Shown: in pieces, positions 1 through 64,000 of the stretch
How the letters are laid out: each line of letters opens with the position of its first letter
Numbering within the stretch: position 1 is the first letter of the stretch
Source: Acidobacteriota bacterium
GTDB taxonomy: Bacteria > Acidobacteriota > Thermoanaerobaculia > Gp7-AA8
Direction of reading: 5' to 3'
DNA: 64,000 bases
Assembly: GCA_019244185.1 (NCBI GenBank)
Contig: JAFATB010000006.1
Location: 320,001-384,000 of the forward strand
Translations under genes and position numbers: made by a program
The notes under the pieces: generated by a model
The model's database searches: none
Seen by the model: the letters and a program-made list of their open reading frames with translations, nothing else
Told to the model about the DNA's origin: nothing

Positions 1-1226
1 AACGCGATGCGGAACACGTCGCCGTCGCCGAGGTGCTCGGCGGTCGTCTCGCCGATCTCCAGCACGCCGAGACCGGTGTCCTGCATGCCGAACGCGACGC
101 GTCCGCTGCGATGGATGTCGAACGCGTAGATCTGCGCATTGACGAGTCCCATCGTGAGGTGCTGCCAGGCGATGTGCGGCGCGGTGATGTCGTCGGTGCG
201 GTAGATGCCGCCGTCGCCCCAGACGAAGACGCGGCGGTTCGTCGTGCCGTCGAACGCGGGATCGGCGGCCACGCCGTGCACGTCCGCATGCGGCTCCTGA
301 TTGAGGCCGTCGGCACCGTACGCCGCCTCGCTCGTTCTTCCGCCGTCGAGGCTGCGCCCGAGCACGATTGCACCGGTGACGATCACGTCGCGCGGCGCGA
401 CGAGCAGCGCGGCCACGCGCAGCGTGTAGCCGTACGTCGGCGTGGTGCCGAGGAGCGTGAAGCTCGCGCCGTCGTCATCGGAGCGCAGCAGTTTCTCATC
501 GAGCGTGCCGGTGCGCGTCGCATACGCCACGATCGACGTGCTGCCCGGAACGTATTCGAGCGCGAGACCGTCGATTTCCGCGTCGAGCCCGCCGGTGGAG
601 GTCCACGTCTCGCCGCCGTCTTTCGTCACGAGACCGCCGACGTGACCGCTGCTGGTGCCGACGGCCGCGACCGCGCGCAGCGGATCGCTCGGATGAAACC
701 GTACTTTCGTGAAATAGGTCGTGTTGTCGACGATGTAGTGCTGCCACGTCGCGCCGCCGTCGCGCGAGAGCTCGATGCCGCTGAGGCGCGCGACGAGCAC
801 GCGCGATCCGTCGGCGGAAACCGCGACGGAGAACACCTGCCACCCCGCCGTCGCGGGCAGCAGCGTCCAGGTCGCGCCGCGGTCGTCGCTGCGAAAGAGT
901 CCGCGCGGCGACACGTAGCCGCCCGCGTACAACACGTCGTGGTGCACCGGATCGCGCTCGAGGCAGCTGACGTTCAGCCCGTCGAACGCCGCGAGCGACC
1001 ACGTCGCGCCGGCGTCGCCGCTCGCCCAGATTCCGCCGGCGGTTGCGGCGAGATATCGGTTCGCGTCGTCGGGATCGAAGACGAACGCGTTGACGACGCC
1101 GCTCAGGTCCGACGGCCCGCGCGACACCCACGCGTGTCCCGAAAACGGCGACGACGCTGCATCGAGATGCAGCGTCGTCAGCGTGAGCACCGCCGTTACG
1201 ACCACAACGTGCAGCGCGCGCGTCAT
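1..1226 (-). CDS. Secreted BNR/Asp-box (sialidase-like beta-propeller) repeat protein, 3' end runs off the window
   Basis: Not in the ORF track because it has no stop in the window. Manual translation from ATG at 1226: MTRALHVVVVTAVLTLTTLHLDAASS (signal peptide), then repeated Asp-boxes SGDAGATW, SDDRGATW, SRDGGATW, TKDGGETW, SDDDGASF and HADVH. Confidence 0.8.
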   Translation of the reverse strand, partial: MTRALHVVVVTAVLTLTTLHLDAASSPFSGHAWVSRGPSDLSGVVNAFVFDPDDANRYLAATAGGIWASGDAGATWSLAAFDGLNVSCLERDPVHHDVLYAGGYVSPRGLFRSDDRGATWTLLPATAGWQVFSVAVSADGSRVLVARLSGIELSRDGGATWQHYIVDNTTYFTKVRFHPSDPLRAVAAVGTSSGHVGGLVTKDGGETWTSTGGLDAEIDGLALEYVPGSTSIVAYATRTGTLDEKLLRSDDDGASFTLLGTTPTYGYTLRVAALLVAPRDVIVTGAIVLGRSLDGGRTSEAAYGADGLNQEPHADVHGVAADPAFDGTTNRRVFVWGDGGIYRTDDITAPHIAWQHLTMGLVNAQIYAFDIHRSGRVAFGMQDTGLGVLEIGETTAEHLGDGDVFRIA

Positions 1227-1236
1227 GGGAGTGGCG

Positions 1237-1824
1237 TCAGTCGCGCTTCGCGATCACCTGATCGACGAGGCCGTACTCCTGCGCCTGCGGCGCCTGCAGG
1301 ATGTAGTCGCGGTCCGTGTCCTTGTCGATCTTCTCGATCGGCTGGCCGGTGTGGTTGGCGAGGATGGAGTTGAGGCGCGCCTTCATCTGCATGATGTCGC
1401 GCGCGTGGATGTCGATCTCGGTGGCTTGTCCGCCGAGGCCGTGCATGAGCGGCTGGTGGATGAGGACGCGCGAGTTCGGGAGGCAGTAGCGCTTCCCCTT
1501 CGTGCCGCACGCGAGCAGCACCGCGGCCATCGACGCCGCCTGACCGATGCAGATCGTGGCGATGTCGGGCTTCACGTATTGCATGGTGTCGTAAATCGCG
1601 AGGCCGGCCGTGATGGAGCCGCCCGGCGAGTTGATGTAGATCGAGATGTCCTTCTCCGGGTTCTCGGCCTCGAGGAAGAGCAGCTGCGCGATGATGAGGT
1701 TGGAGACGTTGTCGTCGATCGGCTGGCCGAGGAAAATGACGTTGTCTTTGAGGAGGCGCGAGTAGATGTCGTACGCGCGTTCGCCGCGCGACGTCTGCTC
1801 GACCACCATCGGGATGAGGACCAT
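1237..1824 (-). CDS. clpP: ATP-dependent Clp protease proteolytic subunit
   Basis: [38 protein letters not shown] (catalytic Ser), IHQP. SD AAGGAG upstream of ATG 1824. Confidence 0.98.
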
Positions 1825-1877
1825 GGGGATGAATCTCCTTTGCGAGAGGGATTCTATGCGAAGGGGGAGAGGGGACC

Positions 1878-1985
1878 GAAAAGCTGAATGAAGAACGCAG
1901 AACGCAGAATGAAGAATTGAGAATGAGAGACCGCGCGGGCGGGGGCTTCTCAATTCTTCGTTCTGCGTTCTTCATTCAGCTTTTC
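1878..1985. repeat. Palindromic heptamer-based dispersed repeat, copy 1
   Basis: Left arm gaaaagctgaatgaagaacgcagaacgcagaatgaagaattgagaa; right arm ttctcaattcttcgttctgcgttcttcattcagcttttc is its reverse complement minus one heptamer; GC-rich core between. Confidence 0.9.
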
Positions 1986-3255
1986 AGCGCGTCCGCGCCT
2001 CCTTCAACACCACCTCCAGCGCCCGGTCCTGCGCCATGCTCGCGCGCAGCGCCTCGTAGCCGCCGTCGTGCTTGAGGTGGTGCTTGACGTCGGCGAACTC
2101 GCGGTCCTGCTCGCGCGCCGCGCGGCGGATCTCCGCGTCGACTTCGACGTCGCTGACGGTGATGTTCTCCTTGCGCGCGATGGCCTCGAGAATCAGGCCG
2201 CGCTTGACGCGCTTGACGGCTTCCGGCCGGAACTCTTCGCCGATCTTCCGCCAGTCCATTTCTACGTTCTGTAGATCGACGCCCTGCGACGCGAGATAGC
2301 GCGCGTAGTTGTTGAGCGACTTCCCGAGCTCTTCTTCGACCAGCGCCTCCGGCACGTCGAACGGATGCGCGGACACGAGCTTCTCGCCGAGTTGATTGCG
2401 CTTGAACCGCAGCGCCTCGGCTTCGCGGTGGCGGCGGATGTCGGCTTCGATCGTCGAGCGCATCTGCTCGACGCTCTCCCAGCCGCCGACGCTGTTCGCG
2501 AACGCGGCGTCGACGTCCGGCTTCTCCTGCACGCGGATCTCTTTGAGCGTCACGTCGTGATGCACGGTCTTGCCGCGCCACGCTTCCTGATTCGCGTCTT
2601 CGCCGTATGCCTTGTCGAACGAGGCGGTGTCGCCGGCCTTCTTGCCGCGCAGCGCGTCGTGCAGCTCGGGGAGCGGCGTCTCCTCGCCCATCTTGAAGTG
2701 ACCCTGATCGGTCTTCGGCTCGATGTCTTCGCCCGACGAGGCGATCTCGATCACCGCGAAGTCGCCCTCATCGAGGCCGCGCTCGGACTCGATGCGATAG
2801 CTGCTGGCCTGATCGCGCAGGCGCTCGATCATCGACTCGACGTCGTTCTCCAGGACCTCGATCTTCGGCTCGTCGATCTCGAGGCCGCGGTACTCGCCGA
2901 GCTCGATCTGCGGCTTGACTTCGAACTTCGCCTTGAACTTCATCGGCGCGCCGTCGATGAAGGGATCGAGGTGCTCGAGCTGCGGCTCGCCGACCGGCTC
3001 GAGGCCTTTGTCGCGCACGACGTCACGGAAGCTCTGGCCGAGGACGCGCTGGACGACCTCTTCCTGAATCTCTTTCGCGAACCGCGTCCGCACCACGCTC
3101 GCCGGCACTTTGCCGGGCCGGAAGCCGGGCACCTTCGCCTGGCGGCCGAACTCGGACGTCACCTTGTTCGCCTCACGCGAGAGCAGATCGGCCGGAATTT
3201 CGACCTCGACGGACTTCTGGACGGGAGAGAGATCTTCGAAATTGAGGACTGTCAT
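1984..3255 (-). CDS. tig: Trigger factor
   Basis: Ribosome-binding signature VPGFRPGKVP, FKBP-like middle domain, 423 aa, directly upstream of clpP. Confidence 0.97.
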   Translation of the reverse strand: MTVLNFEDLSPVQKSVEVEIPADLLSREANKVTSEFGRQAKVPGFRPGKVPASVVRTRFAKEIQEEVVQRVLGQSFRDVVRDKGLEPVGEPQLEHLDPFIDGAPMKFKAKFEVKPQIELGEYRGLEIDEPKIEVLENDVESMIERLRDQASSYRIESERGLDEGDFAVIEIASSGEDIEPKTDQGHFKMGEETPLPELHDALRGKKAGDTASFDKAYGEDANQEAWRGKTVHHDVTLKEIRVQEKPDVDAAFANSVGGWESVEQMRSTIEADIRRHREAEALRFKRNQLGEKLVSAHPFDVPEALVEEELGKSLNNYARYLASQGVDLQNVEMDWRKIGEEFRPEAVKRVKRGLILEAIARKENITVSDVEVDAEIRRAAREQDREFADVKHHLKHDGGYEALRASMAQDRALEVVLKEARTR

Positions 3256-3273
3256 GGATTGGGTCTCGTTCTG

Positions 3274-3382
3274 AAAAGCTGAATGAAGAATGCAGAACGC
3301 AGAATGAAGAATTGAGAAAGCGCGCCGGTCGCCTCCTTTCTACGTTCTTCATTCTGCGTTCTGCATTCTTCATTCAGCTTTT
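3274..3382. repeat. Palindromic heptamer-based dispersed repeat, copy 2
   Basis: aaaagctgaatgaagaatgcagaacgcagaatgaagaattgagaaag ... ctttctacgttcttcattctgcgttctgcattcttcattcagctttt, between tRNA-Leu and tig. Confidence 0.9.
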
Positions 3383-3388
3383 GGTCTT

Positions 3389-3474
3389 TGGTGCGAAAGG
3401 TGGGACTCGAACCCACACGGCTTTGGGCCACTGGATCCTAAGTCCAGCGCGTCTGCCAATTCCGCCACTTTCGC
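3389..3474 (-). tRNA. tRNA-Leu (anticodon TAG)
   Basis: Reverse complement gcgaaagtggcggaattggcagacgcgctggacTTAGgatccagtggcccaaagccgtgtgggttcgagtcccacctttcgcacca: cloverleaf with long variable arm, GTTCGA T-loop, encoded CCA. Confidence 0.96.
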
Positions 3475-3512
3475 GCGCGGGCGAGTCTATCGAATTTTTC
3501 GCGAGGAGGAGT

Positions 3513-3588
3513 TGGTGCCCCCACCAGGACTCGAACCTGGAACCAACGGATTAAGAGTCCGCTGCTCTACCAATTGAGCTATGGAGGC
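3513..3588 (-). tRNA. tRNA-Lys (anticodon CTT)
   Basis: Reverse complement gcctccatagctcaattggtagagcagcggactCTTaatccgttggttccaggttcgagtcctggtgggggcacca, 76 nt with CCA. Confidence 0.96.
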
Positions 3589-3645
3589 GCGAGAGCCCCG
3601 CGTACAACAAGCGGGAGCGCAAACTATTTCGGTTGCCGGTTCCTG

Positions 3646-4212
3646 TCAAGCCTGCGCGAGCGGCTCGTCGGTGAGGAGCTGACTGGCGCGCCGCAGATAG
3701 CCCCAACCCGAGAAAAGCGTCGTCACCACGGAGACGTGAAAGAGCACGTCCGCGAGCCGCTCCACCTGCGGAAGAAAGCCGTTCGCCGCGATCGCCGCGC
3801 CGAGCGTCGCGGCCTGCACCATCGTCGAAATCTTCCCCGCCGCCGACGGCGGAAAGCGCGTCACGCGGATGCGCGTGTAGAGCAGATACACGAACACCAC
3901 GATGAGGAAGTCGCGCGCGAACACCGTGAACGTGAGCCAGCCCGGAATGGCCACGCGCGGCAGCACGCTGCTGAACGTGTAGTAGAGAAAGCCGCAGATC
4001 ATCAGCGTCTTGTCGGCCAGCGGATCGAGCAGCGCGCCGATGCGCGAGCGCACGTTGAAGCGGCGCGCGATCGCGCCGTCGAAGATGTCCGTCACCGCCG
4101 CGGTCACGAACAGCACGAACGCGAGCGTGTACATGCGCTGCATCGACGCCACCAGAAAACAGGGGACGAGCACGAGGCGCAGCGACGTCAGAAGATTCGG
4201 GATGTGGCGCAA
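3646..4212 (-). CDS. CDP-alcohol phosphatidyltransferase (PgsA/cardiolipin synthase-like)
   Basis: IPNLLTSLRL start, motif TDIFDGAIARRFNVRSRIGALLDPLADK, several hydrophobic segments. Confidence 0.92.
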   Translation of the reverse strand: MRHIPNLLTSLRLVLVPCFLVASMQRMYTLAFVLFVTAAVTDIFDGAIARRFNVRSRIGALLDPLADKTLMICGFLYYTFSSVLPRVAIPGWLTFTVFARDFLIVVFVYLLYTRIRVTRFPPSAAGKISTMVQAATLGAAIAANGFLPQVERLADVLFHVSVVTTLFSGWGYLRRASQLLTDEPLAQA

Positions 4213-4216
4213 AGAA

Positions 4217-4897
4217 TCACAGCTCGGAACGGAACTGATCGAGTGCCGTCTTCCGCAGGTAGATGGTCTTGCCTTCCGACAGCAGCAGGTTCTGGCGCAT
4301 CAGATCGTGGATCAGCCGCGACACGGTCTCGCGCGAAGTGCCGATCATGTTCGCGATCGACTGGTGCGTCGGCCGCGTCACCGCGACGTAGCCGTTGTCG
4401 AGCACCTTCCCCTGATCCTTCGCCAGATCGAGAAAGAAGCGCGCGAGCCGGCCGTAGACGTCCATCGTCGCCAGCGACTCGATGCGGTTCGACGCGTTGC
4501 GCAGCCGCCGCGAGATCTCGGCGAGCACTTTCTTGGCGATCGAGAAGTTCTCCGCGAGGATCTGCAGGAAGTCGCTGCGCCAGATCGTCACGAGCTCGAG
4601 CGGCTCGGTGGCCATGACCGTCGCCGAGCGCGGCTCGTCGTCGAGCAGCGCCATCTCGCCGAAGAAGTCGCCCGGCCCCAGCAGCGACAGGATGATCTCC
4701 TTCCCTTCCGGCGAGATCATCGTGACCTTCACCTGCCCTTCGCGAATGAGGCAGAACACGTCGCCGCTCTCGTCCGCGTGGAACACGACGTCGTCCTTCG
4801 CGTAGCGGCGCGTCTTCGCCACGGCGGCGATCGACGCGAGCTCGCGGTCGTCGAGATCCGCGAACAGCGGGAACTTCCGAAAGAAGGAAGGCTGCAT
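4217..4897 (-). CDS. Crp/Fnr family transcriptional regulator (cNMP-binding)
   Basis: cNMP pocket FGEMALL..EPRSATV; HTH IANMIGTSRETVSRL. Confidence 0.95.
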   Translation of the reverse strand: MQPSFFRKFPLFADLDDRELASIAAVAKTRRYAKDDVVFHADESGDVFCLIREGQVKVTMISPEGKEIILSLLGPGDFFGEMALLDDEPRSATVMATEPLELVTIWRSDFLQILAENFSIAKKVLAEISRRLRNASNRIESLATMDVYGRLARFFLDLAKDQGKVLDNGYVAVTRPTHQSIANMIGTSRETVSRLIHDLMRQNLLLSEGKTIYLRKTALDQFRSEL

Positions 4898-4946
4898 CTG
4901 ACGAAGCGAATTGTAGCGTGTGTCGGCTCAGGTAGACTGAGACGCG

Positions 4947-6230
4947 GTGGCGATCAAGCGCATCATCCCGGTGTCGTCGGGGAAAGGCGGCGTCGGAAAG
5001 ACCACGTTCGCGGTCAACTTCGCGCTCGCGCTCTCGCGCCATGGCCGCACCGTGCTCGTCGATCTCGACACCGGCACGTCGGCCATCCGCAACGCCATCG
5101 ACGTCCCCATCGAACGCGACCTCTATCACTTCTTCCGCCGCGGCGAGCCGCTCGCGAACTGCATCACGCAGCTCGACGACAAGCTCGACCCGCAGCATCA
5201 GTGGCGCAACTTCGGCTTCATCGCCGGACCGCTGCATCTCATCGACGAGATCACGAACTTCGGCGCGGCGCACAAGGCGCGGCTCATCGAGGCCATCAAC
5301 ACGCTGCCCGCCGACTACGTCATCCTCGACATGCGCGCGGGTCTCGATGCGAACGTCATCGACTTCCTGCCGTTCTCGAACTCCGGCATCCTCATCTTCA
5401 CGCCGCATCTGCCGAGCGCCACGCTCGCGGCGTCCGACATCGTCAAGGCGATCCTCTTCCGCAAGCTGCGCCTCATCTTCAGCAAGGAGTCGCCGTTCTT
5501 CGCGACCGTCGACGGCGGCCTGAATTTCTGGAAGCTGATCAACGACCTCATCGACCGCGTGGAAGACGTCTACGACTCGTCCGTCGCGAACCTCGACGCG
5601 TTCGCGCTCGACCTCGCCCAGAACCTCGGCGATCACCCGATCACGCGCACCGTGCAGACGACCATCGACGAGTTCCGCGTGCATTACGTGCTCAATCTCT
5701 TCAACGGCGTCGACGATTCGTTCAACACCGCCGTCAAGCCGTTCCTCGACAATCTGACGAAGAACGTTTCCTCGCACTGCGGCGTGACGAACCTCGGCTG
5801 GGTCACGCGCAGCGCCGCCATCCACCGCGCGAACTGCAACTGCGTGCCCGCGCTCCTGTTGCCGCGCGACGCGAAGAAGGCGCCGAAGGCGAACCGCATC
5901 GCGCAGGAGCTCGAGGACCTGCGCCTCACCGCGATCGGGCTCGAGCCGCCGAAGCGGAAACAGGCGCAGACGGCGCCGTCCGCGTCGCGTGCCGCCGAGG
6001 ATCCGCTGGCGCGCCAGCTCGACGTACTGAAGGCGATGTTCGAGCAGAAGAAAGACGACGACTACTACGCGAACTTCGACTACGTCACGCAGCGCACGCT
6101 GTTCGCGATGAAGAACCGCCGGCCGAGCGAGTTGGGCGACACGCGCATCTACACGCCGCAGGAGATGCTCGCGTCGCTGTTCGCCAAATCCAACGTGCCG
6201 ACGACGATCGACTGGACCGAGCTCGAATGA
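4947..6230 (+). CDS. MinD/FlhG/ParA-family P-loop ATPase with long C-terminal extension
   Basis: Deviant Walker A SSGKGGVGKTT, VLVDLD, DYVILDMRAG; 427 aa. Confidence 0.85.
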   Translation: MAIKRIIPVSSGKGGVGKTTFAVNFALALSRHGRTVLVDLDTGTSAIRNAIDVPIERDLYHFFRRGEPLANCITQLDDKLDPQHQWRNFGFIAGPLHLIDEITNFGAAHKARLIEAINTLPADYVILDMRAGLDANVIDFLPFSNSGILIFTPHLPSATLAASDIVKAILFRKLRLIFSKESPFFATVDGGLNFWKLINDLIDRVEDVYDSSVANLDAFALDLAQNLGDHPITRTVQTTIDEFRVHYVLNLFNGVDDSFNTAVKPFLDNLTKNVSSHCGVTNLGWVTRSAAIHRANCNCVPALLLPRDAKKAPKANRIAQELEDLRLTAIGLEPPKRKQAQTAPSASRAAEDPLARQLDVLKAMFEQKKDDDYYANFDYVTQRTLFAMKNRRPSELGDTRIYTPQEMLASLFAKSNVPTTIDWTELE

Positions 6231-7801
6231 AACTGTTCCGCGCCCCGCTGTACCTCGCCGCCGTCCTCGCCCTCACCCTCAGCGCCGCCGACACGCCCGA
6301 CCTCACCATGGTCGGCCGCATCCGCGACGAGGGCTTCCGCAACTCGAAGGTGATGTCCATCGCGCAGTCGCTCACCGACACGCTCGGCGCGCGCCTCACC
6401 GGCTCGCCCAACGCGAAGCGCGCGAACGACTGGACGCGCGACAAGCTCGCCGAGTTCGGCCTCGCTAACGCGCACCTCGAGGCGTTCGACTTCGGCCGCG
6501 GCTGGACGTCCGACGCGTGCTCCGTGCGCATGGTCGCGCCCGACGTCGAACAGCTCTACGCGCTGCCGAAAGCGTGGTCGCCGGCGACAAACGGCCCCAC
6601 GCGCGGCAAGGTCGTGCACGTGAAGATCGAGACGAAGGAAGACGCCGACAAGTACAAGGGCAAAGTCGCCGGCGCGATCCTGCTCGTCGCCGACGCGCGC
6701 GAGATGAAGCCGCAGGAGAAACCGTATCTCGAGCGTTACGACGAGAAGACGCTCGCCACCGAAGGCGACTACGCGATCCCGCCGTCGCGCGACCCGCAGC
6801 GCACCAAAGACCTCATTCGCCGTCTCGAAAAGCGGAAGCTCATCGCGCAGTTCGCCACCGACGAGAAAGTCGCCGCGATCGTCGACATCGGCTCCGGCGA
6901 AGGCGGCGTCTTCCGCGTGCAGCAGGGCGGTACGTGGCGCGACGACGAGCCAATGGGACCGCCCGTCGTCGGCCTCGCGCCCGAGCAGTACAACCGCATC
7001 CTCCGCCTCGTCGACGCCGGCACGCCGGTCGAACTCGAAGTCGACGTCCGCGCCCGCTTCTTCGACGACCGCAACGCGTACAACACCGTCGCGGAGATCC
7101 CCGGCAGCGACAAAAAGAACAACGAAGTCGTCATGATGGGCGCGCACCTCGACTCGTGGCACACCGCCACCGGCGCCACGGACAACGCCGCCGGCTGCGC
7201 CGTGATCATGGAAGCCGCGCGCATCCTGAAGGCGCTCGGCGTCACACCGCGCCGCACGATCCGCGTCGCGCTCTGGACCGGCGAGGAGCAGGGACTCTTC
7301 GGCTCGCGCGCGTACGCGGCGGAACATTTCGGCAGGCTCTCCGATCCGAAGGATCCCGATCAGCTGAAGCTCCCCGCGTGGGCGCGGACCGAGCGCGGAC
7401 GCACGCTCATCGAGTCGAAGCCGGAGCTCGCGAAAGTCTCCGCGTACTTCAACGTCGACAACGGCACCGGCAAGATCCGCGGCATCTACGCGCAGGAAAA
7501 CGCCGCAGCCGCGCCGATCTTCGAGTCGTGGTTCGCGCCGCTCCGCGACCTCGGAGTCACGACGGTCACGATGCGCAACACCGGCAGCACCGATCACGTC
7601 TCGTTCGACGAGCTCGGCATCCCCGGCTTCCAGTTCATCCAGGACGACGTCGAGTACGAGACGCGCACGCACCACACGAACTGGGACACGTACGAGCGCC
7701 TGCAGCGCGACGACCTGATGCAGGCGGCGGTCGTGGTGGCGACGACGGTGTGGGAGGCGGCGAACCGTCCGGAGATGATGCCGCGCAAGCCGCTGCACTG
7801 A
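6227..7801 (+). CDS. Secreted M28/M20-family metallopeptidase (carboxypeptidase Q-like)
   Basis: Real start ATG 6227 (ATGA overlap), [21 protein letters not shown] signal; [38 protein letters not shown] motifs. Confidence 0.93.
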
Positions 7802-7810
7802 GCTCCTGAG

Positions 7811-7859
7811 ATTCAGACTAGCGTCTGTTTGCGCTTGACATTCAGACTAACGTCTGTTT
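7811..7859 (+). promoter_or_regulatory. Promoter with two palindromic operators for the BlaI-like repressor
   Basis: Direct repeat attcagacta(g/a)cgtctgttt at 7811 and 7840; each contains palindrome CAGAC-N4-GTCTG (7814-7827, 7843-7856); a perfect TTGACA at 7835-7840 lies between them. Confidence 0.8.
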
Positions 7860-7869
7860 TCCTGCGGAC

Positions 7870-8301
7870 GTGTCCACCCGCAGACAGGCGCGGTCGAAAG
7901 ACGCTTCCCCCACGGAGCAATTGCTTCCCGAGGCGGAGATGGAGGTCCTCGCCGTGCTGCACGCGCGCGGCGAGGCCGACGCCCGCGCGATCCGCGAGGC
8001 GCTCGAGCGCTACCGCCCGATGTCGCACGCCTCGGTGCTCACGCTCCTCGGCCGCCTCGAAGCGAAGTCGCTCGTCCAGCGCCGCAAAGGCGAGGTCGGA
8101 AAAGCGTTCGTCTACTCCGCCGCCAAATCCCCGCGCCCGATGATGCGCCGCCTCCTCCGCCGCCTCGTCCAACGCATCTTCGCCGGCGACCCCGCCAGCC
8201 TGGTCGCGTCTCTCTTCGAGGCCAAGCGGCCGACCGATGAAGAGCTGAAGCAGATCCGCGCGCTGGTGGAGGAGATGGAGAAAAAGGGGAAGGGGCGATG
8301 A
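7870..8301 (+). CDS. BlaI/MecI/CopY family transcriptional repressor
   Basis: LPEAEMEVLAVL, SVLTLLGRLEAKSLV, GKAFVYSA, LVQRIFAGDPASLVASL, EELKQIRAL. Confidence 0.93.
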   Translation: MSTRRQARSKDASPTEQLLPEAEMEVLAVLHARGEADARAIREALERYRPMSHASVLTLLGRLEAKSLVQRRKGEVGKAFVYSAAKSPRPMMRRLLRRLVQRIFAGDPASLVASLFEAKRPTDEELKQIRALVEEMEKKGKGR

Positions 8302-8366
8302 GGGTGCAGGGCACGAGGAGGGCGGCGCTGCGCGAGTTGATGGAGCAGCGAGGCAACGCGCCATGA
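8298..8366 (+). CDS. Putative 22-aa translational-coupling peptide
   Basis: MRVQGTRRAALRELMEQRGNAP*; starts in an ATGA overlap with the blaI-like stop and ends in an ATGA overlap with the next ORF. Confidence 0.35.
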   Translation: MRVQGTRRAALRELMEQRGNAP

Positions 8367-8527
8367 GCGCCTCCGCGCCGATGCACACCCTCGTCTTCGC
8401 GAAGTTCGTCGACGTCGCGCATGCGTGGCGGCGGCGGACAGCGGCGACGTGCGCGCCGTTCACGATTGCGCGAACGGCGCGGCCACGACGCTCGCCACGC
8501 GTGAGGCAGCGAGGCAACGCGCGATGA
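8363..8527 (+). CDS. Putative 54-aa translational-coupling peptide (partial duplicate of the M56 gene start)
   Basis: MSASAPMHTLVF...RVRQRGNAR*; ATGA overlaps at both ends; N-terminus resembles MNASVPTHALA of the downstream gene. Confidence 0.35.
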   Translation: MSASAPMHTLVFAKFVDVAHAWRRRTAATCAPFTIARTARPRRSPRVRQRGNAR

Positions 8528-9540
8528 ACGCCTCCGTCCCGACGCACGCCCTCGCGCTCTCGTGGCTCGCCCACGTCGCGCAAGCGCTGTGGCAGGGCAC
8601 GGCGGCGGCGCTCGTGCTGCTCGCGTGCGAGCGGCTGTTACGGCGGCGGTCTCCGCGTCTGCGACACGCGCTGCTGCTGATCGCGCTCATCAAGTTCGTG
8701 CTGCCGCCGATGTTGCCGCTGCCGACCGGCGTTTTCAGCGCGGCGCCGCCCGCGCCGCGGATCCACGCGGTTCGACAGCTCGGCGCGTTGCCTTCGTGGA
8801 TCGTGCTGGCGATCGCGGTGGCGTACGGCGTCGGCGCAACGGTCGCCTTCGCGCGCGTCGCGGCGGGCGCGTGGCACCTGCATGGATTGCGGCGACGCTC
8901 CTTCGCGGCGCCGCGATGGGCCGAGGAGTTGCTCGCGGGCGTCGCGCGCGAACACGGCGTGCGTCCGCCGCGGCTCCTCGCATCGGACGAAGCGGGCGTG
9001 CCGATGACGTTCGGCGTCTTCGCTCCGGCGGTCGTGCTGCCGCGCGCGCTGCCGTCGCTGCTCGATCGCGACGCGTTGCGCGACGTCTTCGCGCACGAGT
9101 TGCTGCACGTCCGCCGCGGCGATCTGCTTCTCAATCTCGCCGGCTCGCTCATCGCCGCCGCATGGTGGTTCCATCCGCTGGTCCAGCTGATTGCTCGGCG
9201 CGCGCGAGCGTTGCGGGAGGAATGCTGCGACGACGAGCTGCTCGCCAGCGGCTTGCACGACGCCGCGGTGTACGCGCGGACGCTCGCCGCCACCGCATCG
9301 CTCCTGCGCGAGCGTCCGCCGTTCGCCGCGGCCGCGGTGGCCGAGGAGCCGCATGCGCTGCTCGCGCGGGTGCTGCGCATCGCGAACGGCGCGCATCCCA
9401 CGCGACGGCTCGGCCTCGCGGCGATCGCGATCGTCATCACCGCCGCGCTGCTGCTCCTGCCGGGACTGCGCGTCTCCTCCGACAACCACTTCGCATTCGA
9501 CCGCGCCACGCTGCGCGCGCTCGGCCTGCATCACCACTGA
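8524..9540 (+). CDS. BlaR1-like M56 family membrane metallopeptidase without a penicillin-binding sensor domain
   Basis: TM segments, PMTFGVFAPAVVLP, FAHELLHVRRGD (HExxH), WWFHPLV, REECCD. Confidence 0.9.
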   Translation: MNASVPTHALALSWLAHVAQALWQGTAAALVLLACERLLRRRSPRLRHALLLIALIKFVLPPMLPLPTGVFSAAPPAPRIHAVRQLGALPSWIVLAIAVAYGVGATVAFARVAAGAWHLHGLRRRSFAAPRWAEELLAGVAREHGVRPPRLLASDEAGVPMTFGVFAPAVVLPRALPSLLDRDALRDVFAHELLHVRRGDLLLNLAGSLIAAAWWFHPLVQLIARRARALREECCDDELLASGLHDAAVYARTLAATASLLRERPPFAAAAVAEEPHALLARVLRIANGAHPTRRLGLAAIAIVITAALLLLPGLRVSSDNHFAFDRATLRALGLHHH

Positions 9541-9571
9541 CATCGCATCGCATCAACGAGAGGAACTCGCC

Positions 9572-11131
9572 ATGACTCGAAAACTGACATTAGTCTTTTT
9601 CATTGTGCTGCTGCTGCCGCTGCACGTCTTCGCGCACGGCAACCTGAAATTCGTCAACGGCCGCTGGTTCGACGGCACGCGCTTCGTCGCGAAGACGATG
9701 TACTCCGTCGACAACGTCTTCCGCGAGCACTACGACGGCGAGCTGCGCGCCACGATCGACCTCGGCGGGCGCTACATCATTCCGCCGCTCGCCGACGCAC
9801 ACAATCACGTCCTCGCCGACGGCGGGCCGCACGTCGACGAACAGCTCCGGCAATACCTGCGCGCGGGCATCTTCTACGTTAAGAATCCGAACAACGTGTT
9901 GAAGCTGACGGAGGCCACTCGCGCGCGGATGAATCAGCCCGAATCCGTCGACGTCCGCTGGGCGAACGGCGGCCTGACCGCGACGGGCGGCCATCCCGCG
10001 CAAATCTACGACCGCATCGCGGACGCGATCGGCTGGAAGCGCGAGGACATGCTCGGGCAGGCGTACTTTTTCGTCGACAGCGAAGCCGATCTCGCGCGCC
10101 TCTGGCCCACGATCCGCGCCGGCAAGCCGGACTTCATCAAGACGTACCTCGAGCATTCCGAGGAGTTCGCGAAGCGGAAAGACGACCCGCGGTACTACGG
10201 GCAGCGTGGCCTGGATCCGCGCGTGCTCGCCGCGATCGTGAAGCGCGCGCACGCGGACGGTCTGCGCGTGACGACGCACCTCACCACGACGGCGGACTTT
10301 CACAACGCGATCGCCGCCGGCGTCGACGAGATCGCGCACCTGCCGCTCGCGCCGATCGATCCCGCCGACGCGGCGCTCGCCGCGAAGCAGCACGTCACGG
10401 TCGTCACGACCGTGCTCAGTCATCGGCCGACCACCGGCATCGGCGATCCGATGGCGCTGCACCGCGCGAATCTCGCGCTGCTGAAACGCGCCGGCGTGAC
10501 GATCGTCCTCGGCACCGACAACGGCGAGAAGACCGTCGTCGACGAAGCGGAAGCGGTCGCGCGCCTCGGCGTCTTCACCAACCTCGAGTTGCTGCGGATG
10601 TGGACGAACGCGACGCCGCACGCGATCTTTCCGGAGCGCACGATCGGGACGCTCGCGGACGGCGCGGAGGCGAGCTTCCTCGCGCTCGATGAGGATCCGC
10701 TCGCGAATGTCAGCGCCGTGCGCAAGATCGCGATCCGCGTGAAGCAGGGACACGTCATCGACGTGCCGCCGGAGAAGCCCGGCGTCGCGGACGTGCTGCT
10801 GCCGCTCGCGCGGTCGCGCGGCGCGTCCACTGCCATCGACGAGTACTGGCGTCTCGTGCGCGACGAGCCCGCGCACTACGACTACGGCGAGGCGCAGCTC
10901 AATCGCCTCGGCTATCAGTTGATCAACGACCATCTCGACGCGGCGCTGGCGATCTTCGCGTTCAACGCCGAGCAGTTCCCAACGTCGGCGAACGTTTGGG
11001 ACAGTCTGGCCGAGGCGCAGATGAAGGCGGGGAAACGCGACGAGGCGATCGCGAACTATCGCAAGTCGCTCGCGCTCAATCCGCACAACGCGAACGCGGC
11101 GGCGATGCTGAAGAAGCTCGGCGAGCCGTGA
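9572..11131 (+). CDS. Secreted amidohydrolase-family protein with C-terminal TPR
   Basis: SD GAGGA, signal peptide MTRKLTLVFFIVLLLPLHVFA; IDLGGRYIIPPLADAHNH, TTHL, EIAHL, LGTD; TPR NRLGYQL...SANVWDSLAEA...YRKSLALNP. Confidence 0.88.
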   Translation: MTRKLTLVFFIVLLLPLHVFAHGNLKFVNGRWFDGTRFVAKTMYSVDNVFREHYDGELRATIDLGGRYIIPPLADAHNHVLADGGPHVDEQLRQYLRAGIFYVKNPNNVLKLTEATRARMNQPESVDVRWANGGLTATGGHPAQIYDRIADAIGWKREDMLGQAYFFVDSEADLARLWPTIRAGKPDFIKTYLEHSEEFAKRKDDPRYYGQRGLDPRVLAAIVKRAHADGLRVTTHLTTTADFHNAIAAGVDEIAHLPLAPIDPADAALAAKQHVTVVTTVLSHRPTTGIGDPMALHRANLALLKRAGVTIVLGTDNGEKTVVDEAEAVARLGVFTNLELLRMWTNATPHAIFPERTIGTLADGAEASFLALDEDPLANVSAVRKIAIRVKQGHVIDVPPEKPGVADVLLPLARSRGASTAIDEYWRLVRDEPAHYDYGEAQLNRLGYQLINDHLDAALAIFAFNAEQFPTSANVWDSLAEAQMKAGKRDEAIANYRKSLALNPHNANAAAMLKKLGEP

Positions 11132-11149
11132 GGACGCACTGAACGCGCG

Positions 11150-11827
11150 TCACCAGAAGAAACGCGAGCGCGTCACCGTCCAGGCGATGCGCAGCGTGTC
11201 TTTGAGCGGCCGGTAGTGGCTCGTGGAGATGCCGTCGACGAAGCCGAGCTCGATCGGAATCGTGACGATCTTCAGGCCGCTGCGGCCCGCGCGGACGATC
11301 ACTTCGCTTTCCATGTCGAAGCCGTCGGTGCGCAGCGTGAGGCGGCGGAGCAGACTTGCGGAGTAGAGGCGGAAGCCGCTCTGCGAGTCGGAGATCGGCG
11401 TGCCGGACGTCTTCGCGATGCACCACGCGGAGAAGCGGTTCGCGGCGCGGCGGCGCGGGAGCATGTGCGCGAAGAGGTGCGCGCGTCCGCCGATGATGAG
11501 ATCGGCGCCGGTCTCGGCGCGCGCGGCGAGGAACTTCGGAATCTCGCCCGGCAGATGCTGCCCGTCCGCGTCGAGCGTGATCGCGGCGTCGAAGCTGTTC
11601 GCGAGCGCCCACGCAAACCCGGTCTTGAGCGCGCCGCCTTTGCCTCGATTCACCTCGTGACGCAGAACCTGCGCGCCGGCCGCGCGCGCGACGTCGCCGG
11701 TTCTGTCGCGCGAGCCGTCGTCGATGACGACCACCGGTTCGAGGCGGCGGCGCGCGTCGGCGACGATCGGCGGCAGCGTGCGTTCGGCGTTGAGCGCCGG
11801 AATGAGCACGCAGACGCGCTCGGTCAC
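11150..11827 (-). CDS. Family 2 glycosyltransferase (DPM synthase-like)
   Basis: VLIPALNAE, IDDGSRD, NRGKGGAL, TLDADGQH, DSQSGFRLY. Confidence 0.93.
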   Translation of the reverse strand: MTERVCVLIPALNAERTLPPIVADARRRLEPVVVIDDGSRDRTGDVARAAGAQVLRHEVNRGKGGALKTGFAWALANSFDAAITLDADGQHLPGEIPKFLAARAETGADLIIGGRAHLFAHMLPRRRAANRFSAWCIAKTSGTPISDSQSGFRLYSASLLRRLTLRTDGFDMESEVIVRAGRSGLKIVTIPIELGFVDGISTSHYRPLKDTLRIAWTVTRSRFFW

Positions 11828-13014
11828 GCCGCCTCCCGCGAGACCACGGCGCAGACGATGCCGCCGCCGGCGCTGATCGCGTTGACGAGCACGTGGCGCA
11901 GCTCCGCCCCGCGCACACTGCGATTCACGGCGAGGTCGCTCTCATCCGATCCGACGGACGCGTGCAGCCGTTGCTCGTCGATGGCGACGATCGCGCTCGC
12001 GAGTTGCAGCGCGCCACCCGCGGCGTATTCGCCGAAGATCCCTTTCGTCGCGACGACCGCCGGCATGCGCGCGCCGAACAGCAGTTCGATTGCGCGCGCC
12101 TCGACGTCATCGCCGCGGCGCGAGCCGTTCGCCGACGCGTAGACCGCGTCGATGTCGTCGGGCGTCAGCTCCGCGTCGTCGATCGCGGCGCGCATCGCGG
12201 CGGCGACGCTCGACGGATCGGAGCCCCAATCGGAGATCGACGCCGTGGTGTCGCGAGCGACGCCGAAGCCGGAGAGCCACGCGTACGGCTTGCGCGTGCC
12301 GCCGTTGCCCGCGACGAGCACGCAGCCGCCTTCGCCGAGAACGAGACCGTTGCGGCGGCGGTCGAAGGGACGCGCGGCTTCGTCCAGCACCGCGCCGTTC
12401 GCGTGCGCGAGGGCGCCGAGTCGATCGAGCACGCTGAAGAGCATCTCGTTCGCCTCCTCGACGCCGCCGATGAGCGCCGCGTCGACGGTGCCCTTCAGCA
12501 GTTGCGACGACGCGTACATCGCGGCAGCGAGGACGGACGACTCGCGCTGCGTCGTCGTCAGATTGAAGCCGCGCAGGTTCCATTCGATCGCGATGTGGCT
12601 GCCGGGCGCGTTCGCCACCGACTCGGCGAAGAGTTGCGGCGGCGCGAGCGCGGCGCCTTTCTCGACGTAATCCTGCATGTACTCGACAGACGTCTGCACC
12701 GGACCGAACGCGGTGCCGATGGCGACGCCGGTGTTCTGGCCGGGCGCCGCGCCGGCGTCGTCGATGGCGAGCTTCGCGGCCGCGAGGCCGAGGCGCGAGA
12801 GCGCGTTCATGCGCCGCATTTTCATCGGTGCGATGAAGTCGCGCGGACTGAAGCCATTCACGAGCGCCGCCTTGTGCGCGGAAAGGCCGGTGGTGTCGAA
12901 GCGTTCGACGTCGGCGACGGCGCTCCGCCCTTCGGCGAGCAGCCGGCGGAATGCGTCGAGGCCGATCGCGCCGGGCGCGATGACGCCGATTCCGGTGACG
13001 GGGATGCGCACCAT
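11824..13014 (-). CDS. Beta-ketoacyl synthase-like chain-length factor (catalytically inactive KS partner)
   Basis: KS fold, but the Cys motif reads TTTQRESS and the His motifs read YASANGS and KGIFGEY; FAESVANAP motif. Confidence 0.85.
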   Translation of the reverse strand: MVRIPVTGIGVIAPGAIGLDAFRRLLAEGRSAVADVERFDTTGLSAHKAALVNGFSPRDFIAPMKMRRMNALSRLGLAAAKLAIDDAGAAPGQNTGVAIGTAFGPVQTSVEYMQDYVEKGAALAPPQLFAESVANAPGSHIAIEWNLRGFNLTTTQRESSVLAAAMYASSQLLKGTVDAALIGGVEEANEMLFSVLDRLGALAHANGAVLDEAARPFDRRRNGLVLGEGGCVLVAGNGGTRKPYAWLSGFGVARDTTASISDWGSDPSSVAAAMRAAIDDAELTPDDIDAVYASANGSRRGDDVEARAIELLFGARMPAVVATKGIFGEYAAGGALQLASAIVAIDEQRLHASVGSDESDLAVNRSVRGAELRHVLVNAISAGGGIVCAVVSREAA

Positions 13015-13027
13015 GCGAAGGCGCCGG

Positions 13028-14257
13028 TTATAGCACGCGGCGGAACAGCAGCGACACGTTGCTGCCGCCGAAGCCGAACGTGTTCGAGAGCACGTTCGCC
13101 ATCGCCAGCGGCCGCGGCGCGTGCGGGATGTAATCGAGCGGACAATCGTCCGCGCGCGCCTGCAGACGCAGCGTCGGCGGCGCGATCTGGTTGCGCAGCG
13201 CGAGCACGCTCACGACCGCTTCCACCGCGCCCGACGCGCCGAGCGTGTGGCCGAAATACGACTTGCTCGACGACACCGGCACGTCCATGCCGAGCGCCGC
13301 GATGATCGCCTTCGTTTCCGCGGAGTCATTGAGCAGCGTGCCGGTGCCGTGCGCGTTGACGTAGTCGACGTCGGCGGTGTCGAGCCGACCTTCCGCGAGC
13401 GCCGCGCGCATCGCCGCCTCCGCGCCGCGACCGTCTTCCGCCGGCGCGGTCTGATGATGCGCGTCGCACGACGCGCCGTAGCCGGAGAGCTCGGCGAGAA
13501 TCGTCGCGCCGCGCGCGACCGCGTCGTCCCAACGTTCGAGCACGAGATAGCCCGCGCCTTCGCCGAGGGTGATGCCTTTGCGATCCGCGCCGAACGGCGA
13601 ACAGGGCGCGGGATCGACCGCCTGCAGCACGTTGAAGCCGCTGTACGTGAGGCGACAGAGCGCGTCGCTTCCGCCCGCGACCGCGACGTCCGCGTGACGA
13701 GAGCGCAGGTAGTCGGCAGCCATGCCGATCGCCGCACCCGCCGACGCGCATGCCGTTGCGTTCGAAACGACGCCACCGCCGAGACTGAAGGCGCGCGCGA
13801 CCGCATCGGACGGACCCGACGTCGGCTGCTGCAACACGTGCGACGCGGCCGCGCGCCTACGACCACGCGATCTACGATGGAAATAGTAGTTCTCGCCTTC
13901 GAGCAGACCGCCGGTCGATGTACCGGTCGAGACGATGGCGCGCTCGCGCGGCAGCGGCGTCGTCGCATTCGCGTCGGCGTCGTCGAGCGCTTCCTTCGCC
14001 GCGATCACGGCGAGGAGATCGGTGCGCGAGAGCCGCCGCAACGCGCGTTTCCCATCCGGCAGCAATGACGCGAGATCGCTCTCGACTTCTGCCGCGAGCT
14101 CGGTCGGAAACGTTTCGCCGGGAAAGCGCGTGAGCCGGTCGATGCCCGCGCGCGCGTCGACGATCGCCTGCCAAACCTCGGCTTTGTTGCGGCCGATGGA
14201 GCAGATGATGCCGGCGCCGGTGACGGCGATGCGCTGCTGCGGGTCAGGTGGTCTCAC
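13028..14257 (-). CDS. Beta-ketoacyl-ACP synthase (FabF-like, active KS)
   Basis: Intact triad: ATACASA, YVNAHGTGT, KSYFGHTLGASG; SNTFGFGGSN end. Confidence 0.93.
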   Translation of the reverse strand: MRPPDPQQRIAVTGAGIICSIGRNKAEVWQAIVDARAGIDRLTRFPGETFPTELAAEVESDLASLLPDGKRALRRLSRTDLLAVIAAKEALDDADANATTPLPRERAIVSTGTSTGGLLEGENYYFHRRSRGRRRAAASHVLQQPTSGPSDAVARAFSLGGGVVSNATACASAGAAIGMAADYLRSRHADVAVAGGSDALCRLTYSGFNVLQAVDPAPCSPFGADRKGITLGEGAGYLVLERWDDAVARGATILAELSGYGASCDAHHQTAPAEDGRGAEAAMRAALAEGRLDTADVDYVNAHGTGTLLNDSAETKAIIAALGMDVPVSSSKSYFGHTLGASGAVEAVVSVLALRNQIAPPTLRLQARADDCPLDYIPHAPRPLAMANVLSNTFGFGGSNVSLLFRRVL

Positions 14258-14612
14258 GCGACGCGAGATAAAACCGGCCGCGTACGGCTTCTACTCCACC
14301 GATCCGTCCGCTTCCGCTGAATCGGAACGTCCCGCCGAACTCCGCCTCGAGCGTCACCGTGATCTCGACCGCGTCGCCCGGCTCCGGCACGCGCAGCACC
14401 TCGCAGCGGTCGATGCCGGTGAGGAAGCCCTGCTCGCGCAGGACGAGGCCGCCGGCGAACTGCGCCATCGCCTCGACGACCATCACGCCCGGCGGCAGGA
14501 CGTCGTTCGTCGTGCAGATGTACACGCCTTCGGTGGTCTTCTCGTCGCTGCGCCGCACCGCGCTGGCGGCGCGGAACGGAATCTGGTGAGGGAGATTGGC
14601 GAGCCAGGACAA
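14244..14612 (-). CDS. FabA/FabZ-like hotdog dehydratase
   Basis: LPHQIPF, PGVMVVEAMAQ, PEPGD; lies between ACP and KS. Confidence 0.8.
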   Translation of the reverse strand: MSWLANLPHQIPFRAASAVRRSDEKTTEGVYICTTNDVLPPGVMVVEAMAQFAGGLVLREQGFLTGIDRCEVLRVPEPGDAVEITVTLEAEFGGTFRFSGSGRIGGVEAVRGRFYLASRETT

Positions 14613-14618
14613 GGGCGA

Positions 14619-14888
14619 CTACGCCTGCGGCTGCTCCTGCGCGAGCTTCGCGCCGACGAAATCGGCGAGCGTGGCCACCGAGCGGAACGAGTCGCGCGCG
14701 GAGGTCTCGTTTTTCACCTTGATGCCGAACTCGCTCTCGAGCATCACCACGATTTCGAGCGCGTCGATGGAGTCGAGGCCGAGGCCGCCGGCGAAGAGCG
14801 GCTCGTCATCGGCGATGTCGTCGGGGGTCATGTCTTCGAACTTCAGCCGCTCGATGAGCAGCTCTTTGAGTTTGCGTTTGAGATCCAT
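14619..14888 (-). CDS. Acyl carrier protein
   Basis: DDEPLFAGGLGLDSIDALEIVV (phosphopantetheine Ser), acidic, 89 aa. Confidence 0.95.
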   Translation of the reverse strand: MDLKRKLKELLIERLKFEDMTPDDIADDEPLFAGGLGLDSIDALEIVVMLESEFGIKVKNETSARDSFRSVATLADFVGAKLAQEQPQA

Positions 14889-14956
14889 GTCAGGTGCAGT
14901 CTATCGCGGGAATCAACGGCTCGGAGAGCGCATGTTATTCTGCGCAACGGTCCTCT

Positions 14957-16312
14957 ATGTACCTAAGATTTCAATCCCTTGTCGACGCCGATCCGCACGC
15001 GGCGGCGCTGATCGACGGCGAGCGCGGCACGCTCGTCACGCGCGCGGAACTGCTCGACCGCGCCGCCGAGCTCGCCGCGCGCCTCTCCGCCTCCGGCCTT
15101 CGCGAACGCGACGCGCTCGCGGTGAAGCTCCCGAATTCCATCGACCTCGTCGCGGTGATTCTCGCCGCGTTGCGCCTCCGCCTCGTCCTCATCCCGATCG
15201 ACCGCGACGCGAACGAATCCGAAGTCGCCTCGATCCTCGGCCACTTCGCCGTCAAAGGTCTCGCCTATCGCTCTGATCCCGAGACCACGTCGTTCTCGAC
15301 GCGCAGCGTTGCGGAGCGCCCGCTCGTTCCCGACGACGCCGTGCTCGTCAAGCTGACGTCGGGCTCGACCGGCAAGCCGAAGGGCATCGTCACGACGGAA
15401 GCGAACCTCCTCGCCGACTGCACGAACATCTGCGCGACGATGGACATCCGAGCCATGGACGTTAATCTCGGCGCGATCCCGCTGTCGCATTCGTACGGCT
15501 TCTCGAACCTCGTCACGCCGCTCTTCGTGCAGGGCACCGCGCTCGTCATCACGAATGACTACCTGCCGCAGTCGCTGATCGAGCTCGCGAACCGCCACGG
15601 CTGCACGGTCGCGCCGCTCATCCCGATGGTCTTCGAGCATCTCGCGAGCGCCGCGCACGGCGAGTTCACGAGCATCCGGACGTTTCTCTCCGCCGGCGCT
15701 CCGCTGCCGCCGTCGACGTCGCGCCGTTTCCGCGAGCGCTTCGGCGCGGCGATTCATTCGTTCTATGGCTGCAGCGAATGCGGCGGCATCACGTACGACC
15801 GCGCGGGCGGCGCCGTCGAGCGCGGCACCGTCGGCACGCCGCTCGACGGCGTCACGCTCGCGCTCGAGCGCGGACGTCTCACCGTGCGCAGCGCGTCCGT
15901 CGCCGCGGGGTATCTCTTCGATGCGGCGACGTTCACGCCGTTCCCGAACGGCGCGTTCACGACGGACGATCTCGTCGAGCTGCGCGCGGACGGCGAGGTC
16001 GCGCTGACCGGACGCGCGAGCGATCTGATCAACACCGCCGGCAAGAAGGTGAACCCGCGCGAAGTCGAGGCGGTGATCCTGCAGCTCGACGGCGTGCGCG
16101 AGGCGAAGGTCTACGGCGAGGCGGCCGGAGCGCGCGGCGAAGTCGTGGCCGCGGCGGTCGTGGCGACGCCGAACGTGACGCGCGAGCTCGTACGCGAGTT
16201 CTGCCGCGCGCGGCTCTCCGCGCACAAGGTCCCGCGCATCGTGAAGCTCATCGAGGAGCTGCCGGTGGATGAGCGGGGGAAGGTTCGGCGCGCGGCTCTG
16301 GCGACGCTATAG
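14957..16312 (+). CDS. AMP-dependent acyl-CoA/acyl-ACP ligase
   Basis: LTSGSTGKPKG, PLSHSYG, FYGCSECG, FTTDDL, GRASDLINTAGKKVNP. Confidence 0.92.
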   Translation: MYLRFQSLVDADPHAAALIDGERGTLVTRAELLDRAAELAARLSASGLRERDALAVKLPNSIDLVAVILAALRLRLVLIPIDRDANESEVASILGHFAVKGLAYRSDPETTSFSTRSVAERPLVPDDAVLVKLTSGSTGKPKGIVTTEANLLADCTNICATMDIRAMDVNLGAIPLSHSYGFSNLVTPLFVQGTALVITNDYLPQSLIELANRHGCTVAPLIPMVFEHLASAAHGEFTSIRTFLSAGAPLPPSTSRRFRERFGAAIHSFYGCSECGGITYDRAGGAVERGTVGTPLDGVTLALERGRLTVRSASVAAGYLFDAATFTPFPNGAFTTDDLVELRADGEVALTGRASDLINTAGKKVNPREVEAVILQLDGVREAKVYGEAAGARGEVVAAAVVATPNVTRELVREFCRARLSAHKVPRIVKLIEELPVDERGKVRRAALATL

Positions 16313-17813
16313 CGCGGCGCCGCATCCGCCGCACCTTCCACTGCAACCGCAGCGCATCGAGCTCGGCGCGCATCCAGAACATCCAGCCGCGAACGGCCAT
16401 GCGGATCGGCGCGAAGCCGAGGTTGTAGTACGCGGTGATGCGGCGTCCGTCGTTGCGCGCGCCTTCTTCGCCGGCGGCGCGGCGCAGTTCTGCGATCGCT
16501 TTGAAGCGCCGGTTGTAGAGCTGCATGAAGTGATAGCTGATGAACGCCGGCTTCGGCCCGAGCACCGGCATCCAGTCGAAGCGGCGCAGGATGCGATACG
16601 CGTGGATCACCACGAAGATGTAGTACTGCGCGGTATCGATGAGGAACGACGCCGAGAGCAGATCGGCCTCGCCCATGTAGTAGTACTTGTCCTTGTAGGC
16701 GGCGCGGAAGAAGCGTTCGTACGAGCGTGCGAACGTCGCGTTGTGCTCGGCGATGCGCGCGGTGACGTCCTCGCCCATCTGCTGCTGCTTGATGATGCCG
16801 ACCGTGGCGTCGACGGTGAACGCCGCGTGATCGAGTCCCGGCGAGTAGTACGGATCGAGGAATGCCGCGGCATCGCCGAGGAGCGACCAGCCGCGTCCCA
16901 TGTACTGCTTCGAGACGTACGGCAGGTGCGAGTAGAAGCGCAGATCTTCGAGCCGCGGCTCGGCGCCGTCGAGGATCTCGGAGAGCGACGGAATGGCTTT
17001 CAGAAACGCGACGAAGTCTTCCGCGCGGTTCTTGCTGTGATGGAGATCGACGAGGCGTTTGTCGAAGACGACGCCGATGCTCGTCTCGCTGTTGCCGAGC
17101 GGAATGACCCAGATCCAGAAGCCGTAGCCGGTGTAGTGATTCGTCGCGAGGCGGCGCGAGCCGACGTTGTTCGGTGCGATGCCGAGGCGCACGGCGAGAT
17201 CGTCGATGTGCCGGACGTTCTTCCAGCGGCACCAGATGGCGGCAGTGGGATGCTCGTCGTTGCGCGTGACGAGATCGAGCTTGCGTCCGATGAAGTTCGC
17301 GCGGCCGGTCGCGTCGAGGATCCACTTGCACGTGATCGTGCGCATCGCGCCGCCGGCGCCGAGCGTCAGCGTGTGCGAGAACTCGCCGAGCGCGACGTCG
17401 AGCGCGCGCGCGGGACGCCACAGATCCGCGCCTTCCGCGACGGCGGTGGCGAGCAGATGCTCGTCGAGCGCATCGCGGCGCAGCTGAAAGGCGGGGACCG
17501 TGCTGCGGATGTAGCCGCCGGCTTCGGTCGCATTCGCGTGGCCGGTGACTTTCGCGTTCGAGAACCAGTAGCGCAGCCCTTCCTTCGGCAGCTGTTCGCG
17601 TTCAAGGTGGTGCCACATCGCGAGGCGGCGCGTGAGGAACATCGCCGACATCTCCGTCGTGGCCTCGCCGACCTTCTCGTCGAACGCTTCCGCTTTCTCG
17701 ACGATGAGCACGCGCAATGCGGGGAGCTCGCGGCGCAGCAGAATGGCGGCGGCAGCGCCGCTGAAGGCGCCGCCGAGCACGACGACGTCGTACGAGCCGG
17801 GCGAGTCGGGCAT
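16248..17813 (-). CDS. Flavin-dependent halogenase (tryptophan/phenolic halogenase family)
   Basis: YDVVVLGGAFSG FAD motif, KVGEAT, PKEGLRYWF, QLRRDALDEHL, LDATGR, halogenase signature WIWVIP (WxWxIP), LLGDAAAFLDPYYSPG. Start could alternatively be 17834. Confidence 0.82.
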   Translation of the reverse strand: MPDSPGSYDVVVLGGAFSGAAAAILLRRELPALRVLIVEKAEAFDEKVGEATTEMSAMFLTRRLAMWHHLEREQLPKEGLRYWFSNAKVTGHANATEAGGYIRSTVPAFQLRRDALDEHLLATAVAEGADLWRPARALDVALGEFSHTLTLGAGGAMRTITCKWILDATGRANFIGRKLDLVTRNDEHPTAAIWCRWKNVRHIDDLAVRLGIAPNNVGSRRLATNHYTGYGFWIWVIPLGNSETSIGVVFDKRLVDLHHSKNRAEDFVAFLKAIPSLSEILDGAEPRLEDLRFYSHLPYVSKQYMGRGWSLLGDAAAFLDPYYSPGLDHAAFTVDATVGIIKQQQMGEDVTARIAEHNATFARSYERFFRAAYKDKYYYMGEADLLSASFLIDTAQYYIFVVIHAYRILRRFDWMPVLGPKPAFISYHFMQLYNRRFKAIAELRRAAGEEGARNDGRRITAYYNLGFAPIRMAVRGWMFWMRAELDALRLQWKVRRMRRRAIASPEPRAEPSPAHPPAAPR

Positions 17814-17832
17814 GCTAGGATTCGCGTCCCTC

Positions 17833-18456
17833 ATGGAGTCGATTCGGCATCTGCTGCATTACCTCAGCGACGTGCGCGGCCTCGTGCAGACGGGCGGCTA
17901 CATCGCGCTGGCCATTATCGTCTTCATCGAGACGGGACTCATGGTCGGATTTTTTCTGCCGGGCGATTCGCTGCTCGTGACCGCGGGCCTCTTCGCCGCG
18001 AAAGGCGACCTCAACATCGTTCTTCTCAATCTGCTGCTGATGGTCTGCGCGATCGCCGGCGATGCGACCGGCTACTTCATCGGCCGCCGCCTCGGGCCCG
18101 CGCTCTTCCGCCGCGAGGACTCGCTGCTCTTCAAGAAAAAGCACCTCATCGCCGCGCATGACTTTTACGAGCGCCACGGCGGCAAGACCATCATCATCGC
18201 GCGCTTCGTGCCGGTGATCCGCACGTTCGCGCCGGTCGTGGCCGGCATCGGCAACATGGGCTACCGCCGCTTCGCCGCGTTCAACGTCATCGGCGGCACG
18301 GCGTGGGTGTTCTCGATGACGATGATCGGCTACCTGCTCGTGACGATCTTCCCGGCGACGGAGAAGCACATCGAGACGGTGATCATCGTCGTGATCGCGC
18401 TGTCGCTGCTGCCGGGCGTGATCGAGTGGCTGCGCGCGCGGCGTTCCGCGGCGTAA
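17833..18456 (+). CDS. DedA (VTT-domain) family membrane protein
   Basis: IETGLMVGFFLPGDSLLVTAG, GDATGYFIGR, IARFVPVIRTFAP. Confidence 0.95.
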   Translation: MESIRHLLHYLSDVRGLVQTGGYIALAIIVFIETGLMVGFFLPGDSLLVTAGLFAAKGDLNIVLLNLLLMVCAIAGDATGYFIGRRLGPALFRREDSLLFKKKHLIAAHDFYERHGGKTIIIARFVPVIRTFAPVVAGIGNMGYRRFAAFNVIGGTAWVFSMTMIGYLLVTIFPATEKHIETVIIVVIALSLLPGVIEWLRARRSAA

Positions 18457-18462
18457 TTCAGC

Positions 18463-19038
18463 TCACGCGGCCGCATGCGCGGCGTTGCCGCGAAGCGCGG
18501 CGACCGCCTGCTCCGCCTGCCACAGATGCCGGCGCTCGTGCGCGGCGATGATGCGGAACGCGGAGTAGACGTTGTAGCGCACGCGCTTGTCGAACGGCGA
18601 GACGACTTTGATGCGCTGCAGGTCGTACGCGCGCGCGTCGTGCAGAAGGTCGATGAGCTGTTCCTGCAGCCGCGCGAACTCGTTGAGCGCTTCCGCTTTC
18701 GCGCGCACGGAACGCGGCACGAACGGCGCCGTGGTCTTCGAGCGGATGCGGGTCGGCGGCTCGAGGAACCAGCGCAGCACGCGTCCGAGGACGTCCATCT
18801 TCGGCGCGCGGGCGGCGGTGAGACCGCGCTGCTTCGCCTCGTCGATCGCCTTGCGCAGCACGGGGAGAAACATCTGCGTTGACAGGCTGAGGTGCGAGAG
18901 GCATTCGGCGGCGGACCAGCTGCCGGGATTCGGGCGCACGGTGAAGAGACGGCCGCTCGTTGAGGTGACGAGTGTCGCCGCGCGCGAGGTGGCCTCGTGC
19001 AGTTCCCGTTCGACGTCGTCCAGTACTTCCACCGCCAC
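18463..19038 (-). CDS. DinB family protein
   Basis: RPNPGSWSAAECLSHL and IIAAHERRHLWQA; GTG start just after the proC stop. Confidence 0.85.
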   Translation of the reverse strand: MAVEVLDDVERELHEATSRAATLVTSTSGRLFTVRPNPGSWSAAECLSHLSLSTQMFLPVLRKAIDEAKQRGLTAARAPKMDVLGRVLRWFLEPPTRIRSKTTAPFVPRSVRAKAEALNEFARLQEQLIDLLHDARAYDLQRIKVVSPFDKRVRYNVYSAFRIIAAHERRHLWQAEQAVAALRGNAAHAAA

Positions 19039-19040
19039 TG

Positions 19041-19859
19041 CTACGACTCCTTCTTCAGAATCGCCTCGCCCAGCTCGCGCGAGCGGCGCGTCGCCGCTTC
19101 GACCGCATTCATCAGCGTCGTGCGCACGCCGCCGTTCTCCAGCGTATGCAAACCCGTGATCGCCGTGCCGCCGGGCGAGGTGACCATGTCCTTCAACCGT
19201 CCGGGATGCTCGTTCGTTTCCAGCAGCAGCTTCGCCGATCCGAGCACCGTCTGCGCCGCGAGCAGTTGCGCCGTGCGGCGCGACAAGCCGACCTTCACGC
19301 CCGCATCGCTCAGCGCTTCGAGAATCAGGAACACGTAGGCCGGCCCTGAGCCGGAGAGCCCCGTCACGGCGTCGAGCTGCGATTCCTCGAGGATGACCGT
19401 GAGCCCGATCGCGTCGAAGATCCGCTTCGCGTCGGCGAGATCCGATTCGCGCGCATGCTCGCCGCCGGCGATCGCCGTCGCCGCCGCGTCGACGAGCGCC
19501 GGCGTATTCGGCATCGCGCGCACCACGCGCGTCCCGCTCGCCAGCCGTGCCTGAATCGCCGCGACCGGGATCCCCGCCGCGATCGAAATCACCAGCGCAT
19601 CCGGCGCGATCGCGTCCGCGACTTCCTCGAGCACGCGACTCAGAATCTGCGGCTTGACGGACAACACCACGATGCGCGCCGCCGCCGGAACCTTGTTGTC
19701 CGTCACCGCCTCGATCGCATACCGCTCGCGCAACTCCCGAGCGCGCTCTTCCCGCGGCGCACTCGCCGAAATCTGCTCGGCGGTGAAGGTCCCGCGGAGC
19801 AACCCGCGAATCATCGCCTCCGCCATGTTGCCGGCGCCGATGAAGCCGATGGTGGTCAT
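19041..19859 (-). CDS. proC: Pyrroline-5-carboxylate reductase
   Basis: IGFIGAGNMA, LSVKPQ, VVRAMPNTP, TGLSGSGPAY, VTSPGGTAI. Confidence 0.97.
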   Translation of the reverse strand: MTTIGFIGAGNMAEAMIRGLLRGTFTAEQISASAPREERARELRERYAIEAVTDNKVPAAARIVVLSVKPQILSRVLEEVADAIAPDALVISIAAGIPVAAIQARLASGTRVVRAMPNTPALVDAAATAIAGGEHARESDLADAKRIFDAIGLTVILEESQLDAVTGLSGSGPAYVFLILEALSDAGVKVGLSRRTAQLLAAQTVLGSAKLLLETNEHPGRLKDMVTSPGGTAITGLHTLENGGVRTTLMNAVEAATRRSRELGEAILKKES

Positions 19860-20191
19860 GGGTGGTGTGCCTCGATGGCCGCGAGGAGCGGCGGGAGATC
19901 GTCGCGAACCACGGCCCAGACGCGCCGCAGGTCGACGTCCCAATATTGATGCGCGAGCAGGTTGCGCATTCCGCGAATCTGCGACCACGGAATGCCCGGA
20001 ATCGCCGCCATCGCTGCATCCGGCAGCTTGCCGACCGCTTCGCCGATGAGCTCGAGCCGGTGGACAACGGAGTCCTGCGTTTGCACGTCTGCCTCGAACT
20101 TGGCGAAATCGAGGCCGTCGACGTACTGACGAGCAAGGCGCGCCGAAACCAAGATGTCCTCGAGGAGTTCGCGCGGCTCACGCGACGTCAA
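19856..20191 (-). CDS. HEPN-domain (DUF86/HepT-like) ribonuclease toxin
   Basis: LELIGEA, IPWSQIRGMRNLLAHQYWDVD (RxxxxH plus following Tyr). Confidence 0.92.
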   Translation of the reverse strand: MTSREPRELLEDILVSARLARQYVDGLDFAKFEADVQTQDSVVHRLELIGEAVGKLPDAAMAAIPGIPWSQIRGMRNLLAHQYWDVDLRRVWAVVRDDLPPLLAAIEAHHP

Positions 20192-20492
20192 GCAGCACCG
20201 CCGAGTTGAGGATCGAGTCGCGCCGGTAGCGATTCAGACTGCGCTCGACGCCGTAGCGCGTCAGCAGGTCGACGTCGCGGCCGAACATGCGCTCCAGCTC
20301 CGCCTTCATGTCGACCATGTGCAGCAGCGACCACTCCGCATCCTCCGCGAACGAAACCATCACATCCACATCGCTGTCCGGCCGGAAGTCCTCGCGGACG
20401 GCACTCCCGAAAAGCGCAAACTCCGTGATCTTCCACTTGCGGCAGAAGTCACGGAGTTTGTCTTTATCGATGTCGATGGCGAGGTGCGGCAT
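20178..20492 (-). CDS. Minimal nucleotidyltransferase (MNT/MntA-like) antitoxin
   Basis: LFGSAVREDFRPDSDVDVMV (GSx10DxD), FGRDVDL; overlaps the HEPN gene. Confidence 0.92.
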   Translation of the reverse strand: MPHLAIDIDKDKLRDFCRKWKITEFALFGSAVREDFRPDSDVDVMVSFAEDAEWSLLHMVDMKAELERMFGRDVDLLTRYGVERSLNRYRRDSILNSAVLLDVA

Positions 20493-20517
20493 GCGGCTTC
20501 AGTTTACGCCGCGGGGT

Positions 20518-23253
<2,736 letters not shown>

Positions 23254-23276
23254 CGAAATTAAACCTTATCGCAAAG

Positions 23277-24104
23277 TCAGCGCCGGAGGAGTTCCAGGCG
23301 CGCGTAGGCCATCCAGGTCTGGTGGCCCAGGAAGATCACCAACGCAAAATAGAGCACGGCAATTGCCGCCCGCTGTCCGGCGGTGACCTCGTAGAAGCGT
23401 TTGTCCGTTTTCTCGCGGACGATCGAGGCGTAGACCTGGAACGCGGCGAGCACGGCAATGAGGATGATCAGCGGGTTGGGCTGGTCGATCACTTTGTAGA
23501 CGACCGCGCCGCCGCCGAGAACCCACATCCACTTCGTCACCGCGGCGGAGATGCGTCCGCCGTCGAGCATGCCGATCGGAATGAGATTCATCAAGTTGAG
23601 CGCGAAGCCGAGCAGCGCGATGAGGAGCCACGTCGGCTCGCGCTGCCATTTGTAGATCTCGAGCGTGACGAGCGACGCCGCCGTGCCGGCGGCGGGACCG
23701 GCCAGGCCGATGATGGCGTCGTCGAACGCGGAGCGCGGCTGGTCCTTGAGCGTGACCGCGCCGCCGACGAACGGGATGAACACCATGAAGCCGGCGCGCA
23801 GACCTTTCATGCGGATGGCCACGGCGTGGCCGATCTCGTGGATCAGCGTGATGACGACGAAGCCGATGACGACGGCGAGCGGCGCCTGCGTGGCGTACGC
23901 CGCGATCGTGACGACGAACGAGCCACCGGCGACGGCGTACTGCATCGCGCCGAAGCCTTCGAACGGATTGACGAAGAACGCGCGCCCGCGCTCGAGGAAC
24001 AGCAGCAGCAGCGCCTTCATCTTCAGCGCGATCACGCCGAGGAGCAAAACGGCGCCGGAAAAGATTTGGGGAAGGGTGCGGCGGCGAGGCTGTGGGGAGT
24101 CCAT
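23277..24104 (-). CDS. Site-2 protease (M50 family) membrane metalloprotease
   Basis: LIHEIGH, GLAGP, NLIPIGMLDGGRI, several TM segments. Confidence 0.92.
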   Translation of the reverse strand: MDSPQPRRRTLPQIFSGAVLLLGVIALKMKALLLLFLERGRAFFVNPFEGFGAMQYAVAGGSFVVTIAAYATQAPLAVVIGFVVITLIHEIGHAVAIRMKGLRAGFMVFIPFVGGAVTLKDQPRSAFDDAIIGLAGPAAGTAASLVTLEIYKWQREPTWLLIALLGFALNLMNLIPIGMLDGGRISAAVTKWMWVLGGGAVVYKVIDQPNPLIILIAVLAAFQVYASIVREKTDKRFYEVTAGQRAAIAVLYFALVIFLGHQTWMAYARLELLRR

Positions 24105-24151
24105 TAGGGCTCGGGAGGGGAGAACGCGGAAGGGACGGAGGTATTCCGAGG

Positions 24152-24257
24152 GAAAAGCTGAATGAAGAATGCAGAACGCAGAATGAAGAATTGAGAAAGG
24201 GGACCGGCGCGGGTTCTCAATTCTTCATTCTGCGTTCTGCGTTCTTCATTCATCCTT
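24152..24257. repeat. Palindromic heptamer-based dispersed repeat, copy 3
   Basis: gaaaagctgaatgaagaatgcagaacgcagaatgaagaattgagaa ... ttctcaattcttcattctgcgttctgcgttcttcattca, between divergent genes. Confidence 0.9.
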
Positions 24258-24270
24258 TACGATTCGCCCC

Positions 24271-25854
24271 GTGTCCGACGTCGACTCGCTTCGCGCGCAG
24301 CTGCGCGACCGCGGATATCTCACGCATGGAATCGAGCGCTGGTTTGCGCTCGATCCGTGGAGCTCGCGCGCGTTCTGGCTGGAGCTGACGCTGGTCGCGC
24401 TGAAGGCGGCCACGTTGATCGCGGCGTTCGCGGCGCTGCCGATGACGGCGGTGATGCTCGTCCGCAATGCACCGGTGAGCGCGTACGAGACGTTCGCGCT
24501 GTTCGTGTCGTACGCGGCGGCGTGGCTCGTGGCGGTGTTTGCGCTCGTGGTGATCATTGCGCTCGTGCTGAAGGTGCGTCCGGCGCTGCCGATCGACACG
24601 CCGCGGGCGCTGCTGGCGATTTCCGTCGCGGCGGGCGCGCTGCTGGTCGCGCCGGTCGCGTTGTGGTGGTCGCGTTTCGACACGAGTCCGGCGACGGGCG
24701 AGCTCGTGATCGGCGTCGCGTTGTCGGCGGCGTACTTTCTCGTGGCGACGCTCGTCGTCTCGGCGGCGCTGCTGTCGTTCTCGATCTATGAAGTGCGGCG
24801 CATTCCGGCGATCCATCAGAAGCCGCGCGGTGTGCCGCTCGCGGTCGCGGCGGCGGCGCTCATCGCGCTGCTGTTCGTGCCCGCGTACGCGAGCCGCGAG
24901 CGCGTGGCGTCCGAGCCGATGGTCGTGACGACGCCGACGTCGCGCAACGTCGCACTGATCGCGGTCGACGGCCTCACGTACGAGATCTTCGAGTCGCGTC
25001 CCGATCTCGCGCACGCGTTGCGCGCCACGCCGATCGCCGCGATCCCCGGCGATTCGACCACCGAACGCTGGGCGTCCCTCGGCACCGGCGTGCGCACGGA
25101 CGCGCACGGCGTACGGGCGATCGAAGGCGTTCGCTTCCCCGGCGGCGCGCACATCCTGCAGCGCATCTCGCGCGCCGACTTCGTCCTGCTGCACGGCCTC
25201 GCGCGCCGCGAGCCGCTGCCGCCGACCGTGCGGCGCCGCGACTACCTCTGGGAAGTCGTCGCGCGCCGCGGCCTGCCCGCGCTCGCGGTCAACTGGTGGA
25301 CGACCGCCGACGTGCGCGAAGGCGCGCTGACGTCCGTCGGTCCCGACCGCATTTTCGGCAGCGCAGGCGCCGATCCGGTGCGGCTCGACAACGTCGCGCG
25401 CGCCGCGTTTCTCCAGCGCCTGACGTCCGCGCCGCGCTTCGCCACCGTCTACCTCCCCGCGCTCGACGTCATCCTCAATCGCCTCGAGCTCGACCGCACG
25501 ATGCAGCTCGCGCAGTCGCTGCGCGTGCTCGACGGACTCACGCGTCTCATCGGCGAGCTGCGCGCGCGCGGCTACGACGTCGTGGTGGTCGGGCTGCCCG
25601 GCGACGGCCAGCGCGGCGCGGCGGTGCTCGCGTCGGATCTTCCATTGCACGCGACGAGCGCCTGGGATGTCGCGCCGACGCTGCTCGACCTCCTCGGCTT
25701 TCCGCTCTCCGCCGAAATGCCCGGCAAATCCGCGGCGAGCACGAATCCTGAACCGCGCATCGCCACGTACGGCGCGCGCACGTCCGCCGCGTCCGCCACG
25801 ACGCTCAACCAGGAGTACTACGACAACCTTCGATCGTTGGGATACATCCGATGA
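24271..25854 (+). CDS. Membrane protein with degenerate alkaline-phosphatase/phosphodiesterase-superfamily domain
   Basis: About six N-terminal TM helices; VALIAVDG, WASLGTG...HGV, WDVAPTLLDLLG, C-terminal LRSLGYI. Confidence 0.7.
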   Translation: MSDVDSLRAQLRDRGYLTHGIERWFALDPWSSRAFWLELTLVALKAATLIAAFAALPMTAVMLVRNAPVSAYETFALFVSYAAAWLVAVFALVVIIALVLKVRPALPIDTPRALLAISVAAGALLVAPVALWWSRFDTSPATGELVIGVALSAAYFLVATLVVSAALLSFSIYEVRRIPAIHQKPRGVPLAVAAAALIALLFVPAYASRERVASEPMVVTTPTSRNVALIAVDGLTYEIFESRPDLAHALRATPIAAIPGDSTTERWASLGTGVRTDAHGVRAIEGVRFPGGAHILQRISRADFVLLHGLARREPLPPTVRRRDYLWEVVARRGLPALAVNWWTTADVREGALTSVGPDRIFGSAGADPVRLDNVARAAFLQRLTSAPRFATVYLPALDVILNRLELDRTMQLAQSLRVLDGLTRLIGELRARGYDVVVVGLPGDGQRGAAVLASDLPLHATSAWDVAPTLLDLLGFPLSAEMPGKSAASTNPEPRIATYGARTSAASATTLNQEYYDNLRSLGYIR

Positions 25855-27881
25855 GAAAACTGCTGATCTGCTTTTTCCTCGCACTCCCCGTGCTCGCGCA
25901 GCGTCCGATGACGTTCGAGGATCTCGCCGCGATGCGCCGCATCGGCGCGCCGCGGCTCTCGCCCGACGGCCGCTGGATCGCGTACGACGCGTCGACCATC
26001 GACCTCGCCGCGAACGCGCGACGCAGCTCGATCTATCTCTTGCGCGCCGACGGCAGCAGCGCCACCGCGCGGCAGCTCACCGACGGCACGAAACAGGACG
26101 AAGAGCCGGCGTGGTCGCCCGACGGCCGCACGCTCGCGTACGTCTCGAACCGCGACGGCGGCGCGAAGCAGGTCTATCTCTACGACGTCGCGAGCGGGAA
26201 GTCGCGCAAGCTGACCAGCCTCGCCGGCGGCGCGGGCAGCGTGAAGTGGCTGCCCGACGGCTCGGGACTCGTGCTCGTCTCCGACATCTATCCCGAATGC
26301 GGCGTCGATCCGCAATGCACCGAGCAGAAGGACGCGGCCGCGGAGAAGGCACCGACGAAGGCGCGCGTGATCACGAGCCTGCTCTATCGCCACTGGAACG
26401 GTTGGCAGGAGCCGACGCGCGCGCACATCATCTACGTGCCGCTCGACGGTGGCGCGGCGCGTGACCTCACGCCGGGCGCGTTCGATGCGCCGCCGTTCTC
26501 CGTCGGCGGCGGCGGCGAGTTCGACGTCTCGCCCGATAGCCGCGAGCTCGTCTACGCGCGGACAACCGAAGAGCATCCCGAGGTCACGACGAACAGCGAT
26601 TTGTTCCTCGTGCCGATCGGCGGCGGCGACGCGCGACGCATCACGACGCGCACGGGCGCGGACACGAGCCCCGTCTATTCGCCGGACGGCCGCTGGATCG
26701 CGTGGCGCTCGCAGGCGCGCGGCGGCTACGAATCCGATCTCTGGGAGCTCTGGCTGTACGACCGCACCTCGGGTACCTCACAGCGCATCGCGTCGCAGTT
26801 CAACGACTGGATCGAATCCGCGACGTGGTCGCCGGACAGCAAGTCGCTCTTCATCACCGCGCCGCTCAAAGGCAAGGAAGCGATCTACGAGGTCTCGCTC
26901 GACGGACGCACGTCGCTCGTCAACAACAGCGGCTCCGCGTCCGACGTCGCCGTCGCACGCGACGGCAAGACGATCTACTTCTCGATGTCGACGCTGCGGC
27001 GTCCGAGCGACATCTACGCGATGCAGCGCGGCGGCGCGGTCAAACAGCTCACGCACGAGAACGACGCGCGGCTCGCGCAGATCGCCATGGGCGCGACGCG
27101 CGACCTCTGGTGGACCGGCGCCGACAACGCGCAGATCCAGGGACACCTCATCACGCCGCCGAACTTCGATCCGGCGAAGAAGTATCCGGCCATCGTGCTC
27201 ATTCACGGCGGACCGCAGGGCGCGTGGAGCGACGCCTGGTCGTATCGCTGGAACCCGCAAGTCTTCGCCGCGCGCGGCTACGTGATCCTCATGCCGAATC
27301 CGCGCGGCTCCTCGGGCTTCGGCCAGCCGTTCGTCGAACAGATCTCGCGCGACTGGGGCGGCCGCGTCTACACCGACATCATGAACGGCGTCGACGCGTT
27401 CGCGCAGCAGCCGTTCGTCGACGGCACGCGTATCGGCGCCGCGGGCGGCTCGTTCGGCGGCTACATGATCGACTGGATCCTCGGCCACACGAACCGTTTC
27501 AAAGCGCTCGTCTCGCACGCCGGCGTCTACAACCTGCAGTCGATGTACGGCGTGACCGAGGAGCTATGGTTTCCGGAATGGGAGTTCGGCGGCAATCCGT
27601 GGGACAACCCGGAGCTGTACGAGAAGTGGTCGCCGAATCGCTTCGTGAAGAACTTCGCGACGCCGACGCTCGTGTCGCACGGCGAGCTCGATTACCGCGT
27701 GCCGATCGGCGAAGGGCTGCAGCTCTTCACCGCGCTGCAGCGTCGCGGCGTGCCGTCGGAGCTGCTCTACTTCCCCGACGAAGGGCACTGGGTGCTCAAG
27801 CCGCAGAACTCGCGCCTGTGGTACCAGACCGTGGGCGACTGGTTCGACCGTTGGCTGCAGCGCGGAGGGGGCGGCGCGTAG
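25851..27881 (+). CDS. Secreted S9 family peptidase (DPP/acylaminoacyl peptidase)
   Basis: Signal peptide, PD40-like SPDGR repeats, IHGGPQ, GGSFGG nucleophile, HGELDYRV, DEGHW. Confidence 0.95.
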   Translation: MRKLLICFFLALPVLAQRPMTFEDLAAMRRIGAPRLSPDGRWIAYDASTIDLAANARRSSIYLLRADGSSATARQLTDGTKQDEEPAWSPDGRTLAYVSNRDGGAKQVYLYDVASGKSRKLTSLAGGAGSVKWLPDGSGLVLVSDIYPECGVDPQCTEQKDAAAEKAPTKARVITSLLYRHWNGWQEPTRAHIIYVPLDGGAARDLTPGAFDAPPFSVGGGGEFDVSPDSRELVYARTTEEHPEVTTNSDLFLVPIGGGDARRITTRTGADTSPVYSPDGRWIAWRSQARGGYESDLWELWLYDRTSGTSQRIASQFNDWIESATWSPDSKSLFITAPLKGKEAIYEVSLDGRTSLVNNSGSASDVAVARDGKTIYFSMSTLRRPSDIYAMQRGGAVKQLTHENDARLAQIAMGATRDLWWTGADNAQIQGHLITPPNFDPAKKYPAIVLIHGGPQGAWSDAWSYRWNPQVFAARGYVILMPNPRGSSGFGQPFVEQISRDWGGRVYTDIMNGVDAFAQQPFVDGTRIGAAGGSFGGYMIDWILGHTNRFKALVSHAGVYNLQSMYGVTEELWFPEWEFGGNPWDNPELYEKWSPNRFVKNFATPTLVSHGELDYRVPIGEGLQLFTALQRRGVPSELLYFPDEGHWVLKPQNSRLWYQTVGDWFDRWLQRGGGGA

Positions 27882-27905
27882 CCGCCCCCGCGGTTTCGCG
27901 CGGAA

Positions 27906-28190
27906 CTAGGTGCGCGTGGTGCCGGCGGGCGCTGCCGCGCCTGCACCGACACCGCCGCCGCCTTCGCCGGGGCCGAGGGCCGGACGGGCCACGGTCGACG
28001 TGATGCCGACGGCTTCCGCGTACTTGAGGTACGTATCGATCGATGCGATGACGACGCGGGCCTCAACGGTGATCAGGTCGATACCGACGAGAGAGATGCG
28101 AACCCACGCGTCGACGACGATACCTTTGTCGAGAATGCGGTCCAGTACGTCGATGAGACTGGTTCCGCCTGGGGCGCGTTCAACAGCCAT
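27906..28190 (-). CDS. gvpA: Gas vesicle structural protein GvpA
   Basis: [52 protein letters not shown], canonical GvpA core, plus a Gly/Ala-rich tail. Confidence 0.97.
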
Positions 28191-28193
28191 GAC

Positions 28194-28571
28194 TTACCTG
28201 CCTTTCCTCTCTCCAGGCTTCCCGGCGGGAAGCTCGCGTGCATTGAGTTGACGTTCGAGATCCGCGATGCGGTTGCGCAGCTCGTCGTACTCCTCGGCGC
28301 CGCGCAACGCGCGCGGGTCGCTCGAGTAGAAACGGTCCGAGCGCCACCAGTTGATGCCGATCGCCTCCGCCTTGTCGATCGAACAGATCACGAGGCGCAG
28401 CTGGATCGTCAGCAGCTCGACGTTCGCCAGCGAGACCTTCACGTCTCCGGCGACCACGAGCCCCTTGTCCAGGATTTTGTCGAGGATGTCGACCAACCCC
28501 TGCGGCTGCCGCTGGAGCGATCCTCCCCGATCATCGATAGGCAATCGCGACTCCCATCTTCGAGTGCTCAC
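28194..28571 (-). CDS. gvpJ: Gas vesicle protein GvpJ
   Basis: GLVDILDKILDKGLVVAGDVKVSLANVELLTIQLRLVICSIDKAEAIGINWW, coiled-coil tail. Start may be a downstream TTG. Confidence 0.9.
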   Translation of the reverse strand: MSTRRWESRLPIDDRGGSLQRQPQGLVDILDKILDKGLVVAGDVKVSLANVELLTIQLRLVICSIDKAEAIGINWWRSDRFYSSDPRALRGAEEYDELRNRIADLERQLNARELPAGKPGERKGR

Positions 28572-28602
28572 CTTTTAACGGTGCCGCATCCGCGAGTCAA
28601 CA

Positions 28603-28929
28603 TCATTCCCACATCTTTACCGGGCCCAGCTTGAGATTCAGATCTTCGTCGGACAGGCCGAACGTGCGCTTGAGCTCCGCCATCTTTTCCTCGAGCTTCA
28701 TGAGCGCCGCGCCGACGCGCTCGATCTCGTCGTCGGTGAGGTTGCCCGCGTCCATGCGGCGCAGCGCCTGCTTCTCGAGCAGCTTCCGCACGAGCTCGAC
28801 GATCGACAGCACGAGCTTCGCGAGCCCGTTCTCGACGATCTCCGAGTCGGCGGCGATGCGCTCCGGCACGACCGACTCCGCGAACGTGAGCGCGCGCCGC
28901 AGCTGCTCTTCTTCATTGGTCAGCATCAT
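28603..28929 (-). CDS. gvpK: Gas vesicle protein GvpK
   Basis: GLAKLVLSIVELVRKLLEKQALRRMDAGNLTDDEIERVGAALMKLEE...FGLSDEDLNLKLGP. Confidence 0.93.
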   Translation of the reverse strand: MMLTNEEEQLRRALTFAESVVPERIAADSEIVENGLAKLVLSIVELVRKLLEKQALRRMDAGNLTDDEIERVGAALMKLEEKMAELKRTFGLSDEDLNLKLGPVKMWE

Positions 28930-29557
28930 CGGCGAAGACCTCCAGCGGCCACGGACCCGACAGCAGAAACGGCACCTGCGCGCACGTGCGGCGCAACTCC
29001 TCGCCGGCGGCGCGCACGTCCTCGACGCGCGCACGCGGCACGAGCGCCGCGAGCTCGATCGACTTCTCGTCGCGATGACTCCAGCGATGTTTTTTGGCGA
29101 ACGGAAGGATGCGCGCCTCTGCTTCTTTCACGAACGCCGGATCGGCGGCGGACGCGTTCGTGGCCTCGTGCAGCGCGCGCAGATACTCCGCGCCGCTCGT
29201 GAAGTCCCGACGATCGGGACGCGGACGCGCGGCAGCGGCGGCGGCTTTCAGCGTCATCTCGACGTCGTCGCGATGCGCGTCGAGGAGACGCGTCCAGCGC
29301 GGCAGATGCGCGGCGCACTTCGACTCCCCTTCCGCGGAGTCGCGCACGGCGAGGCCGTAGCGGATGGCCACGAACGTCGCGCGGTCGAGCAGCCGCGCGC
29401 GCAGCTTCGCGACTGCGACGAGCAGCTCGCGGTCCGAGACCGGCTGCTCGTCCGCGATCGGCAACGCGCTCAGAAAGAGCTCACCGCACGCGAGCGCCTC
29501 GGCAGGCGCGTCGATGTCGTCGCGCCGGCGATGCGCGCCGATGACGACGAATCTCAT
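28913..29557 (-). CDS. Divergent GvpL/GvpF-family protein
   Basis: FVAIRYG, VEMTLK, SGAEYL, LAALVPR, C-terminal SGPWPLEVF; coupled to its neighbours. Confidence 0.75.
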   Translation of the reverse strand: MRFVVIGAHRRRDDIDAPAEALACGELFLSALPIADEQPVSDRELLVAVAKLRARLLDRATFVAIRYGLAVRDSAEGESKCAAHLPRWTRLLDAHRDDVEMTLKAAAAAARPRPDRRDFTSGAEYLRALHEATNASAADPAFVKEAEARILPFAKKHRWSHRDEKSIELAALVPRARVEDVRAAGEELRRTCAQVPFLLSGPWPLEVFADDADQ

Positions 29558-29730
29558 CGCTTCGATGTCCGGATGACCGCGTCGACGTTTGCGAGGATGA
29601 CGTTCAGGCCGAGGTAGAGAAGGTCCACGTCGCCGATCGACACGATCGCTTCGCCGGCGATGACCACGCCGCGATCGAGCAGATGATCGAGCATCTCCAG
29701 CAGCGCGAGTTCTTCGACGTTCTCAGACAT
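29554..29730 (-). CDS. Small GvpA/J-family gas vesicle protein (GvpS/GvpM-like), 58 aa
   Basis: Below the ORF-track cut-off. Manual translation: MSENVEELALLEMLDHLLDRGVVIAGEAIVSIGDVDLLYLGLNVILANVDAVIRTSKR; ATGA overlap with the next gene. Confidence 0.9.
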   Translation of the reverse strand: MSENVEELALLEMLDHLLDRGVVIAGEAIVSIGDVDLLYLGLNVILANVDAVIRTSKR

Positions 29731-29733
29731 GGT

Positions 29734-30504
29734 TCAGTCGTGGGCAAACGAGTACGGCGGCCACGGCCCGCTCACGCCAACCACCACGCCTTCACCGGCG
29801 TAGCGATCCATGAGCGTCGCGTGCAACTCCTGCAAAGCCGCTTCCTCGTCGCGCTCGAGAAGGATGTTGATCTGTGGAAACGCGCCGTCGCGCCGCTCGC
29901 GCGTCTCCGCGAACGTCTCGCAGCGGAGGCTGCCGGCGACGGCCTGCTCGATCTCCGCGACGACGTTCTGCTCGGCCTCGCGCGACGCGCGCTTCTTCTC
30001 GTCGTCGAGCTTCTTGCGCAGCAGGAACGCGCGTCCCGGCGGCGCGGCGGCGATCTGCGCCTGCAGCTCGCGCAGCGACTCCGCACGCGCGACCAGCGCC
30101 TCGCTCCAGCGCGCCGGCTCGAACTCGACGCGCAGCGTCCACTCCTGCTTGTCGCCGAGGCGCTCGAGCTGCGCGCCTAACAAATGCGCGTGCTCGTGCA
30201 GATACGCGCGCAACGCGTCGGCGCCGGAGAAGAGCGTGAACGCGCGAAGCGGCACGATCGCGGTCAGCTTCATCAATTCGGCGACGACGGCCTGATGCCG
30301 GTAGCCGATCGCGCCGAGCCATTCGAGATCGTTCGCGCGGCGGTCGATCACCTCCTGCGACAGCTCCGCGGACGGCATGGCCGTGAAGACCGCGGCGATG
30401 CCGTCGCTCTCCGCGACGCCGAAGCGACGCGTGCCGTCGATGCCGTCCGTGTCCGGCGTGGCCGGCTCGCGCGTCACGGCGTAGACGTAGAGAACGGTGT
30501 CCAA
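29734..30504 (-). CDS. gvpL: Gas vesicle protein GvpL (GvpL/GvpF family)
   Basis: LYVYAV, HQAVVAEL, VPLRAFTLF, EWTLRV, PGRAFLLRKKL, SGPWPPYSF. Confidence 0.88.
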   Translation of the reverse strand: MDTVLYVYAVTREPATPDTDGIDGTRRFGVAESDGIAAVFTAMPSAELSQEVIDRRANDLEWLGAIGYRHQAVVAELMKLTAIVPLRAFTLFSGADALRAYLHEHAHLLGAQLERLGDKQEWTLRVEFEPARWSEALVARAESLRELQAQIAAAPPGRAFLLRKKLDDEKKRASREAEQNVVAEIEQAVAGSLRCETFAETRERRDGAFPQINILLERDEEAALQELHATLMDRYAGEGVVVGVSGPWPPYSFAHD

Positions 30505-30521
30505 GAGCGAAACTATAAAAC

Positions 30522-30638
30522 GAATGAAGAACGCAGAACGCAGAATGAAGAACGTAGAAGCGGCACGGCGCGCCGGTCAACGCGCCCGCATCGCGGCGGT
30601 TTCTACATTCTGCGTTCTGCGTTCTGCGTTCTTCATTC
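30522..30638. repeat. Palindromic heptamer-based dispersed repeat, copy 4
   Basis: gaatgaagaacgcagaacgcagaatgaagaacgtagaa ... ttctacattctgcgttctgcgttctgcgttcttcattc; the right arm contains the stop codon of the ArsA-like gene. Confidence 0.88.
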
Positions 30639-32429
30639 AACGATCGGCACCAAGGCCGCCAGCTCATCCGCTGTCATCGGCGGCGCATCGCGGCGTTCGA
30701 TCAGCACCGCATCCGGCAACGTCGCGAGCGCCATCAGCTCATCCGCGCGTCGTGCGCAATCGCACGCGCAGTCGTTCTCCGGCGTCACGTAGTTCGCGAT
30801 GACGGAGCTCACGCGCAGGCCGCGCTGCGCGACGTCGTCGATGAGGCGCCGCGTCTCGGCAACGACGATGCGCTCGGGTCGCGTGACGACGATAACGGCC
30901 GTGTCGCGCGAACGCAGCGTCGCCTCGAGCTCGCGCATCGCGCGCGATGCATGAACGAGCTCTTCGCCGAGGGAGCCGGCGGGGACGAGGTCCTTGTAGC
31001 GGAGGAGGAGGCGCATGAACTCGCGGACCCATTCCGTGGCCGTCGACGGCAGATCGAGCAGGCGCAGGAAGTGTCCCGTCGGCGCGGTGTCGATGACGAC
31101 GCCGGCGAGCGTTTCATCGCCGAACAGATCGGCGAGGCGCGTGATCGCGAAGAGCTCGTCGGCGCCCGGCGGCGCGATGTCGATGAGCCGGCGCACGGCT
31201 TCCGTGTCGTGCTCGATGGAGACGCCGCGCGGCGTCAGCGCGTCGACCGCACGCTCGATCTCCGCGCCGAGGGTCGCGCGAAAGCGTTCCCACTTTGCGC
31301 GCGTGTCGATCAGCTCGACCGTGAGGTTCGGCGGCGGCGCGTTGTGCGCGAAGACGTCGCGCAGCGAATGCGCGGGATCGACGGAGAGCACGACGTAGCG
31401 CTTTTCCGGATTCGCGCGCGCGAGCTGCAACGCGATCGAGCTCGCACACGACGTCTTTCCCACGCCGCCCTTGCCCGCCAAAAACGTGAAGCGTGCGACG
31501 TCGACACGCGCGTTCGTCGCACGCGGCGTCGTTGCCTCGGTAGCGAGACCGCGCGACTCGCCGCGCAGCCACGCGCGGATCGCGTCGAACGAATCGAGCG
31601 GCGTGCACGCGCGCGGCGCATCGACGACCCTCGCGAACCGCGCCCGCGCCTCGGCATCCCGCTCCGCGAGCTCGCGGTCGCGCGCGCAATCGGCGTCGCG
31701 CACCGCACGGTTCAGGACGACGAAGGGGACGTGAATGTCCGCGTTGCGCACCGTGCGCAGCGTCTGCTCGACGACGAGCGGCTCGGAGAGCATCACCGGC
31801 ACGAACGCCGCGCGCGCGGGATCGTGGAGCAGCTCGCGCCGCGCGCGCGCCCGCGCATCGAAGTCGTCGATGAACGCGTCCATCGCATCGCGCACCTCGC
31901 GCCGCGTGAACTGGTAGACCAGCGCGCGATGCTTCTCCTCCATCGCGTCGAGCGCCGCCGCGAGCTGGCGGAAATGCTCTGAGGCCGACAGCATCCGCTC
32001 CGTGTGTCCCGTCGGCGCGGTGTCGACGACGACGAGCGCACCGGCGTTCTGCTCAACCAGCTCGCCGATGCGCATCCACGCCATCAGCTCGTCGATGCCG
32101 GGCAGCGCGAGCTCCATCAGCCGCCGCAGTTCGTCGCGATCGAGGTACGTGCCGCGGTCGGCGATGGTCAGGAACGACTCGAGATGCTCGCCGAGAAAAC
32201 GCGCGTAGAGCGCGCGGGCATCGAGCGACTCGATGGTGAGATTCGGCGGCGGCGACGACGTGAAATCGCCGAGGTTCGAGGCGGGATCGGTCGTGAAGAG
32301 GATGGTAGGGCGCGAGTCGGAGTAATGCAGCGCGGCCGCGGTCGAGAGCGTGGTCTTGCCGACGCCGCCTTTGCCGCCGAAGAGCACCACGCGGCGCGAC
32401 GCGAGCTCGTCGAGCTCGGAGAGGATCAT
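30633..32429 (-). CDS. ArsA/Get3-family ATPase with two fused ATPase domains
   Basis: Two P-loops (GKGGVGKTT, GKGGVGKTS), two switch I (DPASNL, DPAHSL), two switch II (DTAPTGH); Get3-type LPGIDEL/PPGADEL; Cys cluster DCACDCARR. ATG 32429 overlaps the gvpG stop. Confidence 0.92.
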   Translation of the reverse strand: MILSELDELASRRVVLFGGKGGVGKTTLSTAAALHYSDSRPTILFTTDPASNLGDFTSSPPPNLTIESLDARALYARFLGEHLESFLTIADRGTYLDRDELRRLMELALPGIDELMAWMRIGELVEQNAGALVVVDTAPTGHTERMLSASEHFRQLAAALDAMEEKHRALVYQFTRREVRDAMDAFIDDFDARARARRELLHDPARAAFVPVMLSEPLVVEQTLRTVRNADIHVPFVVLNRAVRDADCARDRELAERDAEARARFARVVDAPRACTPLDSFDAIRAWLRGESRGLATEATTPRATNARVDVARFTFLAGKGGVGKTSCASSIALQLARANPEKRYVVLSVDPAHSLRDVFAHNAPPPNLTVELIDTRAKWERFRATLGAEIERAVDALTPRGVSIEHDTEAVRRLIDIAPPGADELFAITRLADLFGDETLAGVVIDTAPTGHFLRLLDLPSTATEWVREFMRLLLRYKDLVPAGSLGEELVHASRAMRELEATLRSRDTAVIVVTRPERIVVAETRRLIDDVAQRGLRVSSVIANYVTPENDCACDCARRADELMALATLPDAVLIERRDAPPMTADELAALVPIVE

Positions 32430-32749
32430 CGGTCGCCGTAGCCGGTGTAGATCCCGATGCCGCCTTCGTCTTCGTCGCGCTCGGCCGCGTACTGGCGCGT
32501 GATCGCCTCGCGGCGCGCGCGGATGTCGCGCAGCGCCTGAAACACGATCGCTTCCTCGCGCGTGTACTCCTCTTCCGTGAGCTCGCCGAGCTCGAGCTGC
32601 ATCTGCAGCTCGATCAGCCGTTCCTTCCACGGCTGATCGTTCATCAGTTCCTCATCCGCCATCTTCTGGATCGTGTTCATGACCCACCGAAAGCCCGCGA
32701 TCGGGCCTTTCAGCGGGAGCATGAGGATGTCGTCGAGGAGAAACGCCAT
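32426..32749 (-). CDS. gvpG: Gas vesicle protein GvpG
   Basis: MAFLLDDILMLPLKGPIAGFRWVMNTIQKMADEEL...LELGELTEEEYTREE; directly after gvpF (TGATG overlap). Confidence 0.88.
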   Translation of the reverse strand: MAFLLDDILMLPLKGPIAGFRWVMNTIQKMADEELMNDQPWKERLIELQMQLELGELTEEEYTREEAIVFQALRDIRARREAITRQYAAERDEDEGGIGIYTGYGDR

Positions 32750-33543
32750 CAGCGTTCTGCTCTCTCCAGTTTGAGCCGGATGTTCACGAAGTTGTACGGC
32801 GGCCACGGCCCCGTGTAGAGGAACGAGAGCTTGTTCTCGTACTTTTTCGCGATGTCGGAGATCTGATCGTCGAAGGCTTTGGTCTTGTCGCGCTCGACGA
32901 GGAACGCGGCGTTCATGATCATCTTGTCGCCGATCGGCTTGTTCGACCGCGACGCGATCGCGGCGTCGCGCAGCGCCTCGTAGATCTCGGTCACGTACAG
33001 ATCGGCCTTCGCCTGCAGCGCGGACTCGACGACGCGCCCGAGCTGCATGCGCGAGAAGTACGTGGAGGTCGACGTCGACGACTGGATCTCTTCCTTCAGC
33101 CGCCGGATCTCCTCGTTCTCGTTTTCGATCTCTTTGACGACCTGGTCTTTGTCCCAGTTCACCTTGAGACCGAACTCGATCTTCCCTTCCATCTTCTGCA
33201 GCACGTCGCTGAGCGCCTCGTAGGTGCCTTTGAGGAACTCTTTGATGTCGTTCTCGGTGCGGAAGACGGTGCCGAAGCTCATCGGCAGCACGGTGAAGTC
33301 CTTCATCACGAGCTCGTTGACGTGCTCGTGCGCGAGCGCGTTCTCACGCGTCGGATCGAACACGATCAGCGGACAGTTCGACACGACCGCCGCGAACTCG
33401 CGGTAGTGAACGGTGTGAACTTTGTCGCCGCGCCCGCCGATGCCGACCGTGCCGAAGTCGCGCGGCGTCTCGGTTTTGATGATGCAGTAAACGTATTTGC
33501 CCTGTTCGGTATCGGAATCAGTTCCCTGAAGCTGCTCGCTCAT
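32749..33543 (-). CDS. gvpF: Gas vesicle protein GvpF
   Basis: GKYVYCII, ALAHEHVNE, TVLPMSFGTVF, IEFGLKV, MNAAFLV, TGPWPPYNFV. Confidence 0.93.
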   Translation of the reverse strand: MSEQLQGTDSDTEQGKYVYCIIKTETPRDFGTVGIGGRGDKVHTVHYREFAAVVSNCPLIVFDPTRENALAHEHVNELVMKDFTVLPMSFGTVFRTENDIKEFLKGTYEALSDVLQKMEGKIEFGLKVNWDKDQVVKEIENENEEIRRLKEEIQSSTSTSTYFSRMQLGRVVESALQAKADLYVTEIYEALRDAAIASRSNKPIGDKMIMNAAFLVERDKTKAFDDQISDIAKKYENKLSFLYTGPWPPYNFVNIRLKLERAER

Positions 33544-33583
33544 CCTGCCCTCGATGACGTTCGCAGAATACAATAACGCCACG

Positions 33584-34603
33584 TTGCAAGCCCCAGACCC
33601 CGGTCAAATCGCGCGCCGCCTCGAACGCTGGTTCGCGCGCCACCAGCGGCCCCTCCCCTGGCGCAACGGCTACGACCCGTACCACGTGTGGGTCTCCGAG
33701 GTGATGCTGCAGCAGACTCGGATGGAAGTGGTGCTGCCGTATTTCGAGCGCTTCGTGGCGCGCTTCCCGACGCTGCAGGCGCTCGCCGGCGCGACCGAAC
33801 AGGAAGTGCTCGCGGCGTGGTCGGGCCTCGGCTACTACCGGCGCGCGAAGATGCTGCGCGCGGGCGCGATCGAAGTCGTCGCGCGCTTCGGCGGCACCGT
33901 CCCGTCGACCGTCGACGAGCTGCTGACCATCCCCGGCATCGGCCGCTACACCGCCGGCGCGATCGCGTCGGTCGCGTGGAACCGGCACGCGCCGATCGTC
34001 GACGGCAACGTGGCGCGCATCGTCTCGCGCCTCTTCGCCATCGAGCACTCGCTCGGCACGCCCGCGCTGATGAACGCCGCGTGGCAGCGCGCGACGGAGC
34101 TCGTCGATGCGTGCAAGACGCCGCGCGCGTTCAATCAGGGGCTGATGGAAGTCGGCGCGCTCGTCTGCAAGCCGCGCAATCCGTCGTGCCTGCTCTGTCC
34201 CGTCGCGAACGATTGCGTCGCGCGCGCGACCGGCCGCGCCGGCGAGCTGCCGCGGCCGAAGGTGAAAGCGGAGACGCGCGAGCTCAGCATCGCGTTATAT
34301 CTCATCACCGATCGCAAGGGACGCGTGCTCATGCGCCGCGAGTCGGGACCGCTGATGAACGCGATGTATCACCTGCCGCACGGCGACACCTCGCTCCTCA
34401 CCGGCTCGCCGCTCGCCGCCGCGCGCGGCGAGCTCCTCGGCACGTTCCGCCATACCGTGACCACGCGGCGCATCGAGTTCTCGGTCTACGCGGGAGCGGT
34501 GAAGCAGCATCCGCGCGGCGAGTACGCGTGGATCGATCCCGAGGCGCTGCACGACGTTCCGCATCCGTCGTACGTACGAAAAGCGTTGCGGTGGCTTCCT
34601 TAG
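33584..34603 (+). CDS. mutY: A/G-specific adenine glycosylase
   Basis: WVSEVMLQQT, WSGLGYYRRA, HhH PGIGRYTAGAI, VDGNV, Fe-S motif CKPRNPSCLLCPVANDC. TTG 33584 preferred over ATG 33554. Confidence 0.96.
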   Translation: MQAPDPGQIARRLERWFARHQRPLPWRNGYDPYHVWVSEVMLQQTRMEVVLPYFERFVARFPTLQALAGATEQEVLAAWSGLGYYRRAKMLRAGAIEVVARFGGTVPSTVDELLTIPGIGRYTAGAIASVAWNRHAPIVDGNVARIVSRLFAIEHSLGTPALMNAAWQRATELVDACKTPRAFNQGLMEVGALVCKPRNPSCLLCPVANDCVARATGRAGELPRPKVKAETRELSIALYLITDRKGRVLMRRESGPLMNAMYHLPHGDTSLLTGSPLAAARGELLGTFRHTVTTRRIEFSVYAGAVKQHPRGEYAWIDPEALHDVPHPSYVRKALRWLP

Positions 34604-34626
34604 TGTCCCGCTAAACTGGAGGACAA

Positions 34627-37302
34627 ATGCGCGGGTGTGTGAAAGCGGTCCTTCTTCTCCTCGTCCTGCTCCTGGCCGTTCCCGTCTTCCCGCAGTGCAA
34701 CTGGACGCCGCGCTACAGTGGCGCGTTCCGTGAGACCGTCTACGACGTCTCGCCCGACGCGGGGAACAGCGTCTGGATCGCCACCGGCTACGGCGTCGAA
34801 GTGCGCGATGCGGACGGCGTGCTCGCGGCGCGCGCGCTCCCCGGCTCGACGCGCGTCGTGCGCGCCATCGGAAACAACGTCGCGTACGCAGGCAGCGGCG
34901 CGCGGCTGTACGTCCTGCGCCGCAGCGGCAGCGCGATCGACATCGTGCGCACGCTCGACGCCGGCGGCACCGTCAACGATCTCCTCGTAGCGCCGCCGTA
35001 CTTTTTCCTCGCCACCAGCGCGGGACTCTTCCACTACGACTTCTTCGATGCGACGAACCCGCAGCGCGCGCCGTTCACGCTGCCGACGTCGTCGCCGAAC
35101 GTCACCTCGCTCGCCTCCGCGGCGGACAAGCTCTACGCCGCCGACGGCGACAGCACGGTCGAGGTCTTCTCGATCGCCTCGCCCGCGTTCCCGCAGCACG
35201 TGGCAACGCTCGACAGCGTCGCGCGCGCGTCGTCGGTGTACGCGTCGGCGGATGACCTGCTGTTCGTCTCCGACAAGTTCGGGCAGAGCACCGATCTCTT
35301 TCAGTCGAACGTGAAGATCAAGACGTTGACCACCGGCGCGACGTCGGTGGCGCCCGCGGGTCCGGGCGAGTGGTTTCTCGCCGGTCCCGACCGCACGCTC
35401 CGCGCGTTCGATCTCACCGCGCTCGAGCGCATCGCGCAGACGTTCGAGACCACGTTCGCGGCGTCCGGCGGCAACGGCGACAACACCATCCACCGCCTCG
35501 TCCGCTCCGGCGACACGCTCTACGTCGCCGCCGGCGACCTCGGCCTGCTCACGCTCGACGCGTCCGCGCTCACGCATCCGTATCCGCTCGTCAGCTACGC
35601 CACCGGCGCGACCACGTCCGCCATCATCGCCGGCGGCAAGGCGTACTTCACGAACGCCGCGGGAACGATCGCGGAATACGCCATCGACGCGAACGGCATC
35701 GCCCTGACGCCGCAACGCACGTGGACGACCATCGCCGGCGCCACGCTGCAGGATCAGGAGACGGTCAAGTTGTTGACTGCCGCCGGCGCGACCGCGACGC
35801 TCTGGTCGCTCGACGCGCAGACCCCGACCGCCGCGCTCACCGTCGCGTTCCGCACGACCATTCGGTCGGCAGTGCTGCGCGGCAACACGATCGTCGCACT
35901 GCTCACCGACGGCTCGCTCTGGACCGCGACGGACGCGACGCCGCATCTCGTCGACATCGGAGCATCGGTCGCACAGCTCGCGCGCTCCGGCGACGCCATC
36001 GCACTGGCCGTGGTGAAGGACGAGCGCACGACGGACGTCCGCTACTACGCGACCGGCGACTTCACCGCGCCGACGCGCACGTACAACGTCGACGGCGTGG
36101 TCTCCGCGCCGCTCGCGCTCGACGCCACGCGCGCCGCCGTCTTTACCTATCGCATCAACGTCATCGACCTCGGCAGCGGCGCGACCCGCGCGCTCGCCGG
36201 CTCCGACGGCTTCATCCCGCGCGGTCTCGCCTTCGCCGGCAGCGACCTCCTCGTGCTCTCGCCGCAGACGCTCGACGTCTGGACGAACGCGCAGACGCTC
36301 GCGCGCAGCCAGCCGCTGCCCGGCGGCGCAAACGCGTTCGCGGGCGCCGCGCCGATCAGCGTCGTCGCGGGCGCCGCCGGCCCGATCGCCATCCGTCCGC
36401 TCGCGCCGCTGCCGCAGCCGGTCGCGCTGCTGCGCAACCAGTTCCCGACCAACGCCGTCATCGGCGGCAATCGGCTCTACCTCCAATCCGACGACCGCAT
36501 CGACATCTACGCGATCGGGACGTCCGTCGCGCCGGTGTACGTCAGCAGCATCCGCTCGGTCGGCGCGTTCGACATCGCGGCGACGAGCGACCGCTTCTTC
36601 ACGCTCTCCGGCAGCGGCACCGTTACCGCGTACTCGACCTCAGGCGCGCTGCTCGCGCAGACGACCATCGACGAAGGCGCCGACGCGCAGCCGCGCGGCA
36701 TCACCACCGCCGGCAACGCGGTGTGGGTCTCGCTGACGAAAGGCTTTCTCACCGGGCAGTCGCAGAAGAAGACGCTCGTCCTCGATCCGCTCTCGCTCGC
36801 CGTCACCGCGTCGCTGAACGGCGGCACGACCGACGTCGTGACGTCCGGCGCGCGCGCGTACGCGCTCTTCTCGCTGCCGGACGAAGTGCGCGTGCTCGAT
36901 CTCGCCGATCCGCTGCATCCCGCGCAACTCGCGTCCGTGAAAGCGCCGGCGAACGCGCTGTCGGTGTCGTACGCGAACAACAACGTCTACATCCTCGCGG
37001 ATCGCATCTACGCCTTCAGCGAGTCGACGCTCGCCGCGAACGGCACGTTCCTGCAAGCCGTCGCCACGACCGGCGCGCAGCTTCGCATCGACGGCGGCTG
37101 CGCGGCGGTCGTCGGACGCGACGCGGCGGTCGATCTTTACGCCGCGAGCACGTGGACGAGCGCGTCCGCGCCGGAGCTGCCGTCGACGCCGCGCGTGCTC
37201 GCGTCCGCGCCCGGCCGGCTCTACGTGCTCACGGATCACTCGATCGAGGTCTGGACACAGACGTCCACGCCGCCGCCCGAGCGGCGCCACAGCGTGCGCT
37301 GA
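34627..37302 (+). CDS. Large secreted beta-propeller protein (LVIVD-like repeats)
   Basis: Signal peptide; repeats such as KLYAADG..VEVFSIASPAFP, LYVAAGDLGL, VRVLDLADPLHP; Ala/Thr-rich; ends PPPERRHSVR. Confidence 0.75.
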   Translation: MRGCVKAVLLLLVLLLAVPVFPQCNWTPRYSGAFRETVYDVSPDAGNSVWIATGYGVEVRDADGVLAARALPGSTRVVRAIGNNVAYAGSGARLYVLRRSGSAIDIVRTLDAGGTVNDLLVAPPYFFLATSAGLFHYDFFDATNPQRAPFTLPTSSPNVTSLASAADKLYAADGDSTVEVFSIASPAFPQHVATLDSVARASSVYASADDLLFVSDKFGQSTDLFQSNVKIKTLTTGATSVAPAGPGEWFLAGPDRTLRAFDLTALERIAQTFETTFAASGGNGDNTIHRLVRSGDTLYVAAGDLGLLTLDASALTHPYPLVSYATGATTSAIIAGGKAYFTNAAGTIAEYAIDANGIALTPQRTWTTIAGATLQDQETVKLLTAAGATATLWSLDAQTPTAALTVAFRTTIRSAVLRGNTIVALLTDGSLWTATDATPHLVDIGASVAQLARSGDAIALAVVKDERTTDVRYYATGDFTAPTRTYNVDGVVSAPLALDATRAAVFTYRINVIDLGSGATRALAGSDGFIPRGLAFAGSDLLVLSPQTLDVWTNAQTLARSQPLPGGANAFAGAAPISVVAGAAGPIAIRPLAPLPQPVALLRNQFPTNAVIGGNRLYLQSDDRIDIYAIGTSVAPVYVSSIRSVGAFDIAATSDRFFTLSGSGTVTAYSTSGALLAQTTIDEGADAQPRGITTAGNAVWVSLTKGFLTGQSQKKTLVLDPLSLAVTASLNGGTTDVVTSGARAYALFSLPDEVRVLDLADPLHPAQLASVKAPANALSVSYANNNVYILADRIYAFSESTLAANGTFLQAVATTGAQLRIDGGCAAVVGRDAAVDLYAASTWTSASAPELPSTPRVLASAPGRLYVLTDHSIEVWTQTSTPPPERRHSVR

Positions 37303-38060
37303 TGCCGAAGGTCGCGCTCACGTCCGACGAACACGCGTGGCGCATCACGCTCGACGCGCCGCCGCTGCACATTCTCGACATCGCGCTGCTCGAAGAGCTG
37401 CGCGACGCGCTCGCGCGCGTGACGCCCGATCGCCACGCGCTCGTCATCGCCGCCTCCGGCGACCGCGCCTTTTCCGCCGGCGCATCCGTGCAGGACCACC
37501 TCGGCGATCGCGTCGCGACGATGCTGCGCGTCTTTCACGACTGCTTCCGCGCGCTCGCGCGTCTCGACCTCGTCACCGTCGCGCTCGTGCGCGGCGCCGC
37601 GCTCGGCGGCGGCTGCGAGCTCGCCCTCGCGTGCGACTTCGTGCTCGCCTCCGACCGCGCGCGCTTCGGCCAGCCCGAGATCGCCCTCGGCGTCTTCCCG
37701 CCCGTCGCCGCCTACCAGCTCTCGCGCCAGCTCCCGCCGCGCAAGGGTCTCGAGCTGCTGCTCACGGGCGATGCAATCGACGCCGCGCGCGCGGAACAGC
37801 TCGGCCTCGTCAATGTTGTCTTCACCGACGCGGAGTTCGACGCGCACGCAAACGCGTGGCTCGAACGCCTCTATCGGCACAGCGCGTCGTCGGTGCGTTT
37901 GGCGAAGAAAGCGTTCCGCCTCGCGCAGGCGGACGAGTTCGAAGCGCGGCTCGCCGCGACGGAGCGTCTCTATCTCGACGAGCTCGCGCGGACGCACGAT
38001 GCGAATGAGGGATTGAACGCGTTTCTCGAGAAACGAAGCGCGCGCTGGGAGGGGCGCTAG
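37302..38060 (+). CDS. Enoyl-CoA hydratase/crotonase family (dienoyl-CoA hydratase-like)
   Basis: Start ATG 37302 (TGATG). AFSAGASVQDH, ALGGGCELALACD, FGQPEIALGVFPP, DANEGLNAFLEKR. Confidence 0.9.
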   Translation: MPKVALTSDEHAWRITLDAPPLHILDIALLEELRDALARVTPDRHALVIAASGDRAFSAGASVQDHLGDRVATMLRVFHDCFRALARLDLVTVALVRGAALGGGCELALACDFVLASDRARFGQPEIALGVFPPVAAYQLSRQLPPRKGLELLLTGDAIDAARAEQLGLVNVVFTDAEFDAHANAWLERLYRHSASSVRLAKKAFRLAQADEFEARLAATERLYLDELARTHDANEGLNAFLEKRSARWEGR

Positions 38061-38447
38061 TTACTGTTGTTCGAACGCGATGGTCGTGTTCGCGTCGACT
38101 TTCACCATGATCTTCTTCGACGGCACGATCGCCGTCGCGAACCACGCGATGAGCACCACGCCCGAGCTCTTGCCGTCACAGCCGACGGGCATCGGGCGCA
38201 CGACCTTCAGATCGCCGAACTGCTTCGCGATCGTCTTGCCGTGGTCATCGACCCACTCCAGCGGCGGCGCCTGCCGCTTGCCGATCGTGTCGGCGAGCAG
38301 CTGTGCTTCCTGAAACGTGAGCCTGCCGGTCAGCAGCGTCACGACCTGAATGTGGCGCTCGGTGCGGCTGACGAAACGATTGACGCACGCGGCCGGGAGC
38401 GACTGCGCGAACAGACAGAGAGCGAGCAAGAAAGCGGCGATTTTCAT
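38061..38447 (-). CDS. Secreted hypothetical protein
   Basis: MKIAAFLLALCLFAQSLPA signal peptide; ATGA overlap with the upstream ORF; 128 aa with a Cys pair. Confidence 0.7.
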   Translation of the reverse strand: MKIAAFLLALCLFAQSLPAACVNRFVSRTERHIQVVTLLTGRLTFQEAQLLADTIGKRQAPPLEWVDDHGKTIAKQFGDLKVVRPMPVGCDGKSSGVVLIAWFATAIVPSKKIMVKVDANTTIAFEQQ

Positions 38448-39196
38448 GTTCCTGGCAACCGAAGCGGACGTAACGGTTGGCGCCATTGTGCCTCGTTCCC
38501 GGCGAAAGGCCAAACGAAGCCCGTGCGCGCGTACGCCGCCGCGAGCGCGCCGATCGTGAGGAGCAACAGCACGACCAGCGGCGCGACCGCCTCGCGCAGT
38601 TCGACGCGTGTCAGCTGCTCGAAGCGCGATTTCACCGGCGCGAGCGCCGCAACGAACGCAATCACGGCCAATGTCGCCGCCGGCCAAAACGTCGCCCACG
38701 CGCGCAGCGCGAAGCCCAGACCGGCGAACGCGATCGCGCACGGCACGACGCGCAGCAGCCAGAGCTCGACGCGCGTCAGCAGCCGCACGTCGTAGACATT
38801 CGCGAGCATCGCCAGCGCGCGCCGCTCGAACGCGAACGCCGAGGCCGCGCCGAGAAACGCGACGACCAGCGCGACCGCCGACGCATCGCTCGCCGCGTAA
38901 CGCACGCACGGCACGATCGCCAGCGTCTCCGCCAGCACGAACGCCCAATGCCGCGCCGCCAGCGCAGGATGCGACGGCCACAGATGCGCCACCGCCTGCG
39001 CGAGCACGAGCGCGATCAACGCCGCGGTCACCGGCGCCGCGAAGCGCGCCAGCGCCGTCACGATCGACGTCGCGATGAAGAACTGCGCAAACGCGACGAC
39101 CGCCAGCCGCCACGCGGCGGGACGCGGCCGGGAGTCGAACGCGTGAGAGTCGTACACGCGCGCCGAAGTCTGCACGCAACTCTGCGCGGCGCGCAA
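38444..39196 (-). CDS. Hypothetical multi-pass membrane protein
   Basis: Several hydrophobic Ala/Leu/Val segments; stop overlaps the next ATG. Start uncertain. Confidence 0.55.
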   Translation of the reverse strand: MRAAQSCVQTSARVYDSHAFDSRPRPAAWRLAVVAFAQFFIATSIVTALARFAAPVTAALIALVLAQAVAHLWPSHPALAARHWAFVLAETLAIVPCVRYAASDASAVALVVAFLGAASAFAFERRALAMLANVYDVRLLTRVELWLLRVVPCAIAFAGLGFALRAWATFWPAATLAVIAFVAALAPVKSRFEQLTRVELREAVAPLVVLLLLTIGALAAAYARTGFVWPFAGNEAQWRQPLRPLRLPGT

Positions 39197-39245
39197 CGTA
39201 CATCACTCTGGGTGCGGCCGGGCGCGCGAGGCGCCGTGTGTCATC

Positions 39246-41222
39246 ATGACCGAGATGGAGCGACTTCCGGGCGCGCAGCCTCCGGAACCGAAACGGCGCG
39301 GCGTTTCGCCGGCGTTCGTGGTGTGGCTGATCGGCATCGGCGCGATCGTCCTCATCAACTACATCCAGTCGCTCGCCGAGCGCTTTCACCGCTCCGTCCC
39401 CAACCTCGGCGTCCTCGAATTTTTCGCCTGGCTACTCGTCTGCTGCCTCACGCTCTACGGCCTCGCCCTCTTCACGCGCTGGTTCCTGCGCAAGCTCTTC
39501 TGGACCGTCGGCCGCCGCCTCTTCCTCAGCTACGTCATGATCGGCGTGCTGCCGTTCTTCCTCTTCGCCGTGCTGCTCGCCGCGATCCTCTACGTCATCG
39601 CCGGCGTCGCCAGCCAGCAGGCGTTCAAAGCCGAACGCCAGTCTTCCCTCGGCCAGCTCGAAGCGCTCAACGCCGACTACGCGCTGCAAGGCAAGCGGCC
39701 GCGCCTCGACGGCATCGAGATCTACGACACCGCCGACGGCTCCGCGAAGAAGCTTCCCGAATGGCTGCACGAGACGACGTACAGCGGCTTCGCGCTGCGC
39801 GCCGGCGTGCCGCTGCTCGTCTCTTCGCGCCAGTATCCGAACGGCCGCACGGTCGTCCTCGCGCTGCCGATGAACGAGCAGTGGGAGCGCGCGCTCGAGG
39901 AACGCGGCGGCATGGTCGTGTCGACGCGGCTCGCCTCGCAGGAAGGCCAAGGCTTCAACATCAGCGAAGGCGACTTCGGCGATTTCACGCGGCGCGGCGT
40001 CGGCTGGCGGCGCATCTTCTTCTACGACATCACCGAGCGCGGCGGCCTCATCGACTGGGAGAGCGGCGAGGCGAATCCGGAGAAACGCCTCTTCACCGCG
40101 ATCTCCAATCCGACCTCGAACCTCGTGCAGTTCTACTTCGGCGGCGCCACGAACTCGAAGATCATGCGCGCGATCTTCGGCATCATCCTCGGCCTCGCCA
40201 CGACGCTGATGCTCGCGTATCTCATCGCCACCGCCTTCGCCGCGGTGCTGATCTTCTCCATCTCCCGCGCCGTGAACCGCATCGAGAAAGGCACGCGTGC
40301 CGTCGAGCGCGGCGACTTCTCGTACCGCATCCGCATGAAGCGCCACAACCAGCTCGGCGCGATGGCACAGTCGTTCGACCGCATGACCGAGTCGATCGCC
40401 AGCCTCCTCGCCAGCGTGACCGAGAAGGAGCGTCTGCAGAGCGAGATCGAGATCGCGGCGTCGATCCAGCGCAACCTCCTGCCGAAGGAAGGGCCGCAGT
40501 TCCGCGGTGTGTCGTTCTCCGCGCACTTCGAGCCGACGGCGTCGATCGGCGGCGATTACTACGACGTCTTCAACATCGACAAGACGCGCCTCGCCGTCGC
40601 CATCGGCGACGTCTCCGGCCACGGCCTCTCCACCGGTCTCGTGATGGCCATGGTGAAAGCGGCGATCACGACGCTGGTCGAGGAAGGCGCCGACGAGGCG
40701 TCGCTCTTCCAGCGCCTCAACGAGCTCGTGTTCCGCTCGACTGAGCGCCGCGCGTTCATGACCCTCGCGTTCACGATCTTCGATCTCGAGCGCGGCACAA
40801 TCCGCCACACCAACGCCGGTCACCTCTATCCGTATCTCGTCCGGCGCGGCGTCGACACGCCGATCTCCATCGAGTCGCCGTCGCTCCCCCTGGGCGTGCG
40901 CAGCACGATGGCCGCGCAGACCGCGGAAGTCGATCTCAAGGAAGGCGACGCGATCGTCTATCTCTCCGACGGCATCGTCGAGGCGCAGGACGAGAACGGC
41001 GATCCCCTCGGCTTCGAACAGCTCGAACGCCTCCTCGCCGCGAACAGCGACCGCTCGCCGTCCGACCTCCGCGACGCGATCCTCGACGCCGTCGCACGCC
41101 ACTCCGGCACGCGCGCCGCCGACGACGACCGCACGGTGATGGTCATCCGCTTCGACAACCTCAAGTCCGCCGCGCCCGACGCGTCGGCGCTTGCGGTGAA
41201 CGGGGCCGCGCTCGTAACGTAG
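39246..41222 (+). CDS. Membrane HAMP-domain SpoIIE/RsbU-type PP2C phosphatase
   Basis: TM segments, HAMP (GDFSYRI...NQLGAMAQSFDRM), IGGDYYD, IGDVSGHG, NAGH, YLSDGIVEA, DDRTVM. Confidence 0.94.
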   Translation: MTEMERLPGAQPPEPKRRGVSPAFVVWLIGIGAIVLINYIQSLAERFHRSVPNLGVLEFFAWLLVCCLTLYGLALFTRWFLRKLFWTVGRRLFLSYVMIGVLPFFLFAVLLAAILYVIAGVASQQAFKAERQSSLGQLEALNADYALQGKRPRLDGIEIYDTADGSAKKLPEWLHETTYSGFALRAGVPLLVSSRQYPNGRTVVLALPMNEQWERALEERGGMVVSTRLASQEGQGFNISEGDFGDFTRRGVGWRRIFFYDITERGGLIDWESGEANPEKRLFTAISNPTSNLVQFYFGGATNSKIMRAIFGIILGLATTLMLAYLIATAFAAVLIFSISRAVNRIEKGTRAVERGDFSYRIRMKRHNQLGAMAQSFDRMTESIASLLASVTEKERLQSEIEIAASIQRNLLPKEGPQFRGVSFSAHFEPTASIGGDYYDVFNIDKTRLAVAIGDVSGHGLSTGLVMAMVKAAITTLVEEGADEASLFQRLNELVFRSTERRAFMTLAFTIFDLERGTIRHTNAGHLYPYLVRRGVDTPISIESPSLPLGVRSTMAAQTAEVDLKEGDAIVYLSDGIVEAQDENGDPLGFEQLERLLAANSDRSPSDLRDAILDAVARHSGTRAADDDRTVMVIRFDNLKSAAPDASALAVNGAALVT

Positions 41223-41226
41223 CGGC

Positions 41227-42072
41227 ATGCCTTCACAACCGATACGCAACGTCTCCGACACCGCGCTGTGGGCGGCGGTCTACCGCGCCCGCGAGACCGA
41301 GCGTCCCGACGCGCTGTTCCGCGATCCGCTCGCGCGCAAGCTCGCCGGCGCGCGCGGTCACGACATCAGCGGCCTGCTGCCCGCCAAACATCAGAACGAC
41401 TGGGCGTGGATCACCCGCACGGTGCTGTTCGACCGCTTTCTGCTCGAACAGATCGCATCCGGCGCGGACATGGTCGTCAATCTCGCCGCGGGACTCGACG
41501 CGCGTCCGTATCGCATGCAGCTGCCGCCGAATCTGCACTGGATCGAAGCCGATCTGCCGCCGCTCATCGCGTACAAAGAGGAGCTGCTGCGCGACGAGAC
41601 GCCGAACTGCCGCCTGGAGCGCGTCCCCGTCGATCTCTCCGACCGCAACGCGCGCAAGCCGCTCTTCGAACGCATCGCGGCCGAGTCGAAACGCGCGGTC
41701 GTGCTCACCGAAGGTCTCGTGATCTACCTGACGCGCGAAGGCGTCGGCGAGCTCGCGGACGATCTCGCGGCCATTCCTTCGATGCGCGCGTGGATCGTCG
41801 ACGTGGTGTCGCCCGGCCTGCGCGAGATGCTGATGAAGCAGATCGGCAAGGAGCTGAGCGCCGCCGACGCGCCGCTGCTCTTCTCTCCCGAAGAAGGGTG
41901 GACGTTCTTCGAGAAACACGGCTGGCGCGCGGCCAAGGTGCAGTCGGTCCTGCACGCGGCCGCGGAGCTCAAGCGCCTGAAGCTGCTGTTCCGCTTCTTC
42001 GCGATGTTTCCGCCGCCGAAGCCGCCGCTGGGGAAGCAGCCTTCTTCGGCGATTGTCGTGTTGGAACGATGA
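41227..42072 (+). CDS. SAM-dependent methyltransferase (LCM/TIGR00027-like)
   Basis: VSDTALWAAVYRARE, LFRDPLA, VVNLAAGLDARPYR, EADLP, TEGLVIYL. Confidence 0.9.
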   Translation: MPSQPIRNVSDTALWAAVYRARETERPDALFRDPLARKLAGARGHDISGLLPAKHQNDWAWITRTVLFDRFLLEQIASGADMVVNLAAGLDARPYRMQLPPNLHWIEADLPPLIAYKEELLRDETPNCRLERVPVDLSDRNARKPLFERIAAESKRAVVLTEGLVIYLTREGVGELADDLAAIPSMRAWIVDVVSPGLREMLMKQIGKELSAADAPLLFSPEEGWTFFEKHGWRAAKVQSVLHAAAELKRLKLLFRFFAMFPPPKPPLGKQPSSAIVVLER

Positions 42073-42143
42073 GGCCTCCGGCGGGCCGGCGCGGCCGGCG
42101 GCGCTTAGGGCCTAGCCTATCCGCACGTGGGGTGCAGCTCGAG

Positions 42144-42872
42144 TTAGCGTAGGGCGGCGGTTGCGGAGGACGCGGGGGGATTCGGCGGCTCGGTGGCTTT
42201 GCGGATGTGCTTGGCGATGCGGTTGATGTAGTTGACCGTCTCGCGGAACGGCGGGACGCCGTTGTACTTCCAGATGTTGCCCTCGCCGGCGTTGTACGCG
42301 GCGACGGCGAGGTCGGCGTTGCCGTCGAAGGTCTTGAGCAGCCACCGCAGGTAGCGGACGCCGGCGTAGATGTTCTCCGCGGGATCGAACGCGTTCGTGA
42401 CGCCGAAACGCTCCGCGGTCGCGGGCATCAGCTGCATGAGGCCGCGCGCGCCTTTGTGCGACAGCGTGCGCGGGTCGTAGTCGGATTCCGCTTTGATGAC
42501 GGCGGATACGAGCGCGGCGTCGACGTCGAAATGCCGCGCCGCCTCGATGATGAGGTCGTTGTACTTTGACTTGAAGAGCGGCTTGCTGTTCTCGTCGAAA
42601 CGCCACGAGCGCCTCGGGAACACGCCTTCTTCGACGATCTTTTTCACTTCTTCGACGACCTCGACCGTGGTGATCTCGTCGTCCACGATCCGCTCGATGC
42701 GCGTCAGCGGCATCGACAGCTTTCCGCCGCCGTTCAGCGTCAGATGGATCGTTTCCTCTTCCACCGTGTAGTCGTCGATCTTCATCGAGCGGCCGTCCGC
42801 GAAGAGCGCAATGCTCGCGCTCGCCGTGTTCGCGGCGAGCAGCAGGACTGCGGTGGTGATGAAGGTTTTCAT
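42144..42872 (-). CDS. Lytic transglycosylase (SLT domain)
   Basis: Signal peptide; AVIKAESDY, GARGLMQLMPATA, AAYNAGEG, ETVNY. Confidence 0.94.
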   Translation of the reverse strand: MKTFITTAVLLLAANTASASIALFADGRSMKIDDYTVEEETIHLTLNGGGKLSMPLTRIERIVDDEITTVEVVEEVKKIVEEGVFPRRSWRFDENSKPLFKSKYNDLIIEAARHFDVDAALVSAVIKAESDYDPRTLSHKGARGLMQLMPATAERFGVTNAFDPAENIYAGVRYLRWLLKTFDGNADLAVAAYNAGEGNIWKYNGVPPFRETVNYINRIAKHIRKATEPPNPPASSATAALR

Positions 42873-42938
42873 GGACGCGGTCATAACGGTAGACGCGCGT
42901 CGATTATGCCGGGTTTCGCCCGCTCACGCGCGCGGCCC

Positions 42939-43871
42939 TTACGCGCGCGGGTGAAACGACTCGTACATCCGCTGCAGCCGCGCTCGCGAGACGTGCGTGT
43001 AGATCTGCGTCGTCGAGATGTCGGCGTGTCCGAGCATCATCTGCACCGACCGCAGGTCCGCGCCGTTTTCCAGCAGATGCGTCGCGAACGAATGCCGCAG
43101 CACGTGCGGCGAGATGTGCGTCCGGATGTCCGCCTCGCGCGCGTAGCGGACGATCTTCATCCAGAAGGACTGCCGCGTCATCGGCCGCCCGCGTCGCGAA
43201 AGAAAGAGGTGCGGATCGGCGTACTTGTCGAGCTCCGGACGTCCTTTTTCGAGGTACTCCACCATGACCGCTTTGGCCGTGTCGCCGAACGGCACGATGC
43301 GCTCCTTCGAGCCTTTGCCCATCGTGCGCACGAAGCCGGCGTCGAACACGACCTCGTCGATGCGCACTTTGATGAGCTCACTGACGCGCAGCCCCGTCGC
43401 GTACAGCAGCTCGAGCATCGCCGCGTCGCGCAAACCGTCAGGAGTCGTGCGATCGGGCGCGGCGAGCAGCGCCTCCACTTCCGACGGCTGCAGCGACTTC
43501 GGCAGCGTCGACCACAGCTTCGGGTTCTCGAGGTTCTCCGTCGGATCGACTTTCAGATGGCGCTCCGCGACCAGAAAGCGGAACAGTCCACGGATCGCCG
43601 CGAGCGCGCGCGCGACCGAACGCGCGGAGATGCCCGCGGCGCGCAGCGACTGGAAGTACTTGACGATGTGAATGCGCTCGATCGTCTCGACGTCGAGCCG
43701 CTGCTCGTTGAGCCAGTGGCCGAAGTGCCGCAGGTCGATCGCATACGACGCGAGCGAATTGCGCGCGAGACCTTTCTCGACCGACAGGTAGTCGAGATAG
43801 ATCGGCAGCCAGGTCAGAAAATACGGGCCGGTCTCGCGTTTGTCGGGATCAATTGCCCGCGGCTTGCGCAT
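42939..43871 (-). CDS. xerD: Site-specific tyrosine recombinase XerD
   Basis: YLSVEKGLARNSLASY, LELLYATGLRVSEL, GKGSKERIVP, SPHVLRHSFATHLLENGADLRSVQMMLGHADISTTQIYTHV, HPRA end. Confidence 0.95.
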   Translation of the reverse strand: MRKPRAIDPDKRETGPYFLTWLPIYLDYLSVEKGLARNSLASYAIDLRHFGHWLNEQRLDVETIERIHIVKYFQSLRAAGISARSVARALAAIRGLFRFLVAERHLKVDPTENLENPKLWSTLPKSLQPSEVEALLAAPDRTTPDGLRDAAMLELLYATGLRVSELIKVRIDEVVFDAGFVRTMGKGSKERIVPFGDTAKAVMVEYLEKGRPELDKYADPHLFLSRRGRPMTRQSFWMKIVRYAREADIRTHISPHVLRHSFATHLLENGADLRSVQMMLGHADISTTQIYTHVSRARLQRMYESFHPRA

Positions 43872-44727
43872 GTTCGTGAGCGACGAGATCGGCCATGTAC
43901 GAGCTCCGCACGAACGGGCCGGAGAACACCGCGCGGAAGCCGAGCTCCTCGCCGATCTCACGGTACTCCTCGAACACCGCCGGATGCACGTATTCGACGA
44001 CGTCGAGCTTCTCGCGCTTCGGCTGCAGGTACTGGCCGATCGTCACGATCTCGACGTGCGACTCGCGCAGGCGCTGCAGCGCTTCCACGACTTCGTCGCG
44101 CCGCTCGCCGAGTCCGAGCATGAGCCCCGACTTCGTCGCGATCGTCGGATCGATCGCCTTCGCCTCGCGCAACACCGCGAGCGAGCGCTCGAAGCGCGAG
44201 CCGGGCCGCACGTAGTCGTAGAGCCGCGGCACGGTCTCGACGTTGTGGTTGAAGTAATCGGGCCGCGCCTCGACGACGATGCGCACCGCGTCGAGATTGC
44301 CGCGGAAATCCGAGGTCAGCACTTCGACCGCCGCGTGCGGCAAGAGCGCGCGCAACTCGTGAATCGTTTCCGCGAACTGCTGCGCGCCGCCGTCGTCGAG
44401 ATCGTCGCGCGTCACCGACGTCACGACGACGTGCTTCAGGCCCAGGCGTCGCGCCGTCTCCGCGACCGCGCGCGGCTCGGCCGGCGACGGCGGCGCGTAC
44501 GGGCGTCCCGTCGTCACATTGCAGAAGCCGCACGAGCGCGTGCAGATGTCGCCGAGGATCATGAAGGTGGCCGTGCCGCGCGAGAAACACTCCGTGCGGT
44601 TGGGGCACGCGAGCGACTCGCACACCGAGTGCAGATCGCGCTCGCGCAGCATCGTCTTGACCTCGCGCAGCGAGGCGAGGTTCAGCTTTTTCTCACGGAT
44701 CCAGGGAGGCAAGCGTTGGGAGGACAT
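43849..44727 (-). CDS. lipA: Lipoyl synthase
   Basis: CESLACPNRTEC, CTRSCGFC radical-SAM motif, VRSSY. Confidence 0.97.
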   Translation of the reverse strand: MSSQRLPPWIREKKLNLASLREVKTMLRERDLHSVCESLACPNRTECFSRGTATFMILGDICTRSCGFCNVTTGRPYAPPSPAEPRAVAETARRLGLKHVVVTSVTRDDLDDGGAQQFAETIHELRALLPHAAVEVLTSDFRGNLDAVRIVVEARPDYFNHNVETVPRLYDYVRPGSRFERSLAVLREAKAIDPTIATKSGLMLGLGERRDEVVEALQRLRESHVEIVTIGQYLQPKREKLDVVEYVHPAVFEEYREIGEELGFRAVFSGPFVRSSYMADLVAHEHAQAAGN

Positions 44728-44742
44728 GGTCGATTCAAAGCC

Positions 44743-44824
44743 GAACGAAGAATTTCGAATGAAGAATGCAGAAAGCGCGTCCGGCGCTCTTCATTCTAAA
44801 TTCTTCATTCGAAATTCTTCATTC
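44743..44824. repeat. Palindromic heptamer-based dispersed repeat, copy 5 (variant)
   Basis: gaacgaagaatttcgaatgaagaatgcagaa ... ttcattctaaattcttcattcgaaattcttcattc. Confidence 0.8.
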
Positions 44825-44833
44825 TTTCAAACG

Positions 44834-44857
44834 AAAACGCCGCCTTGCGGCGGCGTT
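44834..44857 (-). terminator. Rho-independent terminator after carD
   Basis: Minus strand aacgccgcc-GCAA-ggcggcgtt followed by a T run. Confidence 0.75.
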
Positions 44858-44882
44858 CGAAGCAGCGTCTCTCGATCGTGCG

Positions 44883-45404
44883 CTAGTGTCCGGTGGCAAC
44901 GGCCACGGGCGACAGCGACTTCTCGAGGCACTTGTGGATCAGCTTCTCGGCTTCCGGCTCGGGGATGTTCTTCACGATCGCGACCTCGGAGACGAGGAGA
45001 TACTTCGCGCGGTCGTACATCTTCTTCTCGCGGAACGAGAGGCTCTTTTTCTTCTGCACCTCATTGAGGTTCTTGAGGACCTCAGCGACATCTTCGAGAC
45101 GACCGGTCTTCATCTTCTCGAGGTTCTCGCGGTAGCGGCCCTTCCAGTCCGTGTGGCTCTTGACCGTCTTCTCCTCGAGCAGGCCGAGGAGACCCTTGAT
45201 CTCTTTCTGCTGGTAGAGGCGGCGCAGACCGACGCGGTCCGTGTTCGTGATCGGCACCACCAGCCGCGAGTTGTTCGCAAGAAGACGCAGGTGATAGTAG
45301 CTGTCACCCGAAGGCATGATCGGCGACTCGCCGATGTGCTCGACCACGGTCACACCATGGTTCGGATAAACGAGCTTGTCCCCGACCTTGAAACCCAATT
45401 TCAT
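44883..45404 (-). CDS. carD: CarD family transcriptional regulator
   Basis: FKVGDKLVYPNHGV, VGLRRL, DWKGRYRENLEKMKTG, LSFREKKMYDRA. Confidence 0.93.
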   Translation of the reverse strand: MKLGFKVGDKLVYPNHGVTVVEHIGESPIMPSGDSYYHLRLLANNSRLVVPITNTDRVGLRRLYQQKEIKGLLGLLEEKTVKSHTDWKGRYRENLEKMKTGRLEDVAEVLKNLNEVQKKKSLSFREKKMYDRAKYLLVSEVAIVKNIPEPEAEKLIHKCLEKSLSPVAVATGH

Positions 45405-45462
45405 TGACGACAAGTGAGGCTCCTTTCGGAAAGCGCTTAGGGATACAACATGAGGGACGGGC

Positions 45463-45491
45463 ATTCTACGCCAGCGACCTCGGTGCGTCAA
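45463..45491 (-). promoter_or_regulatory. Sigma70-type promoter of carD
   Basis: Minus strand TTGACG-17 nt-TAGAAT, followed by SD AAAGGAG. Confidence 0.75.
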
Positions 45492-45538
45492 ACTTCCGAC
45501 GACGCCCGTTCTGCTGAAAACACCCAATAAATAGGCCG

Positions 45539-45561
45539 AAAACCGGCGGTTTCGCCGGTTT
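45539..45561 (-). terminator. Hairpin terminator downstream of the deoB operon
   Basis: aaaccggcg-loop-cgccggttt, with a TTTT tail on the minus strand. Confidence 0.6.
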
Positions 45562-45605
45562 GCAAGTTTCGCGCGCGGCGCGCGAATGGCGTTCTCAGCG
45601 ACCGC

Positions 45606-46622
45606 TCAGCGGCGCATGCGGCGGATCAGCTGATGCAGCCGGTCGAGTCCTTCGCGACGCTCGCTTTCGCTGCCGGTGAGCAGGTCTTCGATCATCTGCA
45701 GCTCGGTCTGCATCTCGAGCTCGGTGGCGGCGTCGCGCGACGCGGTGACGGTGACGTTCGACTGCGCGGGCGCCGGCGTCGCGGGTGACGAGGTCGCGAT
45801 GACGGGCGCGGCGTTGCGCGTCTGCGCGCCGAGGGTGTCGCGCATGCGCTGCGCCATCGCGCGGATCGACTTCACGTCGTTGTTGTCGAGCGCGCGCAGC
45901 ACCGCTTTCGCGCTTTCCACGGCGTCGATGTACGGGCTGTCGGGACGGTCGACGATCTTCGCGTGCACGAGCGTGAGGTCGAGGTTGCCGTAGCCCGCTT
46001 TCGGATCGGCGGAGGCGATGACGTGCACGGTGACCTGGCGTCCGATCGACGGCAGATCGAGCGGCTTCGTCTCGCCCGGCTGCAGCCACGCCTTGACGTC
46101 GATGGTCTGGCGCTCGGGGGCCGCGGAGCCTTGCGGCATGAGCTCGTAGTCGACGCGCTCGACCCACACCGGATTGTTCTTGCGCACGAGCAGACGGCGC
46201 GTCGGCACTTCGAGGATGACGCGGTAGATGAACGCGCCTTTCAATTCGAGCGTCGACATCTTGTCGGCGCGCGGCTGCACGGTGAACGAATCGCTCGTGC
46301 GTCCCGACTCGAAGCGCTCGAACGTCGCGTAGTCGTACGTGCCGTCGGAGCGCTTGCCGCGCAGCGCGTCGATGTCTTCGTTGACGATGCGTTTGAGAAG
46401 ATCGGCCGGAAGATCGCGCTTGCTCGCCTGCGCGACGCGGTCGAGCACGATCGCGTCGTCGGCGACCTGAGCGAGGTTCACCGGCGCAGCAGCCGGCGGC
46501 GTGACATTGCTTTGCGCGACGTTGCTTTGCGCGACGTTGCTCTGCGCGACCTTGCTCTGCGCGAATAGTGGCGCGGCGAAGAGGAACGTTGCGATCGCGG
46601 CGCGTTTCATCGAGGACATCAT
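45606..46622 (-). CDS. Secreted hypothetical protein with AQS(N/K)V repeats
   Basis: Signal peptide [17 protein letters not shown] followed by four AQSxV units; overlaps the deoB stop. Confidence 0.75.
46503..46562. repeat. 4 x 15-bp in-frame tandem repeat
   Basis: gacattgctttgcgc / gacgttgctttgcgc / gacgttgctctgcgc / gaccttgctctgcgc. Confidence 0.9.
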
Positions 46623-47794
46623 TCGACTCCGAGCTCCGGCAGCGCGCTCGTGCCGGCGAGGCCGGCCGACGGCAGGCGGAGGTAATCGCAGACCGTGGCG
46701 CCGAGGTCGGCGAACGTCGTGCGCGTACCGAGCGGGCGCGCGCCGCGGATGCGCGGACCGGTGATGATGAGCGGCACGTACTCGCGCGTGTGATCGGTGG
46801 AGACGTCCGTCGGATCGCAGCCGTGATCGGCGGAGATGAAGACGAGGTCATCCTCCCGCAGCGATGCGAGCAGCGCCGCGAGCTCGCCGTCGAACGTCTC
46901 CAGCGCTCTCGCGTAGCCGACGGCGTCGTTGCGGTGGCCGTACTTCGAGTCGAAGTCGACGAGGTTCGTGAAGATGAAGTCGGCGTTCGACTCGCGCACG
47001 AGCTCGAGCGTCTTGCGCATGCCGTCGGAGTTCGATTCGGTGCGGATCTCGCGGCCGATGCCAACGCGGTCGAAGATGTCGGCGATCTTGCCGAGGCCGA
47101 TGACTTCGCGTCCGGCGTTGTGCGCGCGTTCGACGACGGTCTCGCCGGTGGGCCGCACGGAAAAGTCTTTGCGGTTCGCGGTGCGTTTGAAGTGTCCCGC
47201 GCCGCTGCCGACGAATGGCCGCGCGATGATGCGGCCAATGTTGTGCTCGCCGCGCATGAGCTCGCGCGCGATCGCGCAGATCCGCCACAGCTCCTCGACC
47301 GGAATCACGTCCTCGTGCGCGGCGACCTGAAACACGGAATCGGCGGACGTGTAGACGATCGGCGAGCCGGTGCGCATGTGCTCTTCGCCGAGCTCGTCGA
47401 GGATGACCGTCCCCGACGCCGGCTTGTTGCCGAGCGTCTTCCGTCCGATGCGCCGCTCGTACTCGTCGATGATCTCGCGCGGAAACCCGTTCGGATACGT
47501 CCGGAACGGGTCGGCGACGATGAGCCCCATCATTTCCCAATGCCCCGTCGTTGTGTCCTTCCCCGCGCTGACTTCGTTCATGCGCCCGAACGCCGCCGCC
47601 GGAATGTCCGTCGACGCCGGCGAAGGGAGCGTGTGCAAAAGCCCGAGCCGCGTGAGCGTCGGCAGCTGCGGATGCTGCGCCTCGAGCACATGTCCGAGCG
47701 TGTTCGAGCCTTCATCGCCAAAGTCGCGCGCGTCCGGCAGCTCGCCGACGCCGAGGGAGTCGCAGATGAGAGTGATGACGCGGCGGTTGGTCAT
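46619..47794 (-). CDS. deoB: Phosphopentomutase
   Basis: [61 protein letters not shown]. Confidence 0.97.
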
Positions 47795-48060
47795 GAACCT
47801 GCTTTCTTGCGTGTCGTTTTCGGCGCCGCCGCCGTCTTCGCGCTCACGCGCTGCGGCTGCGCGGCGGAGGAGAGGCGGACGAGCGTGCGGAGGGCTTCGT
47901 TGACGGCTTGGTTGTCGGGGAAGACGGCCGCGAGATCTTCATCGAGCACGCGGATCACTTTCGGCCCGTGATACGCGACGAAGTAGGGATTCGGGCGGCC
48001 GTTGCTGAAGTCGATCTCGCGGTCGAGCGGATCGTCGTCAGCGGTTTGCTTTTTCTTCAT
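47791..48060 (-). CDS. BrnA-like antitoxin (orphan)
   Basis: [13 protein letters not shown]...[23 protein letters not shown], a pattern typical of antitoxins paired with BrnT. Confidence 0.7.
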
Positions 48061-48131
48061 AGGTTGGTTCTGCGTCGCACAGACATCAGGAGGCGCTCGT
48101 GTCTAACACCCCGATGATAAATCGCTCGTTA
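48038..48131 (-). pseudogene. Probable decayed BrnT toxin remnant
   Basis: One minus-strand frame reads NERFIIGV...stop...[11 protein letters not shown], with YEE overlapping the antitoxin ATGAAGAAA as in brnT-brnA junctions. Confidence 0.4.
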
Positions 48132-48152
48132 CATGAAGAGCACAGCTCGGAA

Positions 48153-49466
48153 TCATCGCAAATGCTCATGCACCATCGGTCGCTCCGCGGGGACCGCGTC
48201 GCTGATGGTCACGAACGACAAAAACTTCGAGCGCAGCTCGTCGGCGTCGCGATCGCTCGTGCCGAGTTGGATGCGGGCGATGGTGTCGCCGGCGCGGACT
48301 TCGTCGCCGACGTTCAAGTCGAAGAGCACGCCGGCGGCGTAGTCGATCACGTCGTCGGCTTTCTTGCGGCCGGCGCCGAGGTCGACGGTGAACATGCCGG
48401 CTTGGTAGGTGTCGATCGCGGTGAGAGCGCCGGATTGCGGGGCTTTCACCTCAATGGTCGTGCGCGGCTGCGGGAGGAGCGAGTAGTCGTCGACGATGTT
48501 CGGGTCGCCGCCCTGCGCGGCGATCCACTTGCGCGTCTGCTCGAGCGCGCGGCCGGAGGTCAGCGCGTCTTCGAGCGCGCGGTTCGCGGACGCCTCGTCG
48601 AAGCGTCCCGACATCACGAGAATGCGTTCGGCCTGCGCGCGCGTGACTTCGAGCACGTCCGCGGGACCGCGGCCTTTCAGCACTTCGATCGTCTCGACGA
48701 TCTCGTTCGCGTTGCCGGCCGCGATGCCGAGCGGGCGGTCCATGTCCGTGATCAGCGCCTCGACGCGCGTGCCGGATCCCGCGGCTGCCGCGATGAGGCT
48801 CTGCGCGAGCGCCTTCGAGTCCTGGTAGATGCGCATGAACGCGCCGCTGCCCGTCTTCACATCGAGGATCAGTGCCGACGCGCCCATGGCGAGCTTCTTC
48901 GACATGATCGACGCGGTGATGAGCGGCAGCGACTCGACCGTGCCGGTCACATCGCGCAGCGCGTAGATCTTCTTGTCGGCCGGCGCGATGCCTTCGGTCG
49001 ACGTCGAGATGACGCAGCCCGCATCGGCGACGCAGCGCTCGAACTCCTCGCGCGAGAGCCGCGCGTTGAAGCCGGGGATCGCCTCGAGCTTGTCGAGCGT
49101 GCCGCCGGTGTGCCCGAGTCCGCGGCCGGAGAGCATGCCGATCTTCACGCCGCACGCGGCCACCCACGGCGAGAGCACGAGCGACACCTTGTCGCCAACG
49201 CCGCCCGTCGAATGCTTGTCGGCGATGAAGTCGTACGAGTCGCGCAGATGCCACTGCTCGCCCGAGCGCAGCATGGCCTGCGTCAGCGTGGCCATCTCCT
49301 CCGCGGTCATGCCGTTGATCGCGATGGCCATCAACAGCGCCGACATCTGATAGTCGGGGATCGTGCCGCGCGTGAAGCCTTCGACGAAGAACTCGATCTC
49401 GCGCGGATCGAGCGGCGCGCCGCGGCGCTTGCGGTTGAGGAGCTCGTAGACGCTGTAGTCAGCCAT
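48153..49466 (-). CDS. pdp: Pyrimidine-nucleoside/thymidine phosphorylase
   Basis: DKHSTGGVGDK, SGRGLGHTGGTLDKLE, LRDVTGTV, ASIMSKK, DVKTGSGAFM. Confidence 0.95.
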   Translation of the reverse strand: MADYSVYELLNRKRRGAPLDPREIEFFVEGFTRGTIPDYQMSALLMAIAINGMTAEEMATLTQAMLRSGEQWHLRDSYDFIADKHSTGGVGDKVSLVLSPWVAACGVKIGMLSGRGLGHTGGTLDKLEAIPGFNARLSREEFERCVADAGCVISTSTEGIAPADKKIYALRDVTGTVESLPLITASIMSKKLAMGASALILDVKTGSGAFMRIYQDSKALAQSLIAAAAGSGTRVEALITDMDRPLGIAAGNANEIVETIEVLKGRGPADVLEVTRAQAERILVMSGRFDEASANRALEDALTSGRALEQTRKWIAAQGGDPNIVDDYSLLPQPRTTIEVKAPQSGALTAIDTYQAGMFTVDLGAGRKKADDVIDYAAGVLFDLNVGDEVRAGDTIARIQLGTSDRDADELRSKFLSFVTISDAVPAERPMVHEHLR

Positions 49467-49488
49467 AGCGGGGTAGCATAGCCGACCC
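49467..49488. promoter_or_regulatory. Bidirectional leaderless promoter (overlapping -10 hexamers)
   Basis: 22-bp gap between divergent ATGs; TAGCAT (+, 49474-49479) and TATGCT (-, 49480-49475) lie 9 and 8 nt from the starts. Confidence 0.6.
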
Positions 49489-50163
49489 ATGAAAGCGGTG
49501 ATCCTGCTGTCCGGCGGACTCGATTCCGCGACGGTTCTGGCGATGGCGAAGGCGGAAGGTCGCGTCTGTCACGCGCTGTCGATCGTCTACGGCCAGCGCC
49601 ACTCCGTCGAGCTCGAGGCGGCGAAGCGCGTTGCCTCGGCGATCGGCGTCGCCGAGCACGACATCCACGCGCTCGATCTCCGCGCGTTCGGCGCGAGCGC
49701 GCTCACGAGCGACATCGACGTCCCGAAAGACGCCGTCGGCGCGCCCGGCATCCCGATCACCTACGTCCCCGCGCGCAACACGATCTTCCTGGCGCTGGCG
49801 CTGGGATTTGCGGAAGCGCGCGGCGCCGACGAGATCTGGATCGGCGTCAACGCGCTCGACTACTCCGGCTATCCGGACTGCCGTCCGGAGTTCATCGACG
49901 CCTTTCAGGACGTCATCCTCAAAGGCACGCGCAGCGGTGTCGAGCGCGGCACGCCTCGCCTCGTCGCGCCGCTGCTGCATCTCACCAAAGCGGACATCAT
50001 CCGCCGCGGCATCTCCCTCGGCGTCGACTACGCGATGACGCATTCGTGCTACGACCCCGCGTCCGACGGACGCGCGTGCGGCCACTGCGACTCGTGCATC
50101 CTGCGGCGGAAGGGATTCGCGGAAGCGGGCGTTGAAGACCCGACGACGTATGCGGGTCACTGA
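49489..50163 (+). CDS. queC: 7-cyano-7-deazaguanine synthase
   Basis: LSGGLDS, YGQRH, TYVPARN, YPDCR, SCY...CGHCDSC. Confidence 0.97.
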
Positions 50164-50782
50164 GATCTTCCATTCGATTCAGGGCGAGTCGACGCACGCG
50201 GGACGTCCTTGCACGTTCGTGCGCCTCACCGGCTGCAACCTGCGTTGCCGCTGGTGCGACTCCGCGTACACGTTCGCCGGCGGCGAGAAGCTGTCGCTCG
50301 ACGACGTCGTCGCGCGCGTCGAAGCGTACGGCTGCAACCTCGTCGAGATCACCGGCGGCGAGCCGCTCGCGCAGCAGGAAGCGTTCGCGCTGATCGCACG
50401 ACTCTGCGACGCCGGCTACGAAGTGCTCATCGAAACGTCGGGCTCCATCGACACGGCTCCGGTCGACGGGCGCGCAAAGCTGATCCTCGATATCAAGTGT
50501 CCCGGCAGCGGCGAAGCCGCGAAGAACCGCTGGGAGAATCTCGAGCAGTTGCGCGCGCACGACGAGCTGAAGTTCGTGATCGCCGATCGCGCGGATTACG
50601 ATTGGGCGCGGCGCGTGATCGCGGAGCGCGGGCTCGCCTCGCGCACGATTCTCTTCTCGCCCGTCTGGGGAGAGCTCGACATGAAGGCGCTCGCCGAATG
50701 GATGCTGGCCGACCGCGTTCCGGCGCGCCTGCAAACGCAGCTACACAAACACATCTGGGGTGCGGAGGCTCGCGGAGTTTGA
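50150..50782 (+). CDS. queE: 7-carboxy-7-deazaguanine synthase (radical SAM)
   Basis: [38 protein letters not shown]. Confidence 0.96.
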
Positions 50783-51183
50783 ATCCACCAAAACTCGATC
50801 ACATCGGCATCGCCGTCCGCTCGCTCGACGCCGCGCGCGTCTACGAGGCCCTCGGCATGCGCATCGACCACGTCGAAACCGTCGCGTCGCAGGGCGTGAA
50901 GACGGCGTTCCTCTCCGCCGGCGACGCGAACCTCGAATTGCTCGAGCCGACCGGCCCCGATTCCACCGTCGCGAAGTTCATCGAGAAGCGCGGCGAAGGC
51001 ATCCATCACATCTGCCTGCGCGTCGACGACATCGAGGCGCATCTCGCGAAGCTGAAGGCGGAAGGCTTCCGCCTCATCAACGAGGCGCCGGTGCCGGGCG
51101 CGCACGGCTGCCGCGTCGCGTTCCTGCATCCCGCCGCGGGCAACGGCGTGCTCATCGAGCTGTCGGAGAAGCGCGAAGAATGA
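50779..51183 (+). CDS. mce: Methylmalonyl-CoA epimerase (VOC family)
   Basis: LDHIGIAV, QGVKTAF, LELLEP, KRGEGIHHICL, FLHP..GNGVLIEL. Confidence 0.92.
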   Translation: MNPPKLDHIGIAVRSLDAARVYEALGMRIDHVETVASQGVKTAFLSAGDANLELLEPTGPDSTVAKFIEKRGEGIHHICLRVDDIEAHLAKLKAEGFRLINEAPVPGAHGCRVAFLHPAAGNGVLIELSEKREE

Positions 51184-51506
51184 TTGAAGGCTTCGAGCCG
51201 TCGTCGCTCGTCATCGTGAACCTCGTCAATCCGAAGGAGAAATTCTTCGGCGTGCTGCGCTCGCTCTCCGCGGCCGGCATCACGATGCGCGCGATCAATC
51301 TCGATTCGTTCGACGACTGGATCCGGCAGATCTCGCGCGGCGAAGAATCCGACATCGAGATGGTGACGATGTTCGTGCCGCTGTTCCGCGTCGAGCGCAT
51401 CTTCCTCGACGAGCCGATCGGCGCGATCCGTTCGTACGCGCAGCGCTTCGCCGACGTCGTCGGCACGGACGTCGCCGCATACCTCGGATTGCCCGCAAAC
51501 ATCTGA
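51180..51506 (+). CDS. Conserved hypothetical small beta-rich protein
   Basis: ATGA overlap with mce; protein-like composition MIEGFEPSSLVIVNLVNPKEKFFGVL... Confidence 0.75.
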   Translation: MIEGFEPSSLVIVNLVNPKEKFFGVLRSLSAAGITMRAINLDSFDDWIRQISRGEESDIEMVTMFVPLFRVERIFLDEPIGAIRSYAQRFADVVGTDVAAYLGLPANI

Positions 51507-51559
51507 GCGCGTCCCTCCGTATAGAATTCGCCGCGAAAACCGCTGCTCTGGAGGCAACG

Positions 51560-52105
51560 TTGTCGAAAACCACCCGTCTGCTGCTGCTGTCCGCGCTCCT
51601 CGTCGTCGCCGCGATTCTCGCGGGATGCAAAGGCCAGGAGGAGTACGCCGAGCCCGAGGCGTTCAGCTTCGTCGTCTATCCCGGCGCGCGGTACCTGGGG
51701 CAGCTTACCGAGATCACCAAACAAGCGCACCGGACGCTCAATCCGGGGCAGGAACCGCCGCCGATCGCGATCTACGACGCCGACGTGCCGGTCGAGAAGG
51801 TCGCGGAGTTCTACGCGAAAGAGTATGGATACGCGCAGGTCGCGCCGGACGCGACGAACAACCTCAGCGCGGCGAAGCCCGAGGCGTACTACCGCGCGGG
51901 CGATCTCGCCACCGATGCGCGCGCGATCCAACCGCTGATGGAGCGGATGAACGTGCACGCCGACATCAGCAAGGCGACCGGCAGCTACAAAGCGGCCGAG
52001 ATCGCGCCGCGTCCGAACCGTCCGCGCGTCACCGTGCAGCGGCCGTACTTCGACGTCACGAGCTCGCAGGTCGTCGACCGCACGCTCATTCTGATGTCGC
52101 GTTAA
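51560..52105 (+). CDS. Hypothetical lipoprotein
   Basis: Lipobox ILAG-C after a hydrophobic stretch; SD GGAGG. Confidence 0.8.
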   Translation: MSKTTRLLLLSALLVVAAILAGCKGQEEYAEPEAFSFVVYPGARYLGQLTEITKQAHRTLNPGQEPPPIAIYDADVPVEKVAEFYAKEYGYAQVAPDATNNLSAAKPEAYYRAGDLATDARAIQPLMERMNVHADISKATGSYKAAEIAPRPNRPRVTVQRPYFDVTSSQVVDRTLILMSR

Positions 52106-52113
52106 CCACGCCG

Positions 52114-52866
52114 ATGCCGCGCGAGGCGCTGATCGTCGGACTCGGTCTGATCGGCGGCTCCGCCGGCATCGCGTTGCGCGCGCGCGACTGGCGCGTGCGG
52201 TACGTCGATCCGAACGTCGCGCTCGAAGACGCGCTCGCGAAACAAGCCGCGCACGAGCGCGTCGACGCGATCGACGATGCGTCCGACGTCATCGTCTTCG
52301 CGACACCGATCGACGCCGCGGTGCGCGAGCTCGCGACGCTGCGCGCGCGCTGCATCGTGACGTCGACGTGCAGCGCGATGCGCGCGTTGCGCGCGTTGGC
52401 GCGGACGCCGTTCGTCGCCGGACATCCGATGGCCGGCTCGCACGAGCAGGGACTCGCGGCCGCGCACGGTAATCTCTTTCGAGAGAAGCGCTGGTTCGTC
52501 GACGGCGACAATGCGATCGTCGACGAACTGATTCGCGACTGCGGCGCGACGCGCGACAAGGTCGACGCGGAGACCCACGACGCGGCCGTCGCGCTGACCA
52601 GCCATCTGCCGCAGGTGCTCTCGACGGCGCTCGCCGCGTATCTGCAAGGACAGTCGATCGATCCACGTTTCGTCGGCAGCGGGCTGCGCGACTTTCTGCG
52701 GCTCGCCGGAAGTCCCGCGTCGATGTGGGCGCCGCTGCTCGCGGCAAACGGCGACAACATCGCGCCGCACGCGGAAGGCGTCGCGCGCATCGTGCGGTCG
52801 ATGCTCGAGAGCGGCGACGCCATGCGCACGTTCGAGGACGCGCGGGCGTTCTGGCGGACGCTGTGA
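52114..52866 (+). CDS. tyrA: Prephenate/arogenate dehydrogenase
   Basis: IVGLGLIGGS, FVAGHPMAGS, HDAAVALTSHLPQ, GLRDFLRLAGS...MW. Confidence 0.85.
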   Translation: MPREALIVGLGLIGGSAGIALRARDWRVRYVDPNVALEDALAKQAAHERVDAIDDASDVIVFATPIDAAVRELATLRARCIVTSTCSAMRALRALARTPFVAGHPMAGSHEQGLAAAHGNLFREKRWFVDGDNAIVDELIRDCGATRDKVDAETHDAAVALTSHLPQVLSTALAAYLQGQSIDPRFVGSGLRDFLRLAGSPASMWAPLLAANGDNIAPHAEGVARIVRSMLESGDAMRTFEDARAFWRTL

Positions 52867-55295
52867 ACGTCACCTGGCTTTACGTCGCGTGCGTCTACGC
52901 GGCGGCGGTGGCGCTCATGCGCCGCGCGCGGGTCGCGTTTCCGTGGTGGACGGCGGGGCTCTTCTACGCGCTCGTGCTCGCGTATTTCTGGAAGTCGATG
53001 ACCGGCCCGTACGTGAACGTCGCCGCCGACATCCTGCAGTTCATCCCGCCGTGGTCGGCATCCGCGCCGTCGACGCTGACGAAAGTCACGGCGTCGAACT
53101 ACGAGCTGCAGGACGTGCTCTTCCAGATCGCGCCGTGGTTCGCGCAGGTGCGCGCGTCGTGGCTCGCGGGCCACGTGCCGCTCTGGAACGACCTCACCGG
53201 CTGCGGCTATCCGCTCGCGGCGAACATGCAATCCGAGGCGTTCGCGCCGCTGCGGATCCTCGCGCTGCCGCTCGCGCTGGGACATGCGATCGCGGCGGAA
53301 GCGGCCATGAAAGTGCTCGTCGCGCTGACGGGCGCGTTTCTGTTCTGCAGGCGCAAATGGGACGTGGTGCCGAGTCTCGCGGGCGCGATCGCGTTCGGCT
53401 TCGGCACCGCGGTCATCACGTGGGTGCACTTTTCTGCATCTTCCGTGTGCATTTTGCTGCCGCTCGTGCTGCTGCAGCTCGATCTGCTGGCGGAATCGTG
53501 CACCTTCGGACGCTTCGCGTTCGCCACGGCGCTGGGACCTGCGGCATTCTTCGGTGGACATCCGGAGACGGCGGCGCATCTGGTCTTCTTCGGCGCGCTG
53601 TACGCGCTCTGGCTGCGGCGCGACTGGCGCTGGCTGCGGACGCTGGCTTGTCTCGCTGTCGTCGCGATGCTGCTCGCCGCGCCGCTGCTCGCGCCGTTCC
53701 TCGAGTCGATGCACAAGACCGCGCGCTACCAGCAGCTGGAAGTGCGCGCGCACGGCGGCGCGACCGCGTACTCCGATCTGCCGACGATCACGCCGATGAT
53801 CCAGCCGCGCTTCTTCGGCACGCGTCCCGAGCCGCTGCGCGGCCCCGCGATCAGCGAGACCGTCGACGGCTTCGCCGGCCTCCTCGGCATCGGCGCGTGG
53901 TTCGGACTCGTCGCACGGATGCTGCTGCGGCGGCGGTTTCGGGATACCGAGGCGTTTCTCGTGTTCGGGATGCTCTTCGTGATGCTCGTGCTCGCGGACG
54001 TCGATCCGGTGGCCGCGCCGTTTCGCGCGTTGTTCGCGCTCGCATTGAACTTCCGCATGCGGCTCGTCTGCGCGTTTCTCGCGGCGGCGGCCACGGCCGC
54101 GCTCCTCGACAGCGTGAAACGCGAGTCGCTCGTGCCGTTGTGGATCGCGGTCGCAGGCGCAATCGGCGTGCTCGCGTTCATCACGCTGCGCAACGATCCG
54201 CAGCTGCGTGCGCTCGCGTTGCCGGTGATGATTCCGAGCGCGGCGACGCTGCTCGCGGCGCTGCTCTTCGCGCGACGCGCGCCGGCCATCGTCGTGGCGG
54301 TGCTGTTCGTCGAATTGTGGGCCAATGCCCACTACTGGAATCCCGCGCGTCCGCTGGGCGAGTTCTATCCGCGTACGCCGCTCATCGACGCACTGCTGCA
54401 GTTGCGCGGTACTTCGCACGACCGCATCGCCGGCATCGGCGCCGCACTCTTTCCGAACACGAACGCCGTCTTCGGCCTCGCGGACGTCCGCGTGCACGAT
54501 CCGATGAGCAACGGCCGCTACCTCGGGCTGCTCGCGAACACGACCAGCTACAACGCGCGCGACTACTACGCGAAATGGCAGGACGCGGAGACGCCGCTGC
54601 TCGACTATCTCAACGTGCGCTGGCTCGTGACGGAACCGGGCGTCGCGCTCGCGGACCGGCGGCTGCTGTACGACGGCGCGGATGGCCGCATTTACGAGAA
54701 CCTCCGTGCGCTGCCGCGCTTCTTCGCGCCGCGGAACGTGCTCCTCGTCGGCGATCTCGAGGAGCGGTTGCAGTCGCACAACGATTGGGCGAATACGGCG
54801 CTCGTGCGCATTCTCCCGAATGACGCAACGATCGGCCGCGATCTCCTCTCGCCGCGTCCCGCAAACGCGCCGGAAGCACGCGTCGATGTGAGGCAGACGC
54901 GCGACGACGCGTACGAGTTGCACGTCGACGCGCCGCGTTACACGCTGATCGTCAGCAGCGTCTCGTTCTGGCCCGGCTGGCGCGTGACGCACAACGGCCA
55001 CGCACTGCGCGCGCTGCAGGTGAACGGCGTCTTCCTCGGATTCGTGATCCCGCCCGGACGCGGTGTCGTGAAGGTGGCGTATGTGCCGTGGAGTTTTTGG
55101 GGAGGGGTGGTGGCGGCGGGATTGACGGTGATCGCACTTATGATCTGCCGCGCGTGTTCAACCCGACCTGGCTCTACACCGGCGCCGTCTACGCGCTCTT
55201 CGTGTTTCTCGCGCGGCGCCGCGGGGTCGAGATCCCCGTCCGTATCGCGGCCTATTTTTACGCGCTCGTCTTCGTCTTCCTCTACCTCCCGCTGA
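52863..55295 (+). CDS. YfhO-family (GT-C fold) membrane glycosyltransferase, paralogue 1
   Basis: GTG 52863 (VNVTWLY); GHVPLWN..GCGYPLAAN, FGGHPET, DVRVHDPM, ALPRFF, WPGWRV..NG. Confidence 0.85.
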   Translation: MNVTWLYVACVYAAAVALMRRARVAFPWWTAGLFYALVLAYFWKSMTGPYVNVAADILQFIPPWSASAPSTLTKVTASNYELQDVLFQIAPWFAQVRASWLAGHVPLWNDLTGCGYPLAANMQSEAFAPLRILALPLALGHAIAAEAAMKVLVALTGAFLFCRRKWDVVPSLAGAIAFGFGTAVITWVHFSASSVCILLPLVLLQLDLLAESCTFGRFAFATALGPAAFFGGHPETAAHLVFFGALYALWLRRDWRWLRTLACLAVVAMLLAAPLLAPFLESMHKTARYQQLEVRAHGGATAYSDLPTITPMIQPRFFGTRPEPLRGPAISETVDGFAGLLGIGAWFGLVARMLLRRRFRDTEAFLVFGMLFVMLVLADVDPVAAPFRALFALALNFRMRLVCAFLAAAATAALLDSVKRESLVPLWIAVAGAIGVLAFITLRNDPQLRALALPVMIPSAATLLAALLFARRAPAIVVAVLFVELWANAHYWNPARPLGEFYPRTPLIDALLQLRGTSHDRIAGIGAALFPNTNAVFGLADVRVHDPMSNGRYLGLLANTTSYNARDYYAKWQDAETPLLDYLNVRWLVTEPGVALADRRLLYDGADGRIYENLRALPRFFAPRNVLLVGDLEERLQSHNDWANTALVRILPNDATIGRDLLSPRPANAPEARVDVRQTRDDAYELHVDAPRYTLIVSSVSFWPGWRVTHNGHALRALQVNGVFLGFVIPPGRGVVKVAYVPWSFWGGVVAAGLTVIALMICRACSTRPGSTPAPSTRSSCFSRGAAGSRSPSVSRPIFTRSSSSSSTSR

Positions 55296-57514
55296 CGCAG
55301 GACTACGTCAACATCCCCATCGACTTCATCAAGTCGCTGCCGCCGTGGTCGTATCTCACGCGCGACCACAGCTCGCTCAATCCGCAGATGAACGACATCG
55401 TCCTGCAGATCGTGCCGTGGGCGCATCAGGTGCGCGAGGCGTGGCGCTCGCTGCATCCGCCGCTGTGGAACGACATGGCCGCGTGCGGCTATCCATTGCT
55501 GGGCAGCGGACAAAGCTCCGCGCTCTCACCGCTGCGATTGCTCGGACTCCCGCTCTCGCTCGCGCACGCGATCACGTTCGAAGCCGCGGCGAAGATCCTC
55601 GTCGCGCTGACGTTCACCTTTCTCTGGTGCCGCAAGCGCGGCTACTCGGAGCTCGCCAGCGCCGCGGGCGCGACGGCGTTCGGCTTCTCCGCGTTCATCA
55701 TCGTCTGGCTGCACTTCCCGCTCATCACCACCGCGTGCTTCGTGCCGGCGGTGTTCTATCTGATCGATCTCCTCGTCGAGCGTCCGACGCGCGCGCGCTT
55801 TTCCGCGGCGGCGGTCGTGTGGGCGGTGATGCTCTTCGGCGGACATCCGGAGACCGCGTCGCACACCTTCTTCGTGGCGCTGCTGTACGTCCTCTGGATC
55901 GTCTTCGTCGAGCGCGCCGCGACGTGGCGCCTCTTCCTCGTCCTCGGCGGCGCGCTGGCCGTGGCAGCATTGCTCGCCGCGCCGTTCCTCGCACCGTTCG
56001 CGGAGGCGCTCACGAAATCGAAGCGCTATCAGGAGCTGAAGGCGCATCCGATCGGCTACGAGGTGCCGTACTCCGACTGGCCGTCCGCGATCGTGCTCCT
56101 GCAGCCGCACTTTTTCGGCGAAGTGCCGCGCGAACATCCGTGGGGTCCCGAGCACGCCGAGTCGATCACCGCCTTCGCCGGCTACCTCGGCGTCGCGGCG
56201 TGGTTCGCGCTGCTGACGCACGTCATCCGCACGCGGCGCTTCCGTTCGCGCGAAGCCTTCTTCGTCGTGGCGACGTTGATCGTTCTCGGCGTCATCCTCT
56301 CCTGGCCCGGCATCAGCCAGCTCTTCCACTTCGTCTTCCATCTCGCCGCGAACGCGCGCCTGCGTCTCTTCCTCGCGCTGCTGCTCGCGGTGCAGACCGC
56401 CGCCGCCATCGATCTCGCGGAACGCGACCGCGTCTCACTGCTCGCCGGCATCCTCTGCGCGAGCGCGCTGCTGCTGGATCTATTGATATCCACGCAATTT
56501 CCGCATGTGGCGCTGCGCGACAGCGCGATTCTGGCCATGCTGCCGAGCGTTCTCGTGCTGGCGCTGGCGACGCTCGTGGCGATGTCGAAGAACCGCACGC
56601 GCGACGTCGCGCTGCTGTTGCTCGTCGCTGCCATGCTCGCGGAGCTGTGGAAAGTCGGCCGCGACTGGAACCCCGTCGTCGCGGAGAAATGGATGTATCC
56701 GCGGACGCCGATCCTGCAAAAGCTCGACGCGCTGATGAAGAGCGATCCCTCGCCGTACCGCATGGTCGCGAACGGCCCCGCGTTCTTCCCGAACCTCGCC
56801 GCGGTCTACGGTTTCGAAGACGTCCGCGCGCACGACCCGATGGTCAACGGCCGCTACATCGGCCTGCTGCGCACCATCCTCCATTACGACTCCGAGAACT
56901 ACTTCGCGCCGTGGCCGGAGTACGAGAAGCGCTTCATCGACTACCTCAACGTCCGCTACGTGCTCACCACGTGGCGCGCCACGCTCCCCGAGCGCTACCA
57001 CATGCTCTACGACGATCGCGACGGCCGCATCTTCGAGAACGTCGACGCGCTGCCGCGCTTCTTTCCCGTGCGCAACGTGCTGATGGAGTTCCGCGACGAC
57101 TACTTCTACGACAAGCTGCGGACGATGGAGGACTGGGCGGTGACGGCGGTGCTCGACAAGCTCGACGTCGAGAACGAGCAGATGCGCCACGACTTCTTCA
57201 CGCCGAGGGCGGCGGATGCGCCGATGGCGACGGCGCGCGTGGTGAAGGAGAGCGCGACCGAATACAAAATCCACGTCAACGCGCCGCGATACACGCTCAT
57301 CGTCAGCAGCGTCCCGTGGTGGCCGGGGTGGAAGATCGAGCGCAACGGCGCACGCGCGGAGCCGGTGCGCGTCAACGGCGCGTTCCTCGGATTCGTCGCG
57401 CCGCCGGGCGAGCTCGACGTGCGCGTCTGGTATGACCCCTGGACCTTCCGCGCCGGCTGGCTCATCGCGCTCGCGACCGTCGCCGCGCTGATTCTCGTTC
57501 CGCGACGCGCATGA
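55154..57514 (+). CDS. YfhO-family (GT-C fold) membrane glycosyltransferase, paralogue 2
   Basis: GTG 55154 (VFNPTWLY) aligns with the paralogue starts; same motif set. Confidence 0.87.
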   Translation: MFNPTWLYTGAVYALFVFLARRRGVEIPVRIAAYFYALVFVFLYLPLTQDYVNIPIDFIKSLPPWSYLTRDHSSLNPQMNDIVLQIVPWAHQVREAWRSLHPPLWNDMAACGYPLLGSGQSSALSPLRLLGLPLSLAHAITFEAAAKILVALTFTFLWCRKRGYSELASAAGATAFGFSAFIIVWLHFPLITTACFVPAVFYLIDLLVERPTRARFSAAAVVWAVMLFGGHPETASHTFFVALLYVLWIVFVERAATWRLFLVLGGALAVAALLAAPFLAPFAEALTKSKRYQELKAHPIGYEVPYSDWPSAIVLLQPHFFGEVPREHPWGPEHAESITAFAGYLGVAAWFALLTHVIRTRRFRSREAFFVVATLIVLGVILSWPGISQLFHFVFHLAANARLRLFLALLLAVQTAAAIDLAERDRVSLLAGILCASALLLDLLISTQFPHVALRDSAILAMLPSVLVLALATLVAMSKNRTRDVALLLLVAAMLAELWKVGRDWNPVVAEKWMYPRTPILQKLDALMKSDPSPYRMVANGPAFFPNLAAVYGFEDVRAHDPMVNGRYIGLLRTILHYDSENYFAPWPEYEKRFIDYLNVRYVLTTWRATLPERYHMLYDDRDGRIFENVDALPRFFPVRNVLMEFRDDYFYDKLRTMEDWAVTAVLDKLDVENEQMRHDFFTPRAADAPMATARVVKESATEYKIHVNAPRYTLIVSSVPWWPGWKIERNGARAEPVRVNGAFLGFVAPPGELDVRVWYDPWTFRAGWLIALATVAALILVPRRA

Positions 57515-59892
57515 ATCTCACCTGGCTTTACGTCGGCATCGTCTACGCGCTCGCGGTCGCGGGCGCGCGGCGGCTCGGCGCGGACCTGCCGAAGCGCGTC
57601 GCGTTCGCGTTCTACGCGCTCGTGGTCGTGCTCTTCTGGCTGCCGCTGACGCAGGACTACGTGACGACGCACGACGACGTGCTGAAGGTGCTCCCGCCGT
57701 GGGCGATGATGACCCGCGACTACCACGTCATCAACGGCGAGATGAACGACGTCCCGCTGCAGATGGTGCCGTGGGCGCACGCGGTGCGCGAGGCGTGGCG
57801 CGCCGGACACGTGCCGCTCTGGAACGCCACCGCCGGCAGCGGCTATCCGCTCCTCGCGAACGGCCAGAGCGGCGCGCTCTCGCCCTTCCGCCTCCTTGCG
57901 CTCCCGCTCTCCCTCGGCCACGCGATGACCGCGGAAGGCGCGCTGAAAGTGCTCCTCGCGCTGACGTACGCGTTCCTGCTCGCGCGGCGGCGATATTCGC
58001 GGATCGCCAGCGCGATCGCCGCGGCGACGTTCGGCTTCTGCGGCTGGCTCGCGGTGTGGCTGCACTTCCCGCACTCGTCGACCGGCTGCTGGCTGCCGGC
58101 GCTGCTCTTCCACGCGGAGCTGCTGATCGAACGCCGCACGCCGCTGCGCTTCGCCGGTGCGAGCCTCGTGTGGGCACTCGCGCTGTTCGGCGGACATCCG
58201 GAGACCGCCGCCCACGCCGGCTTCATCGCGCTGCTGTATGTCGCGTGGCTGCTCTTCGTCGAACGCGTCGCGAGCTGGCGCGTGCTGCTGCCGCTCGGCG
58301 GCGCGCTCTGCGTGGCGGCGCTCCTCGCCGCGCCGCTGCTGCTGCCGATGGCCGAGGCGATTCCGCGGTCGCAGAGATATCACCTGTTGAAAGAGCGGCC
58401 GTGGAAGCACGAGCTGCCGTTCGCGGACCTGCAGTCGGCGATCGTGATGGTCGCGCCGCGCTTCTTCGGCGACGTGCCGTACGAGCGGCCGTGGGGCCCC
58501 GCGGCGGCAGAACCGGTGAGCGGCGCCGCGGGCGTCTTCCGCTTCGCCGCGTTCGTCGCGGTGCTGATCGCGGTCATTCGCAAACGCGCGTGGCGCTCGC
58601 GCGAGGCGTTCTATCTCGTCGTGTCGGTGTTCCTCTTCGGCATCCTGATGTCGTGGCCCGGACTGCGGCAGCTGATCCACGCGATCTTTCCGATTGCGGC
58701 GAACGCGCGCCTCCGTTTGCCGCTCGCGCTCTTCCTCGCGCTGCTCTCGGGCGCCGCGATCGACGAGGCGCGAGAAACGCGCGTGCCGCTCCTCGCCGGC
58801 ATCGCCACGGTCGGCGCGCTGCTCCTCGCGCTGCTGCGCCTCACGCAGTTCCCGAGCGACTTCGCGCGCGACAGCGCGCAACTCGCGCTGCTGCCGAGCG
58901 TCCTCGTGCTCGCCGTCGCCACAGTCGCCGCGATCACCCGCAACGACGCGCGCCGCACGCTCGCCACCTCCGCGCTTCTCGCCGCGATCGCCTTCGAGCT
59001 CTTCCCTATCGCCGGCTCGTGGAACCCGCCGCAGCCGGCGCGCACGATGCGGCCTGTCACGCCGATCCTCGCGAAGCTGCGTGCGCTCGCGCCGCGCGAA
59101 CCGTTCCGCATCTGCGGCATCGAAGGCACGTTTTTCCCGAACCTGCCCGCGCTCTACGGCTTCGAGGACGTGCGCGCGCACGACCCGATGGCGAACTACC
59201 GCTATCTCGATTTCCTGAAGCTCACCACCGGCTACGACTACACCGCGTACCACGCGCAGTGGATCGAGTTCGACACGCGCGTCTTCGATTACCTCGGCGT
59301 GCGCTTCGTGCTCCAGCCGCGCGACTATCCCGATCCCGCGCGCATGCTCCTCCGCCACGACGGCCGCGACGGAAAGCTCTTCGAGAACCCGAACGCGCTG
59401 CCGCGCTTCTTCGCCGTGCGCAACGTCATCCTCACCTTCGATCGCAACGCCTTCCGCGCGCAGCTCGCCGGCCTGGCCGGCTGGAACGAGACGGCATTGC
59501 TCGATGAGCTGAAGCTCGAGAACGCGCAGATGGGCCGCGACTTCTTCACGCCGCGGCCCGCGAACGCGCCGCTTGCGACGACGCGCCTGCAACGCACGAG
59601 CGACGCCGAGTACGCGCTGCACGTCGACGCGCCGCGCTACACGCTCGTCGCCAGCAGCATTCCGTGGTGGCCTGGCTGGAAGGTGACGCGCGACGGCAAA
59701 CGCGTCGCGCCGATCCGCGTGAACGGCGCGTTCGTCGGCTTTGCGGTGCCATCCGGCGCGCACGACGTCCGAGTGGTCTACGCGCCCGACTCGTTCCGCC
59801 TCGGCGTGTTGCTCGCCGCGCTCGCGCTCAGCGGAATCGCTTATTCAATCGCTCGCGGGCGATCGTATCGACGCGCGCCAGCAGCGGCGTGA
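57511..59892 (+). CDS. YfhO-family (GT-C fold) membrane glycosyltransferase, paralogue 3
   Basis: MNLTWLY; [48 protein letters not shown]. Confidence 0.87.
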
Positions 59893-60616
59893 GCGCCTCG
59901 CGCTGCTTCTCGACGAGCTGCGCGATGCCGCGTTTCGCCAGACCGACCATGGCCGCCAGCTCGTCGTCGCTGAACGTCGCGCCTTCGGCGGTGCCCTGCA
60001 GCTCGACGAAGCGGCCTTTGTCCGTGGCCACGATGTTCATGTCGACGCCGGCCTTCGAGTCCTCCGCGTAATTGAGATCGAGCATCGCCGTGCCGCCGAT
60101 CATGCCGACCGACACCGCCGCGATGAAATCGACGACCGGCCAGCTCGCCATCGCGCCGTCGACGTAGAGGCGCCCGAGGGCGGTCACGAGCGCGACGTAC
60201 GCACCGGTGATCGACGCCGTACGCGTGCCGCCGTCGGCCTGGATGACGTCGCAGTCGATCCAGATCGTGCGCTCGCCCATCAGCTCCGCGTTCACCGCCG
60301 CGCGCAGCGAGCGGCCGATGAGACGCTGGATCTCCATCGTGCGCCCGCCCTGCTTCCCCTTCGCGGCCTCGCGCTCGACGCGGTCCGTCGTCGCGCGCGG
60401 CAGCATTCCGTACTCCGCGGTGATCCAGCCTTTGCCGCTGCGGTAGAGAAACGGCGGGACTTTCTCCTGCACGGACGCGGTGCAGATGACCTTCGTGTCG
60501 CCGACCTCGATGAGCACCGAGCCTTCCGCGTGTTTGGTGAAGTTCGTGCGGATCGTGACGGGGCGAAGCTCGTCCGCGGCGCGGCCGTCGTTGCGCGTCT
60601 TGCCGACTTGAGTCAT
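59828..60616 (-). CDS. rph: Ribonuclease PH
   Basis: [63 protein letters not shown]. Confidence 0.97.
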
Positions 60617-61875
60617 GCGAGCACTTTCTCTTCGATGACCGCGCCCTTCGGCACGACCACGATGCCGGATTCGGTGACCGTGAAACGCTGACGATCGAGC
60701 TCGAGGTCGTAGCCGATGGTCGTGCCGGGCGGGATCTTCACGCCTTTGTCGATGATGGCGCGACGGATCTTCGAGTGGCGCCCGACCTCGACGCTTTCCA
60801 TGAGGATCGACTCGTCGACGTCGGCGTAGGAGTTGATGCGCACGCGCGGATGCAGCACGCAGCGGTTGATCGTGCCGCCGGAGATGATCGTGCCGTCGGA
60901 GACGAGCGAGTCGGTCGCGATGCCGATGCGCTGCGACTTCGAGTCGGCGAAGACGAACTTTGCCGGCGGCTGATGCATCGGCGCGGAGACGATCGGCCAC
61001 ATCGGGTTGTAGAGGTTGAACATCGGCGTCACGGCCACGAGGTCGAGCGCCGCCGCGAAATACGAGTCGATCGTGCCGACGTCGCGCCAGTAGCCGCGGT
61101 TGTGCGGGTCTTCGCCGGGGATGAAGTTCTCGCCGAAGTCGTACGCGTGCACTTTCATGCGCGGATACATCTCCGGGATGATCTCCTTGCCGAAGTCGAC
61201 GCCGGCGTTGCGCAGCGCATTGCGCTGCAGCACGTCGATCATCACGCTCGCCTTGAAGATGTAGTTGCCCATCGACGCGAGGATCATGTCCGGGCGTCCG
61301 GGAATGGTCCGCGCGCCGCTCTTCGGCTTCTCGACGAAACCGGTCACGCGAAAGTCGGAGTCGACTTCGACGACGCCGAAGTGCTCGGCCTCGTCCACCG
61401 GCACCGGGATCGTGGCGATCGTCAGATCGGCGTCGCTGGCGATGTGCTCCTGCAGCATCTGGTTCACATCCATCTTGTAGATGTGATCGCCGCCGAAGAC
61501 GCAGACGTACTCGGGCTCCTCGTCGAAGATCAGCTCGAGGTTCTGGAACACGGCGTCGGCGGTGCCGCGGAACCAGAACGGACCCTTGCGCATCTGCGCG
61601 GGCACGACGTCAACGTATTGACCAATTTCTGGCACCAGCCGCCACGTGCGCGTGATGTGCTCGATGAGCGAGGTCGATTTGAACTGCGTCAGCACCTTCA
61701 GCTTGAAGAAGCCGGAGTTGATGAAGTTGTTGATGACGAAGTCGATGATCCGGTATCGGCCGCCGAACGGCACGGCCGGTTTGGCGCGGTCTCGGGTGAG
61801 CGGATAAAGCCGCTCTCCCATCCCGCCGGCGAGGATCATCGTGAGGACGTTGCGGCGCGCGAGCGATGCGTGCAT
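60613..61875 (-). CDS. glgC: Glucose-1-phosphate adenylyltransferase
   Basis: [60 protein letters not shown]. Confidence 0.97.
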
Positions 61876-61962
61876 GAGCTTCTGACCGGCAGCGATTCTT
61901 CCCAGACGGCTGCGGAAAAGCAAATCCCGTGACCGGCCGGCGCACTCTATACTTTCCGCCGC

Positions 61963-62904
61963 ATGGCGGAACGCGACTATTACGAAATCCTCGGCGTGAA
62001 AAAAGGTGCCTCCGAGGAGGAGATCAAGAAGGCGTATCGCAGCCTCGCCAAGAAGTTCCATCCCGACAAGAACAAGGGCAACAAGGACGCTGAGAACAAG
62101 TTCAAGGAGATCTCGGAAGCGTACGCGGTGCTCTCCGACAAGGAGAAACGCGAGCAATACGATCGGTTGGGGCGCGAGGCCTTCGGCCCCGGCGGTGCGA
62201 ATCCGTTCGCCGGCTTCGACTTCTCGCAGTTCATGGGCGGCGGCGGTGGCGGCGGACGCACGCGCCGCGGCGGCGGCGGTGCTGGCGGCGGACGAACCTC
62301 ATCGACGATCGACTTCACCGACATCTTCGGTGATCTCTTCGGCGGCGGCGGTGGCGGCGGCTTTCAGCAGGCGCCGTCGCGCGGCGAAGACGTCGCGGCC
62401 GAAACGACGATCGACTTCAAGGACGCGGTCGAAGGAACGACGCTCGACGTGCGCGTCGGCCACGAGCGCGTGAAAGTGAAAGTGCCGGAAGGCGTCGCCG
62501 ACGGACAGACGCTGCGCATCCGCGGCCGCGGCGGAAACGGCGCGAACGGCGGCCCCGCCGGCGATCTGCATCTGAAGATTCACGTTCGCCCGCATCCGTT
62601 TTTCGAGCGCCGCGGCGACGACATCTACATCGATCTGCCGATCACGGTCGGTGAGGCGATTCGCGGCGCGGAAGTGGACGTGCCGACGCTGCAGGGAAAC
62701 ATCCGCATGCGCATCCCCGCGGGTACGCAGACCGGCCGCACGCTCCGTCTCAGTGGCAAAGGCGTGAAGAAGAAGAGCGGCGCGGGCGATCAGTACATCC
62801 GCGTGATGGTGCACGTTCCGGCCTCCGCGCCGGCTGAGGCCGTCGATGCGATCGAGAACGCGTACGCTGAACATCCGCGCGCACAGTGGAAGACGACGCT
62901 GTAA
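61963..62904 (+). CDS. Class-B J-domain protein (CbpA-like DnaJ without zinc finger)
   Basis: J domain with HPD, G/F-rich linker, C-terminal substrate domains, no CxxCxGxG repeats. Confidence 0.92.
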
Positions 62905-62919
62905 AGTTCCACTTCTTCG

Positions 62920-63351
62920 ATGCTGATCCAACTCCTGCGCGCGGATGTCACGTCTCTTAAAGTCGATGCGATCGTCGCTCCCGCCGATCCGCAGTCGGGC
63001 TCCGCGCGCGACGGCCGCGCGGTCGTGACGACGGGCGGGAACCTGCTCGCGCGCTTCGTGATCCACGTCGCGCTGCCGGATGCAAACGATGCCGACGCCG
63101 ACGCGAAACTGCGCCACGCCACGCTCGACGCGCTCGAACGCGCCGAGGAGCTCGCGGTGGCGTCGGTCGGCCTCCCTGCGATCGCGACGGGACCGTTCGG
63201 CTTCACCACCGACCGCTGCGCGCACGCGATGCTCGCCGCCGCGATCGAACACCGCCCGCGCGCGCGCTCGCTCCAACGCGCGGTGTTCTGCCTCTTCGGC
63301 GCCGACGAGTACCGCGCATTCGAGACGATCCTGCAGGAGCTCGACGCATGA
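62920..63351 (+). CDS. Macro-domain protein (shortened)
   Basis: ADVTSLKVDAIV, AVVTTGGNL.ARFVIHV, SVGLPAIATGPFGF. Confidence 0.8.
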   Translation: MLIQLLRADVTSLKVDAIVAPADPQSGSARDGRAVVTTGGNLLARFVIHVALPDANDADADAKLRHATLDALERAEELAVASVGLPAIATGPFGFTTDRCAHAMLAAAIEHRPRARSLQRAVFCLFGADEYRAFETILQELDA

Positions 63352-64000
63352 CGTCCGCTGCCACCTTCGCCGACCAGATCTTCGTCATCGGCGACTCGCA
63401 CATCGGCCTCGCCGACGGCAACGAGTCGCGCGTGAACGCGTGGCTCGATCGCCTGCGCGCTTTGCATCCGCGCGCGCTCTACCTCAACGGCGATCTCTTT
63501 CACTACCTCATCGCCCATCCGAACTTCCGCACCTCATCGGTCGAAAAGGTTCTCGCGAAGTTCCGCGAGCTGCGCGACAGCGGCATCGCCATTCATTACG
63601 TCGAAGGCAACCGCGATTTCTTTCTCAAAGGCTCGTTCGTCGAGGACGCGGTCACCGACATCGCGCTCGAATACGCGATTCCCGCGGGCGATCACCGGTA
63701 CCTCATCGTGCACGGCGACGGCATCAACGATCGCGACTGGAAGTACCGCTTCTGGCGCCGCGCATCAAAAAATCCGCTCACGAAGCTCGGCGTGAAGCTG
63801 ATCCCGAAACGCACCGCACGCAAGTTCGTCGACGACGTGGAACGCCGCCTGTCGACATCGAACTTCAAACACAAATCGCGAATCCCCGCCGAGGTGATGC
63901 GCGACTACGCGTCCCGCCGCGCCCGCGAGGGCTACACGGACGTGGTGTTCGGCCACTTCCACCAGAAACTCGAACTCGACGGCGCCGCCAAGGTGACGGT
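63348..64000 (+). CDS. lpxH: UDP-2,3-diacylglucosamine diphosphatase (LpxH-like metallophosphoesterase), truncated by the window end
   Basis: Manual translation: IGDSHIG, LNGDLF, EGNRDF, VHGDG, FGHFH. Confidence 0.78.
   Translation, partial: MTSAATFADQIFVIGDSHIGLADGNESRVNAWLDRLRALHPRALYLNGDLFHYLIAHPNFRTSSVEKVLAKFRELRDSGIAIHYVEGNRDFFLKGSFVEDAVTDIALEYAIPAGDHRYLIVHGDGINDRDWKYRFWRRASKNPLTKLGVKLIPKRTARKFVDDVERRLSTSNFKHKSRIPAEVMRDYASRRAREGYTDVVFGHFHQKLELDGAAKVT

Follow-up and report, generated by a model that had tools for sequence, protein, structure and literature searches.

The window, a 64,000-nucleotide stretch of a contig from a Thermoanaerobaculia-type acidobacterium, carries a gas-vesicle gene cluster on its minus strand at 27906-33543. 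Pfam matches and ORF coordinates give the transcription order gvpF-gvpG-(598-aa tandem ATPase)-gvpL-gvpS-gvpL'-gvpK-gvpJ-gvpA (Table 1), and all nine genes are present in the order given by an earlier, sequence-only reading of this DNA. The host is described as a soil acidobacterium, and its genome is 98.9% complete. Judged from its genes, the cluster is of the gas-vesicle type, and its architecture is the GvpN-less, GvpC-less 'F-G-L-S-K-J-A' arrangement common among soil bacteria. The order listed for Bacillus megaterium, gvpAPQBRNFGLSKJTU (Pfeifer 2022, PMC9501494), agrees with what the same reading had said of it. Across the 13 related loci in which gvpF is complete, its product is 84-95% identical. 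GvpG, seen in an alignment of 32 homologues, has a hydrophobic N-terminal helix, a middle part that is also helical, and a conserved tail, GIGIYTGYG. The gvpK start was placed by alignment to relatives. GvpA passes the NCBIfam GvpA model NF006874 (118 bits, cut-off 100) and ends in a Gly/Ala-rich tail.

Table 1. Features of the gas-vesicle cluster, in transcription order.
Feature	Position	Strand	Evidence
gvpF, 264 aa	32749..33543	-	Pfam GvpL_GvpF, 258.5 bits
gvpG, 107 aa	32426..32749	-	Pfam GvpG, 60.6 bits
Tandem Get3/ArsA-like SIMIBI ATPase, 598 aa	30633..32429	-	Pfam ArsA_ATPase, two stretches, 254.6 bits
REP-like palindromic hairpin, 117 nt	30522..30638	-	Sequence and RNA fold
gvpL, 256 aa, TTG start	29734..30504	-	Pfam GvpL_GvpF, 148 bits
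gvpS, 58 aa, small GvpA-family, GvpM-like	29554..29730	-	Pfam Gas_vesicle, 46.9 bits
gvpL', 214 aa, divergent GvpF/L	28913..29557	-	Pfam GvpL_GvpF, 40.6 bits
gvpK, 108 aa	28603..28929	-	Pfam GvpK, 111.7 bits
gvpJ, 125 aa	28194..28571	-	Pfam Gas_vesicle, 60.1 bits
gvpA, shell protein, 94 aa	27906..28190	-	Pfam Gas_vesicle, 61.1 bits

By ORF coordinates, gvpF and gvpG overlap by one base and the gvpS stop overlaps the gvpL' start by 4 nt. The ATGA reported to join gvpG to the ATPase gene as a shared stop and start can be read directly in the sequence. The 'operon' proposed earlier is interrupted, however, by a 117-nt repeat-element hairpin that is followed by a U-rich stretch and separates the ATPase gene from gvpL; the nine genes need not share one transcript. 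The RNA fold of the hairpin has a free energy of -76.2 kcal/mol (z = -6.75), and the element could be an attenuator, a terminator or an mRNA stabiliser. The window holds four REP-like palindromes, with 13 motif matches against 0.4 expected.

The tandem ATPase and its family

The ATPase is divided into an N half (approximately residues 1-295) and a C half (approximately 310-598). Each half carries a Walker A motif (GKGGVGKT at residues 19 and 319), a DTAPTGH motif (136 and 447) and a PG(I/A)DE motif (PGIDE at 110, PGADE at 421), which confirms the two fused SIMIBI domains seen earlier. The C-terminal cysteine cluster noted at the same time is also present (CACDC at 554-558), but it is no oddity of this protein: in the family alignment, Cys248 of the N half and Cys554/556/558 align with the CXXC zinc motif of Get3, and CXXC is the family consensus in each of the two halves. 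In the alignment rows inspected, the two CXXC motifs are mostly retained or lost together. The site is degenerate in this ATPase: its N half has a single Cys, and its C half carries CxCxC.

The ATPase is the sole ArsA-family protein in the genome. Its score on TIGR00345 (GET3/ArsA/TRC40) is 242.9, above the cut-off of 135. On the ArsA equivalog model TIGR04291 it scores 149 where 650 is required, whereas 16 of 18 non-gvp tandem proteins pass this model at 714-950 bits. Among solved structures, the highest-scoring sequence match is Chlamydomonas ARSA1 (5zme, 151.6 bits), a tandem Get3-type tail-anchor targeting factor; ArsA structures score 99-111 bits. The AF2 model (pLDDT 91.4, pTM 0.92) aligns with closed ArsA in Foldseek at TM 0.71/0.74, and each Get3 monomer fits one half. 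A separate helix-8 'lid' is absent from the model, which has just 6-7-residue loops at 176-181 and 478-484. In a crude composition check of the 62 residues past switch II, the hydrophobic fraction is 0.47-0.52 in the gvp halves versus 0.39-0.40 in ArsA halves, and the Met values are 1.9-3.0 versus 1.0-1.2. The helical subdomains of the ATPase are also charge-rich (0.29-0.39), and the whole protein has 12 Met in 598 residues.

In a tree of halves, a branch with SH-aLRT support of 99 sets the true ArsA halves to one side. The 19 gvp N halves group together (86), as do the 19 gvp C halves (97); the two groups join (83), and their sister is a set of single-domain gvp-linked ATPases (93). The tree contained no eukaryotic or archaeal Get3, so the term 'Get3-like' rests on HMM scores, PDB scores and motifs rather than on clade membership. 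At the sequence level, these results establish that the ATPase belongs to a widespread gvp-dedicated clade of Get3/ArsA-fold ATPases with its own internal duplication, separate from arsenite-pump ArsA. The sequence-only reading had placed the protein with Get3/TRC40 rather than ArsA, and the two TIGR model scores, the PDB scores and the tree of halves all agree with that placement.

Linkage to gvp genes and a proposed role

The gvpG gene lies directly upstream of the ATPase in 15/15 related genome loci, and the L-S-L'-K-J-A order is retained in 10 of the 11 that have downstream sequence. In 15 of the 17 near-relative loci with a placeable start, the gvpG and ATPase frames share 4-14 nt. Metagenome loci with a match of at least 170 bits have gvp neighbours in 13 of 14 cases; the weaker ones have them in 5 of 66 (L054, L057, L062, L063 and L107). 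The conserved neighbourhood expected by the earlier reading is thus found both in related genomes and in the strong metagenome loci. Among relatives the ATPase is 54-72% identical, similar to the flanking mutY (54-78%), a sign that selection maintains it.

We infer a chaperone role for the ATPase. The preferred reading, with about even confidence, is that the cluster encodes a gvp-dedicated, pseudo-dimeric SIMIBI ATPase that handles a client as an accessory factor, alongside GvpN in those clusters that have one. ATP would close the two halves together, and a cysteine/zinc staple of Cys248 and Cys554/556/558 would join them where Get3 has its CXXC motif. The client, a hydrophobic or amphipathic stretch of some Gvp protein, would be bound by the paired helical subdomains and, on ATP hydrolysis, set free at the nascent vesicle nucleated by GvpF/L. 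The first candidate client is GvpG, the translationally coupled neighbour, with GvpA, GvpJ and GvpS as alternatives. The predicted ATPase-GvpG complex scored 0.33 and the best of three controls 0.00, although for pairings that were not already likely, passes in this range are wrong in more cases than they are right. Of 80 solved complexes, 58 reach the mark used, as do 2 of 110 mismatched pairs; passes scoring 0.60 or less comprise 7 of the 80 solved complexes and both of the passing mismatches. The ATPase-GvpG runs share at least 65% of contacts with a partner pLDDT of at least 64. Structure prediction, which the sequence-only reading had put forward as a check, thus weakly suggests GvpG as a partner.

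It is unlikely that the ATPase is instead a general holdase switched by stress or redox state, which like oxidised Get3 would shield aggregation-prone Gvp proteins during stress, or a ParA/MinD-like organiser that positions or spaces vesicles, with no delivery of subunits in either case. Most family members conserve the CXXC pairs of the two halves, and this and the dispensability of the ATPase in some lineages are compatible with such functions. So are the suggestion by Bodensohn et al. (2019, PMC6593721) of a possible general chaperone function for the tandem Get3 homologues of bacteria and the note by Castillo & Saier (2010, PMC2963123) that Hsp20 is often found in the same clusters. Against them, Pfam searches of all nine genes place no Hsp20 in this cluster, and the tight and widespread linkage to gvpG and gvpS, together with translational coupling, suggests a gvp-specific partner.

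GvpN and the distribution of the ATPase

GvpN was not found in the host genome, where the best match scores 22 bits and the cut-off is 266.8. The model detects GvpN at 336-351 bits in five other Acidobacteriota genomes; therefore, the search works, and a gvpN elsewhere in the genome, which would have spoken against the earlier reading, did not appear. GvpN was also not found in eight gvp-positive genomes from the family, order and class of the host (98-100% complete) or in five genomes carrying related loci (completeness not given). Searches for Acr3, ArsB and ArsD, each with positive controls, returned none in the 98.9%-complete genome. The absence of gvpN and ars pump genes first noticed in the window hence extends to the whole genome, and for gvpO and gvpC, noticed with them, it amounts to no match by models that had no positive control.

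Among 401 Acidobacteriota genomes searched, 21 were gvp-positive: 13 have the ATPase without GvpN, two have both, three have GvpN only and three have neither. As the genomes are kin, these counts do not amount to a statistical test. Put differently, 13 of 15 ATPase-bearing genomes lack GvpN and three of six ATPase-less ones have it. This pattern and the GvpN-less genomes above would fit a tandem ATPase that powers the enlargement of bicones into mature vesicles, the step of the AAA+ protein GvpN elsewhere, and Haloferax transformants are reported to need GvpN for enlargement (Pfeifer 2022, PMC9501494). Such a replacement, advanced by the sequence-only reading as an ATPase acting 'in place of GvpN', is nevertheless distinctly improbable. 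Members of this ATPase clade have GvpN as a neighbour in two genomes (G152 and G244) and four metagenome loci (L039, L040, L042 and L046). In the ATPase tree, the GvpN-type clusters make up a single subclade inside the family, so the presence of the ATPase does not depend on a lack of GvpN. Three GvpN-less, otherwise complete clusters of the same architecture (G370, G173 and G250) carry no ATPase, so some lineages can do without any function it has; in the GvpF tree, the ATPase-less clusters nest with ATPase-bearing ones in a subclade with SH-aLRT support of 100, and they apparently arose by loss. The gvpOAFG-JLSK cluster listed for Streptomyces coelicolor also has no N (PMC9501494). The occurrence of the clade beside GvpN and of GvpN-less clusters without the ATPase argues against a general substitute for GvpN. 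The evidence favours an accessory, optional helper, dispensable in evolution, that would act next to GvpN where GvpN is present.

Comparison with known systems

The identity of a true arsenite-pump ArsA, in the gvp cluster by chance, was rejected as very improbable: a Pfam ArsA_ATPase match and ArsA structures as the top full-length Foldseek matches speak for it, but the TIGR04291 failure, the lack of a pump partner in the genome, the 99% branch, three L. ferriphilum ArsA cysteines in aligned stretches that face no Cys, the gvp position conserved in Acidobacteriota genomes and unclassified metagenome contigs, and the gvp clusters with such proteins described from four phyla (Castillo & Saier 2010, PMC2963123) speak against it. 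By these measures the ATPase is not an ArsA; what it shares with ArsA (E. coli 1f48; L. ferriphilum 9nbw) is tandem architecture and overall fold, whereas its duplication is separate. GvpN is likewise encoded in gvp clusters, but its fold is unrelated, AAA+ versus SIMIBI, and the two occur together in many clusters and are therefore not equivalents.

Get3/TRC40 and Chlamydomonas ARSA1 are targeting factors for tail-anchored proteins. They share with the ATPase the SIMIBI fold, Walker A, the switch I Asp and the DTAPTGH switch II; cysteines occupy the Get3 zinc-site position here too, and ARSA1 is a fused pseudo-dimer like the ATPase. Identity in the Foldseek alignment is approximately 24%. GET1/2/4/5 partners are not known here, the gas-vesicle wall is protein only and offers no lipid membrane target, and a hydrophobic groove of the Get3 type is hypothetical here. 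The tandem bacterial Get3 homologues of Bodensohn et al. (2019, PMC6593721) likewise have two Get3 domains per chain and CxxC motifs. They are described from Cyanobacteria, Myxococcales and some Proteobacteria with a TRC40 insert predicted in both domains, whereas the model of the present ATPase has no separate lid helix and its CxxC site is degenerate. Their function is stated there to be unknown, with a chaperone role suggested, and the term 'gas vesicle' has 0 occurrences in the available text of that paper.

The link between gvp clusters and ArsA, Acidobacteria included, was published in 2010 (Castillo & Saier, PMC2963123), and with the architecture also described, the distinct system that the sequence-only reading had proposed is not supported. 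As in the present locus, clusters 4 and 6 of that study have a tandem protein of approximately 600-650 aa in gvp clusters without ars genes. By its description, the acidobacterial cluster, with arsA, two L/F genes, J, K and M and with N unlisted, fits the present locus. Castillo & Saier likewise proposed that the protein energises a step in vesicle biogenesis other than that of GvpN. In the available text, the proteins are treated as ArsA homologues or transport energisers, and the comparison with Get3 is not drawn. To that account the present locus adds a Thermoanaerobaculia-type lineage and a degenerate cysteine site.

Organization and conservation of the gas-vesicle cluster

Profile searches place all nine cluster genes above their own Pfam gathering scores, and GvpA also passes the NCBIfam GvpA model (118 bits, threshold 100). 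Alongside the shell protein GvpA, the cluster encodes accessory proteins of the GvpF/L, G, J, K and M/S types. The source genome (5.30 Mb, 26 contigs, 98.9% complete) has three GvpA-family and three GvpF/L genes in all, and each of the six lies inside this one cluster. The gvpG stop overlaps the start of the ATPase gene as ATGA, and the ORF coordinates give a 4-nt overlap of gvpS with gvpL' and a one-base overlap of gvpF with gvpG. The ATPase gene adjoins only gvp genes, and the cluster is flanked by a divergent mutY and a convergent S9 peptidase gene. The Pfam matches, the ATGA junction and the two sets of ATPase motifs bear out the sequence-only reading of a nine-gene gvp cluster with an embedded tandem ATPase.

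Features of the gvp cluster and REP-like palindromes, in window coordinates
Feature	Position	Strand	Basis or remark
gvpF	32749-33543	-	Pfam
gvpG	32426-32749	-	Pfam
tandem ATPase, 598 aa	30633-32429	-	Pfam
gvpL	29734-30504	-	Pfam
gvpS	29554-29730	-	Pfam
gvpL', divergent	28913-29557	-	Pfam
gvpK	28603-28929	-	Pfam
gvpJ	28194-28571	-	Pfam
gvpA	27906-28190	-	Pfam and NCBIfam GvpA model
REP-like palindromes, four copies	1893-1970, 3295-3361, 24174-24244, 30522-30638		one copy within the gvp cluster

The 128-nt gap from the ATPase stop to the gvpL start contains a palindromic repeat element with a folding energy of -76 kcal/mol (z -6.75), and a U-rich stretch comes after it. Transcription of the nine genes as one message is not assured because the palindrome and the U-rich stretch interrupt this gap, which measures just 15-40 nt in most relatives. 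The palindromes consist of GAACGCAGAA(C/T)G repeats, with 13 motif matches against 0.4 expected. A consensus scan for promoters and terminators was uninformative: it gave no promoter-like site, and its 7 terminator-like sites compare with an expectation of 3.8 ± 2.2. A search of sequencing runs matched the locus to 6 DNA metagenome runs and to no RNA data set.

Two terminal extensions were seen in the Gvp proteins. GvpA has 94 residues, and its C-terminal Gly/Ala-rich extension of ~20 residues falls outside the stretch covered by GvpA models. GvpG ends in a conserved GIGIYTGYG tail (window 32426-32460) in Thermoanaerobaculia-type clusters, and the GvpG of other cluster types is without the tail in the alignment of 32 homologues.

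The gene neighbourhood was surveyed in 15 related loci, 14 from MAGs labelled Thermoanaerobaculia and 1 from an unclassified Acidobacteriota MAG. The link between the ATPase and gvp genes held throughout: gvpG lies directly upstream of the ATPase in 15/15, and gvpL-S-L'-K-J-A is kept in 10 of the 11 loci that have downstream sequence. The mutY and S9 peptidase flanks recur. Among the 17 near-relative loci with a placeable start, 15 have gvpG and the ATPase overlapping by 4-14 nt. Identities among the relatives are 54-72% for the ATPase, 54-78% for mutY, 84-95% for GvpF and 82-100% for GvpA. Variants of the arrangement include unrelated ORFs of 967 aa (L007:4570-7473) and 639 aa (L010:10014-11933) between the ATPase and gvpL, and an unrelated ~320-aa ORF between gvpF and gvpG (L005:8693-9664, L015:4266-5222). 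The cluster of one genome (G112, loci L021 and L022) is split, with mutY and gvpF-G-ATPase at one locus and gvpL-S-L'-K-J-A at another; a further locus (L012) extends 10 kb past the ATPase without gvpL to gvpA, and two genomes, G194 and G389, have gvpF-gvpG downstream of gvpA instead.

The ATPase family comprises 504 clusters at 50% identity (E ≤ 1e-30), mostly of ~650 aa. The genome search was centred within Acidobacteriota, and phyla beyond it were covered solely by a metagenome sample of 80 loci chosen by a generic Walker-A pattern. Genes for gas-vesicle proteins neighbour 13 of the 14 metagenome loci with an ATPase match of at least 170 bits and 5 of the 66 weaker ones. These five are two single-domain proteins in GvpN-type clusters, two tandem fragments at contig ends beside gvpF-gvpG, and the contig-end fragment L057, which adjoins gvpJ.

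Relationship of the ATPase to Get3 and ArsA

Nucleotide-site motifs are found in both halves of the ATPase: Walker A GKGGVGKT at residues 19 and 319, switch I DPA at 48 and 351, and switch II DTAPTGH at 136 and 447. PGIDE occurs at residue 110, PGADE at 421 and CACDC at 554-558. The protein scores 242.9 bits against TIGR00345, the model of the Get3/TRC40/ArsA superfamily (cut-off 135), and 149 bits against TIGR04291, the true-ArsA equivalog (cut-off 650), which 16 of the 18 non-gvp tandem proteins of the metagenome scan pass at 714-950 bits. Among solved structures, the best sequence match is Chlamydomonas ARSA1 (151.6 bits), a tail-anchor targeting factor of the fused Get3 type; ArsA comes next at 99-111 bits, and Get3 monomers score ~78 bits. 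These model scores and the ranking of solved structures sustain the earlier view that the protein resembles Get3/TRC40 more than ArsA.

AlphaFold2 was used with an 80-sequence family alignment to model the ATPase (pLDDT 91.4, pTM 0.92). The model is a closed pseudo-dimer with TM values of 0.71/0.74 against closed ArsA, and each Get3 chain spans one half. The full-length Foldseek ranking, which places ArsA above ARSA1, was discarded as a discriminator between ArsA and Get3 because Get3 chains span one half and the whole-chain score varies with how open or closed the structure is.

True ArsA has three metalloid-binding cysteines (113/172/422 in E. coli numbering). A phmmer alignment with Leptospirillum ferriphilum ArsA puts non-Cys residues of the ATPase opposite those ArsA cysteines that the aligned stretches cover; the complete list of ATPase cysteines is 248, 275, 328, 554, 556 and 558. 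The pump or metallochaperone partners ArsB, Acr3 and ArsD were not found in the 98.9%-complete genome by models that match 5-7, 5 and 2 control genomes, respectively; for these three, the lack of ars genes first read from the window extends to the genome. The ATPase is the sole real ArsA-family protein of the source genome.

A half-domain tree of 78 rows (quick IQ-TREE, SH-aLRT support only, midpoint root) was built from the query and 18 hand-picked gvp-linked tandem proteins, 2 gvp-linked single-domain proteins, 12 of 16 true ArsA, 2 other tandem proteins and 10 of 44 single-domain proteins. The true ArsA halves are set apart from the gvp-linked halves, those of the query included, by a branch with SH-aLRT 99. 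The 19 gvp N halves (86) are sister to the 19 gvp C halves (97) with a joint support of 83, and together they are sister (93) to single-domain ATPases from GvpN-type gvp clusters. This placement indicates that the gvp-linked tandem ATPase is the product of its own separate duplication and is not an ArsA. The TIGR04291 score, the unmatched cysteines, the missing pump partners and the SH-aLRT 99 branch rule out a true ArsA. A Get3-like identity is supported by the HMM scores, the PDB scores and the Cys motif, the tree being one without archaeal or eukaryotic Get3.

Single-domain Get3/ArsA-like ATPases of 311-325 aa are encoded between gvpN and gvpF genes at L054:6272-7204 and L063:9977-10951. 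They may resemble the pre-duplication form because they are sister to the tandem gvp-linked clade.

In the 80-sequence alignment, the family consensus of each half has a CXXC that follows the conserved Asn of its last strand, and in the rows inspected the two CXXC motifs are mostly kept together or missing together (query residues 236-262 and 544-572, P0001). The Get3 zinc site is built jointly by two subunits according to the available text of Bodensohn et al. 2019 (PMC6593721), and the both-or-neither pattern, as read from the alignment, is what would be expected for a jointly formed Get3-type zinc site. Thermoanaerobaculia-type proteins have a remodelled site with CxCD(R/C) in the C half; the N half has CxCxxC in two of the aligned near relatives (P0003, P0006) and a single Cys in the query and its closest representative (P0002). 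The query has Cys248 in the N half and CxCxC at 554-558 in the C half, four cysteines with non-canonical spacing, and Cys248 with Cys554/556/558 could supply four metal ligands.

Distribution of the ATPase and GvpN

The best match to the GvpN model in the 98.9%-complete source genome reaches 22 bits, where the cut-off is 266.8. The search works, since the same model finds GvpN in five other Acidobacteriota at 336-351 bits, and the absence of gvpN noted in the window is thereby confirmed for the genome. GvpO and GvpC models also gave no match in the genome, in line with the sequence-only reading of the window, but their absence is not claimed because both models matched no control genome either. 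This very weak 22-bit match (G000:C6:318599-318739, L001) falls in an open frame of 451 aa that has a generic AAA-type P-loop and lies just upstream of the window, ~30 kb from the gvp cluster.

Genes of the gvpA family above cut-off were found in 21 of the 401 Acidobacteriota genomes searched. The ATPase lies in or beside the gvp genes without GvpN in 13 of these, and occurs together with GvpN in 2 (G152, G244); GvpN is found alone in 3 (G232, G262, G382), and both are missing in 3 (G370, G173 and G250, the last 83% complete), where gvpL follows directly after gvpG. Four metagenome loci (L039, L040, L042, L046) have GvpN within a few kilobases of a tandem ATPase.

The GvpN-type clusters form one subclade of the ATPase tree (99 in both halves). 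A GvpF tree, in which L017-L020 are GvpN-type loci, was used only to place the three ATPase-less clusters; they fall within a subclade of support 100 alongside the ATPase-bearing L025, L028 and L049. The missing ATPase in G370, G173 and G250 reads as loss because the ATPases of these three loci belong to the gvp clade.

It follows from the genome counts, the metagenome co-occurrence and both trees that the ATPase is dispensable and not bound to the presence or absence of GvpN. To judge from gene content and phylogeny, it is an old and frequent member of gvp clusters that co-exists with GvpN and, among these kin genomes, is over-represented in GvpN-less clusters without being a strict substitute. 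The proposal that it acts in place of GvpN is not supported as stated, given the six genomes and loci that encode both proteins and the three genomes that have neither. No statistical claim on an anti-correlation is made because the 21 genomes are kin.

Candidate function and comparison with known clusters

The analysis shows the fold, intact nucleotide-site motifs of both halves, conserved synteny, coupling to gvpG and the lack of an arsenic context; the candidate mechanism is inferred. The ATPase would cycle between open and closed states driven by ATP, and its paired helical subdomains would bind a Gvp protein by a hydrophobic or amphipathic segment, to be released at the nascent vesicle.

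GvpG was chosen as the partner for complex prediction because it is the most constant neighbour of the ATPase. The predicted complex scored 0.33, where the best of 3 controls scored 0.00, with a contact agreement between runs of at least 65% and a partner pLDDT of at least 64. Of 80 solved complexes, 58 reach the score mark, as do 2 of the 110 mismatched pairs; scores of 0.60 or less include only 7 of those solved complexes versus both passing mismatches. The prediction with a Gvp partner, run for GvpG, therefore stands clear of its controls but lies where mismatched pairs also pass, and lends weak support to a putative ATPase-GvpG complex.

Get3 proper has a hydrophobic, Met-rich composite client groove with a helix-8 lid (the TRC40 insert), works with the Get1/2 receptor and the Get4/5 loading factors, and serves tail-anchored membrane proteins. 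The ATPase model has no separate lid helix, DSSP assigning short loops at the lid position, and Met accounts for 12 of the 598 residues. A crude composition count, in which 1 of 10 single-domain comparators fitted the motif filter, finds the helical subdomains charge-rich, yet more hydrophobic than those of ArsA, and places the ATPase between the ArsA and Get3 expectations. The missing lid helix, the few Met residues and the charged subdomains of the model point against a classical Get3 groove.

One far-reaching reading, which we consider unlikely, is that the gvp-linked tandem ATPases form a GET-like pathway that uses ATP to deliver the components of a protein-shelled organelle. They would catch GvpG by its hydrophobic segment and/or GvpA-family subunits during synthesis, pass them to the growing vesicle at its GvpF/L nucleus, and be the sole energy-consuming assembly factor in GvpN-less soil-type clusters. 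Get3-type chaperoning would then be older and broader than membrane tail-anchor insertion. Gas vesicles serve as acoustic and MRI reporters, and their assembly is still poorly understood. If the ATPase is a shell-protein chaperone, heterologous vesicle production could improve and Get3-like proteins would have a non-membrane client.

Soil-type clusters that are GvpN-less and usually have a Get3-fold ATPase form a large class, of which this locus is one. We know of no experimental study of such clusters, the function of the ATPase included. In its available text, Pfeifer 2022 (PMC9501494) describes gvpA, gvpC and gvpFGKLN as conserved throughout gvp clusters, and its table gives Streptomyces coelicolor as gvpOAFG-JLSK, without GvpN and GvpC. 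The cluster described here differs from that conserved set, as given there, in the missing GvpN; the GvpC model, one without a positive control, also found no match.

Tandem bacterial Get3 homologues with CxxC are called unique and of unknown function in the available text of Bodensohn et al. 2019 (PMC6593721), where 'gas vesicle' has zero occurrences. In the available parts of the genome papers on Chloroploca and Nodularia, ArsA comes up outside a gvp context. No paper was found, supplements excluded, that joins 'gas vesicle' and Get3 or links Castillo & Saier 2010 to Bodensohn et al. 2019.

[quoted passage not shown] Likened by the description in that text, the ATPase corresponds to the Castillo & Saier 2010 proteins, two-domain proteins of ~600-650 aa in a gvp cluster without ars genes.
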